Source of the DNA: Selaginella moellendorffii
Lineage: Eukaryota > Plantae > Lycopodiophyta
Direction: 5' to 3'
DNA length: 64,000 nt
NCBI RefSeq assembly: GCF_000143415.4
Contig: NW_003314279.1
Coordinates: 62,001-126,000, forward strand
Below are positions 1 to 64,000 of this stretch, piece after piece (the first letter of the stretch is position 1; each line of letters starts with the position of its first letter). Under the pieces are notes generated by a model, which was given only the letters and a program-made list of their open reading frames with translations, made no database searches and was not told where the DNA came from. Made by a program: the position numbers and the translations under genes.

Positions 1-2
1 AT

Positions 3-521
3 GGTCTGTACGCTCGAGCTCACAGCTTCTTCCAGACCATGCCCGAGTGTGACGTTGTATCTTGGACTGGGGCCTTGAACTCGATTACCCCAACTATGTC
101 GTACAAAACTTCGCTGGATCACTTCCAAAGGATGCTGCTTCAAGGAGTTCTTCCGGATGATGTCTGCTTTGTGTCGATACTGGTCGGATTCAACCATGGC
201 GGTAGCGTCCGCACCGCTTTGAGCTGCTTCGCGTCCATGGCTGTCGACTTTGGCATTGATCCGACGAAGCAGCTGTATGGAAGCCTGATTGATCTGCTTG
301 GTCGGGCGGGATATCTGAAGGAAGCCGAGGAAGTCATCGCCAGCATGCCGTTTAAGCCGGGAGACGTCGACTGGCAATCGCTCCTGAGCGCTTGTAAGAG
401 TTACAGTGATGGTCGAAGTGGAAGCCGAGCAGCAAAGCAAGCTCTAGAGTTGAATCCGCAGGACGACGGAACATACGTGCTGCTGGCAGCAATGTCCGAG
501 TGTGGTGCTCACAATAGTTGA
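3..521 (+). CDS. PLS-class PPR protein, 3' end with truncated E domain (5' partial)
   Basis: The frame is open from position 3. It encodes 'VVSWT..', 'GVLPDDVCFVSIL', 'YGSLIDLLGRAGYLKEAEE', 'MPFKPGDVDWQSLLSACK' and 'LELNPQDDGTYVLL', the typical P2-L2-S2-E motifs. No DYW domain. Confidence 0.9.
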   Translation, partial: GLYARAHSFFQTMPECDVVSWTGALNSITPTMSYKTSLDHFQRMLLQGVLPDDVCFVSILVGFNHGGSVRTALSCFASMAVDFGIDPTKQLYGSLIDLLGRAGYLKEAEEVIASMPFKPGDVDWQSLLSACKSYSDGRSGSRAAKQALELNPQDDGTYVLLAAMSECGAHNS

Positions 522-572
522 GACGCTCGCACCGGTGGATCGTTGAAGTTAGCTGTTGTCTCCTTTGTAGAT

Positions 573-2407
573 TTACAACAGGCTGTTTCGGAAGAAGCGA
601 ACTCCCTGCTTGAAGAACGTAAATATCGAATGTGGTGTTTAAACAGTGCGAGACGAACCTGTAGTGCAAATACGACGTCATCATGGTCTACTTGCAACTT
701 TGTCTTTCTGAGACGATCTTCGCGAGCTGTACCGAGGCCAAGAAGACCCTGAAATGTCGAAGATTAAACACTAGTTTGTCTTGCCACATAGCTTATACCT
801 GGTCGGCAATTAGTTGACAAATTCCAGAGAATTCTTGAGAAGATACAGGGCGCATACCAGTTGTTTTACAAAACCCCAGGTACTGCTTATTCAGCTGCAA
901 AGCTTCCCGTAAGTCCACTCATCAATTTTGACACTTGAAGAACGCCTACCTCGCCTAATGGCGCGTCCCTCTTTCTCTTCCGGAAGAGATTAGCGGCACT
1001 ACATAAGACCATCTGTACATCGATAACGAAATGAGCAGATAACGCATGACAAACACTGGTATTACCTGCGAATGTTTTGGCAAAGCTTGAATAGTTTCAA
1101 TGACAGGAGAACGGAAAACTTTGGCCAACGCCCTTGCCATGTGATCAACTTGCACAAACTGATCCCTTTGCAAGCACGTCGCTTCAGGCTCTGTAGATTT
1201 GCTTTTGTTCTCGGCTTCAAAAAGATCAAGAGCAGTCCTGCAACGCACCAAAGTTAAGAATCATAAGAAGTCACAGGGAATTACCAACCTGCAAGCGTAC
1301 AAGGCTTTTCTCATGTCCCCGGATGCAGCAGATACCCTCTGTTCCATTGAAAGATTAGAACATCAGCTAAGGTGGTTGCAATAACTTACTCTGGCGCACA
1401 GCTCCAAGGCTGCAGGATGAAACGTAGCCACCGATAGAGACTGGAAAAGGCAATGTTAATACTCAAAGACAAGATGTGTTGCCGTCTTCTACCGATAATC
1501 TTTGAAGCAAGACAGCGAAAATTTGGTCTTTGGTATACGCAGGAAATGTGATGACCTCCGGGTTACCTGCAATACGATCGACAATAAGATACAAACAGAA
1601 TAAACATCAGCGCAAGCCTTACAGCTGAAAGTTCTCAGCCTTGGTAGAAATCTTTCAGTTAAATCGATGGCGTTAGCAATTCCTTTGACAAGAAAAGAGC
1701 ATCAGCACACAAGAACGCGTAGAAAACAGCTCACCTATTAGAATGCAGCTGCTGTCTTTCAAAACGGATAATTGGAACAGCTCATACAACACAGTTTGTT
1801 CTCTGGTTATGAGATAGTCCATTTCATCGATGATTAAAAGCCTGGCAAGAAAAGCTTAGCGATTCCAAAAAGTGGCAAGGAAAACAAAAACATACTGCAT
1901 TTTCTTCGCACCCCTGTTGAACGATAGTAACTTCTTAAGTTGTTGGTACCCGACGCTTCGATCATCGTCAGCGCCTGGTTGTAAGGAGTGATAAATCTGC
2001 GAAACAAACGAGCATTCCATCGTCCAAGCACAAAGGAAAAAAAGTTCATACCCTGGAGTAGATCTGTGTAGCATCTGTGAGCGTTGTGCAATTGACAGAA
2101 GCCACATCCGGTGGTAAAATCCCTGCCTGTATAGAAAAACAAAGATGAAACTCAAGTGTCTAGCTATTTGGGATTTTACCTCGACCGCCCACTGTGACAA
2201 GAGGCCTTTTAGCTTCTCCATTGCCAGCGATTTCCCAGTTCCAGGACACCCACACACGTAGAGACTGCCTGGCCTTCTCTCTAGCAGGCAATCCTTGGAG
2301 AACTTGATTATCCTATCGATCTGCTCGCTCCGGCACAGAATAGCCTCAGGAACAGCAGACAAATGCAATGCCGTCTTGGCCGCGAGGATGTGAGCCGAGA
2401 AATCCAT
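573..2407 (-). CDS. CDC6: Cell division control protein 6 (AAA+ replication licensing factor), multi-exon
   Basis: Motifs 'LHLSAVPEAILCRSEQ', Walker A 'GSLYVCGCPGTGKS', 'IDEMDYLITREQTVLYELF', 'IGIANAIDLTERFLPRL', 'SGDMRKAL', and C-terminal 'VDHDDVVFALQ|GVRFFRNSLL*' (TAA at 573-575). Short GT-AG introns. Confidence 0.92.
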
Positions 2408-2480
2408 GGAGCGATCAATCAAGAATGCCAAACCCTGCCCTAGATCCCCCGCGCAATCTACATGTTCCCTCCAAAAATCC

Positions 2481-2503
2481 GCGCCAAAATATAGCCGTTT
2501 GAA
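2481..2503. promoter_or_regulatory. E2F site (TTTGGCGC on - strand) plus AACGG and TTTGAA elements in the CDC6 divergent promoter
   Basis: GCGCCAAA at 2481-2488 matches the TTTSSCGS consensus in reverse. CCGTT lies at 2495-2499 and TTTGAA at 2498-2503. CDC6 is a classical E2F target. Confidence 0.65.
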
Positions 2504-2527
2504 AAAATTCCATGAACTTTAGGGTTC

Positions 2528-3061
2528 ATGGAGCTCATTGGCAAGCGCGAAGGAGACCCTGCGATCGCGGCTTTCTTGGGCAATTTGGGGGCGAGCGATG
2601 GAGGAATTCCACTGCCCAGCCGGCGCGCATTCCCAGCTCTCAAATCGCGGCCGGCGTGTGAGTATCACAACTACGAAGGTCTGGGCGTGTCGCTGTGCTT
2701 CGAGGAGTCAGCCCTAGAGGCCGTCCATGTGTACAATGGGACGCACGGCTACTCCCAATTCATGGGCGATCTTCCTCACGGGCTCAGGTAAGCGTAAATT
2801 CCTCTCAGTCGATCAGTCGATCATTCGATTCGATTCCACTTCAGGATTGGAATGACGGGCCGAGAGATTGTGGAGCTGCTAGGCGAGCCCGACGGCAAGG
2901 CCGGAGGAGGACGAGGTGGCGGCCCCATCTCCATAGCTTACAAGGAAAGAGGTTTGCACATCAATTTCCTGGGATCCAGCTGGGAGAACAGCGATAGCGC
3001 GATCGACTCGGTGACCATCCACGCGCCTCAACCTCAAACCATGGCCATCGAGGATCACTGA
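2528..3061 (+). CDS. Hypothetical protein, 158 aa, 2 exons (2528-2787, 2845-3061)
   Basis: A canonical AG|GTAAGC...TTCAG intron joins two ORFs in frame: '...GDLPHGLR|IGMTGREIVELLGEPDGKAGGG...YKERGLHINF'. Confidence 0.75.
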
Positions 3062-3704
3062 GGGAGGTTTTTCGTTTTGTTTCTATCGGGTCTTAAAATC
3101 TTTGATATGGTCTGATTGGCAAGGAAAACCATTCCGATTCACATCGATTTGGATAGTCATTCAAGAATGGCCTCAGGCGAAAGATGGTGATTTTGAGTTG
3201 TTCCTCACGGGAAACATCAGATCTCTTTGCTGAGAGAAGCTTGCATCATCGGCCAAGAAAAAAAAAACTCACAAACAAGAACAATGGAGTTGTCAGCTGG
3301 TAGTGCATGTAAAATGATCCTCACTGAGAAGCTCAGAACAGGTCTATGAACTTTGATCATCCTCCAACTCCATCCAGAAGCTCCTAAGAAAATCGAAACT
3401 GGGAATCAGACTGACGTGCAAATCGATATGAGATTTTTTCCGCAGTAGAAGTCAGAAATGGCGAAAGATCATCATCACATTCCCAAAGAAATCCAGAGAT
3501 CAGACGAAACAAAATCGTGTCAATCCTCACAGAAAGTAGGACTGGGGCGACATTCCAGTCATCATCTCTCCTCGAGCAACAAGCAAACCCTAGGTTTTCT
3601 GTGGCCGCAAAAGCCCTAAATAAGTGCCCTAACAGGACGCCAACGGTGGGGATTGCGCTTGAATCCGACGGACAGGATTTGGATTTACAGGAGAGATACT
3701 ATTA

Positions 3705-4800
3705 TTATTCCGTTTTAAACTTAAACTCGGGAATGACAATGGCGTCGAGCCAGTTGGAGAGATTGACGCTCACAACGCACTTTGCGCCCCAGAGTTTGTC
3801 CTTCCTCGTCGACTCCGGCTCTTTCACCTCCTCGTATCTCTCGAGCTGGTTTAGCTGCTCGTACAATCCAATGCACCGCTCGCGCGTCTCCAGCACCGAG
3901 ATCTGTGCTGCTCGGCCGCGGAGGCAGCGCTGGAACAACACGATCGCCGTGAGCCTCTCCAGCTTGACCACCAGAGTTGGATCACATCTGGGTGTCAAAA
4001 CTCTCCGGTGCTTTCCCTGGAGCGATCGAGTATGAGACTGTTTCTCTAGAACGTAAAAAACAAAAGAGAAAGACTTACAACTTGGACGGAGTAGTGTCTT
4101 TGGCGTGGAACCGCTCGCGCGATCGATCTTCCCTTGGTGGATCGAGTCGCGCGTCGCGCGTAGGCATCGGTCATTGCGATGAAATCGCCCTGGAGCCACT
4201 CCTCCACGTTCACCTTGATTTTCAGGCGTGGCTCAAGCTCCGCAAGCTCTGCAAGGGAGCTGTTGTATTTCAATCACAAACAAGCCCGGCAGGGAGAGAA
4301 ACCACATAAACAAAAGAGAAAACCTTGCGGCAATCGTGGAGAGCACCTTTGAGTAGCAAGTTCTTAAAGGGCTCCATGAAATCTCGCTGCTCGGTCTGCA
4401 AGAAGAGAAAGTTACTTGAGAGTTTGGGGAGAAAATGATGATCAAACTTACGAGCTCCTCGAGGCTTGGTATGTGCCATTCCTTCTCAACTCTGTTGGGG
4501 AAAACCATGGGATTCATCCGGACTGGAACAATTTCTTTGTCTCTCGCAAAGAGCTCTCGATCCCCGTCCGCTGCTTGTTCCCTGTGGGGTCTTCTTCGCA
4601 TTCCATATCTCTCTTCGAAAGAACACACCGAGTTAAGAAAATGAGAAGAAAAAAAATTCAATCGCTATACCTTCAAAGACCCACGGCTCGATGTTGACAA
4701 ACATCCAAGACGGGGGCTGGATGAGATCGAAGGCTGCCGTTTGCGTCTCATTCTCCCTCAAATCGGTCTGCGCCTCAGCGGCTCGAATCTCCTCCTCCAT
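3705..4800 (-). CDS. CFAP91/FAP91 (MAATS1)-like cilia protein, short divergent form, multi-exon
   Basis: 'AEAQTDLRENETQT' resembles the CFAP91 TQTDYRESEAQT motif, and IQ-like 'AIVLFQRCLRGRAAQ' resembles its LQxLxRGRAxQ motif. Exons can be joined by GT-AG introns, but one junction near 4250-4350 is ambiguous. Confidence 0.5.
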
Positions 4801-5052
4801 TCCTCCCCAACGCAAGCTACCGATCGAAACTACGAGAGAAATGTACCGCGAAAGCAATGGCTCCGTCCCGCTAGGCTGCCGATCGACCGCGCCCTGTTCT
4901 ATGCCCCCATCACGATTCGCGATTTAGGGCTTTCAGATCCCAGGACTATGCGATACGGGCCTCCACTTGGCACGTCCGACGTGGCGAGGTGACGAGGCCG
5001 GCTTTTGAATTTGAATTCAAAATGGCGCTTGGAAAGGGTGGGAAAGAGCGCG

Positions 5053-5729
5053 ATGACGAGGAATGTGGGCATAGCGATCGATTTGTCGCCCACCAGCAGG
5101 TACGCGCTTCGTTGGGCGCTCGAGCACTTCGCGCGCGATGGCGATCACATCTTCGTCCTCGTCGTCCGCAAGAAAGAGGGCGAGGACACCGCCCTCTTCG
5201 AGAAAGCCGGCACTCGTAAGTGGCAACGATCGATCTTAAGATGTTCTCAGACTCGGTTTGCCTGGAGGATTGATCCACAGCCTTGATCCCAATGCACGAC
5301 TACGACGAGCACGTCTTGGACAAGTATGGCATCCAGCCCGATCCTGAGGTGTTTGCAACGATTAGAGAGCACCGAGAGAAGAAAAAAGTAAACTTTCTTA
5401 CGCGTTTTCCTTTTTGTTCTTGTCGATCTCAACGTCGAGCTCCTGGCTCCAGTTTGCTGTGGACGGTAAGGTCTACTACGGCGATGCTCGAGAGAAGATC
5501 ATCGAGGCTGTTGGAGATCTTAAGTTGGACCTGCTTGTGCTTGGAAGTAGAGGCCTTGGGACTGTTAAAAGGTACCGCAAAGCTTCTTATTTCTCGACTT
5601 GGAAAAAACTCGTTTCATTTGTTGCCAATCCACAGGGCGCTGCTGGGAAGCGTCAGTAACTACGTAATCAACAACGCACCTTGCCCAGTCACAGTAGTGA
5701 AGCTCCCGGAATCCCAATCAAACTCGTGA
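5053..5729 (+). CDS. Universal stress protein A-like (USP) protein, 4 exons
   Basis: 'VGIAIDLSPTSRYALRWAL', 'GDAREKIIEAV..LKLDLLVLGSRGLGTVK|RALLGSVSNYVINNAPCPVTVVK'. Confidence 0.93.
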
Positions 5730-5747
5730 GAAGCTCGAACAGATGCT

Positions 5748-6824
5748 TTAAGATGTAGGCGGTTTCTTCTTGTCCAGTAGATCCTCGAAGTTTTTGGGAT
5801 CCAGCGTTCCGCTGAGAAGAGCGAAGAGCAAGCGTTTGTGGTAGAGATGCCCGTGAATTAAATTCAAGATGAACTGGCGATGCCCCATTACTGCGACAAT
5901 GAAATCGGCTAGATCGATCAAGATTAGAAATTTAAGAGCATACCAGGCAGAGGTACGAACACATTAGTCGCCATTCGAGAAAGGTCGGTCGGGGTGGCAT
6001 TTAGAAATGGTGGATCAATCTTACTGCAACATACAACTCCCACGATCAGATTATCGAAGTTGCCACAATGAACAAGCCGGCTACCTTACTCGAACACGTA
6101 AATTCTGTTCCAGGAAGTGTCATTAGTGTGATGAAAGACAAAACAGGGAGATTCAAGCTCATGTACCTCGCGGTGGCCCCAGAAGTTCATTGTGCTGATC
6201 TCTACATATTCTGGAAGAGGTGGAACAAGCGAGAGCTCGCCAATGTATCTGCAGTGAAAAGGTTGAAGTTAGCAAATCTGTTTGATCCAGTGTGATCCTC
6301 ACCTACGGGAATAGTACCAGAGAGCGAGCGTTGCTCCAACAGCTCCAAAAGTGACGCCAAGAGATGCTGCTACAGCCTCGGCAGACAATGTCCCCTTGGA
6401 AAACAAAGACAAACCTATAACACGAGAAGAGCAAAGAAGAAACGAGAAAGCATCCTTACCTCTTTCACGTACTTTGCTAATGGAGCTGCTATGGCTGCAA
6501 ATCCCGCCAGTTGAATTACCTTGAGCCTAGAACAAAAAAAATCCTTTTTCTGCGCCAATTCCTCCGAGAAATCTATGATCCAAACCTCACGACAAGCCGC
6601 AGCGGTCGCATCCAGCGCGCTTGGTACAACACCACTTTCGCGGGAGCCTGATCTCTAAAACCCTGGGGACTCACATTCTTGTTATGCAGCAGCTTCGCCG
6701 GATCATCATCAGGGATCGCCGTGGACGCCGCCGCCGCTGGTGACGATGCCGAAAAGCGCAGCGGCGTTCGCGATTGCGCGGTAGCAGCGGCGCATCGCCG
6801 AAGCAATGGCCGCAGTGCCGCCAT
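5748..6824 (-). CDS. TMEM186-like (TMEM70/TMEM186 family) mitochondrial membrane protein, multi-exon
   Basis: Arg/Ala/Ser-rich presequence 'MAALRPLLRRCAAA', then 'RLKVIQLAG', two hydrophobic segments and 'WYYSRRYIGELSL..VEISTMNFWGHRE' (the family's NFWG motif). Stop at 5748-5750. Confidence 0.72.
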
Positions 6825-6862
6825 GGCCGTAGAAAATACCGAAATTAGGGCTCCTGGCAAGC

Positions 6863-6874
6863 TTTCCCGCCAAA
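6863..6874. promoter_or_regulatory. Overlapping double E2F site TTTCCCGCCAAA upstream of MCM10
   Basis: TTTCCCGC on + overlaps TTTGGCGG on -, about 33 bp upstream of the MCM10 ATG. Confidence 0.75.
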
Positions 6875-6906
6875 AGGTTTAGGGCGTTTCGAAATTCTGC
6901 AGCGCC

Positions 6907-8857
6907 ATGGCTGATCTGGAGCTGCTTCTATCGCTTCGGGACGAATGCGGCGAAGAGAAGGACAGCACAGGTATGATTTCTATGAATGGATCGAGCCGAC
7001 ATTGCGGCATTGTGATAGAAATCAAGGATCGATCGAACAGCAGTGAGATTTTGCCGCGCCCTTCGACAGGCTATTGCTCCGATGAAGAGGAAAGGCCCAA
7101 GTCCGTGCTAAACATGTCCATTTTCAAGGATGTGCTGAAAAGCAGTGGAAGTTTAGCGAAATGCCCGCCGGCCTCGGTCGAGAAATCAAAGGGAGTTTCT
7201 GTGCAAAGCTTCGGATCAAACGGCAGTACACCAGATCTCGAAGTTCACTCTGGTCTTCGCATCAGGTAGAGTTTCTTTTGTTTTTCTTACATATGTTTTG
7301 TTCATACAGATAAGATGTTCTGCTTTACCCACGAATTTTTCTCTGGATCGCAGGAACAGATGTCTTAGCCGTGAGATGCTAACTACAAAGCTCATGGAGC
7401 TGCGATTCGTGAAGCTTGAAGCTCTCAAGTAGGCATTCTTTCGTTCTATTTCCTTGCCTCCCTTTACAGAGAATTTATCTTTCGTCAGGCATGCAGTCAT
7501 TGGCGATGGTGTTAGAGGTTCTTGGGCAACAATTGCCGTTCTGTCAGACAAGGGCCAACCCCGAGTGTCATCGAACTCGAAAAACTATGTCATTTGGAAG
7601 CTGTCTTGCCTGAACGAGTCTACCGTTTCCTTGTTTTTGTTTGGGGATGCTTATAAAGAACACTGGAAAGAGGCGGTCGGTAGTGTTATTGCGGTTTTCG
7701 ATGCTAAAGTTCGTCACGATGACAAGGTATGTCTCAATGTGTTTTTTAGCCTTCCTGTTCTGACTTTGATTTCCCAGAAAGGTGATTTTAGCTTGAGCGT
7801 TGCTGATGTGAATCAATTGACAGTTGTGGGGACGTCACTGGATTTTGCCATTTGTAACGGGAAGCGCAAAGATGGAGCTCCTTGCTCAGTACCGGTTAAC
7901 AGGTGAGCTTATATCTCTCTGAAGTGTTGATCTTCTAGAACTTATGTTGCAGGAAAGAGGGTGCATACTGTAAATTTCACGCTCTCGTAAGAACACTGAA
8001 ATCTTTTTGGTGGTGTACTAACTGATTTACAGGCAGCACGCAAAAACTTGAGAAGTAAACGGCCAGAGCTAAATGGCGGGTAATGTGCTGGATATGTATT
8101 TCTCTTGCCGCTTTTCATGTGTTTAAATACTAACTCTTTCGCAGAAACCTTGCTACTGGATTGACCGGGTCGATGAGAAACCAGAATCGCGGAATGCAGT
8201 CCCTCAAGCACACTATAGAGAAATCACCGGAGCAGCCATTGAAGCGAGTAAAGCATCGGTCGTCTTTAGAGCTTTCTAAGATGCTGAGGTACTCTATGTT
8301 TGCTACAGACGCCGGCATTCTCATTACCCATATTCTTGTTTACAGCAATGGCGACAAAATGACGACACGAACGTCGTCGCAAGGTTTAAGATTTCTGGCT
8401 AGAATGACAGGTAACAACGGTAGCGTTCTCTTTCTAACAATGAGAGTAACTGTGCACTGTGATTTTCAGAAGACAAAGAACTCTCCAGTTCCAACCAGAA
8501 GAAGAAAGCGGCAGTATCAGATCGCAAGCCTTCCGACAAGAAGCAAGTGGAAGTTTCAAACAGGAGACCTTGCAGGAAGGTCTCCTGTTTGAAACAGGAG
8601 AGAGATAGTGTATCGAGGTAATGCACTTTTCCTCCCTGGCTCCATCCATTTCTCACTGGATTGTCTACTGCAGGCCTCCCTTGAAAGAGCTATCCAACTC
8701 GAGCAAAGATCGAGCACTCGAGAACGAGGTCGTGGAAATCGACTTGGAAGTGGAAGAGGATACGGACAATGCCATGGTAATTGTCACAAAACTCTACCTC
8801 ACGTTTGTTTGGATTGACTTTCACCAGGCCCAGGCGATGTCGATATTTAAATCATAA
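6907..8857 (+). CDS. MCM10: Minichromosome maintenance protein 10, multi-exon
   Basis: 'MADLELLLSL', 'EVHSGLRIR', OB-fold 'WATIAVLSDKG..YVIWKL..VSLFLFGDAY', and CCCH finger 'CNGKRKDGAPCSVPVNR|KEGAYCKFH'. Confidence 0.9.
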
Positions 8858-9053
8858 TCCCATGCATATCTCGAGAGGTAAAAATCACTCGCTTGCGTCG
8901 TTGGATTGCTTCAGCATTTTGTCGCAGGCCACTAAGAACCGATGATCCAAAGCTTGCGAGCCACAAGAAAATCGCGTGGATATTTTTCTTCATACGAAAC
9001 ATCCGCCAGGAAGAAGAAATTCTAGCGGTCGCAATACTAGCGGCCGGAAAGCG

Positions 9054-9118
9054 CCTTATCTAAGAGGGGAGGCTCTGCCACGCGTCATTCTTTTATTCGC
9101 GGCCAGGAGCCCACGTCA
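9054..9118. promoter_or_regulatory. I-box (CCTTATC) and G-box-like (CCACGTCA) light-response elements upstream of plastid PGK
   Basis: CCTTATCT at 9054-9061 and CCACGTCA at 9111-9118, 130-190 bp upstream of a Calvin-cycle gene. Confidence 0.5.
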
Positions 9119-9246
9119 TCGCGATTAGTGTAAACCCCCATTTTGACTTTAAGCTAATGATGCTCTACTAGCTAGTAGCCATTTCTCTGCGGCAGTTCTT
9201 CCCTAGCCGCCGCGCTCCTCTCTCCGCCTCGATCGATCCGTCCACC

Positions 9247-11039
9247 ATGGCCGCCACGGCAGCCGCCGCCTCATCGCAGCTCATCTCGCCCGCGGCGTCG
9301 CTCGGATCGGCGTCGTCCTCGTCGAGCTCGTCGAGCAATCGCGCCGGATTCAGGTCTTTCAGGCTCCAGTCCTTCAGCGGCCTCGTCGCCGGGCGCAGGG
9401 ATGTGCGCAAGCTGGGCGCATTGGATCAGCACCAGGATTTCGTTGCGGCCGTGGCATCCCTGGTGAGCAGAGGCCATGGGCGGGGCAGCCGCGGCGTGGT
9501 GTGCATGGCCAAGAAGAGCGTCGGCGATCTCAAGGAGGCGGATTTAAAAGGCAAGCGCGTCTTCGTGAGGGCCGATCTCAACGTCCCCTTGGATGGCGAT
9601 CTCAAGATCACCGACGATACGAGGATTCGTGCCGCCGTGCCGACGATCAAGTATCTCATCAGCAATGGAGCAAAGGTCATCCTCTCGAGCCATCTGGTAA
9701 GTTTTTTCTTCTAGTTTCGATAGATGGAAAGAATTTCTCGAAGCTTTTCTCATCCTTGCTTTTCTCTCTTATAGGGACGTCCGAAAGGTGTTACTGACAA
9801 GTATCGGCTTACTCCTCTTGTTCCAAGGCTCTCAGAGCTTCTCGGCATTAAGGCAAGCTTGTTTTCTCAAGTGTTTTTATTGAATGAGCTCTTTTTTGTT
9901 TCTTCAGGTCGAGAAAGCCGACGATTCGATTGGTCCGGAAGTTGAGAAGAAGGTTGCTGCTTTGCCCGACGGTGGGGTGCTGCTTCTCGAGAATGTAAGA
10001 TTCTATCCCGAGGAGGAGAAGAATGTCCCCGAGCACGCGCAGAAGCTGGCAGCACTGGCTGATTTGTACGTGAACGATGCTTTTGGTACCGCTCACAGAG
10101 CTCATGCTTCTACCGAGGGCGTGACCAAGTTCCTCAAGCCCTCCGTGGCTGGATTCCTCTTGCAAAAGGTAGATTTTCTTTTTTCTTTTTCCCAATGCTT
10201 CCCTGAGTTGACGACGAATTTGCCAGGAACTCGACTACCTCGATGGAGCCGTGTCGAATCCTAAAAGACCATTTGCTGCCATCGTTGGAGGCTCCAAGGT
10301 GTCGTCCAAGATTGGAGTGATTGAATCCCTGTTGGAGAAATGCAACATCTTGTTACTCGGAGGAGGAATGATCTTCACCTTCTTCAAAGCGCAGGGCCTC
10401 TCTGTGGGATCCTCACTCGTTGAGGAGGATAAGATCGACCTGGCGAAATCCCTGATGAAGACGGCCAAGGACAAAGGTGTCTCCTTGCTCCTTCCCACAG
10501 ACGTGGTGGTGGCTGACAAGTTCGCAGCAGACGCGAACAGCAAGGTAGAGTCTCCTGGCACCAATTTTCCAACGTCCGACGAAATTTTCTCTCTTGTTCT
10601 TCCACAGATCGTACCATCGACAGCAATCCCCGATGGCTGGATGGGTCTCGACATCGGCCCCGACTCTGTGAAGACGTTCAACGAGGCATTGGACACCACC
10701 AAGACCGTGATCTGGAACGGGCCCATGGGAGTGTTCGAGTTTGACAAGTTCGCGGTTGGCACGGAGGTAAAAGAACGCTTTTGCGAACTTCCAACGATCT
10801 AAGAACTTTTGCCTTGTTTTTCGCAGGCTGTTGCGAAGAAGCTGGCGGAGCTTAGCGGCAAAGGTGTGACTACAATCATCGGCGGAGGTGATTCCGTGGC
10901 GGCCGTGGAGAAAGTCGGGGTCGCGGATAAGATGAGCCACATATCAACCGGGGGTGGTGCTAGTTTGGAGCTGCTCGAAGGCAAAGTTCTTCCTGGCGTC
11001 GCTGCTCTTGACGAGGCGGTAGCGGCAGTCACGGTGTAG
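9247..11039 (+). CDS. PGK: Phosphoglycerate kinase, chloroplastic
   Basis: Ser/Ala-rich transit peptide, then '[14 protein letters not shown]', '[15 protein letters not shown]', 'WNGPMGVFE', '[16 protein letters not shown]'. Intron 9853-9907 is GC-AG. Confidence 0.98.
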
Positions 11040-11839
11040 GAGGTAATGCTCTACCGTTTCTACATTTTTCTCCTCTCTTTGTTTTGGCTCCAATAAGCTG
11101 GGCAACTGTAACTTATCTTAACTCGGCAGCAGCGATGATCTTGAGCTCTCAGCGCCAGCATCTAAAAATCCACAAGAAGAAAATTCTTGGAACTTGCCGA
11201 TTCTTCTTGGTTCTATCCTAAAAACCCAAGCAAAACCTATAAGAGAAATTATGTGAATGGCTTTGCTTACCTTCATGGAGGGCAAACCTTTGCAAAGGAA
11301 GTGCCATTGTTTATTGTTGTCCAATATGTTAAATTATTCTATCACGATAGATTCCTGGATTAGATTAGTAATTCGTACTTGAAGAAAGCCAATATTTATA
11401 TATTGTCCAAGCTATGAAGGACAGCAATGTCATTCTTTTGTGCTTTTAAACATAATAACATCAATTCAGCCAGAGATCTTTCTATGGACCCTCTCTGGAT
11501 GGGAGTGGCAATGAAGTTTCTATGGTTGTGGGAGGACACGTATGTCAATGGAGATGAACATACACATTATTGAAGCCTATAGCCTGTTCATGAAGAGCCC
11601 GAGAGTGGTCAAGTTTCACAGGAAGTTAAGAGTTTGAGGTATGTTCTAGGTAATAAGTTCTGTCTGGTTGAGAACGGTGATTTTACTTGCCACCATGCCA
11701 ATGCTATTTCAGAACAAAAGATAATTACGAAAAGAGTATTTAGGGTTCTGGGAACAAATATGCTTAATTCTAGACTAGTTGAAATGAATTCTTTGTCCTG
11801 CATTTCAGACTGAATCGGCTGTGCCAGAAGGCAGCTGCT

Positions 11840-12400
11840 GAGAACAAAGTGCCCGGTTTTCTGTAAAGGAGGAAGCTTCAAACCTGAAGTTGCCACTTAG
11901 TTGGTTGCTGGAGACGTTGAAGTAAGCCAGAAAGCTCAAGAGTGTGAGCTGCGATGGAATGCCCTATTAGGCAGATCCAGAGATTCCATGACCGAGCTCA
12001 CTGGGTATGGAACCATCGAAATTGTTGAAAGCCATGTTCAAGTTCCTCAGAGCAACCAGTCCGCTGGAATGTCGCCGCTGAGGTTGTTGCAGGACACGTC
12101 TATGGAGGTCGTTGACTCGAAGATGTCTCCTGCAACTCGGAACGAGCCCTTCCAATCTATGAGCACCGTGTAGGATATCATGCTGGGAAAAAGCATCTTG
12201 CTCTCATCCCAAGCCTGTCTCCAGTTGACGTAAACAGAGTCTCCAAACAAACTGCTCCATTGCTCAAATATCTGCCACTCCTTGGAAACAATCGATACTA
12301 CCCGTTGCTGCTGCTGCTGCTCGTCAACTCCTCCCGTAATGTTTTTGACAAGCTTAAAAAGACAAAAAAAAATCTTCCTAGCGCCGTGCCACACACACTT
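11840..12400 (-). pseudogene. LRR receptor-like protein (RLP) relic
   Basis: Frameshifted pieces in RLP order: island 'VLIDWKGSF', 'SIDVSCNNLSGDIP', 'LVALRNLNMAFNNFDGSIPSELG', 'LSFLAYFNVSSNQLSG', and C-cap 'FEASSFTENRALC'. Stops and frameshifts separate them. Confidence 0.75.
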
Positions 12401-13019
12401 GCTGGTTGGAGTGTCTGTACACTTTCTAATTGTCTATAGGCTGCAGCTTACCAATTAATTGGGCCATGGAAACGCATCCTGCTTCCACGGATCCCGAAGT
12501 GTCGAATACCTGAGCAGTCTTCTGGATACGATGTTCAGGTTGAATCCAGGAATATTTTTCTGTATTTTAGATGTCTTTAAACTTTTTAAATTCCACCAGT
12601 CTTGCATGTTATATCGAAAGATTCTAGGACAATGATCTGCCTACGATTTATTCTGGTCCAATTTCATGTTTGACTCTTAATTAAGAGAGGCGAAATAAGA
12701 TTACAAACTGTCCAAAACATAGTGGTCCTTGGCCATGACTGACCAGTGATCAAGTCTGGGACGTCCTATAAGACTGCTGACTGAATTAAGACTTGAATGT
12801 GTTGTTTCTTTGACGGACTCTGTCATTTTTTGGTGATGTTTGGCTTTCAAACTCAAAGTCATTCTTGATGACTCAGTTTCACTATTTCTTGAAATTTCAT
12901 GAAATATAATAATATTTACTTAAGAGTGGTTATCTTGAAATTTTATGAATCATTGAAATATAAGAATCTATTAATAAGACATACTTAAGAGTCTCCTAAT
13001 AGGCCGAGATGAACAAAGC

Positions 13020-14867
13020 ATGCGCTCATGCTTGGATGATCTCGTTCGTCTCGCAAACAGTGCAAGTCCCTCCACTGCCGAGCATGTCGAAGCCCAGATT
13101 TTGTCTCTTGGAAACTCCACATTCCTGCGCAATGTGCTCGTCCAAATGCACGGGAACTGCGGGAATACATGCCGTGCACGTCAGCTGTTCGATTCCACGC
13201 CCCAGAAAGACAGCTACTCGTGGAATTTCATGCTCAGGGCATATGCCCGGAACGGGCATGTGGACGAGGCAAAGTCGCTCTTTGATTCCATGCCAGAATG
13301 GGATCTCGTCTCGTCCACAATCATGCTCAAAGTATTTGCAGATACCGAGAACATTGAACTTGCCGAGGATATTTTTAACTCCATGCAGGTCAAAGACCCC
13401 ATTTCATACAATGTCATGATATCTGCATATGCCGAAGTTGGGCAAATTGGCAGAGCAAAGACACTGTTTAATGTCATGCCTTTTCGGAATGCTGCTTCAT
13501 GGACCACAATCCTCATCGTGTACTGTCGCAACTTTAGCGTTGATGATTCTAAAACGCTGTTTGAATCTATGCCCAGGCCGGATCTTATCGCATGGAATGC
13601 CATGCTCTCAGTATATGCCGCAGCCGGGAATTTACTCTCTACGAAAGCTCTGTTTGATAGGATGCCAGCGTGGGATCTTGCATCGTTTACGCTACACTTG
13701 TCCGTACTCATCCAAGCCAAGGATCGGGATCGGGCGGAGAAATGGTATCGATCTCTACCGGAGTACGACATTGTGTCTTGCACGGCAATGCTGGAAGCAT
13801 ATGCCCAGAATGGGCATCTGGAAGATTCTAAGAATTTGTTTGACAGTATGCCGCACCGGAGTATGGTGTCGTGGGCAGCCATGCTAGAGGCATATGCCGT
13901 ACATGGGAAAATTGCAGAGGCTAGATGCTTGTTTGGAGACATGAGGGAATGCGATCTCTTCTCTGTGGCGACAATGATCTCTGCCTTCTCGAGGAGTGGC
14001 GATGTGGGATCGGCCAAGCATCTGTTTGATGCAATGCCGGATCACGACCAGGTTTCCTGGAACGCAATTCTGAATGCTTACGCTCACAATGGCCTCTGTG
14101 ATGGAGCGAAGGAAGTATTTGATCGGATGCCGCGGCGCGACCTGATCTCCTGGACCGGGATGATAGGCTGTTATGCCCAAACTGGGCATCTGGAAGATGC
14201 TAGGGGCGTGTTTCTTGGAATGCCGTTCAGGGATTTGATCTGCTGGAACATTATGCTTCTTGCATACTCTCAAATGCAAAGTCTTGTCGAGACTCATGAA
14301 CTCTTTAACAGCATGCCAGATGCAAACCAGGTGTCTTGGAACATCCTCCTCTCCGCATATGCCCAGAGAGGGCATACTGCGAAATCAACTTCGCTCTTTC
14401 ACCGCATTCCAGACCGAAACCTCGTCTCCTGGAACACGATGCTGTCCATGCACGCACACGATTTCGACGTCGCGCTCGAGTTTTTCCAGAGAATGCTGGC
14501 CGAGGGCCTTGAGCCCGACGACATCTCGTTCACTGCGTTGCTCGTTGGATGCGTCCACACCGGCGACTTGAAGATGGCGAGGGGCATCTGCCAAGGCATG
14601 AGCCGAGACCACGGTTTGGTCGCGACCAAGCAGCAGTTCGGCTGCATGGTAGACCTCTTGAGCAAGTCCGGCTACCTCCAATCGGCGAGGGATCTGATGA
14701 GAAGCATGCCTTTCGAGCCAGATGGTTTCGAGTGGATCTGCTTGCTTGGAGCGACAGGGGACGTTGGAGTTGACAGAGCTGGAGCTGCCAAAGAGGTGAC
14801 TAGATTGGATCCCAGCAATGGAGCACCATATGTGCTCCTGGCAAACGCAAGACTAGCCACAGCTTGA
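13020..14867 (+). CDS. PLS-class PPR protein with tandem 31-aa repeats and partial E domain, intronless
   Basis: Repeated 'D.VSWN.ML.AYA..G....A..LFD.MP' units ending in 'MPFEPDGFEWICLLGA..DPSNGAPYVLLAN'. No DYW domain. Confidence 0.93.
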   Translation: MRSCLDDLVRLANSASPSTAEHVEAQILSLGNSTFLRNVLVQMHGNCGNTCRARQLFDSTPQKDSYSWNFMLRAYARNGHVDEAKSLFDSMPEWDLVSSTIMLKVFADTENIELAEDIFNSMQVKDPISYNVMISAYAEVGQIGRAKTLFNVMPFRNAASWTTILIVYCRNFSVDDSKTLFESMPRPDLIAWNAMLSVYAAAGNLLSTKALFDRMPAWDLASFTLHLSVLIQAKDRDRAEKWYRSLPEYDIVSCTAMLEAYAQNGHLEDSKNLFDSMPHRSMVSWAAMLEAYAVHGKIAEARCLFGDMRECDLFSVATMISAFSRSGDVGSAKHLFDAMPDHDQVSWNAILNAYAHNGLCDGAKEVFDRMPRRDLISWTGMIGCYAQTGHLEDARGVFLGMPFRDLICWNIMLLAYSQMQSLVETHELFNSMPDANQVSWNILLSAYAQRGHTAKSTSLFHRIPDRNLVSWNTMLSMHAHDFDVALEFFQRMLAEGLEPDDISFTALLVGCVHTGDLKMARGICQGMSRDHGLVATKQQFGCMVDLLSKSGYLQSARDLMRSMPFEPDGFEWICLLGATGDVGVDRAGAAKEVTRLDPSNGAPYVLLANARLATA

Positions 14868-14973
14868 AAGCTTACCACGCGTGTTCCAACCATTGTGATA
14901 CAGTGCTGGACTACTGGCTTCTAGCGTGAAATCTATGTACCTTTGGAGAAGCTTACTTACATTCATGGATGGA

Positions 14974-15669
14974 TCACGTATGCTTGGGCAGCGAGTTGAT
15001 GAACGCGTTGTACGAGGAGTCGAGATCGAAGAGGAGCTGCCGCGCCTGCTGCTCCGTGAGCTCGTCCGAGGCGCCCATCTTGTTGAGCTTGGCGATCCAG
15101 TCCCGCGTCTTCACCTTGCCCTCGAAGTCGGCGGTGAGCTGCGGCACCCGGTTGAGCGCCGAGAGGAGGTCCAGCAGCAGCGGGTGGATCTGATCCACCG
15201 CCACCATGTTGAGCTTGAGCGAGTCCATGGCGGTGATGTAGTGCTGGACGCACTCGGCCACCGCCACCGCGGTGGCGCCGGCGTCGAAGGACGAGGAGGT
15301 GGCGCTCTTGTGCTCCACCGTGGCGGGGATGCCCGAGACGAGCAGCCGGTTGTGCGCGGCGGGGCAGTCCATCTTGTAGGCGGCCATGAAGCGGTCCACG
15401 TCGGGCACCACGTCGCGCAGCGCGTTCTTGAGCGTCCGGAACTGCGCGATGAGCTTGGTGCACCACGGCTCGTAGTCCCGCGCGCTCATCGCGTCGCGCA
15501 CGTACGCCTTCTCCAGCTTCTCCGTCGTCTTGATGATGGCGAAGAGATCCGCGAAGTTCTCGAACATCTCGCGCTCGCGCTTGTCGGACCACAGCTTCAC
15601 CTCTTGCTGGTGCTGGTGGTGCTGGAGCTGATGCTGCTGCTGCTGCTGCGGATGGAGCGGGTACGCCAT
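14974..15669 (-). CDS. VPS28: ESCRT-I subunit VPS28, intronless
   Basis: 'EVKLWSDKREREMFENFADLFAIIKTTEKLEKAYVRD', 'FMAAYKMDCPAAHNRL', 'ELTEQQARQLLFDLDSSYNAF'. Confidence 0.97.
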   Translation of the reverse strand: MAYPLHPQQQQQHQLQHHQHQQEVKLWSDKREREMFENFADLFAIIKTTEKLEKAYVRDAMSARDYEPWCTKLIAQFRTLKNALRDVVPDVDRFMAAYKMDCPAAHNRLLVSGIPATVEHKSATSSSFDAGATAVAVAECVQHYITAMDSLKLNMVAVDQIHPLLLDLLSALNRVPQLTADFEGKVKTRDWIAKLNKMGASDELTEQQARQLLFDLDSSYNAFINSLPKHT

Positions 15670-16229
15670 TTCTTCCTCTTCCTCCTCCTCGCGATCCTGC
15701 CCTAACCCTAACACTCCACGAAGAGCCCTAAAAATGTTTGGACCACACTGTACGGGTTATAATGGTGGTAGCTCCCAAGTTCGCGTCGCGTGGGACTCCA
15801 CAGACAAGGCACAAGCGGCCAATATGCGCGTTTTCGCGCATTTGTCGTACTAACACGACGCGCAGATGCTTGGGAAAAAAAAGTGGCCACGCAAATAAAA
15901 ACTATGGACAATCCAATTAAAAGCGCGAGTAAACAGCCTCGAGTTCCCATGATCCCTGGAAGTTCAGCAATCAATCCTTGCTTTGCTTTTCTTTGCTTTG
16001 CTGATTTTCTTGCTTGGGACACCCGCTGCTCAAAGTCAAGGCTCTCCACGATTTCTTTTCTTTTTTGCTTGCCAGCAAGCATGCTTTGTTGACTAAAATC
16101 GCAGGAAGTCGATGCCGATGCTAGTTGGATTCATTCGTAGCTGCTGCAGCAAAAGGATGGAATTAGATTCTTCTTCGATTGAGTAGATTACCGGATCCGC
16201 CAGAGGGGAGAGCTCGCTCGGAGCTGGAG

Positions 16230-17864
16230 ATGACATCGTACGAGAAAGTCAGAAGCAATGGAGCATGGATTTCATCCAGACCTGTGAAAATTCTGCTGCT
16301 CATCTTCCTCCTGGGACCCCCTTTTCTCCTCATTTGCATTGAAACTATCGTCGAGCAGCGAGGGAGAGAATTGACTTCCACCATCCTGGACAAGCTCAGC
16401 TTCGATAGCCTCAGCAGTAGCAACAAGAGTATCACCACCAGCAGCAACGAGACTATCACCAGCAGCAGCACCAGCAGCAGCAATGTCACCACCAAGAACA
16501 ATGTAAGTAGTGAAGACGATTGCCCCTGCTACAGTAGATGCGAGCAGGATTCCCTGCGGCGGCCATCTCGAATTCACAGTCTACCCCCGGCCCTGTCCAC
16601 TGCATTGGCTGCGTACGAGAGGATGCATTCCAGTTGCTACCACTCGCGAGACTTGAGTAAAGCCATCCAGGCTCCAGATCCAAATGACCCCTGTAGATAT
16701 CTCGTCTTCCTCCAGGACGGCAAATTCGGCCTGGGAAACCACATCCTCTCTCTCCTGTCCGCCTTCGTCTACTCCCTGCTCACCAACAGGATGCTTCTCG
16801 TCGACACGCGAAACCATATTCCCGAGCTCTTTTGCGAGCCTTTTAGAAACTCCTCCTGGCTGCTGCCTCCTGATTTTCCGTACGATCGTCTTCTTCTAGC
16901 ACCGATGCTTGCAGATGGCCTCAAACAGAAGTTCAGGCACGGCAGCACTGTCCACCTGATGCTGCTCAGCCAGCAAACGCCGCAAGAGCAGCTTTTCTTC
17001 TGTCCCGACACGCAGACCCGGCTCGAGAAAGTGCGCTGGATTGGCTGGAGCAGCAACCAATACTATGTTCCCAGATTTTTCACGTTCCCACGTTTCTGGA
17101 GGCCTCTAGTTTCTCTGTTCCCGGATGTTTCCTTGACCTTCACGCACCTAAGTAGGTACCTCATTCTTCCTCAAAACCCCGTCTGGGAGAAAATCCGTCG
17201 CTACCATTTCGCGTACTCGTCACTGGTTCAGGGAAAGGCAGTAGGAGTCCAGATTCGACGAAGGGAAAATGCGGAATTCCACGAGCCAACGTACAGACGG
17301 ACCATGCAGTGCCTCGTTGAAAACGGTCTTGTGCCAAGCGTTTCAGAGTCCGGTCACGACATCCCAGCTGACAAAGGCCAACACCAGTCAAGAAAAAACA
17401 GGACTAAAGTTTTCGTTACCTCGTTGCAAAGCAGGTACTACGAGGAGCTCCGGAATACATATATAAACAAGCCTACGGTTGACGGTAGCCTTGTACGGGT
17501 CCATACGATGTCACACGACGAAGTCGAGTCTCAATCTTACGAGCAAGTTCGCAACGCGTTGGCAGAGATGTGGCTCCTCAGCTTGAGCGACGAGCTAGTG
17601 ACGAGTAGCTGGTCGACGTTTGGATACGTCGCGCAGGGACTAGGTGCGCTTCGGCCTTACATCCTCAACATCAAGGGTGACTTCGGGAAGGACGGCCTCC
17701 CGGCATGCTCTCTCGGACAGTCTATCGAGCCCTGCAATCAGTTTCCGTTCAGTTCAGTGTGCGAAAGAAACGAAACCGCTGATTTGGAGCACAGCGAATG
17801 GATCAAAGCGCACATCAGACCTTGCCAAGACGAACCCAGCGGCATCCAGCTTATACAGGACTGA
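16230..17864 (+). CDS. Galactoside 2-alpha-L-fucosyltransferase (GT37, xyloglucan FUT1-like), intronless
   Basis: Type II transmembrane segment, Ser/Thr stem, then 'GLGNHILSLLSAFVYSLLTNRMLLVD', 'LFCEPF..SSWLLPPDFP', 'GVQIR', 'ALAEMWLLSLSDELVTSSWSTFGYVAQGLG'. Confidence 0.95.
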   Translation: MTSYEKVRSNGAWISSRPVKILLLIFLLGPPFLLICIETIVEQRGRELTSTILDKLSFDSLSSSNKSITTSSNETITSSSTSSSNVTTKNNVSSEDDCPCYSRCEQDSLRRPSRIHSLPPALSTALAAYERMHSSCYHSRDLSKAIQAPDPNDPCRYLVFLQDGKFGLGNHILSLLSAFVYSLLTNRMLLVDTRNHIPELFCEPFRNSSWLLPPDFPYDRLLLAPMLADGLKQKFRHGSTVHLMLLSQQTPQEQLFFCPDTQTRLEKVRWIGWSSNQYYVPRFFTFPRFWRPLVSLFPDVSLTFTHLSRYLILPQNPVWEKIRRYHFAYSSLVQGKAVGVQIRRRENAEFHEPTYRRTMQCLVENGLVPSVSESGHDIPADKGQHQSRKNRTKVFVTSLQSRYYEELRNTYINKPTVDGSLVRVHTMSHDEVESQSYEQVRNALAEMWLLSLSDELVTSSWSTFGYVAQGLGALRPYILNIKGDFGKDGLPACSLGQSIEPCNQFPFSSVCERNETADLEHSEWIKAHIRPCQDEPSGIQLIQD

Positions 17865-17875
17865 TTTGTTTTTTG

Positions 17876-19801
17876 CTACTTGGCAGCGATGCAATCCAGT
17901 ACTCTTCGGATGTCAGTAGCGGACGGATTTAGCTTCAATGCCTGCACAGTTTTGATAATCACTGTCGATAAAAAAAAAAAGTTTGCAGCAATACCTCCTT
18001 GAAGTCTGTGACAGCATCTTCAAGGTCTCCCAGGTGGCCCTTCGCACATCCTCGCCTTGCTAAAACACAGCTTTGAGCACGTCTTTTCCATTCTTCGGAA
18101 TCATCTGAGGCAGCTGCTCTCAGTAAATCCAAAGTGTCCATTGGGAGGAAATCCTTCTCCAAGGACATGAGTTTTGGAGCGGTAGACTGTTCAGCTTCAG
18201 TTTTGTCCTGGGCAATCTCGTTGTCTTGTCCACTTAAAAGCTGGAGTGCTCTCGTACAGTCATTGATACAAGCTTGCATCTGGCTCATCTGCAAGTAGCA
18301 GGCTGCTCTGTTTGCACGAGATCTGTGCTTGTTAAGGAGTGTATCAGAGTGATGAAATGTAGAAATGAAGGATACAAAAACAGTGAAGCATCCTTTTGTA
18401 TGGCATCAGAGTACGCATTGACCGCACTTCTGAAGTCTCCAGCGCTGCAGTTTCACAAACAAAAGCCAATGCAGGCGTTACAAATTAGCTTTCCAGAAAT
18501 ACCTGTAGAATTTGTCGCCTTTGTCTTGCAGAAACAGTGGTTCCCTGAAGGTAGAATACTTTCAAGATTACAACTAGGATATTGAAAAAAGAGCACCTTT
18601 CCGAAACATCAATCGCGTCATTGGAGATGGGAGCATGCTTTATAAGTTGAAGTTCTTTCTCTGACAAGCCATAGTTAGCATTGTACCAAGCGGAGTCATA
18701 ATGTACCTCTACTTTCACGCGCTGGAAGATGATTGGGAAGTGTTTTCTTCGTAAATGAAATGTAAACTCGAAAACCTCTTCGAGGAGCAGGCAACAATCT
18801 TTCCCCAGGTTTCAATGTCGCAACTTTGGCAGAAGCTAATCGTTTGGGCTCCAGTTTCTGAACTGTGTTTGCCTCGTCAATCTTTCCTGAAGCTTGAGTA
18901 ACGTTATCCCATTCAAGCATAAGATCCTCCTGTTTACAAGTTATAAACCCCTTTTTAGAATCACCAGCGGACAACGTTTCGACGTCATGCTGGCTGTTCT
19001 CTCGTGATACACCTTGTTGCCACGAGTTTAATGCATCCTGCGCGCAAGGCAAAGGATTTTTTAATAATCATCTTCGAGACTATGAGAGAACTTACACGTT
19101 CTTCTTTCAGCTCCGCTTCTTTCCTTGCCTGAATGGTTTTTCGCCTGGCCTTCGAAACAATGTTCGAGTGATCTTAGTCTTTTGCAGTAGCGAAAGTAAG
19201 AGGAAGAAGAAACTTACATCTTCAAGCTTCATTTGGCTGCCAACTGCTAACCGTCGTATATGGGAGATTTTTGCTTTGGCCTCTTCTTTTGTCTGCAGCA
19301 ACAACGTTAAAAACCGCCCGTATAGCAGCAGCCGAAAAGGAAACTCAAACTTTTTGGGCATTCTCTCTCACGGCATCCAAAGACTGCTGACGTCGCTCCA
19401 AGATAGCCTGCCTATCTCCACATCTCGTCAACCTACCCCAAAGTTCTTCGGTCTTCTGCAATCCTGGGAAAAATAAATATAAAAGGTACCACTAAACCCC
19501 AAAGTTCTATACCTTGAACATGAAGAACTTCACCACCGCCTTGTCCACCATAGCCGAGCTTTTCTTCGAATCGATATCATCGTAGAGATCGGCTTGGAAC
19601 AAGTACGGCGAGCAGTTGACTTTGATGTAGCAGTCTGTAGCTGCACGGTGAAAAGCCGAAGCAAGTTAACTCCAACGAACAAACCAGAACAAACGACTTA
19701 CTGATAATGTCGAGAGCTGCCTGTGACACGGAATGGAGAAAAACCTCGACAGTGACCCATGCTGGAGTTTCGCTCCACGAGTACGTCGGAGTGATCGGCA
19801 T
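17876..19801 (-). CDS. DNAAF4: Dynein axonemal assembly factor 4 (DYX1C1/PF23): CS domain plus TPR, multi-exon
   Basis: CS domain 'YSWSETP..DII|TTDCYIKVNCSPYLFQADLYDDID', then 'LPAPRRGFRVYISFT..LPARESR', TPR 'RRGCAKGHLGDLEDAVTDFKE|ALKLNPS'. TAG at 17876-17878. Confidence 0.85.
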
Positions 19802-19839
19802 TTCCGGAACCGATACCTAACTTCACGCCACCGGGACAT

Positions 19840-22260
19840 CTAACCAACCGTTGCCGCATATTCTTCTTCCGGAAAGCGAGAGGCTATGACCTCCCTCAAG
19901 CTCTCAGCGTCTCTTTCCACCCCAGCCGCAAAGTAGATGTTGGATAGAAGCACATAAGGCGACGGGTCCTCCGGGTCGAGCTCAAATATCCGCTCGGCGG
20001 CATACTTCCCGAGCTCCACGTTGCCTTGGAGCTTGCAACCACCGAGTAGCGTCATCCACGACATTACGTCCGGTTCCGCTGGCATGTCGAGTATGAGCGC
20101 GATCGCGTCGTTGAGCCGTCCCGACCGTCCCAATAGATCGACCAAGCTCACGTAGAGATCCAGCGTCGGCGTCAATCCATGGTCGGGTCCCATCGACAAG
20201 AAGTAGTCCCGGCCTCTGTCCAAAGACCCGGCATGGCTGAGAGCATGGAAGATGCACGTAAAACTGATGTTGTCACCCTGTATGCCTTCAAGGAAGAGCC
20301 TGTGGAAAACGTCCACCGCTTCGTTGTAGTAGCCGTTCTGTGAGTAGGCCATCACCATCCCGTTCCACGAGATAACGTTTCGCTGCTGGTTGTTCTCGAA
20401 AACGTGACGAGCAGTGACTAGATCCCCGAACCTCGCGAACATGTTTACCAGAACTGTCCCGACGATGGCATCGGTTTTCTCTAGCTCGTGCTTGCAGAGG
20501 TCCTGGTAAATTCTCCTTCCAGCCTCCAGTGAGCCCGATACGAGGCAGGCCGTGAGAACGTTGGTGAAAGTGATTGCGTTTCCTTGAACACCTGCGCTCT
20601 TCATTCTCTCGTAGATGACGAGAGCCTCGGTTACGTCGTCTCCATACTGAGCGTAGGCAATGATGATCCCGTTCCAAGAGGCCTCGTCCTTGACAGCCAT
20701 CTCCTCAAAGGCCTTCCTTGCAAGCTCCACATCCCCCAGCTTTGCGTACATCTTGATCAACGAGTTGTTGATCACAGCATCCGATCGAAACTCGCTTACG
20801 GCAATCTGTTCGTGGATCCGCCTGACTTCCTCCACGCTGGAACAGGCACCCAGTATGCTCGCGAAGATAAAGTCGTTTGGTTCCAGACCTTGCAGCTCCC
20901 TGCTCTGATAGACGTCGAATGCCTCCTTGTTCCGCCCGTGCTGGACGTAAGCCGCGATGATCGCGTTCCATGACACGTCCGACTTGACGGGAATCTGGTC
21001 GAACAGCCGCTTAGCCTCGCCGAGCCGCTGGCACTTGGCGTACATGTTGATGAGAGCGTTCTGGACCGTGTCGGAAACCAGACCGCTCGCAGCAGCACGC
21101 CGGTGGACAGCCTTTCCCATCTCAAGGCTTCCCAAGTTCGCGCAAGCAGTGAGGACGCTAGAGAAAGTGCAAGCGTTGGGCTGCAAGCCTTCCAAGTCCA
21201 TCTTCATCAGCAAGCCCAAAGCCTCCCTGTTCTTCCCATGCTGGATGTAGATCGAAACCATGACGGTCCAGGAAACCACATTCCTTCTCTCCATCCCCGC
21301 GAAAATCTCCTCGGCGTCGCGTAAGCTGCCACAGTTCCCATACATGCTTAGAAGAGCAGTGTCGACGATCACATTGTGTGAGAGCTTACTTGCAAGAAGA
21401 TGGCGATGGACGATCTTCCCGGTCTCGAGAGCCTCGCGTCCCAAACTCGCACAAGCTCCCAGGACGCTCGAGTAAGTGATGACGCTTCTCGCCACCCCCT
21501 GCGACTCCATCTGGTTGTAGACCTCGATCGCCTCCCAGCAATGCCCTTGCTGCGCATACGCAGAGATCATACAGTTCCACGAGACCAAGCTCTTCTCGGC
21601 GGTGCCATCGAACACCGCCTTGGCCTCCTCGATGCTGCCACACTTCGCATACATGGTGATGAGAGAATTGCTCGAGACTGTGTCGGGCACCAGCTCGTTC
21701 CTGGCGTTCATCTGCGAGTGGATCCTCTTCCCCTCCTCCAGAGCCCCGATCCCACCGCAAGCCCCCAGAATTGTCGAGAATGTAAAGCGATCCGGTTCCA
21801 GATCCATCGTCTTGTAGAGATCCAGCGCGGCGCCCGGCAATCCATTCTCGACGTAGGCCGCGAGGATGAGATTCCAGCTGTAGACGCTCCGGCGCGGCAT
21901 CCGATCGAAGACACCGCGCGCCTCGTCCAGGCGCTGGCACTTGCCATACATCTGGATGAGAAGCTCCGCGAGCATGATATTGGATGCGTACCCAGTGTGG
22001 CGGATGTGATCGTGGACGAGGCGGCCGTCGGGAAGGGATCCAGCGTTGGCGCAGCGCCGCAGGAGCGAGGAATAGGTCGCAATGTAGCTGAAATGGCTCA
22101 CGTCCGCCGCTGCCTCGCAATCGAGCCGCGCCAGCGTGCTCGCCACCGAATCGTCGCCAATGCGGCCTCCTCCATCCAGCGGCGGGAGAGATTTTCCCCG
22201 CGGCGGCAGGAGGAGAGTGGAGGCGTGGGTGAGTCGGAGCTTGAGCTGCCTGGAAGCCAT
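19840..22260 (-). CDS. PLS-class PPR protein with E domain (806 aa), intronless
   Basis: Regular P-L-S triplets, an N-terminal targeting-like peptide, and C-terminal 'MPAEPDVMSWMTLLGGCK..ELDPEDPSPYVLLSNIY'. No DYW domain. Confidence 0.95.
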   Translation of the reverse strand: MASRQLKLRLTHASTLLLPPRGKSLPPLDGGGRIGDDSVASTLARLDCEAAADVSHFSYIATYSSLLRRCANAGSLPDGRLVHDHIRHTGYASNIMLAELLIQMYGKCQRLDEARGVFDRMPRRSVYSWNLILAAYVENGLPGAALDLYKTMDLEPDRFTFSTILGACGGIGALEEGKRIHSQMNARNELVPDTVSSNSLITMYAKCGSIEEAKAVFDGTAEKSLVSWNCMISAYAQQGHCWEAIEVYNQMESQGVARSVITYSSVLGACASLGREALETGKIVHRHLLASKLSHNVIVDTALLSMYGNCGSLRDAEEIFAGMERRNVVSWTVMVSIYIQHGKNREALGLLMKMDLEGLQPNACTFSSVLTACANLGSLEMGKAVHRRAAASGLVSDTVQNALINMYAKCQRLGEAKRLFDQIPVKSDVSWNAIIAAYVQHGRNKEAFDVYQSRELQGLEPNDFIFASILGACSSVEEVRRIHEQIAVSEFRSDAVINNSLIKMYAKLGDVELARKAFEEMAVKDEASWNGIIIAYAQYGDDVTEALVIYERMKSAGVQGNAITFTNVLTACLVSGSLEAGRRIYQDLCKHELEKTDAIVGTVLVNMFARFGDLVTARHVFENNQQRNVISWNGMVMAYSQNGYYNEAVDVFHRLFLEGIQGDNISFTCIFHALSHAGSLDRGRDYFLSMGPDHGLTPTLDLYVSLVDLLGRSGRLNDAIALILDMPAEPDVMSWMTLLGGCKLQGNVELGKYAAERIFELDPEDPSPYVLLSNIYFAAGVERDAESLREVIASRFPEEEYAATVG

Positions 22261-22832
22261 AGCTCCAGCAGCATTCTTGCAAGAGCCCTAAAAATTAGGG
22301 CGGTCATTCTTTCCCCCCGAAATATTTTTTCGGGAGGGAGGAGAAGAAGATGGCGCGTACGCATTCGAAGTCAAGCGAGTCACATTCAAGAGGTACTCTC
22401 GATTGCTGCGTGCTTGCTTCTTGTGCAAGGATTTCCCTTCTTCCTTGCGTTTTCTTCCTGCGCAAGAATTTCTCTTCTTCCTTGCGCTTTCTTCTTGCGA
22501 GATTTGAGAGAATTGCTCTACGATTTTAGCCAGCTCTTCAGCCAAAGCATCCTGTTTTATTCTTTCATCTTTCCACTCTTTGCGTGTATCAGATGTTCGA
22601 ATAGTTTGGAAGAGAACAAAGCTGTGACTTTTCTTTGTTCTTTTTGTTGTTCTTCTTTTCCTCTCTGTGTGTTTGATTCCAACTTTACCACTACAAAACT
22701 TGTTGTGACGAGATCAAACTATGTACAGTTTCCTTAAAGGAGATCTTGCTGCCGAATCCAAACAGAAGAATCGATCCTATCCAAGGCACTTGTGACTTTG
22801 ACGTGGTACTTCCGAACTCTCCTCTCGTGCTC

Positions 22833-23225
22833 TCACGGGTGTGGAATTCCTTCTGGAAATGGAGGAGGAGATCTTCTGGTGACGAGGAACTTCCCCGGCA
22901 GTGAATTCCCGACTGGATTCGGCCCCGATGGTACCGAGTGCAGCTTCTCGGCTTGGAAGTCACTCCCGCAGCTGCTGCTTCCTTCCTTGCATCGCAGGAA
23001 ATGGTGAACAGGAGACTCGGAAGCTACTGCGACTTTGGCCTGGTTTTCATCTGAATCAAACCGAGAAACAAAAGGCCGGTTTTGTGAGGGATCCGCAGCG
23101 AAGGAGAACAAGAAGGAATGCTTACCTTGGGCAGGAATCCGAGCACAGGACACTTGAGTCGGCTGGAAAACGTAGAAGCAACAGAGCAGCAGCATAAAAG
23201 TAGCAACTTTCTTCCAGCTCCTCAT
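22833..23225 (-). CDS. CLE: CLE peptide precursor, TDIF/CLE41-like (H-type); mature motif HSVPSGPNPVGN at 22905-22940
   Basis: Signal peptide 'MRSWKKVATFMLLLCCFYVFQPTQVSC'. The 12-mer matches TDIF (HEVPSGPNPISN) at 9 of 12 positions. A 75-nt GT-AG intron lies at 23051-23125. Confidence 0.88.
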   Translation of the reverse strand: MRSWKKVATFMLLLCCFYVFQPTQVSCARIPAQGKHSFLFSFAADPSQNRPFVSRFDSDENQAKVAVASESPVHHFLRCKEGSSSCGSDFQAEKLHSVPSGPNPVGNSLPGKFLVTRRSPPPFPEGIPHP

Positions 23226-25394
23226 GGTAAATACTACAGGGAGTACGCATATATGTCCAGTGCTCGCAGAGGAGAGCCAGCAACGCTTTTCACCACTGAA
23301 ACTGGATGGATGACGACGATCTCTTTCTAGCAATCGAACTGGCGCTGGGAAATACCTTCGAGTCTAGCGCCACTGCTCTGGAGGAAGTGTCGGAAATTGC
23401 GTCCCGGGTGGATGGGAGCTCTACTTTGGAACAGCACGGGGGGTTGAAAATGGACCAGTAGCTCTGCGTGGTGTTGAAAAAGAAAGCGAAACGTTTTGAG
23501 AGCGAGACCGGGCGGAGCTGAGCTGAGCTGGTCAGTGACTTTGATGCGCGACGCTTGACAAAGAGAGCAAGAAATCGAATCAAGCAGCCGCAAGGAAAAG
23601 TAACACGGCAGCGAAGAAATCTCCGCGGGGCTCTCGGGATTTATACTCATGACCGCTGGACTGGATCTCATCAGCAGTGTGGACAAGGAATGAGAAAGAA
23701 AAAGAAAAGCGAGAGTGATTACGCTAATCAGGAGGAGCCGAGGTGGTGTTAAGCGGGCCACGCAGCGCAGCGTCAGTCAATCAATCAATCAATCTGGGGA
23801 TGGTAGGACTACAGTTCTCGAAGTTGGCAAACAAACAAGTCGACAATCAAGCAAGCACCAAGAAGAAGAAGAAGAAGAAAGGGAGTGAAAGAAAAAGCGA
23901 AAAAAAAAGCCGAGCTTTGCATGGAGGAAGGGGAAAGAATTGGGAAGGACGACGACGAAGAAGAAGATGGATGGAGTGGTTTTGCAAAGGCGAGAGTGAC
24001 GAGCGACGCAGCATCCGTGTCTCGTGCCACCCGACACAGCATGCGGCGATCGAGGACTTTGGTCTGGTTGCTTGCTTGGATTTGATCAGTCCCCGCGGGA
24101 TCGAAGAGAAAAGTGTGGGGAGAAGTGCGTAACGGGCTCGACTTGCCGGTAAGTCTCTCGCAGCATTTGTTTAAGCTCGTGAAATCTAACGCCTTTGTTT
24201 TGCATCAGGAGAGGAGGGATTTTAATTGTTCTTCGCTGTCGGGATTAAGCAGCTGGAAGTTTGTTTCTTTTTCTGCGTTTCTCGGACATCGCTGATCAGG
24301 CTTCTCTTTAAATACTGTTAAAAATCTCTGTTTTTTTGGTCTTTGCGGAGCTCCAGAGAGGTCAGTCTCGTCACTTTGCTTCAAAGGTCGTTTTAAAGTT
24401 TAAACTTCTGGCATTGCTTGACACTTCCAATGGCAGGCTCGAAGGATTCGATCGAGAGAAGCGAGTTTTACTCCCTCTCAACAGGCAGGCAGACATGATC
24501 AAGAAAAAACAACTCTCGAGATCGCGAAGATAGATGGCCAGGCCCGTTTTCGAGCTTCTCGCTCGCTCGTTCCAGCGTCGATCTCACAGCAAGTTTACGG
24601 AACTCCGGAATCTTTCCCTGTTCCCCATGGCCAAAGGACAACCTTTACAACGAGGGCCGCACAACGTTTTCTCGTTTCGTGAAGTCTTTGCTCAACAAAA
24701 GGTTGGCTGCGCTGTCAAAACAAAACCAACAAGAAGATGAAAAGGAGGAAGATCACCGAGAGCCAAAGCCAAAAACTTAGGTGCCTTGTCAAAGTGTAGA
24801 CTCTCAGAGACGAAACTCCTTGTTTGTTCTTCGCTTCTTTATGTTCCTCGTATTGGACTTGCATAAAAAAAAGTCTTTTTTCCTGCAATTTTCCTCTTTT
24901 GCTCTTTTCGGATCTTCAGCTTTGCGTGGTGTGCCTGCCTTGTAGCCAGCAAATGGGACCCCGTTGCCTGCTGTTTGCTCGCCTCGCCACTGACACACTG
25001 CCATTTTCCATATAAATGTGTCGCGAACGAACTCTTTTGCTCGCTGCTGCTCGTCCTCGCGCACAAATCCTTGGTCTGGTCCCTGTGATTTTTCCATCTC
25101 CCCCCACCCCCTATTCTCCATCAGTGTCACGGGCACGAGGAAGCCTTCCAGCAGCAGGAGCACCACCACCACCACCACCAAACTCTTCCATTATTCCAGC
25201 ACGATTTTCCCTCTGCTCCAGGCCAAAAGAACCAACCGACGAGACGTTCGTGGAGAAAGCTGACGGACCAGTCCTGTTGTTATCTCGATCGCCCAAAGTC
25301 CCCCGATCGATTGAATTCCCCATGTGTGTGCGTGAAGATCTTTCTTTGCGTTCTGACTGTTTGTGAACTTGATCTGAACTTCCTTTTTGTGTTC

Positions 25395-28785
<3,391 letters not shown>

Positions 28786-29276
28786 TTTCCTTTATCTCCT
28801 TCACCAAACTTAAAGCATTGTATCAAATTGTACCTGCATAGACGACTTCCACGTACACCTACTCTTCAAGAACAAGAAAAACGAGCTTGGAATCCTTCGC
28901 CTTCATCTTCTCCATCGCGAACAATGCCTAAGAAGAGAAAGAAAAGAGGAAAAAGCATCAGTTTTTGCAGCTACCAAGTCACGAAGCACTCACAGATCTT
29001 TTGAGCTCGCAGTACGAAAAGACCATTCCCAGTTGCGCCCCCAGCATAAAGAATCTCACTTTCCAAAATGCTCCACAAAGTCAGTTTGCAACTCCTCCTT
29101 TTCTTGAGCGCGAGGCACTCAAGTTTCACAGGCTCGGCATGCTCGTATCTGCCAAAAGTTAAGCCCCAAATAAGAACTTTTTACTCTTCCTTCAATGGTA
29201 TTCGGCCACCTATACCTGAGGAAGATTTCTTCCCTTCTCGTTGGATCTTGTCTTCGCAGATATTTTTCTCTGCCCA

Positions 29277-30914
29277 TCAGCTCGGCTCGGGAAAAGATCC
29301 AAGTCCAGCGCGGTAAGTGTTGGCCAGCACCACGTAAGGCACGGAATTCGCCGGGACCAAATCCGAGACACGCCGTGCGGCTGCTTGAGCGCGAGACACG
29401 TCCTCCAGCGACCCGCAAGCTCCCAGGAAAACCCTCCACGCAACCTGGTCGGGAAGAAACGGCATGCTCGCGAGCAGCTCCTCGGCATGCTTTAGCTGCC
29501 CCGATCTCGCAAAGCTCGCAACTATGGAGCTGTAGTGCTCGGCCGTCGGCTCCAGGCCATAGTCCGAGACCATGGACGCAAAGTAGCCGAGACCTTCCGC
29601 CACCATTCCCCGGTGGCCGCAAGCCGCGAGGAGACACATGAAAGCCACCTCGTCCGGTCGGACTCCGTCAACTTCCATCTCGTGGAACACCCGAATCGCC
29701 TCCTCCGTGTGTCCGAGGTGAGCGTAGGCCGCCAGCATTACTGACCACGAGTAGAAGTTCCTCTCCGGCATCTCCTCGAACAGCCTCTCGGCCTCGGCGA
29801 GATGACCACCCTGCGAGTTCGTCGCCACCATCGTGTTCCACGACACAACATTCTGCTTGGGCATTCTTGCGAAGAACCTCCTCGCCTCTGTCACGTCGGC
29901 CTTCTCCGCAAATCCTCCCACCATGGTCGTCCAAGAGAAGACGTCGCGCCCCGGCATCCGATCGAACAAGCGCTTGGCCTCGCAAACATTCCCGGTTCGA
30001 GCGTACGTCGCGAGCAGCGAGTTCCAGCTGATCAAGCTCCGCTTCGGCATCCTCTCGAACACGCACCGCGCCTCCTGTATCCGGCAATCGTTGTGCAGGA
30101 ACGCCGCGAGAAGCAGATTCCACGTCACAACATCCTTGCATGGGACTTGGTAGAACGTTTCTTTCGCTGCTTCCAAATGCCCACACCGGGCAAACGCCTG
30201 AAACATCCCGGCCCACGAGACGCTGTCACGCAGAGGCATGGATCTAAACACGGCCTCCGCCTCCGCCACCTTTCCGTGCCTCGTAAACGCGAACAACATC
30301 GCGTTCCAGCTGACCACGTCCGTCGCAGGCATCTTTTCAAACGCCACCTTTGCGATCTGCAGTTGCCCACTCCCGGCATATGCAGTGATCATCGCGTTCC
30401 ACGGCATGGCGCTCCTGGCCGGCGCGAGATCGAACAGGAGCTTCGCGCTGGCGGCGCAGCCGACGCGGTCGCAGCCAGCGATCATCTCCACCCACGCGAT
30501 CGTGTCCCGCGCCGGCATGCGATCAAAGACGCCCTTGGCCGTGTCGAGGCAGCGCTGCTCCGCGAAGCCCTGCAGTAGCGCCGTCCACGCCACGACGTTG
30601 CGCTCGGGCATGGCGTCGAAGAAGCGCTTGGCGTCGTCCAGGAGGCCGTGGCGGGCGTGGATGGACGTGATGATCGTCCAGGAGAAGAGATTGGGGTCGG
30701 GCATCGACTGGAAAACGCTGCGCGCGTCGGCGAGGCTAGCGCATTTGCCATACATGTGGATGAGCGTGTTGGCGAGGTAGCGGCTGCCGCGGTGGTGGGC
30801 GCTGCCGAGGATTTGGGCGTGGATTCGCCGCCCGGCCTCTAGGTCGTGGTGATCGCCGCATGATCGCAGGAGCGCCGCCAACTGATCTTGCTCCGCGAGG
30901 AGGGTCCTCCTCAT
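29277..30914 (-). CDS. PLS-class PPR protein with tandem 31-aa repeats and partial E domain (545 aa), intronless
   Basis: Tandem 'VVSWN.M..AY...G....A..LFD.MP' repeats ending in 'MPFLPDQVAWRVFLGAC..PYVVLANTY'. Confidence 0.93.
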   Translation of the reverse strand: MRRTLLAEQDQLAALLRSCGDHHDLEAGRRIHAQILGSAHHRGSRYLANTLIHMYGKCASLADARSVFQSMPDPNLFSWTIITSIHARHGLLDDAKRFFDAMPERNVVAWTALLQGFAEQRCLDTAKGVFDRMPARDTIAWVEMIAGCDRVGCAASAKLLFDLAPARSAMPWNAMITAYAGSGQLQIAKVAFEKMPATDVVSWNAMLFAFTRHGKVAEAEAVFRSMPLRDSVSWAGMFQAFARCGHLEAAKETFYQVPCKDVVTWNLLLAAFLHNDCRIQEARCVFERMPKRSLISWNSLLATYARTGNVCEAKRLFDRMPGRDVFSWTTMVGGFAEKADVTEARRFFARMPKQNVVSWNTMVATNSQGGHLAEAERLFEEMPERNFYSWSVMLAAYAHLGHTEEAIRVFHEMEVDGVRPDEVAFMCLLAACGHRGMVAEGLGYFASMVSDYGLEPTAEHYSSIVASFARSGQLKHAEELLASMPFLPDQVAWRVFLGACGSLEDVSRAQAAARRVSDLVPANSVPYVVLANTYRAGLGSFPEPS

Positions 30915-31950
30915 GAACCGCGCAAGAGATGGATCGTTAAACTCCCATTGTCATCTTTTAAGCTTCCAGAGAATGGAAGGTCATACGATTCTTATACGAA
31001 GATGGTATTGCCCAGAACGGAAAGTATCACGAGTTTGCTTCATATGATCCCATATATCTCTGTGCACACCACATGATTTTATTTAGTTCACATGGTTCAC
31101 GAGCGAGACAAGCATGGCAGCGTTGGAACTTTCAAATTTTTTTCAAATCTTCCCCCCTGTGCCAGTAAGTACTGAAGCATCATTTTTCTTCTTTGTCCAT
31201 TGTGTGTGTGTGGTTTTCCGTTGTTAAACATTTCTCCACCAACTTTATTAATATTACATTCCATTCACCAACTCCAGTAAAAATCAGTGATAATAGGGGT
31301 AACTACAAGCGCACAGTGTCAAAAGAGTATTAATTCTTTTGAGACCCCAGGGAATGTATCAGCAAGCACCAAAGAACGTTTGCAAGTGACAAAACCTTCC
31401 AGAGCATAGGCCTAGAGTTGTAGGCTATGATCTTCCTCAAATCTCTAGGGGCGAAAACAACATAGAGGAAGGACTTGAAGTATCTTCTTCCACTTTTGTC
31501 TGGCTGATCGATCCCTCGGCATTAAGTTGCGTTTCGTCTCGTCAATCCTGACTAAACAAAGAGGGGAAAACAGCAAAGAGAAGGAAAAGCCGAGACCTTG
31601 TTGTTTGTCCGTGGAAGAAGCGATCAAAGCGCTAGCAACATTCCTCTCCTTTCCTGCCAAGCATAGAAGAGGATAGCATCGAGCGAGTGGATCTTCCTAG
31701 AGTTTTTTAAGGAGAGGGAAAGATAAAAGAGAGAGAAAGGGGGAAAAGTGGAAGGCAAGGACATCTTACATACCTTGCTTTGCTTTGTTTTTGCGGCTTT
31801 TGATGGGAGCAAAATGCCCCGCCTTTGCTTTGGAATGCGGGAATGAGATGGTCTTGCAGTCGTCGTCGTCGCCGCCGCCCTGTTGGTCGTGGTCGTCTTC
31901 GTCTTCGTCTTCGTTTCCGTCTTTGTCACCACCACCGGCGCCTAGAGAGA

Positions 31951-34646
31951 ATGCGGGACGAAGCTGATCATCCTCTCCTCCAGCCAAGCGAAAGCCAGCG
32001 GCAGGAAGAACTGGAGCTGGAGCTGGAGCGGCACTCCAAAGTCCTGGTAACTGTGAGCTTGGAGAGCCAGAGCTTGGAGAATCTTTCGTGGGCGGTCACC
32101 GTTGCTTCGCGGCCGGGTGATACCGTCGTCGCTCTTCACCTCCTCGAGGACTCGGATTCAGGTGCGCTGGTTGGTTCCAAAGTTTCGTTTTTTCCTCCTC
32201 TCTTGTTCTTCCCCTTCACGGCGGCTCTTGAACTGACTTGGGAAATATCCTTTCTTGCCTCTTGCCTCTTCTCAGAGATCCGTTCCATCGAGAAGCAGTA
32301 CGAGCGGGCGAGAGCGGGAGTGCTGTCGCTGTTGGAGCAATGCCGGGAGCTGTGCCACTTTAGACAGGTGAACCCATTTTAGATTCTCGGCGGCCATGAA
32401 TAACCTCGGCTTGCTGGTCTCAGGTTACTACGAACGTCAGGATCGTCCCCACTTTCAATGGACCCAAGGCGGTGCTCCTGGAGCAAGCTGCTTTTCTCGA
32501 CGCCACCACGCTGGTTTTGAGCTCGTCGGATGTGGCTCCAGATCTCAAGTAAGTTATCAACTCTGGTAGTTTCGGATCGTCCTGACGTTTTTCCAATGTC
32601 AGGCTGAGCGGCTTCACCGAGTGTGGAGCGCAGTTTCCTGGACCACCGCAAGGCTGCTTAGTTTTCGTTGCTCAAAAAAAGAGAAGAATGAGCAGCAAAA
32701 AACTCATCAGCAGCGGCGTGATCTCCGTCCAAGGTGAACTTTTGGTTCCGGACGACCCCCAGCTCGCTGAGAAAGAGCAACGCGACGAATCGGTGCAGAG
32801 GCTACTGCCGCATAAAGGGTTTCAGTGTCACATCACCACTGATCCAGTAGTGGCTTCTTCCGAGCTTCACTGCTGCAAGGCCGCCCATGCCCGTCTCGAT
32901 ATCCCAAGCGACTACTCTCCCCGGGGTGTTCTCGAGGGGCCGCATTCGGATTCCAACGACGGTGGCGCGTCCCCGGAAGAACAGAGCTCCGGATCCTCCC
33001 CGGTTTTCCCGCTGCTCGTCTCCACCTCCAGTAATGCCGCTGGTAGAGTGGAGGACCAGCGAGATGAGGAGGAGGAGGAGGAGGAGCTCCAAGCGTCGTG
33101 CTTGAATCTGTTTAGGCACATGAAGCGCCACAACACTTTCCCTGCGACACCAGGTTCAGCGGTCCAGCGCCACCGGAGACTCATCCCCAGCTTTAGTTGC
33201 AGCTCCGCTCACAGTGGCATGAGATTTTCCAGCTACAACTCGGAGGAGGCGGAGCTCAGCCTGCATTCGATGTGCGCCGCCGGTGACAAGCCCCCCTGGA
33301 GATGCTTCACGTACGACGAGATTCTGCTGGCCACAAGCTGCTTCAGTCCTGGTAACTGAAATCCTGTTTTTCTCTGTTTTGCTCAATGTCGACGTCGATC
33401 TGGCTGCAGATAATCTCGTTGGGAAGGGTGGCTACGCCGTCGTCTACAAAGGCACCTTATCCGACGGGCAGCTCATTGCAGTGAAGAAGCTCACCAAAGG
33501 CGACTCGGAGCAGCATAAAGAAGGCGGCTTTCTCACGGAACTCGGCATCATTGGTCATGTGACTCATCCAAACACGACGCCTCTGATCGGCTTCTGCGTG
33601 GAGCGGGGCCTGCACTTGGTCTTCCCCTTCTCCCCCCATGGAAGTCTCGCGTCCGTCCTTCATGGTAAGTCCAGATCTGGTCCGAGTTTCTTCGTTATAA
33701 CTTTCTTTTCTTTTCGCAGGAACCAAGTCCAAGGCGTTGGAGTGGTCGGTGCGGAGGAAGATTGCGCTTGGCACTGCCAGAGGTCTTCAGTACCTCCATA
33801 AGGTCTGTCCAAGAAGGATAATTCACCGGGATATCAAAGCCTCCAACATACTTCTCGGTCCCGACTTCGAGCCGCAGGTAGCCACTATTTAATCTTCCGA
33901 GTCCCCGGATTGGTAAAGTTGTTTGATGCAGATATCTGATTTCGGCCTCGCGAAATGGCTTCCGGAGCAATGGACACATCATACTGTCACTCCCATTGAG
34001 GGGACTTTCGGGTGAGCCATCCACTCTTCAAACTGTTTGTGACTTGACAAGTCTGTCCTGAACCAGGTACCTCGCACCGGAATACTTCATGCACGGCATT
34101 GTGGACGAGAAAACCGATGTATTCGCATATGGAGTGCTGCTTCTCGAGCTCATCACCGGACGGAAGCCGATCGATGCCATGCAACGGAACATAGTTGTCT
34201 GGGTACACGAACTTTCTCAAATTCCTCCATTTGCTCAGAGCGTGCCCCTCCGTGTTTTTCCAGGCAAGACCATATCTGGAATCCTGTAGCATCCAAGAGC
34301 TGGTTGATCCCGCACTTGCTGGTGCCTACGACTCCAACCAGCTGCGAAAGTTGGTACTGGTTGCCACCCTGTGTGTCCGACAATCCCCTCTTTGGCGGCC
34401 CTGCATGAGCCAGGTAACAGTGCACCGCGAAGTCTTTGGTATACCAACACTCGTATTTTTTCTTCCTTCCTGTTCCTGTTTCCTGGCCAGGTTTTGAAGC
34501 TGCTTTCTGACGAGACACTGGACCAGGAGCTTCCAACCAACTGGAGTACTCTAGTCTGCAACGCAACCGACGTTGACGATGAGTACACGAGCAATGAATA
34601 TCATACTGACATGAACCGGCATAGAGCTCTCGCTCTGGGGACTTGA
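31951..34646 (+). CDS. Receptor-like cytoplasmic kinase class VI (RBK-like) with N-terminal UspA-like domain, multi-exon
   Basis: UspA-like '[19 protein letters not shown]', then kinase '[12 protein letters not shown]', '[11 protein letters not shown]', '[44 protein letters not shown]'. An alternative in-frame ATG lies at 31843. Confidence 0.9.
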
Positions 34647-34945
34647 GAGAACTTTCTATTCTTTCCTCTCTCGTATCGTTCTGCTGCTGCTGCTATTGCT
34701 ATTCCTGCTGTTGATCACTTGTAACATAACCTTCCTGCTGCGTGGAGACTGCCGAACAGAAGACTAATGAGGAGCTGTAATAAACAAGATGTACATTGCT
34801 GCCGGCAATTCTTTTGAAAAAAAATAGTCACCTTGAATGAACTTCACATGGTCTATCACTTGCATTCATTGATTGCCCCACAGCCTATACACAACAATCG
34901 TTAGCTAGATTGATGACAGGTGAAAACGATACCTTTAGTCACGAT

Positions 34946-35740
34946 CTAGCACCGAAAACCTCTACAAACTGCCAGCCAGACCGAGAGCAAGACCACGCAC
35001 ACGACAGCATCGATCGCGAGTATAAACTTCATGCTGCAACAGCACCGCATTCTTTGCCACTGAGCTCTCATCCTCGAGTTCCCCACACTCTTGCCACCCG
35101 AGGAGGTTTCCATTGCCTGCGCTGGACCATCGGACTTGTCACACCGCTCCATCACCACCTCCCGGAGCTCGTACTGCTTGTGCTTGCTCGACTTGCCCCT
35201 GGCGAGCGGCGAGCACGACGACGAGAACTGCGCTTGCGTAGAGTCACCGGACATCCTCCTCTCCAGCCGCCCCTTGCCCATCAAAGGCACACTATCGTCG
35301 AAAGATTGATCCGAAAAGCCTTCGTAACACTGCCTCCCGGTAGCGTCGTTGATCGCATTTCTCATCACTGGCAAGAGGTCACGATCCAAGTGATAGTTTT
35401 GGAGCTCGTCTCGATCTTCCTGGAGGCCCCGGAGAAGCAGTAGCCGTCTAAAATCGCTCTGGATTTGGCCCAAGAACGTAAACCCGTGCTCCTTTCCAAA
35501 GACTTCGTCAAAGACCCCACAATACGTGAGCGGGGGGTGGATGAGGTAGCACGCCAGGCGATTGTTCGCGGCAAATGTGACGGTCTTGTGCATCGGCGGG
35601 AGCGAAGCCAGAGATTCCGCCATGGCGGCTGCAAATCCGGGATCGTCGTCGAGGCACTCGGCTAGAATATTGGTCCCCTGAGCGATGGAAGCGTAGAAAA
35701 TGAGATTCTGGCCCTCCATTTTCTTCCTGGAATTCGGCAT
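34946..35740 (-). CDS. Phytolongin (non-SNARE longin-domain protein), intronless
   Basis: Longin-like N-terminus 'LIFYASIAQGTNILAE..LPPMHKTVT', no SNARE coil, and C-terminal TM 'ILAIDAVVCVVLLSVWLAVCRGFRC'. Confidence 0.85.
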   Translation of the reverse strand: MPNSRKKMEGQNLIFYASIAQGTNILAECLDDDPGFAAAMAESLASLPPMHKTVTFAANNRLACYLIHPPLTYCGVFDEVFGKEHGFTFLGQIQSDFRRLLLLRGLQEDRDELQNYHLDRDLLPVMRNAINDATGRQCYEGFSDQSFDDSVPLMGKGRLERRMSGDSTQAQFSSSCSPLARGKSSKHKQYELREVVMERCDKSDGPAQAMETSSGGKSVGNSRMRAQWQRMRCCCSMKFILAIDAVVCVVLLSVWLAVCRGFRC

Positions 35741-37778
35741 CGCTGGAGCGGCCGGAGCGCGGCGCGCCCGATCGATCGATCGGCTGTAGCTACAGTGATC
35801 GAGAGAGAAATACCTGATCGCTATCTCCGCCGGGAGCTCCTTGACTGACCTAAAATAAAGAATGACGAGCACATTTAAGAGGTTTACTAGCTAGAATTTT
35901 CCCGCCCATCAGCGCCTAGGGCTTCTTTGGTGGGATCTCTTTGGTCGATCGATCTAGCTAGGCGTATTAGACGACCAGAAACATCAAGCGCGTGCTTAGA
36001 AGTCTTGCCACGGTAAGATGATTTTGATTTTTCTTGCCCGCATTGTTCAATTCAATCACGCTGCTTGAAGAGACGTAGAAGACCAGGATGATACTGATAG
36101 GATCTATTTGGAAGATTTTTTTTGTTGTTTGCGCAATGCCATGGCCTTTTTGGTTGAATCGATCAAAGTATCGTAACAATGACAAGCTTTCTCACTGTTC
36201 GTTCCTCCCAATACTTTCTAAGAAAAGCTTAAAGCTGTGCTACTACTCATAATAGCTATAACAGTCTTAACTTCTATGCCTTGGAGAATTTGGAGGCACA
36301 GGACGTCCACGGATAAAAGAAGAGGTTTGTGAGGCTACTAGAGCTCACCGCCTCAGGTGGAAAACAGTCTCTACAGATAACGCTAACGAAAAGCGAAAGC
36401 AATCAAGACTGGAAGTTCCAGGTGACGATTTCTTCTCGTTTTTTGCTTTTATTTTCTTTAAGATTTTTTTGTTTTGGTTCTCGTATACTCACGATTTTCC
36501 TTGGATTTGAACGTATGGCCAGGCAGAAGATGAGGGTGCGCATATTTTTTGAAGCGCACAATCGCTTCCGCATTGCGACAAGGATCTCTTGAACCAGGCC
36601 CGAGGTGAGACGCGTTTGAGGGGGAGGCGGCCAAGAAGGTGATGGTGACCATGCCTTGTCTCTTGCTCTTGCCAAAGTCAGGTGAATCGTCACTCGCAGG
36701 CGGACAGATCTCTGGAAGGAGACAAACCGGGAAGTAATCGCTCGCACTAAGCTAGTCACCATACAGTATCACAGGCTTTCTCTGAATCGCAAAGGTAAGT
36801 AATCACTCTTTCTCTTTCTCGCTCTCTCTCTCTTTCTCACCGCTTTGATTTATGAGAAAGGAGGGAACCTGGCCTAGCAACTTGCAACACGCCATACAAT
36901 GCGAGAATCGCAACACCTAATATGTGTGCACTGTAAGTACAGGAAAAGAGATGCGATTGCAAAGTAGGCATCCATCGTGTCTCATCCTTGGGAGGTAAAA
37001 AAACCTTTTTTTTATCTGAGCTTTACACGCATTTTCTTTCGTTTGTCACGATAGAGAAGACGACTGAATCCGGCCCGAGCTCGAATCACAGGCAACTGGA
37101 CTGCGAGAATGACCCGTCTTCCACCCCGTGGCAGGAGACTTCCCTGTCGCAAGGGTGGCATTTGGCACGATAAGAATGGTACAAATATGCGGCTCTTCGT
37201 CTAGTTTTTCGGTCACGGTTTTACGTACAGCGAAGACGAGACAAATGAGCATGGAGCAAAAAGCGAAATAAAACAGAAGCAAACAGACTCCTCGGTATCA
37301 ACCGTGGTACCGGAGTAACACAAAACCGGGTATGGATTTTTCCGCATTGCATTTACTGTCTCTTGTTTTTGACGAGCATCGTTCTTCCAGGGTTACCATC
37401 ACCAAAACAGATAAAGGATTCAGACAGCTTGAATGCGGTAAGCCAGGCATTAAACTCCGCGATTGCGACTTCCACTTCCAAAAACAACAAGGAAATAGAA
37501 TGAGCACCGCGAGTTTTTCTATCTCGAAGAATTCCAGCAGGAGGAAGAGGAATGGCTCTGCTCAATGAAGTCCGGAAGGAACTAAAAGAGACAAGCAGGA
37601 GAGGTTGGGACTGGATAGCTTCGGCCAAAGCAGATAGGTCCGGGCAGTGCGAAGAGATAGGCCCGGCAATCACCGAGCCAAATCGAGAGCTTAAGATTGC
37701 GAAGATAAGATTTGCTTTTAAGGTGCTGTACGTTAGCGTTGTACGAGAGCGATCAAACAACCATACCGATTTGCATTT

Positions 37779-37852
37779 CTATATAGTTTGCTAGTTGGTG
37801 CCAAGTTGGAATCAAAGTAGAATATGCGCAATTTGGACACGTGGCCTTATCC
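37779..37852. promoter_or_regulatory. TATA-like element plus adjacent G-box (CACGTG) and I-box (CCTTATCC)
   Basis: CTATATAG at 37779-37786, CACGTG at 37838-37843, CCTTATCC at 37845-37852. Confidence 0.5.
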
Positions 37853-38374
37853 ATGGTATTGTGATATGATTTGAATGGTGAGCATCCCACCGCGGGAGAG
37901 AACTGTGTGTCGACAGGAGCTTGGAGCTAATTTTACTTATTTTTGAGAACCACACAAAAAGATCTAAAAGGCCATTGCTTTTGTGGACATAAGATTGCCC
38001 TTCTCTTTTCTCATTCTTCATATTTTTTTTCCCTTTGAATCTTTGAGTGTGGGTGTCCATCTCTCGTCCATTCGATCTCTTGCTTGTTTCCTTTCTTCTT
38101 CTCTTCCTTCCTTTCCAAGTAAGCTTCTTCTAGAGTTTTTTCGGGATTGATTCTTCCTCCAGCCAGCGCGATACAGAATCGCATCCAAAATCTCAGTGGT
38201 TTTGCTCCGGCAAAGCCGTGGAATTTAATTGCTTTCCCGTGAGCACCGGATGCGTCAAGGGCCACATTGCGTCCAGGGATTGATCCGATTGAATTGAGGA
38301 TCGATTTAGTGATCGAGGATACTCGAGCGCTACCATCCAGCTCCAGCGCTGTAGCTTAAGCGCTCGCACTCGCC

Positions 38375-41300
38375 ATGGCACCTCGCGCGGGGCGCGCCAA
38401 AGTCCACAAGCCCAAAGGCGAGAAGAAGAAGAAGGAAGAGAAGAGTGAGCACCCAAAGATCCATCCAGCGTTTGCGTTTTGAGATATTTTAGGTTTTAGG
38501 GGTTTAGGCGATGGCGCTCACAATGTCGTGGTTTCTTGCTCCTCGCAGCGCTGCCGGTGATGCTCGATGTTACTGTCCATCTCCCATCGGGCACGCAGAT
38601 CACGCTCAAGGTAAGCGCTCGCGCTTTCTTTCGCTGGAAATGATCGATTCATCGATGGCGCGCAGGGTATTTCCACGGACCGCATTCTGGATGTGCGCCG
38701 CCTCTTGGCCGTCAATGTGGAGACGTGCCATCTCACGAATTTCTCGCTCGCGCACGAGGTAAGAGATCTGGAATTCCCTCTGGAAAATTTCACCCATCCC
38801 GCCCTGGTGTCCAGATAAAAGGAGGTCGTTTGCGGGACTCGTTGGAGATCGCTGTTCTTAAACCCTGCGTTCTTACTCTTGTCGAAGGTGCCATTATTTT
38901 ATTTACACTTTGCTAGACTACAGCGTTTTTATTCTTTCTCGATTGTTTTTTCAGAGGATTACACCGAGGAAAAGGCAATCACACACGTCAGAAGGCTTCT
39001 GGACATTGTTTCAAGCACAGCCTGTTTTGGGCCTTCAGGGAAGCAGCTGACTGATACTCATGACGGAAGTCACAAAGAGAATTCTCCTTCAACGGAAGAC
39101 TCGGCTGTTTCCAAAGAAGCGGATCAAAAGCACAATACTGTAGCTTCCAAAGAAGCGGAACAAAAGCTGATTGCTGCTGCGGGCAACAAGGCTGATCCGG
39201 ACAAGGGTGAAGACGGCAAAACAAAACAGGCAGGAGATCATGCTCGAAGGAACGGGGAGATTAAGAAGCTAGGAACCTCCAAGTCGAAAGGAAAATCAGA
39301 GGCCGCAGCTGTTATTGCAGAAGCTAAAGAGGCATCAGAGAAAGGTGACATCGACAAGTTGTGTCCTCCATCGAAGCTTGGCCAGTTCTACCAGTTCTTT
39401 TCTTTTTCCCATCTCACTGCACCAATCCAATGTAAGAATTTGTTTTTTGGTTCCGCTTCACTGATCCTGCTATTTTCAGTTCTTCGGAGATCGACGAGAC
39501 AAGCATGCGAAAATCTTGCTGAAGGGGAGTTTTTTGCAATTGATGTAAGGCTTCTCAAATTTTGTTGCTTTGATCTTAGGCCCGCTACTTTCATTTTGCA
39601 GGTAAGATTATGCAACGGCAAACTCGTAACGGCTGTAGCTTGTACCTCGGGATTCTACAATGCTGGCAAGCCTCAGACAAAATTCTATCAACTTGTCAAT
39701 CTGCTTCGACACGCTAGCAAGGCTTTTGCCAACGTATGTTTTACTCTCTCGCTTTTAATGTTTGACTTGCTTATGACGTGACGTTAACAGGCATACGATG
39801 ATCTTATCAAGGCATTTGTGGAACGTAACAAGGTAAGCTGGATTTATTTTACAAATTTGAGAGGGGCTTATGTCTTTGCTGCATGTAGTTTGGAAACATC
39901 CCGTATGGACTTCGATCAAACACCTGGGTGGTTCCACCCACTGCAGCAGAGGCTCCCTCAACATTTCCTCCATTACCTTCAGAAGACGAGACTTGGGGTG
40001 GTAATGGTGGAGGACAAGGAAGAGACGATGAAAGCGTTGAGAAGGAATGGTCTCGGGATTTCATGGTTCTAGCGCGCATGCCGTGTAAGACAGATGAAGA
40101 ACGCCAGGTTCGGGACAGGAAAGCCTTTCTTCTTCACAGCCTTTTCGTAGACACGTGCCTAGTTCATGCTACATCAGTTTTGAAAGATGCGGAACAGCTG
40201 CCAGATGTACCTCTGATTGACGACCGTGGACATTTTCTCGTTAAAGAGGCGGGGTCCCTGAATGTTTTGCTAGCTCAGGACGTTACAGACGCAAGCAAAA
40301 AAGTTGATTTCAAGATTGATACTATTCATAGCCGACAACTGACACCTGAAGAGCTTTCTCAGAAGAACCTCTTCAAAGGAATTGCAGCTGACGAAAGCAC
40401 CACTGTTCATGTAAGCAGTTTGCTATGTTTGCCTTTTCTTACTCGTGTGTTTGAATTTCAGGACACTGCAACACTGGGTGTTGTTCTGATCCGGCATAAA
40501 AAATATATGGCATTGGTCGAAGCAAGGGGCCTTAAAGAAGCCCAAGGGATGATAAATTTACCAAATGATCTTCAAGTTGAGGAACAGGCAGAGGGAGGAG
40601 CCAATGCTCTAAACGTCAACAGGTAAACCCATTCAAACTTTCTTTATGCTTGTTTTGCTGATGACATTACTTTTTCAGCCTACGAAGTCTCCTGCATCAA
40701 ACGGCTAGCGTTTCAGTGGATCCTGAGGAAGTTAGGAAGTCCAGGGATGTGCTTCAGAGGATAATGGCTGAAAGCTTGAAAGGGCTGCAGAACGAGTCAG
40801 ACAGGACTGATGGATTTATAAGGTGGGAACTTGGAGCGTGCTGGGTTCAGCATCTTCAGACACAGGCCAATTCGGAGAAGGCTGATGCAAAGGGATCAAA
40901 CAAGCAAGACCCAAAGAAAAAAACAAACGAGAAGCTGGTTGATAAAAAGACGGTACTTGAAAAGACCAAGCCACTGGATTCTTTGCGTGATCATGTCAGT
41001 GATTCACAAGAATCTTCTTCTGCAAGTTTGGAAAAGCCAAAAGAAGTAGATCCTCTGAAAGTACAATCGGAAGCGCATCTCAAAAGCTTACTTGGAGACG
41101 CAGCATTTACTCGCTTGAAGGAGTCGGACATAGGCCTCCATTCGAAGGTAACAAAATATATATTTTTGTATATGACAAAGCTTACGTTTGCTTCTAAGCA
41201 GACTGTCCCCGAACTTGTTGCTGGAGCAGATCAATACTATAATGACGTTGCACTTCCTAAACTGGTAGGCATTTACATGCAAACATTTGTAATCATTGTC

Positions 41301-44300
41301 ACATTTTTGTTTTTAACAGGTGTCCGATTTCGCATCTTTAGAATTATCACCAGTTGATGGGCGCACGTTGACGGACTTCATGCACACACGAGGCCTCAGA
41401 ATGAGATCCCTGGGTCGGGTGGTAAGTCTTTTGTTTCTTTCTCTTCATATGCAAACTTTTAATTATTTGGATTTTTGTTTGATAGAGTAGGCTGAACTCT
41501 CGAAAAAGCTTCCACACATTCAGTCTCTGTGTGTTCATGAGATGGTTGTTCGAGCGTTCAAGCATGTACTTCGTGCAATGGTTGCAGCTGTCACGCATCC
41601 ATCCGAACTAGCAGTCTCAATCGCCGTCGCACTCAATGCAATGCTGGGAACTCCTTCCAAAGAGTCCATGCTCGTGTCCTCCAATACGTCCGAGCTTCTG
41701 ACTTGGAAATGGTTGGAAGCCTTCACTTTGAAAAGATTTGGCTGGACACTGTCAGTTGATCCTCGGCCCGAGTTAAGAAAGTATGCAGTTCTTCGTGGCA
41801 TTTGCCATAAGGTAAACGTAAACTGTCTGCTTTCACTCTCTTATTTGTGTTTTCAGGTTGGTGTGGAAATCGCACCTAGAGATTACGACTACCAATCTCC
41901 TAACCCCTTCAGTAGCGCTGATATTATCAGCATGGTTCCAGTTTATAAGGTACTTTTTTTCTCTATGGTAACCGTAAATGATTATATTATACGGCAGCAA
42001 GCGGCTTGTTCATCTGCGGACGGACGGACACTGTTAGAGTCGTCAAAAACTGCCCTGGATAAAGGAAAGTTGGATGATGCGGTTGCTTACGGCACGAAGG
42101 TATTTACGGTGTTTCTTAAACTTATGCTGATGCCATTTTTGTAGGCTTTGGCGAAACTGGTGGCTGTCTGCGGTTCTTATCACCGAATGACTGCCGGAGC
42201 TTATAGTCTTTTGGCAGTGGTATTGTATCATACAGGGGATTTCAATCAGGTCTGGTCTTGTCACTTGCGGTTTTATACAATCTAAACGTTTGTCGACGCT
42301 TCTCAGGCTACCATCTACCAACAAAAGGCTTTAGACATCAATGAACGCGAGCTTGGCTTGGACCATCCGGATACCATGAAGAGCTATGGAGATCTGGCTG
42401 TCTTTTACTACCGGTTGCAGCATACCGAACTAGCTCTGAAGTACGTTCTTTTGTGATTCTTTTTAATTGATGACCTTAACCTTCTTTACAGGTATGTCAA
42501 CCGGGCCCTATACCTCCTTCACCTGATCTGTGGACCCTCCCACCCGAACACAGCAGCTACATATATCAACGTTGCAATGATGGAAGAAGGTCTAGGGAAT
42601 GTGCATATAGCGCTTAGATATCTTCACGAAGCTTTGAAATGCAACCAGCGACTTTTAGGAGCGGACCACATCCAGGTAAAGATTGGGGAACTTTTAAACT
42701 GTTCTGAGTTCTAGTTTTTTGGATTTTAGACGGCCGCTAGCTACCATGCCATAGCTATCGCCCTTTCGCTAATGGAAGCGTACTCCCTCAGTGTACAGCA
42801 CGAGCAAACAACGCTTCAAATCTTGCAAGCTAAGCTTGGTCCTGATGACTTGCGCACACAGGTACTAACTTATTTGCGAGTGCGCTATTTTATTCGATTT
42901 GTTCTTTTTCTTTTCATTATGTAGGATGCAGCTGCTTGGCTGGACTATTTCGACTCAAAAGCTGTAGAGCAGCAAGAGGCTGCACGAACTGGGGCACCAA
43001 AACCAGATGCTTCAATCGCCAGCAAAGGTCATCTCAGGTATAACTCGGTCCATGTAAGAAATCATGCTTGAAACAAATATGACGATACTCGGAATGTGAT
43101 GCTCAGTGTTTCAGATTTGCTAGAATACATCAACGCTGAAGCAGAACTCAAAAGAAAGGAGTTGGAGAACATCAAGCGCAAACCAAAGCGTTCAAAAGTA
43201 CGTCCTTCGCTTTTATGCATTTGCTCAATAATAATAATATTTTTTTGCAGCCTTCTAAAGGTCTCTCAAGTAAGCCATCAGATGAGGGAGCTGATGAGGA
43301 CCAGAGCTTCTCGGACACAGACTCTGCGGAATCACCACGCGAAGCTCCATCGGACGTTATTTTAAACGAACCTGCAACGGTAGAGAATGGCAATCACATC
43401 ATGGAGGATAAGAAAATAATGTTACCGCCATCCACAGCAATGGAGGACACGTATCTCTTCGAGGACGATGGGTGGCAAGAGGCAATGCCTAAAGGACGGC
43501 ATTTGAACGGGGCTGTCAAGAACTTCTGGCGCAAAGGATCAAATGGTTTCACAAGGAATAACAATCGCAGGAACTTGCTAGCCGCGGGTCAGAATAAGGA
43601 GCAGCAGCCTCTTGTGCAAGCTGCCGGTAAAAGGAAAGTCACAATTTCGTCAAATAATGGGGGTGGAAACTCCCCGACGGGTGGAACGGCAGCACCGACG
43701 GTCAAAACAGAGCTGGGTTACCGCAAGCTCGGAAAGTTTTTCAATAACAGGTCTCCCTCCAGCAATGGCTCAACTCATAACGTGCCCGAGCTTTCAACAG
43801 TAACTTCTCCGCAGTACACAATCAAACGAGTCAAGAGCAGTAGCAATCAAGCGAAGGTAGCCAGTGTGGATCCTGAGACGGCCTCTGTGTCGTCCTCTTC
43901 TTCAGCTGGAGTACCGTCGGAACCGTCAAGATTAGCTTCCTCTGGCAAGGGACACTTCTCCTACAAACAAATAGCATTGGCACCACCCGGGACATGCACG
44001 AGTCCACCACCTATTGTGGACAACAAGACTCAGTTGGAGGAATCATCTAAACCGGAGGCTACAGAAGTTCAAGCAAAAGACGTGGATGGTACTGAACGAG
44101 ACGCTTCTCTGGACCGCCACGCACGGCCTTCGCAGCCAGCTGAGGATGCAAACTCTAAATCATCTGGTGTGGAGGAAGTGGGGACGACGGCCGAAACACA
44201 GCAAAGTATGGCTGAGGAAGTCGGCGACTCCTTGGACGTGGAGGACCCGCAGACAGACTCGGATGGAGGATCGTCAAAGAGGCTTTCTGCCGCAGCGCCA

Positions 44301-45305
44301 CCGTTCAGTCCCATCGCCAATCCCCCCAACGTTGAGAGCCCGACAGGACCGGCAGTGGTCGTCACTCCGTTCAAGGATGGAAAGAGTTTGCCAAACGCAA
44401 ACTTGTCGTCACAGGCGGCTGTTACACAGACGACAGTCGCAGTCACTCCCATCAAAAAGTCCTCTCAGTTTCATCTCGGCAGAGGTCCAGCGAGATCACA
44501 AGGTCCTTTCAACTCTACGAAGAGGACTTACGTTTTCGCTCCTCGAACGCCTCAACCTCAGCCTGTGGTACAGATACCGGAAGAAGCTCAGCAACCATCC
44601 GAAACAGTATCAAAGTCGGCCCCAGTGACTCCCAACACAGGTGCCGAGTTCAGTCCCGGTGGGAGGAAGATGAACCCAAACGCAGCGGAGTTCGTTCCCG
44701 GAAAGCCGTGGTTTTCGTCGCAGCTGCTGGATTTTCCTCCTCTCGTTAAAGGTGACCCCCGCCAACTTATGGTTGCAGTACCGGTTTACCAGTACAGCAG
44801 TGAGCTCGAGATGGAATACGCTGCCGCTGCCGCCGCTGGCGCGCCTCAGAACTGCGTCATGATGGAGCCCATGGTTCCCATGGGATTCGAGAGTGCTCCT
44901 CCACCTCCTCCAGCTGAGGACATCATCAAAACTCTCGAAGGCAGTGGTGAGGCAGAAATGCCAGTAGCAGCAGCAGAGGGGACGAGCAGTGTCACTCCGG
45001 CATCAACCTCTGGCTCTACTGCGACGAAGCTGTGGGCCGACCTTGCAAGCGAGAGCGAGTCCGAGGGCGACGAAGCTCTTCACGGCACTCACGAATCAAA
45101 CGGTACACAAGCTAACGGTGAGGCCACCACCAACAAAGTTGCCGAGAGCGGCAGCGACGCACGAAGCACGACAGAGTCGTCCTCCGGCGACGTGTGTTTC
45201 GAGCACAGCACCCGTGCGCATCACAAAGGCTACGGGGGAATGGTGCGCAGACCCGATGGCGGAGATTGCATCCCTCCAGTGCAGCCGGTTGTGATCGTGA
45301 GGTAA
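38375..45305 (+). CDS. REC: REDUCED CHLOROPLAST COVERAGE / CLU-family TPR protein, many exons
   Basis: '[16 protein letters not shown]', '[16 protein letters not shown]', '[17 protein letters not shown]', '[13 protein letters not shown]', '[18 protein letters not shown]', TPRs '[20 protein letters not shown]', and a long disordered C-terminal exon. Confidence 0.93.
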
Positions 45306-45950
45306 CCAGCCTCGCTATAGTCTAGCTCACCCGGCGAAGTACAGGCCAGAGTGACGAGAATGAAGAAGACGACGACGAATGACGCCGATAAGCTTAGCTT
45401 CAATCAGCGAAATCAAGCCGCCAGCTAAGAGCAAAGCATGCAGCTCTCGAGGATAATTTGCCGGGGTGGTGGTTTGCTAGATTTATTTTTTTGGAGTGAT
45501 TGATCCGAAAGAAGAAAAATGGGAGATGGAGCAGCAGTAGTAGTAGCAGCATTGGCAGCATCAGCAGCAGCAGCAGTGGCAGCAAAACTTAGCCAGTGTC
45601 AGAACTGGGAAAGAAAAGGAATACGAAAGAGCTCTCTCTCGCTCGTCTCCTTGCGAGCTGCTGATATCCAGTCCGTGTGACCTCAAGTACTGGGACATGT
45701 CGGCATCACTAGTTACTGGATTGGTTCAGTATCATCGGCTTTGGTTTCCTGGAATGGAGTGGCTTACGGAATGGTCAGATATTCTGGGAGGAAGTGATAA
45801 GATAGAGACGGAGAGAGATGCGAGACCGACGAAGATGCCTGCTGAGCTACGCGACGAAAGGCTAAAGATCAAGTCTTTGGGAGAGAAGGACAAGACTGGA
45901 GGAAGAAAACTCGAGATTAATCATCGCTGCTATCATCTCATCATCTCAAC

Positions 45951-46775
45951 TCAGTCTGAATCAACAACGTAAGCTCGGCTATGTACACTCTGGCCGTCCT
46001 GATCGTCGGAAGCCCGCTCTCCGGCCTCCTCGACCTGAGTACTCTCCGGATCGACGACTACGACTTGCTCTAGCTGGCTCTGGTGGTGGTGGTGGTGGTG
46101 GTGATGAGCTCCAGACTGCTGCTGCTCAGGCTGGTGATGATGGCGACGGTGTTGGTGTGGCAAAGCTGCTGTGGTTTTCTCCGGACTGCCTGGAACGAGC
46201 AGTGCGTTACGACAGATTGGACACGAGGTGTGCGAGTGGAGCCACTGTTCGATGCACTTTCGGTGGAAGCCGTGGCTGCAGTGTGGGAGGATGCGAACCA
46301 TCTGGCCGTTCCGGAAGTCGCTGAGGCAGATCATGCACTCGGTCCAGCAGCCGCCGCAGCCGCTGGTGTCGCTCTCGGCCTTTTCCCGCAGCGACGATGA
46401 TCCATACCTCACCAGCTGGAACGATTTGATTATCTTTTTGGTCAGGCCCGAGGCTGGCTGCTGCTGCTGCGGCTGCGGCTGCGGCTGCTCCTCGTCGCCC
46501 AGTGCCGCGGTTTCTTCCGGCTGCTCGTGGTGAGGATTTTGGTTTTGGTTGTCGGCGCTGCTGCCATTGCATTTGATGTTGTCCCAGGGAATGGCGCAGA
46601 TGATGACGCACAGGAGGATAGCAATGAAGATCATGGTGACGTGAAGAGCCGTGAATCTCATGGGAGAGGAGGAGGAAGGAGAAGTTCTTGGGAAGGAAGC
46701 TGCGTTGATGCCATTGCCATTGCTGGCGGAGCTTGAGGCTGGAGGAGAAGGCCATGGAGGTGCCAAGTCTTCCAT
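45951..46775 (-). CDS. ATL-type RING-H2 E3 ubiquitin ligase, intronless (start uncertain)
   Basis: TM 'MIFIAILLCVIICAI', GLD-like 'GLTKKIIKSF', RING-H2 'CMICLSDF..RILPHCSHGFHRKCIEQWLHSHTSCPICR'. Further in-frame ATGs lie upstream. Confidence 0.88.
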   Translation of the reverse strand: MEDLAPPWPSPPASSSASNGNGINAASFPRTSPSSSSPMRFTALHVTMIFIAILLCVIICAIPWDNIKCNGSSADNQNQNPHHEQPEETAALGDEEQPQPQPQQQQPASGLTKKIIKSFQLVRYGSSSLREKAESDTSGCGGCWTECMICLSDFRNGQMVRILPHCSHGFHRKCIEQWLHSHTSCPICRNALLVPGSPEKTTAALPHQHRRHHHQPEQQQSGAHHHHHHHHQSQLEQVVVVDPESTQVEEAGERASDDQDGQSVHSRAYVVDSD

Positions 46776-48072
46776 CACCACAGCAATGTGAGAGGATGAG
46801 GAAGGAGAAGGAGGCATGAGGAGCAGCAGTAGCAGCAACATCCTTCTACACTCTTTTCTGGAGGAATCAAAGGAGAAAGAATAAAGAGGGAGGAGAGAGA
46901 GAGAGGTGTGGAAGTAACTTTCAAGGAAGAAGTCCCTCATGTAGTAGTAGTACCATTTTGATGATTGAAGTGATTCTTCTCCTCCTTCCTCCTCCCCTGT
47001 TGCCTTGCAAGCTTCCTCCAAAATATCCTCACAAACAATTTGATTGGGAATGAGATTTCCTGGGAGGAGCTCCAGGAACAAAAATTTGTCACCTGGAAAA
47101 CGAGCTAACCTTCTCCAAGATCCCAACAACACAAAAACAAAGACACACCCCCACCACCACCACAGTTTACAATCAAACCAGAAAAACTTGTCTTCTCTGT
47201 TCTCCCATAGCCAGACCCTCTTCCTTCTCTCCCTCCCTCCCTCACAATCTCCCTTGCCTTGCAGAAAGAGAGCATTTACATTTACTATGGTTCAACTACC
47301 TCTGCAAAGAGAAAGAAAGAGAGGGACAGAGAAATGAGAGAAATTCTGGATACTTGTGATTCAATTCATCTCCTTGATCCTAGGACCACAGGAGACTAAA
47401 TCGCTCCAGTCCCCTTCTCTTCTTCCACTGCTCATCCCTTCAAATCAGAAAGAGAGAGAGCTCCTTTCAGATGTGAAGCGCGTTTTGGCTTTGACACACA
47501 CTCTTCTTCCCCTCTTTGTTGCGTAGCTGTAGCCTGTAAGTAATGCCCGGGCTCTCTGGATCTCGAGTGCGCGCGCGTGTCTAAACGTCGGTGTGTGCGT
47601 ACATTGTAGTTGAGGGAAGAGAAGTTTGCGAAACTCCCCTGGCCACTTAAATTCTCCACACTCTCCACAGGTCCCCTTCCATGGGATTAAAGAAAGCATA
47701 GACTAACCAAACCACGTTTCCTCTAGCATCTGCCTCGCAAAGATCACTGCTTCTCCACCACCAAAAGAAAGAGAGTGCCATCAATCTCCAATCCCTCTTT
47801 CACATTTACGTGAGAGCCCACCATTGCGGGCCTAGGAACGTAGCTCCTGACCCTTGAGAGTGACACAAAGAACACACAAACAAATAGAATTTTGTGCTCT
47901 CTCTCTCACACACACATAGATCAGTGTTTTGGGGCCAGAGGTAATAAGCGTGAAGAGAAGGTGGCGGCTTTGATTTTGTGAATCAGTGCGTGAGTAAAAG
48001 AGAAGAGTGAAGAATCATGTGCATTTTCCTGGGAACGGCAACTGGTGTATTGAATCTCTTGAAAGCGAAAGA

Positions 48073-48074
<2 letters not shown>

Positions 48075-48146
<72 letters not shown>
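48075..48146. repeat. Compound microsatellite (TG)21(AG)15
   Basis: Perfect TG run at 48075-48116 directly followed by an AG run at 48117-48146. Confidence 0.97.
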
Positions 48147-48150
<4 letters not shown>

Positions 48151-49064
48151 GAGATTACTCAGAAGTGGAGGCCAGAAGGGACTGGGAGAGGAAGACTTTG
48201 AGTCCATTGGCAAGGCCGTAAATGAGACGTTAAGACGCGCTCAAATATCTGGCGATTCATCTCTACATGTGGTCTCGCCATGGATCGCGACAGTGATCTC
48301 GGAACTGCAAGCTTCTGGACCTTCGCATTTGTTTATCTATCGTCAACCGACGAGAGATACAGGGGAAAAAAGAAGGGGAAGAAAAGGAAACAAGGAAATA
48401 GATTGTCCACCAGCGACGATCATGGGTGTAATATATAAGCGTTTCTTGTCTCATCTCTCACCTGGGGGGTTTTTTGGGGAAATCTCCAAATCATTCACGC
48501 CATTTGCAACGTTGCAGCGTGACAGGCACAGCCACAAACAGATGGTGATATCGCTTCACCCCACGGAGCAAAAGTGCTACAAGGGACCCTCCCGGAAGAA
48601 GTGACCATTTGAAGTTTTTCTCTCCGTATTTTCGCTTTCTCGTTTTTCGGACAGTTTCGGGGGCCAAGAGCAACGTAGCCAAGCCAAATTCTTCGAGATA
48701 TAAAGCGAAAAAAGAATAAAGAATATAGCTCGTGGAACAGTGATTGACTCCCCACAAATGCTTGTTTCTCCACGCCAAAGCATCTTTCCATCCTGTTCGT
48801 ATTGCCTTCTTATAATAATTCTTTTTATCGCCTGTCAGGTGCGCTTTGTGGGCGTACGAATCTAAGCCCGCGCAACGCACCAGCAACAAGAACAAGAGCC
48901 CACACAGAAGCAACACGAGAAACAACCAAAAGTTCTTCCTCGCGATCATGAGGCCTCGTTTCGGGTTTAAGATAGGGAAAAAGCCACGAACAAGATCTAG
49001 GGAGGAGAGTGGAAAAAGATTTAGAATGACATCGACAAACACCTCTTCCAAAACCCCAGTGCCT

Positions 49065-49421
49065 TAGTTTTGGAACTGGACAACCTGTTCAAGCAAAGAC
49101 TAGATCGAAAACAACCAAGAAAAACTTTGCTGTCTTACCGGCACAAGTAGTTCCAGAGGGAACGTTGATCCCACACTCGAGGGGCAGGACGAGCGCCTTT
49201 CCAACTGAGAGGCCGGCCTTGGGCGTCTCGGGCCCTGAGACGGCCTGGCAGAGGCAAACTTGGGAGATTTTGGAGATGGAGTCGCAGCAAGCAGGGGTGG
49301 GAGCCCTGTGGCCTTGATCGCGGGAATGCAAGGCTGTATCCGCCAAGAAGCAGTAGCCATTCCCCATTTCCACCATGGTCAGCGCCGCAAACACCACCAG
49401 AAGCACCACCACCTTCGCCAT
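49065..49421 (-). CDS. Non-specific lipid-transfer protein (8CM)-like; lacks Cys2, possibly frameshift-damaged
   Basis: Signal peptide 'MAKVVVLLVVFAALTMV', then 'PTPACC', 'VCLC', 'ALVLPLECGI..TTCAG', with an intron donor at 49138. The 3' end is uncertain. Confidence 0.72.
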
Positions 49422-49688
49422 TCCTGTTCTTGGGCTGACGATCCCAAAAGCTTGGAAATCTCCCAAACTAGTATAGATGATCCCTGGCTTGGATCGCTCG
49501 ATTGGATTTGTTTTAAAATCCTGGAGCGCTGTGGAGGAACGATCGCGCTGTGGAATTATAGCTGGGGATACATGATCTTCTGCCACCCACACTAAGCCTG
49601 TGGAGCGAGCGCGTTACGAGCGTGAAATCGCGCCTTCTTTGTCCCGATTCGCGGGCTTTTCAAACTTTTAAATAGCTTAAATTAGGGT

Positions 49689-49976
49689 TTAATGTAGAGC
49701 TTTGTTTGGCGCGGCGATGTGGAGGAGGAATCCATGGCCCGAGAACAAGGGCTTGAGGAAGGGGCTGGCTCGCGAGCACAGCGCCCTCATCCTCTTGAGG
49801 ATCCGGCTAGGGAAGAGAGGAGGAATCGCCACACTGAATCGCTTGACTCGCAAATTCCGCCTGCTCACTCTGATGTGTTGGTACGAAGAGCGCGAGATTC
49901 TCCTCTGCTGCTGCCGCTGGCTGCTACCGGCGCTGCCCGGGAAAACGCGAGCCCAAATCTTCCTCGTCACCGGCAT
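49689..49976 (-). CDS. Small basic hypothetical protein (95 aa)
   Basis: ATG-initiated Arg-rich ORF ('RRNLRVKRFSVAIPPLFPSRILKRMR') in a GC-richer island. The family is not recognised with certainty. Confidence 0.3.
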   Translation of the reverse strand: MPVTRKIWARVFPGSAGSSQRQQQRRISRSSYQHIRVSRRNLRVKRFSVAIPPLFPSRILKRMRALCSRASPFLKPLFSGHGFLLHIAAPNKALH

Positions 49977-50412
49977 AATTGCCGCTGCTGAGCTGCTGCT
50001 GCTGCTGCTACCACTTACGGAATTGAATGGTGGTGAAATGTATCCTTAGCTCCAACCAAGACGCTTGAATGTGACCCTGCTCCTGCCGAAGAACTCACCG
50101 CAATTGAGAGCCCAGCACGAGATTGCGACTTGCACTTGCTTGCTGGATTCGTGAGAGGCAAGGCGTCGAGATCGGTGCTGCCCGAGGGAAGAATAAGAGG
50201 CAGCGTGACCGCGATCGGCAACGAATGCTGCATCCATAAAAACAGAGCACCATCAATGTGATGGATTGACCCCGCTGACCAAACCAAAGAACTTTGAGCT
50301 ACCTCTCTTTTGCAGACTTTATGTCTCCCGGGCCTTCACGCGGCTTGCACCGATTTTAAGAGGTGGTGGTCGACCCGGAATCAATGATCTTCCACCACCG
50401 CGGATCAACGCC

Positions 50413-52929
50413 ATGTCCTTTTCACAGCTACCAAGCATTGACTCCAGGAGCCTGCCTTTTAGAACTCGCAGGCTCCTTGCCGGAGAGTCGCGGCCGGATG
50501 GTGTCGAGCATGGCGACGATCAGCTGGAGAGCTTCATCCGGGTGGTGAGATCCTGCACCAGTTCCAAGAACCTGGATGAGGGCCGACGGATCCATCTGAG
50601 GATAGCGAGGAGCGAGCACAGGAGTAACAGGTACCTTGCGAATTTGCTGATCGAGATGTATGGCAAGTGTGGCCGCATTGCCGACGCTGCCAAGGTCTTT
50701 GATCGGATCCAGGAGCCCAATGTCTTCTCGTGGAACATCATGTTTGGAGCGTATGCCCAAAATGGGCATATCGAGGAGATGAAAGAGCTGTTTGATCGGA
50801 TGCCCGAGAGGGATGAGGTTGCCTGGAACGCCATCGTCTCGGCCTACGCTCAAAACGACGACCTGGAGAAGGCAAAGGAGATGTATGAGATGATGCCAAG
50901 AGCAACGGTAGTGGCGACAAATACCTTGATCGTGGCCAATGCAAGGAATGGCGATCTCGCGGAGGCCGATCGACTCTTCCAGGGACTGGGCCGGAAGAAG
51001 AACATCGTTTCTTGGACTGCGATGATCACGGCCTATGCTCAGGCAGGCCTGGCACTCAAGGCCAAGGCGATTTTTGACTCGATGGATGCCCGATGCAAGG
51101 ATTCCCTGGCCTGGAACGCGATGATCCAGGCGTACTCCCAGACCGGCCATTTCCAAGAAGCGATGGAGCTGCTGGAGAGAATGCCGCACAAGGATGCCGC
51201 TTCTAGCACGATCCTCATCGCGGCACTCGCGCAGCAGGGATTCTTGAAAGAGGCCATGGATCTGTTCGAAAGAATGCCGGATCCCAAGAATATGGTTGCC
51301 GCCACGGCCTTGCTCCGCGCATCTGACCTGGGGCAAGCGGAGCTGATCTACCACAGCATGCCGGAGCGCGATCTCGTTGCCGAGAACGCGATGCTCCAAT
51401 CTTACTGCGAGAATGGGTGCCTGGAGGATGCCAAGAACTTCTTCCACCAAATGCCGGAGCGAAATATCTTCTCCTGGAGCTCCATCGTCTCTGCGCTCGC
51501 CCTAAACGGCCATCTCCAAGAATCCACTCGCTTGCTAAAGAAAATGCCCGAGATGAGCCTCGTGGCGTGTACGGCGTTGATCACTGCGTACGGCCAGTCC
51601 GGTGACGTGGACGCCGCGTGGCGGATATTCGACGAGATGCCCTGCCACAGCTTGGTGTCGTGGACGGCCCTGATCGCAGCCTGCGGAAGAAACGGTCATC
51701 TGGAGGAATCAAAGCGAATCTTCGACGCAATGCCGTACCGCAACCTAGTGACGTGGAACGCCGTCATGGCAGCATACGGACAGAATATGCTTATAGACGC
51801 CGCGAAAGCCGCTTTCGATGCGATGCCGGAGTGGAACATTCCGTCGTGCGTCACGCTGCTGGCGGCATATTCTGACAGGGGGAATCTGGAAGATGCTACG
51901 CGGATATTCGCCTCCATGCCCGAGGTGAACGCCATGGCGTCCACCGCGATGCTCTCCGCGCTCGCGGCAAATGGCCGGCTGGACGAGGCGAAGGATATCT
52001 TCGAGAGCATTCCAATCCGGGGACTCGCGACCTGGAACGCGATGATCACTGGATTCGTCCAGGCCGGGGATCTCGCCAGTGCGCGATCTCTGTTCGATCG
52101 AATGCCCGAGAGGGATCTCATATCCTGGAGCGTTATGATCGCAGGCTACACCGAGAGTGGGGGTACACACGCGGAAGCCGTGAGCCTGTTCGATTCGATG
52201 CCCGTCCGCGACACAATCTCTGGAAACGCGCTCATCGCCGGCTACGCTTCGCAAGGGGATTTGGAGTCCGCCACCGCGATCTTCAACCGGATGCCGCAGC
52301 ACAGCGCGATCTCCTGGGCAACGCTGATCAAATCTTATGCCCAGGCCTGGCATCTGGATCTCGCCGACGCAATGCTGCGCGAAATCCCCTACCCTAATCT
52401 CTTCGTCTGGAACGCAGTGATCGTGACATATGCCCAATGTATGAAGCTCAACAGGGTAAAGCAGGTGTTCGATTCCATGGACGAGCGCAATGCAGTGACG
52501 TGGAATACCACGCTAGCAGCACATGCCCACAATGGGCATATTCTCCAAGCCGAGGCTCTCTTTAAAACCATGCCAGAGCCAACGTCGGTATCTTACAACG
52601 CAATGCTTAGCGGCTACTCGCAGTTTGGAGAATGGAGAGACGTAGCATTGACGCTGGAAGCTATGAGCTTAAGTGGTTTCCAACCAGACGAGGTAGCTCT
52701 CACGAGTGTTCTTTCATCTTGCAGCCATGAAGGCTCGATCGAAAAGAGCCGCAAGTATTTCTCGTCCGTGGTGGCGGACTATGGCCTAGATTATCTCCCT
52801 GAGCATTTCTTCGCGATGGTGGATGTCTTTGAGCGTGCTAGTCAGGCTAGGATGGCTCGAGAGCTTAGCAGCTGCCTGACTCACAAGGAACCTGTGAGAA
52901 ACATTTCCTGGAGCATGCTAAACTTGTGA
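50413..52929 (+). CDS. PLS-class PPR protein with a long array of 31-aa repeats; E domain degenerate
   Basis: About 20 'MP..D.V.WNA...Y...G....A..LF..' repeats. The C-terminus leaves the PPR consensus after 'MVDVFERAS'. Confidence 0.9.
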   Translation: MSFSQLPSIDSRSLPFRTRRLLAGESRPDGVEHGDDQLESFIRVVRSCTSSKNLDEGRRIHLRIARSEHRSNRYLANLLIEMYGKCGRIADAAKVFDRIQEPNVFSWNIMFGAYAQNGHIEEMKELFDRMPERDEVAWNAIVSAYAQNDDLEKAKEMYEMMPRATVVATNTLIVANARNGDLAEADRLFQGLGRKKNIVSWTAMITAYAQAGLALKAKAIFDSMDARCKDSLAWNAMIQAYSQTGHFQEAMELLERMPHKDAASSTILIAALAQQGFLKEAMDLFERMPDPKNMVAATALLRASDLGQAELIYHSMPERDLVAENAMLQSYCENGCLEDAKNFFHQMPERNIFSWSSIVSALALNGHLQESTRLLKKMPEMSLVACTALITAYGQSGDVDAAWRIFDEMPCHSLVSWTALIAACGRNGHLEESKRIFDAMPYRNLVTWNAVMAAYGQNMLIDAAKAAFDAMPEWNIPSCVTLLAAYSDRGNLEDATRIFASMPEVNAMASTAMLSALAANGRLDEAKDIFESIPIRGLATWNAMITGFVQAGDLASARSLFDRMPERDLISWSVMIAGYTESGGTHAEAVSLFDSMPVRDTISGNALIAGYASQGDLESATAIFNRMPQHSAISWATLIKSYAQAWHLDLADAMLREIPYPNLFVWNAVIVTYAQCMKLNRVKQVFDSMDERNAVTWNTTLAAHAHNGHILQAEALFKTMPEPTSVSYNAMLSGYSQFGEWRDVALTLEAMSLSGFQPDEVALTSVLSSCSHEGSIEKSRKYFSSVVADYGLDYLPEHFFAMVDVFERASQARMARELSSCLTHKEPVRNISWSMLNL

Positions 52930-52977
52930 GAGCTCAGCGAAGGAGATTTAGCTGTCAATAGTTTTTGGAGTCGCGGT

Positions 52978-54714
52978 TTACACTGTGCAGCATAGCTTGG
53001 AATCGATGGAAGCCAAACAGATGCCGAAAGCTTGAAATCCTGTCAATGGAAATCTGGAAACCACGGGAGTGTTACAATCGTCCAGCCATGTCAAGCATGC
53101 TTACCGGTATTCCATGACATAGGTGGACTTGCTTAGCTTCCCAAGTAGCAAAACAGCTTGCTTACCTTGGTCCTGTATCAGCAAAAAACAAAACTGTCAA
53201 TTTTCCGGAGAAAAGGAGATTTTTTGGGTACCTCAACTGTCAGCTGAAAGTTTTTAACCGAGGTCTTGATCTTGGCGCCCATTTTTGACGACTCACGAAA
53301 GTCGAGTTCATATCTTTTTAAAATATTGTTGTAACAAGGTGTTTTAGATACGAGCTCCTTGACATTGCTCATGTTTTCCTCCCAGTCCTTTCCTAAACCG
53401 AAATTAAACTGCGAGTTCCCGGAACATATGAATATCGAAAGAACAACAAAACACTAAGACTGCGTTTTACCTGAATACTAGAACCATTTGTTTGAATCGA
53501 CTGATACTTCGGGATAAAAGCCTTCAATTTTCTGGAGTCGCCTGTGAGCGTCGTGACTGTCGGCTCGAACCTTCATAAAGAAAGCCAAAGAAACAAGCAC
53601 TAGCTGTCAATCAAATGGATGTCATTTAAGCTACAAAACGCTCACGTCACAACGCCCTGAAGCACCTTCTGTCGAGCACTTAAAAAATCCCCCTGCAGCC
53701 ATGGATATAAAAATACAACAAGCTTCAAACGAAAAGGCAACCAGAGTAAAGCAAAAGAAGGCTCCAATACCTGTTCCCAAAGTTGGTACCGCGATCCAAC
53801 AAGGTTCGCTCCCAGGTTTCCCAAATATCCTTCGTCTTGCGACTGTAGCACCGTTCCGATGGTGCTTTGAGCGATCAAAAACTCCGAGCGCCCGACCCGT
53901 CGTCTGTGACGAGCAACAGCTAGCAAACGATCCTGTCGACCTTGGCCCTCCTGACAACAAGACTTTCAGCCACTAACTCGAAGAAAACCGAGCAGATTTT
54001 CGCTTACATCTGTGTAGAGCGAGTAAACCGAGGGACCATCTCGATGCTCTCGAACAATGTAGCATCGACACTTCCCCACATCCACAGGCAAAGGCTTGAG
54101 GAGCAAAACTCTGCCGAAAACGAAAGAAAAGAGAAGCCTTTCAAGAGAAGTCTCGAACAAAGCACGATAAATAGAGGAAAAGGAAAGAACCTGTTGCCAA
54201 GAGTCGACCACGCAGACGCAGGAGCAGCTTCTTCGTCCCAGACATAAAGCCGGTGATTTGGAGTGGCACAAAACAGCGGAGTCTCGCCTGAAAGCTCGCC
54301 AGACTTGTTCTTGTCGCTCGAGCTCACATCCCCGGCATTGTTGCTCCTGTTGTGCTTCTTGGACGCGCTCAAGGGGCCCCGGTTGAGCTCGCAAAGTGGC
54401 TCCGACTTGGAGACGATGGAATCGAAGGAATGGTGCCTCTGGCTTCGACTCTTGCGCAGCGCTGGAGAGGACGAAGAACGGAAGGCATTCTCCTTGAGAA
54501 CGTCGATAACATCGCACTGCACCGAGGAGCTGTGGCAAAGGTGCATTGGAAGAGCCGAGCCACCACCGCCACCGCAGTCGATGAGGACTCCATGGCCGCC
54601 AGACGATTTGGAAGACTTCTCCTTGTCTAGAGAGCCACCGAGAGGATTCAAGAAGGACTTGAAGGACTGGTGGCTGGAGGATTTCTTGAGCTTGCTGCTA
54701 CCGCTGCTGGACAT
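52978..54714 (-). CDS. Tubby-like protein, TLP8-type (no F-box), multi-exon
   Basis: 'KPLPVDVGKCRCYIVRE', 'EGQGRQDRLLAVARHRRRVGRSEF', 'NLVGSRYQLW', 'YELDFR..TSVKNFQL', 'FPLTGFQAFGICLASIDSKLCCTV*'. Confidence 0.88.
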
Positions 54715-55555
54715 TATCCTCCTCCTCCAGCAGCAAAGTCGCTGGAAGATGGGTCGGAGCAGCAGCTGCCAGGCACTGGATTTCTCCAGCCCAAACACTT
54801 CAGCAAAGGAACTTCCACTGGAGAAAAAGATAGAAATTAAAGAGCAAGCTCACCTGGTGCGATAAGTTTGCCGAGTGGATCGTCAGTAGTCCCATAGTGG
54901 TGGTGGTGATGTTGTCTCCCCGTGGTCCATGCCAGAGAGCTTTTTCGATCTAGCTCAGTTTCTCGCTGCTTGTCACCACGTTGAGATCTGGCACAAGCAT
55001 TAGATGATGTAAGGCCGTGAAGTCATTGAATTTTCCACATATACCATGAATGAGATAGCGCGCAAGAGGTCTGCCTGCGAGTGTTCTTCCCTATTTCTTT
55101 CTGAGAGACAGTGACCTTGGACCGCGCCTGGACACCGCTGATCGACGAGAGAAAGGCTGTGGCATTCGGTTACCTTGTCGCGTCATCCATTAATCCTCAG
55201 ATGCTAAGAAGAGCGCTTAAATCAATCTATGCGTACTGGAAGAAACCTCGTGATCGTCACAGGAAGTGGAAGAATGTAGCTAGCCAAGAGATCCAGCAGC
55301 CGTGGAGAGGACGAATTTACCCCCACAATCCAAGAACCCTAAAAATACAGGGGATTTGGGAGCTTGGGATTTGGACTTTTTGCCGGGCTTGAGAGTATTT
55401 GAAATTTACGTCTGACAAAGAAAAGCTTTTGCTTTCACTCATCGTTATTTGGAAAACGGTTGATTTCGAAGAAGACGTCAAGGGCTTTGGCATTTACTAA
55501 TGCAATAAGATTTTACCCCTCTGACATCCTGTCAACGGTTAAAAAGATAAGGTAA

Positions 55556-55633
55556 GTTTCAAATTTGAGTTTCCATTGCCGGGATTTGAACCCTGGTTTC
55601 AAATTTGAGTTTCCATTGCCGGGATTTGAACCC
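55556..55633. repeat. 38-bp direct repeat (40-bp period) duplicating the tRNA-Glu 3' end and trailer
   Basis: GTTTCAAATTTGAGTTTCCATTGCCGGGATTTGAACCC occurs at 55556-55593 and 55596-55633. Confidence 0.95.
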
Positions 55634-55684
55634 GGGTCACCTGGGTGAAAGCCAGATATCCTGACCGGACTAGACGACAATGGA
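55611..55684 (-). tRNA. tRNA-Glu (anticodon UUC)
   Basis: Cloverleaf with TCCATTG/CAATGGA acceptor stem, TCTGG-CTTTCAC-CCAGG anticodon arm, CCGGG-TTCAAAT-CCCGG T-arm. An oligo-T terminator lies at 55541-55545 (- strand). Confidence 0.95.
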
Positions 55685-55765
55685 TTTGTACTTATGAGAG
55701 ATTTCTTATGGTTGATAGAGGTGATTCCATATAGGAGCCCTAATGTGTTTGGGGGGCGCGAAGCT

Positions 55766-57185
55766 ATGGCCGGCTTCGTCGTCGAGTATGCGAAATCCGG
55801 TAGGTCGGCGTGCAAGCACTGCAAGCTCGAGCTCGCCAAGGGCGAGGTGAGAATCGGCATTGTGAGCAAGGGCGCCGGATTCGCCATGACCAAATGGTAA
55901 AGATTTTCCATTCCTTCATAGCAATTTCTTTTTTTTCTTCTTCTTGTGGAAGGCATCACTCCAAATGCGTTTTGGAGCTCCAAGCTCCTGTCGCGGACGT
56001 TCTCAAGGCCAAAGGCTTCGCTGCATTGAAAGTAATTTTTTTTATTGCAGAATGCGATGAGCCATGAGAACTTTTTGATTTGGCACAGGCTTCGGATCAA
56101 ACTATTTTGAAGGAGTTGCTACAGCGAGAAGCCGTGGAAGTGAGCCGTAAAAAGATTTGTCTCGAGAAGAAAGCTGTCGTGCCGAAGGAAACTCGACAGC
56201 TTTGGCATGCAAAGCTGTCCAGCTTTGAGCCATCTCAGTTCTCTACATGCTACAAGGTTTGTGTTTTGCATTTAACGCTTTTGATTATATTCATCTCTCA
56301 AGACGCATAGGATTCATCTCTGCCCATGGGGTGGAAGTCATTTTCCTCCATAATCGTGAACACTGTAAGGTTTCTCTTACGAGAACACACGGGATCAAGC
56401 TGAGACAGTACTTTTACTCGATTTGCAGCCAGATGATAGTGGAACTTTGTCAGAGAAGGTTGCAGCTTTCGACTTTGACGGTTGCCTTGTGAACACTGAC
56501 GTGAAAAGGTGACATAAATCGCAGCTAGAATCTTTCCTAATCGACTCTCTTTTGCAGAGTGGGTGCTCAAGCATGGTCCCTACTATACACTTCTATACCG
56601 CAAAAGCTACAAGCCTGCCACGAAGACGGGTATAAACTGGTGAAGTGCTTGCTGATTGCTTTCACTATGCGGCCTGTTGTCAAACTGTTCTTTTTATTGT
56701 CAGGTGGTGTTTACAAACGAGTCCAACATCGATAGGTGGACAAAGAGCCGGCAGAAGGCCATCGATTCGAAGCTGGGAAGGCTGAACGCCTTCATGGATC
56801 TTGTCAAGGTTCCGATACAGGTATTGTTGTTCCAAGGAAAAACCACGTTTTGACAGTGCTGCTCCCGTTTCTAGGTGGTCATTTCGTGTGGCTTGGACGG
56901 TGACCCGTGTAGAAAGCCTGCGCCTGGCATGTGGGAGTTTATGGAGCGGCACTTGAACGGCGACATCGCCATAGACAGGAGTATGTCTTTCTATGTTGGT
57001 GACGCGGCTGGAAGAGCAGGAGATCACAGTGATGCTGACATTGGATTTGCAAAGGTGAGAGATTGGCCATACATTCCAACTAATGCATTCCAGTCCTCCT
57101 TCCTTTTGCACAGGCAGTCGGGCTCAAGTTTTTCGTACCCGAAGATTATTTCGACGTAAAGCAAAAAACATCTTTGATCGATTGA
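55766..57185 (+). CDS. ZDP: Polynucleotide 3'-phosphatase ZDP-like (PARP-type zinc finger plus PNK3P domain), multi-exon
   Basis: zf-PARP 'EYAKSGRSACKHC..W|HHSKC', HAD motif 'AAFDFDGCL', 'VVFTNESNIDRW', 'RKPAPGMW', 'SFYVGDAAGRAGDHSDADIGFAK'. Confidence 0.9.
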
Positions 57186-57263
57186 GTGAAAGGATTGTTC
57201 CAGTTACCTTGTCACAAGCTTTCGTAACGGTCATTGGACTTCAATCGCTTCGGTCGTACATTT

Positions 57264-58335
57264 CTAGGTTACAATGGTGCTTTTGTCAACGTTCATTTGT
57301 TCTTGGGTTTCTTCGTCAACCTTTACTGCGTCCTCGTACTTTATTTCTTCCCATGAACAGGAGAATCTCCACACCGACGCACAGTTCTCCAGCTCTGTGG
57401 CATCAAACTATACCATCAGCAATGCGATAGAGAGATGGTTTCTGAGGTGGCTCTTTATCATCGTCTTTGTCCTCGAACCTCCGAGCACCAGAAGTTGGTT
57501 TTCTACCTGAGGCTGCGTGAATGCAGTGAATTCACCAGTTCGAAGACCGTAGAAACGATCACCGTCCTGCTGGTTTGCACCGAGAGCACTGGATACGAAC
57601 AGAAAAAACCGGGATTTGAGGAAAATTCTAATCTTTTTGTTGTATCCACAAATCAGCCTGCGAACTGGTCAAGCATGGAAAACCATATCAGATATCTTTT
57701 TACCTGTTACGGGAAGCGTTAAAGGTGACGGATAATCCTGCTGTAACTTGCTCTAAAGCTGCAGCGGAGCTACAAACAGGTAAAAACACTAAATCTACAC
57801 TGTGCTAGACAAAAAACTTCAAGCCCAGTGGCAGCATTGCATAGATGAACTAGATGATCCTGTGTTATAGTTGCGAAAACATAAATTAACAGATCTACAA
57901 GCCTTAGTATAAAACAAGCCCTAGAGATTAACACGAAGAACTTGTGGCAACCATGTGAGGATACCGCAAAACTCGTACAGTCTCTCCTTCCGACACTGTC
58001 AATGACGAGACAAGTGGATCTACAATCAAGCCGATAACTTACATGCATCCACAAGCGTTATATCAAAAAATCGACCGCACAAAGAGAAGAACACGAAAAA
58101 AATATGGACTTACAGATCGAAAATCCTGAGCCTCTTGTCCTCGTTGCACGTCAGAAAGCACGAGCCATCAGGAGATCTGCAAGAGAATGCGTTAGAAATT
58201 GCGTAAAACAACGTAGAAATGCAATAGAAACTTCTTTCACTTGACACCCTTGAAAAAATTGTTGTTGCTGCCATCCAGCCGGAACTGGCGATGCAGATAG
58301 AGTCTGTGTGGCAGAGGATCGAAATGCCTGCGAGG
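57264..58335 (-). pseudogene. WRAP53/TCAB1 (WD40) pseudogene, copy 1
   Basis: Pieces 'NNFFKGVK', 'SPDGSCFLTCNEDKRLRIFDL', 'YPHMVAT', 'TSGARRF', 'ENCASVWRFS'. The splice donor after GVK is broken, and there are frameshifts and internal deletions. Confidence 0.8.
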
Positions 58336-58400
58336 GATCTCCCCTTGCCCCTTGCACTCCCGGGAATTGTGCTCCTCAAGGTCGAGAACTCTGGATCGCT
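58336..58400 (-). pseudogene. Degenerate fragment of the last exon of the DnaJ-zinc-finger/Trp-rich gene
   Basis: 58336-58400 (GGATCTCCCCTTGCCCCTTGCAC..TCCTCAAGGTCGAGAACTCTGGATCGCT) aligns with 61635-61712, with indels. Confidence 0.7.
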
Positions 58401-59276
58401 CTCCTGTTGTAGCTGATCAAATTCTTTGTCCAAATTTTCAGGATTTAAAACTTTGGGCTGAAGCAATTTCATACTATTAATATATTAGCTTACAGTAATT
58501 GGTAATAAAAATGAAGTACAAATGTTGCGGCGGGAAATAATATCCTGCCACCACAAAATTCACTGCTTTGGAGCAAGGTGGGCAAATCTAAAACTACCCA
58601 ATTGATTCATTAGTTAACAAAACCAACTAGTTAAGGTAGAAGCCTTGATTCTATGCTGTGTTGCATAAAAAGAATCCCGCAAAAGAGGGGATGATGAAGT
58701 TTGTTTTGAGAGGAAAGGATGACTTGTGGCACTGTGTTTCCATTGACAGATTGCAAACCACTTTAGATCTGGTAGGATGACTTTGCCATGCTATTCAGCA
58801 ACAAATCCTTTCGCCAAGTGGAAATGTATCTTTTGCCCTCATACACTCTTGTAGGAAAGAGATTGAGAACACTCTTTCTTTTATTAGATTTGCAAAAAAC
58901 CATTGCTTTGCTGCTAATAGGCTGTGAGCCACTCTTCTTAGGAGGTCTCTTAATCTTCATAGAAGAACATTTTGAAGATTTGACTCTTTAAAAACACTTT
59001 TAGAATTAAAATGACTATCTTAAGGGTAGTTAAAAAACACTCTCTATTAAGTTTTACTTATCGAATGGTGCAATCTAATTAATCCTACATAGTTCGCTTC
59101 AGATCTACTAAAAAAATCTCTGCATATGCAACTTGAGTCAGAAAATCAACATTCTCTGTTTTTGACAATTGAAAAAAATTATATACCATTGATGATTTTT
59201 TAAAGTCCTTAACAAAAAAAAGTTTAACAAATGTTCCTTTTGACTTCAGTTTTTAGTACTATCCAATCATTACTAT

Positions 59277-59337
59277 CATATTACATCATATTACTACATA
59301 TTACTCCTTCCCGTCATATTACTACTGCCCATATTAC
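59277..59337 (+). repeat. Five CATATTAC copies immediately upstream of the orphan gene start
   Basis: Copies start at 59277, 59287, 59297, 59315 and 59330. Confidence 0.85.
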
Positions 59338-59344
59338 TCCTGCA

Positions 59345-60227
59345 ATGGGCAGCTTATTCTCTCGAAATTCATTTTCCCAGAGGAGGTGCTGCTGCATTCA
59401 GATCAACACAAAGCTCCCATCACACACAACACCACTCGACCAGCTACGCCTTCATCTTCCCAATGGACTACCCAAGCGCGAGCAGCTCGTGGGCATTGGA
59501 ATGGTGATCCTGCCCTGCGTCCGAGAGAGCCGCGCAAACATCGAAGTTACTCTGGAGGTCAGGAGCTTCTTCGTGAGCGTGGACGACGAGGATGTAATCA
59601 TGAGCGCCAGAGCTTTAGGATTCTATCCCTACCGCGTCAAACTCTGGATCGAGCCACAACATGGTGAAATGAAGAGCTCTGTCAACATTGTTACCTACAA
59701 TTTCCGTGATGGGGATGCCAATTCCAGCACGCACATCACGAGCAGCAATGGTGAGATTGGAGCTCAACTTAAATTATGGCCAGTGTCGCTCAGTTTAAAG
59801 AAGACGTGGGGGCGGTCAGTCCAAGAGCCCATGGAGTACGACTCAATCACCGTTGGAGTTCCAGGGAACACAGCAGAGCTCGAGTGGAAACTCCTTCGCT
59901 GGAATCACAATGGAATGAAGTATAATCCATCCAAACCATACTATAAGCTCAACTCTCTCAAGGTAAATCATTGCTTTTGTTTCCATCTAAAGGTGATTCA
60001 TACAGCCTCCGTTGCAAGGAGGACGAACAAGGATTAACGTGGAAAACTTTCCCATTGTTGTGTGGCATCTGCCGGCAAGCATGGCGTCCAAGTTTCCCCT
60101 CCGGTTCAAGCTGCGTTTGGAGGCCGAGATGCATCTCCTCTGGTACGCGAGAAGAAACTGGGTGTACCGCAAAGCCAATTGCACCAGCGAGAGAGTCGAG
60201 TTTTCTCACGAGTTTGTTGTCGAGTGA
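59345..60227 (+). CDS. Orphan beta-rich protein (279 aa), 2 exons (59345-59962, 60006-60227), N-terminal MGSLFS + CCC
   Basis: A 43-nt GT-AG phase-0 intron joins two open frames. Coding-like GC content contrasts with the AT-rich upstream flank. Confidence 0.62.
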
Positions 60228-60499
60228 GAAGCCGGTCATATACCTGTTTGTCGAAATAAGTGGCCGCACTGCTGTAAACTGCCCTGTTCTTCGGGATCCG
60301 GTATTTGCTGAAGGTCACGGTGTCTTTGAAGGGATTTCCTCAGGTACCTATGAATATCTGGCAACGAATCTATCTATCTAATAGAGGAATCATAAGCGTT
60401 CAATCGTGCCACAACCATCTCGGTGCACCACAGCTCTTTTCCATGCTGCGAGAGATTTAACCAAGGGCTCCCTCGAGGAGAAATTTGTCCTGTGGAGAT

Positions 60500-61530
60500 T
60501 TCTGCCGTACTTAGAGAACTGAACATGTTTGACTTAGCAGCTTATAGATAGACTCGAAGGGAAGCGAGGAACTATACTTGAGTGAGGCCTTCCTCGTGTC
60601 CTTGCAGCACATATAGAAGCTCCATGTTTGCCTTCGTTGTACACTGCTAAGGTTCAATCCTAAGAACCAGCCCCAAGAAGATTTTGTCTGATGTCCGCTA
60701 AAAGCTAGGCACGACACAATTCCTGCAAGAGCTACTTTTGTTACTCTAAGTCGAAAGACGATCACTCTTCTTTGGAACTCGTTGGCAGTGACGACCGGGG
60801 CATAAGAAATTCTAATCTTTTTGTTGTATCCACAAACAGCCTGCGAGCGCCAGGAATGGGCAACCATATCAGAAATCTTTTTACCTGTTACCCGCAGGAT
60901 TAACAATGCTGCTGTAACTTCAATTGTAAGCTCTGGATGATCCCGCGTTGCAGTCGCGAAAACACAAGTTGACAGATCTACAAGCAATCAAAGCCTTACT
61001 GAAATTCAAGCACAAGAGATTAAAATGAAGAACCTGTGGCAACCATGTGAGGACCAGCAAAAATCGTACACAGGCTCTCCTTCAATGACGAGACAAGTGG
61101 ATCTAAACTCAAGCTGATAACTTTCATGTTCCAGGAAAAAATCTACCGAGCAAGATCCTCGGCTTCCAGAGCGTTTGAAGGCCTGAAGCCACAAACGTTA
61201 CACCACGAAGAGAAGAACAAGGAAGAAAAACCACAAAACCTAGTGGACTTACAGATTGAAAATCCTGAGCCTCTTGTCCTCGTTGCACGTCAGAAAGCAC
61301 GAGCCATCCGGAGACCTGCAAGAGATAGAAATTGCATAGAACAAGCTATAGGCCCAGTGCATAGAAACGCAATGGAAACTTCTTTTCTTTTCTTTCTCAC
61401 CACTTGACACCCTTGAAGAAATTGTTGCCGCTGCCATCCAGCCGGAGCTGGCGATGCAAGTGATAGAGCCTCTGCGGCGGAGGATCGAAATGCACGCGAG
61501 GGCACCACAGATACGAATGCGGCGCCGGCG
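60500..61530 (-). pseudogene. WRAP53/TCAB1 (WD40) pseudogene, copy 2 (3' truncated)
   Basis: 'FDPPPQRLYHLHRQLRLDGSGNNFFKGVKW|SPDGSCFLTCNEDKRLRIFNL', 'EGEPVYDFCW' followed by a frameshift, 'STCVFATATRDHP' followed by a deletion, then 'CGYNKKIRI' and 'GIVSCLAFS'. Confidence 0.8.
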
Positions 61531-61569
61531 CCAGGCTAAATTTTGGGCACACTATCAACACACTATCAA

Positions 61570-62292
61570 TCACACATCGATGATCTGGAGCTCCTTGCTG
61601 CTGCTCATGGACGATCCATCACAACTGGGGCACTGGATCTTCCCCTGCCCCTTGCACGCCCGGCATTTGGGCCCCGAATTCCGCTCCTTGAGGTCGGAGA
61701 ACTCGGATCGCTGGAGCCACCCCATGCTCCAAAGCTTGCGATCCTGGAAATTTGGGAGAAGATGAAAAAAAAAACCAAGAATTCGATGGAGAAATCCTAT
61801 TCTTACCCGGAGATTTTGCGCATTCACCCACAGCTGGGTGGTGGTGTCACAAGTGGCCACCATTTGGACGAACCATTCCTTGTCGCTCATCCGCTGCTTG
61901 GCTCGAGCTTCGTAGTGGCGCCATCCAAAAGTGCGCTCCATGGCTGTCCATTTGGATCCTGGAGACTCGAGACAAAGATTGGCAACAAGATCGATCACAC
62001 CCAATTCACTCACCGACAACGCGGGCCATGTCGACGGGATTTTTGCGGTGGTATCCTCCCAACGCGAGCGTGCCTCGGCCCTCGCATTGCTCGCATGCCA
62101 TCTCTCCATAGCCTACAAGTCTCGGTTTTGAAGGTGAACTGGCCGGAAATAATTCATACCTTTGCAACATCGGCAGGGGAGTGGAGGATACGCATCACTG
62201 AGCGGTTTCACAAATTGCGAGCAAGATTTTTGGTTGCTGCTGCTACAGGACCTGATAGGAACAAGCGACCAGCAGGACCTCAAGCTCTTCAT
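61570..62292 (-). CDS. DnaJ-type zinc-finger protein with inserted TIGR02450/DUF2389-like Trp-rich domain, 4 exons, putatively plastid-targeted
   Basis: Exons 62160-62292, 62014-62112, 61807-61958 and 61570-61743 splice to 185 aa: CRCCKGYG..CEQCEGRG..'GSKWTAMERTFGWRHY..VQMVATCD..WVNAQNLRDRKLWSMGW'..CRACKGQG..CPSCDG. Confidence 0.8.
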
Positions 62293-62474
62293 CAGAAGTC
62301 CTCTCTTTCACACGATATTTTTCTCTGTATTAGTTACTTATATGATATAATAGTGGCAAGATTGGAAGTGTTTTAGCGTGCTTACAGCTCTTACACCACA
62401 ATTCACACAACAGACCAGTACTAACACAATGTAACAAATGAGAGTGTCTTCCGAAAAACAACTATTTCATAAAA

Positions 62475-63570
62475 CTAGACGGTCATTGCCTGGAGGAGGG
62501 AATACACATTTGGGTACTGCTTCCGAGCAGGATCCCGAATACCATACTTAGGCTCGGCCTGGCATTCGTTTTCCAGTCCGCCGGGTTGTTCCTTGGCCTT
62601 TTTCAAGAGTTTCTGCTTCTCTTGGGGAAGGGTCTTAAGTTTCCCCTTGGAAGTTCATGGGTTTCTCGAGTTTGTGCACGGTTGTTCTTGAACTCTAGAC
62701 TGTGCCCTTCGCTTCTACATGTACTGCATGAAGATAGTTGGTGCAAAAAGATCCATGGCAAACATAGCCCTTGAGCACAGATGCGGGATCTCTAAGCTTC
62801 TCTACCTCCCCTGCGTACCTGTTCTTGGTGTAGTCTCGGATGCATTCAAAGGGCTCAGCTGTCCTGAAGTTAAGCAGGACCATTTCCCAGTCTCTCTTTT
62901 CGTCCAGGTACCTCTCCAGGCTTAGTTCTTCGGCTGCAGAGTCTTGTTCATCTCCCGTATCCAGGTTCTGGAAACGTCTCTTGTAGACGACTGGCGGTGT
63001 GATGCCTTCGATGTACTCTTTACAGGCCTTGTCTAGGAAGAACAGGTGCTTGTCAGCATAAAGAGTAACATCCGCTTCACGTTCAGGATGCTGTTGAAGC
63101 ATCTTGCCGAGGAGGGTCTCTTGCAGGTACTCGTCCTGCACATATAAGCAACGTATGGCAGGAGAACTGGGATGTCCTGCGCATCAACAGCTTCAGGCGA
63201 CAAGGCCTTAACGACAAAGTCAGAGTAGCGCTCGAGGGCAGTCATCGGAGTGCGTTCTGAACGATCCCGGCGCAATGCATCTAACTTCTCTTGGCACAGT
63301 AATGTAATCCCCGGCCGCTCTCCTGTCCAACAAGAATTCGGCAACGTCCGCGGGAGAAGAGATGTCTAGAATCGTCTCAATGACGTCTTCGTCAGCGTCG
63401 CAGAATGTAAAAATAAGAAACTCTCGATCCTGGCGTCGGAGATCCTGCTGAGCATCGAAGTGCCAGATGCAAATTATCCTCTCATGCTTAGATAAGCGGC
63501 AAATGAGCTCAATCGCAAGCGCGCGCAGGAGGTAGCTCTTGCTGCGTCTTCTTCCTGTTCGAAGGCAATC
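62475..63570 (-). pseudogene. Frameshifted unknown coding sequence (lineage-specific family or relic)
   Basis: Consecutive protein-like segments lie in different frames (63033-63344 then 62695-63141, switching near 63140). No family recognised. Confidence 0.4.
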
Positions 63571-63590
63571 TTCTTGAGGAGGGAACCATA

Positions 63591-63712
63591 CTGTTCTTTT
63601 TCTTGTCAGGTGGTGTTCACAAAGAGCCGGCAGAAGGCCATCGATTCGAAGCTGGGAAGGCTGAACGTGTCACAAGCTTTCGTAACGGTCATTGGACTTC
63701 AATCGCTTCGTT
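63591..63712 (+). pseudogene. ZDP duplicate fragment with deletions
   Basis: Near-identical to about 56685-56788 and then about 57210-57262, with a 27-bp and a roughly 420-bp deletion. Confidence 0.88.
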
Positions 63713-64000
63713 CTAGGTTACAATGGTGTTCATTTGTTCTTGGGTTTCTTCGTCAACCTTTACTGCGTCCTCGTACTTTATTTCTTCCCATGAACAGGAG
63801 AATCTCCACACCGACACACAGTTCTCCAGCTCTGTGGCATCAAACTATACCATCAGCAATGCGATAGATAGATGGTTTTGGAAGTAATTGCCTGTTAGAA
63901 TCTGCGGTGGCTCTTCGTCATCGTCTTTGTCCTCGCTAGTACTAAACCTCCGAGCGCCAGAAGTTGAAGCAGCCAGGGGAAGTGTGGGATGGAAGGAAAA
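63713..64000 (-). CDS. WRAP53: WRAP53/TCAB1 (telomerase Cajal body protein 1), last two exons, apparently intact (5' part beyond window)
   Basis: 'FSFHPTLPLAASTSGARRF..EEPPQILT|ELENCVSVWRFS..TIVT*' is open across a 60-nt GC-AG intron (63832-63891). Confidence 0.75.

Follow-up and report, generated by a model that had tools for sequence, protein, structure and literature searches.

The window analysed here, a 64,000-nt stretch of Selaginella moellendorffii contig NW_003314279.1, contains a minus-strand gene at positions 62292–61570 whose four exons, read from the reverse strand and spliced by script, code for a product of 185 aa. The initial annotation had deduced these four canonical exons from the letters of the sequence, and the spliced translation is letter-for-letter identical to XP_024532659.1 (P0001), the "uncharacterized protein LOC112346931" of this species. 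The gene is therefore not new, as RefSeq models exactly this protein and it is Pfam-tagged in public databases; its absence from the ORF track, to which the initial annotation pointed, does not mean that it is unannotated, and the RefSeq entry labels the protein 'uncharacterized'. The features of the locus and of its surroundings, all on the minus strand, are as follows.

62160–62292, minus strand: exon 1, with the ATG at 62292–62290 (from the sequence and the splicing script; spliced contigs extend to 62304)
62113–62159, minus strand: intron 1, 47 nt, GT..AG, joint 62111/62159 present in four of four runs
62014–62112, minus strand: exon 2, end of motif 1, motif 2 (C51xxC54xGxG, 62095–62072) and the conserved linker LxxGGYHxxNPV
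61959–62013, minus strand: intron 2, 55 nt, GT..AG, joint 61957/62013 present in four of four runs
61807–61958, minus strand: exon 3, initial three quarters of the DUF2389 barrel (GSKWTA..GWRHY..ATCD..WVN)
61744–61806, minus strand: intron 3, 63 nt, GT..AG, joint 61742/61806 present in four of four runs
61570–61743, minus strand: exon 4, final barrel strand (WSMGW), linker helix, motifs 3 and 4, C-terminal tail ending in IIDV, and TGA at 61572–61570
61717–61956, minus strand: DUF2389/TIGR02450 Trp-rich domain, residues 79–137, a span that takes in intron 3 (from HMM scores and the structural model)
61665–61642, minus strand: motif 3, C155xxC158xGxG, within exon 4
61632–61615, minus strand: motif 4, C166xxC169xG, within exon 4
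61411–61569, minus strand: 3' UTR, minimum extent (contigs run past 61400)
58335–58400, minus strand: exon 4 remnant, degenerate, with 73% identity in a 79-nt alignment (tblastn and sequence)

Exon 1 codes for a Ser/Arg-rich, presequence-like N-terminus of 26 aa, a conserved FVKPL..YP block and the start of motif 1 (C40 at 62175–62173). The start codon is fixed by an in-frame TGA located 18 nt upstream of the ATG. Because intron 3 is in frame and free of stop codons, a mechanically called ORF (62109–61570, 179 aa) reads straight through it.

All three exon junctions were found in spliced contigs from four runs belonging to four studies, which skip 63, 55 and 47 nt with CT..AC borders on the plus strand. 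That these runs contain RNA is a guess; since three canonical introns have been removed, however, the contigs must stem from mRNA. LOC112346931 is a nuclear gene which is expressed and correctly spliced. The removal of three canonical introns in RNA-derived contigs and the existence of at least 88 homologues led us to reject the idea of a chance ORF or of a retro-copy. In one of the runs, low-depth unspliced pieces extending across intron 1 were present as well.

A second Selaginella locus, LOC112347072 (P0092), whose product matches the present one at 183 of its 185 positions, is probably the other haplotype of LOC112346931. The exon 4 remnant at 58335–58400 is adjoined by a copy of the 3' flank (57915–58336 versus 61007–61502, about 70% identity by blastn), and is a pseudogene fragment which arose from local duplication. 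Other ORFs near the gene in the window gave no Pfam match.

The Trp-rich insert and its free cyanobacterial relatives

The insert, which lies between CxxCxGxG motifs 1–2 and motifs 3–4 of the 185-aa protein, matched Pfam DUF2389 (PF09493) over residues 79–137 with 65.7 bits (E 5.7e-18, cutoff 25, profile positions 1–60 of 61) and TIGR02450 over residues 78–137 with 54.1 bits (cutoff 36.85, profile positions 2–60 of 61). Its assignment to this family, which the initial annotation had made, is thus borne out by both profiles, and judging from these scores the insert is a genuine DUF2389/TIGR02450 domain, that is, a member at the domain level and not an equivalog of the free protein.

The motif [VIL]GSKWTA[MR][EA], searched for in a single genome of each prokaryotic species, occurred at ten loci, all of them cyanobacterial and coding for free proteins of 76–117 aa. 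A word search with an alignment of the domain returned 1208 matches of 42–133 aa; among the best 120, all that carried a name were cyanobacterial, one being labelled 'Ssr2843 homolog', in line with the earlier statement that the domain normally stands alone. A published list of cyanobacterium-specific signature proteins includes ssr2843, whose product is given there as hypothetical and 87 aa long (PMC2823733). The Selaginella insert shares 40–49% identity with the free cyanobacterial proteins. Across 11 cyanobacterial and four eukaryotic sequences 17 columns are invariant, including five Trp, a Lys, an R-H and a C-D pair, and the Trp-rich signature (GSKWTA, GWRH, C-D, W, W..GW) is also kept in an alignment of 64 sequences. 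Whereas the cyanobacterial proteins of the Ssr2843 type are free-standing (76–137 aa), the Selaginella domain is embedded in a zinc finger and preceded by a conserved GGYHxxNPV linker absent from its cyanobacterial counterparts, and its gene is eukaryotic, nuclear-encoded and intron-bearing.

The neighbourhoods of 15 cyanobacterial DUF2389 loci revealed no universal neighbour, no partner and no link to a photosynthetic pathway. A gene coding for an AAA_26+DRTGG protein was found at four of them (Thermosynechococcaceae/Synechococcales), where it is translationally coupled to DUF2389, with a 4-nt overlap between its stop codon and the start of the latter; at five loci a gene for a pentapeptide-repeat protein is transcribed divergently. 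Upstream of one locus lies petB-petD, and a DUF4079 gene is located immediately upstream of another.

A divided DnaJ-type zinc finger and a predicted barrel

The four motifs C40xxC43xGxG, C51xxC54xGxG, C155xxC158xGxG and C166xxC169xG form two closely spaced pairs. Nearly all of 60 homologues keep the four motifs with canonical spacing; seven of the cysteines (C40, C43, C51, C54, C155, C158 and C166) are invariant among them, while C169 occurs in at least 90%. In Pfam searches with the Selaginella protein and six orthologues, no DnaJ (J-domain) family appeared at E ≤ 1. Since they are interrupted by the insert, the finger models of Pfam do not attain their cutoffs: BSD2_CRD reached 25.2 bits (cutoff 27), and DnaJ_CXXCXGXG about 11 bits (cutoff 32.7) with the C-terminal piece and no match at E ≤ 1 with the whole protein. 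However, a family profile built from nine members and run against the PDB retrieved BSD2 (9ci1, E 5e-6; 6ekb, E 1e-4) and EMB2737 (E 7e-4), which we take to be a plastid protein. The DnaJ-like finger proposed in the initial annotation did not reach the cutoff of the DnaJ_CXXCXGXG model, but was recovered through its relationship to the BSD2 structures. Judged by motifs and profile, the protein belongs to the J-domain-less double zinc fingers of the DnaJ/BSD2 type, with four Cys pairs.

An AlphaFold2 model computed from 60 homologues had a mean pLDDT of 80.1, with values >90 for most of residues 40–60, 71–80, 91–130 and 151–170. In this prediction, residues from the range 36..183 align to BSD2 (6ekb_A) with a Z score of 4.7 (59 of 62 residues, 30% identity); the modelled finger also matches anti-TRAP (2bx9, Z 4.9). 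The two halves of the finger are predicted to close beneath the barrel as in BSD2, so that profile and model agree with the original placement of the insert in the finger loop between motifs 2 and 3. In DnaJ (1EXK), one zinc is common to motifs 2 and 3; the insert would therefore emerge at the distal zinc site.

Like BSD2, PSA2, LQY1, OR, CYO1/SCO2 and ZnJ6 (DNAJE class), the Selaginella protein possesses four CxxCxGxG-type motifs with a spacing of 7–8 residues and lacks a J domain, and like them it is small, with a presequence-like N-terminus. In contrast to these proteins, where a short hairpin connects motifs 2 and 3, it has about 95 residues in this position, including a complete foreign domain. 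Finger chaperones without a J domain act in thylakoid and Rubisco assembly (PMC7865324). By analogy, we consider it slightly more likely than not that the fused protein serves in the plastid as a holdase or an assembly factor and binds its partner through the barrel.

The eight conserved finger cysteines, together with the invariant C114-D115 and H92 of the barrel, would also be compatible with a redox switch or a thiol-disulfide enzyme instead of a holdase. The Zn-Cys centres would then release zinc on oxidation, as in Hsp33 and as reported for LQY1, CYO1 and ZnJ6, and together with Cys114 would oxidise, reduce or isomerise disulfides of a client. An oxidising activity has been found for ZnJ6, which likewise combines a finger with the lack of a J domain (PMC7865324). 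Since the free cyanobacterial proteins show the same invariance of C114 although they lack the finger, and the protein has no thioredoxin-like fold, this explanation appears unlikely.

The insert itself is predicted to fold as a five-stranded SH3/Tudor-like barrel of about 60 residues. When residues ~66–144 of the model were compared by VIA-align, small barrels of this type were retrieved with Z scores of 4.8–6.4 and rmsd values of 2.0–3.5 Å over 53–65 residues, a range (Z <8, and 5–6 in particular) which the program rates as possibly reflecting only a common arrangement. The N-terminal domain of CarD was the best match (4l5g, Z 6.4, rmsd 2.0 Å over 57 residues); further examples are VapX, the Tudor domains of RDM15 and UvrD/PcrA, KOW domains and NdhS (6a7k, Z 4.8). 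Foldseek found nothing in the PDB at E ≤ 1e-3, and a fold search of the Atlas returned only the family itself and small proteobacterial barrels. The free cyanobacterial domain, modelled alone, gave a poor prediction (pLDDT 63.7). The fold is thus predicted to resemble the barrels of CarD (N-terminal domain), UvrD/PcrA Tudor, KOW, NdhS and DUF1653; with identities of 2–16% and no detectable sequence kinship, however, these scores lie where generic fold resemblance is found, and only DUF2389 has the signature of Trp, Cys and His.

The prominence of CarD N-terminal domains among the structural neighbours (4l5g and also 9e7v_M, Z 5.5), accompanied by Tudor domains of PcrA/UvrD (5dma, 7egs, 9dqs, 7egt) and KOW domains of Spt5 (4zn3, 5ohq, 9j0n), raises the question of whether the barrel docks on a cyanobacterial-type RNA polymerase or on nucleic acid, in the manner of CarD, UvrD/PcrA, Mfd or KOW-like domains, with the finger serving as a structural clamp. 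Its invariant Lys, Arg, His, Arg and Trp residues would fit an anionic or aromatic ligand. However, the Z 5–6 range is one of common arrangements, in which barrels of the histone-reader Tudor, chromo, SH3 and NdhS types obtain similar scores, sequence similarity to CarD, Tudor or KOW domains is lacking, and angiosperms have kept the plastid-encoded polymerase although they apparently lack the fused protein. We therefore regard docking on polymerase or nucleic acid as quite improbable.

Distribution and phylogeny of the fused family

A word search with a nine-sequence alignment of the fused protein retrieved 88 proteins, nearly all of which have the 2+2 arrangement of Cys pairs and a fixed spacing of 27 residues between motif 2 and the barrel. 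Chlorophyte members come from Chlorella, Micractinium, Nannochloris, Picochlorum, Coccomyxa, Volvox, Pleodorina, Astrephomene, Chlamydomonas incerta, C. schloesseri, Edaphochlamys, Raphidocelis, Monoraphidium, Scenedesmus and Tetraselmis. On the streptophyte side the search returned the algae Klebsormidium and Spirogloea, the liverworts Riccia and Calypogeia, the mosses Sphagnum, Ceratodon and Physcomitrium, the lycophytes Selaginella and Diphasiastrum, the ferns Ceratopteris and Adiantum, and the gymnosperms Ginkgo and Cryptomeria. This search was confined to a length window of 102–324 aa and is non-exhaustive; Mesotaenium and Chara escaped it, and its list does not include C. reinhardtii. 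Because the claim about angiosperms rests on absence, an exhaustive HMMER search was added, which gave 781 representatives at E ≤ 1e-3 and 79 at E ≤ 1e-30 in a library clustered at 50% identity and devoid of names. Looking up 20 of these matches added Mesostigma, Chlorokybus, Mesotaenium, Closterium, Chara and Flechtneria, so that every grade of streptophyte algae is represented. It also brought to light a subfamily of divergent sequence and long tail, to which the pelagophyte Pelagococcus subviridis contributes one record. All named records bear the labels 'hypothetical' or 'uncharacterized'.

Neither angiosperms nor Mamiellophyceae occur among the named homologues from the word search and the 20 HMMER look-ups, which agrees with the initial suggestion that the family may be missing from flowering plants. 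BSD2, PSA2, LQY1 and OR, in contrast, are kept in angiosperms. A marine metagenome match (P0047) was considered as a possible Mamiellophyceae sequence and rejected, being about 80% identical to the protein of Nannochloris, a trebouxiophyte.

In an unrooted tree of the domain, 52 eukaryotic and 124 cyanobacterial sequences were split by a single branch (SH-aLRT 100). A tree of finger plus barrel recovered chlorophytes versus streptophytes and, within the latter, Mesostigma and Chlorokybus, then the other streptophyte algae, then the embryophytes, so that the gene tree mirrors the species tree; the pelagophyte-type subfamily did not group within the green clade (support 80/80 and 89/86). These topologies indicate a single fusion followed by vertical inheritance since before the chlorophyte/streptophyte split. 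On this evidence the fusion is ancient, vertically inherited and not peculiar to Selaginella, and the one Pelagococcus record suggests that it probably extends beyond green plants. The domain tree was sampled with cyanobacteria as the sole prokaryotic group and carries no outgroup, and the direction of transfer is read from the phyletic pattern, which suggests that the insert may descend from the endosymbiont.

The distribution of the family, from chlorophytes to gymnosperms with no named match in angiosperms or Mamiellophyceae, equals that of the dark-operative protochlorophyllide reductase subunits ChlL, ChlN and ChlB (DPOR). Angiosperm plastomes likewise lack their genes (PMC7650654), as do Micromonas, Ostreococcus and Monomastix, while Chlorella, Coccomyxa and Pleodorina, which all bear the family, have them (PMC4337275). 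The fused protein, and with it its free cyanobacterial ancestor Ssr2843, might be an accessory factor of some plastid function of cyanobacterial origin discarded by angiosperms, with DPOR as the best phyletic match; the protein could, for example, help to mature or protect the oxygen-sensitive Fe-S subunits of this enzyme, which would be a special case of the assembly-factor role favoured above. However, the pattern is not unique, as PsaM, Psb30 and Rpl21 (PMC7650654) and the flavodiiron proteins (FLV; PMC12344627) were also lost in angiosperms. A variant linked to FLV is countered by the finding that FLV expressed in tobacco requires no extra factor (PMC12344627). Moreover, none of the 15 cyanobacterial DUF2389 loci adjoins chlL, chlN or chlB, and the absences are soft, given the members which escaped the length-windowed word search. 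We rate a connection to DPOR as having a low probability. Most of the nuclear 'yellow-in-the-dark' loci of Chlamydomonas, which are required for ChlL accumulation, are not known to have been cloned; should the connection hold, a member of this family might be one of these loci.

Targeting, proposed function and significance

N-terminal extensions of the eukaryotic proteins are unconserved, have a median length of 56 aa, and contain 5.6% acidic residues compared with 8.6% in the mature part. The Selaginella extension comprises 26 aa, 35% of which are Ser or Thr, and is devoid of acidic residues; D33 is the first acidic residue of the protein, exactly as first described. As far as composition goes, this extension is compatible with an organellar presequence of either plastid or mitochondrial type. 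A plastid location is suggested by the unconserved, acid-poor extensions and by the phyletic pattern.

The shortness of the Selaginella extension, the inability of composition as such to tell plastid from mitochondrial presequences, and weak matches to a model of the AtTam37 zinc finger would accord with a protein of mitochondria or the cytosol, whose distribution would have nothing to do with photosynthesis. However, the named members come solely from photosynthetic eukaryotes, the donor family is a cyanobacterial signature protein, and the closest finger relatives of known structure, BSD2 and presumably also EMB2737, are plastidial. Taken together, a non-plastidial site of action seems a doubtful proposition.

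While the identity and architecture of the protein are nearly certain, its function can be proposed by analogy. As the holdase or assembly factor preferred here, it would be imported into the plastid via its short Ser/Arg-rich presequence and act independently of ATP, in a role like that of BSD2, PSA2, LQY1, OR and ZnJ6; it may possess thiol-disulfide activity as well. The barrel would be the specificity module, binding the same conserved partner or ligand as free Ssr2843 does in cyanobacteria, and contact would be made through the invariant surface formed by K80, W81, T82, R91, H92, C114, W121, R130, W133 and W137.

A literature search retrieved no paper on the fused family, DUF2389, PF09493, TIGR02450 or the gene identifiers, and for ssr2843 only the list of signature proteins and a cloning note. 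The replacement of the distal finger hairpin by a whole foreign barrel is a combination undescribed in the literature searched, and the view that the architecture had not been characterised stands to that extent. J-less fingers of the DnaJ type are a main class of assembly factors for Rubisco, the photosystems and carotenoid enzymes, each defined by its client. The present family is as old as the green lineage, strongly conserved, transcribed in Selaginella and apparently never studied; since it seems to have been lost in angiosperms, Arabidopsis-centred screens have missed it. As a hypothesis, this loss links the family to DPOR, the flavodiiron proteins, PsaM and Psb30, which disappeared at the base of the flowering plants. 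The fused family offers a eukaryotic handle on a universal cyanobacterial signature protein, and tractable knockout systems exist for both forms, namely Synechocystis, Chlamydomonas, Physcomitrium and Marchantia.

Additional copies and the transcript 3' end in Selaginella

The product of a second locus on a different S. moellendorffii scaffold (LOC112347072; protein P0092) is the same as that of the gene under study, LOC112346931, at 183 of 185 positions, the differences being R5K and E55D, and this locus is probably an alternative haplotype in the assembly. Traces of a further copy lie within the window itself.

Remnant copy in the window
58335-58400, minus strand: degenerate remnant of exon 4, 73% over 79 nt
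57915-58336: copy of the gene's 3' flank (61007-61502), about 70% identical, adjoining the exon 4 remnant

The last exon is the sole exon left, and the region 57915-58400 is a pseudogene fragment produced by local duplication. A spliced contig of 2889 nt assembled from sequencing run X4 runs on for about 2150 nt past the 3' end of the compared stretch (window positions 61400 and below); this extension represents either a long 3' UTR or a joint assembly with the downstream neighbour.

The free cyanobacterial domain and its gene neighbourhood

The structure models of the DUF2389 domain had a pLDDT of 63.7 for the free cyanobacterial domain (m7bb8780bb742), as compared to >90 over most of the domain when embedded in the zinc finger of the Selaginella protein (m9dcb8fbe12d6). 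Going by these models, ordering of the free protein may depend on a partner or on oligomerization; the gap could also be an effect of the alignments only.

At four loci from Thermosynechococcaceae/Synechococcales, the free DUF2389 gene is located immediately 3' of a gene coding for a Pta N-terminal-like AAA_26+DRTGG protein of 357-364 aa.

AAA_26+DRTGG gene followed by free DUF2389 gene
L003, 4892-6213
L004, 1598-2901
L008, 4910-6213
L009, 4907-6219

The DUF2389 gene overlaps the AAA_26+DRTGG stop by 4 nt at three of these loci (L003, L004, and L008), and at L009 it starts 3 nt past the stop. The abutting gene order and the 4-nt overlaps suggest translational coupling of DUF2389 to the AAA_26+DRTGG gene. 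A convergent SUI1 gene comes next after DUF2389, at L003 at least. At four loci from Leptolyngbya/Alkalinema-type genomes (L005, L007, L016, and L017), a divergent gene upstream of DUF2389 was confirmed to code for a pentapeptide-repeat protein, which at L005 and L007 also contains TPR; at L006, a 254-aa ORF occupies the matching position and is a candidate fifth case.

A possible second fusion and a divergent subfamily

A cyanobacterial cluster of 125 proteins in the ESM Atlas (representative of 197 aa) shows Pfam matches to both DUF2389 and His_biosynth/Dus (TIM-barrel), and may constitute a second, prokaryotic DUF2389 fusion.

A divergent subfamily, placed outside the green clade in the tree, comprises six proteins from marine metagenomes (P0261, P0262, P0267, P0289, P0298, and P0329) and P0345 from Pelagococcus subviridis (EukProt). 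Its members carry the motif GTNWTA..GWRHFEA; their fourth Cys motif is altered, and at the C-terminus they have a tail of >100 aa that is rich in Lys, Arg, and Glu. Pelagophyte membership is represented by one record, P0345; if this is not a contamination, the fusion is present in an alga whose plastid descends from the red lineage.
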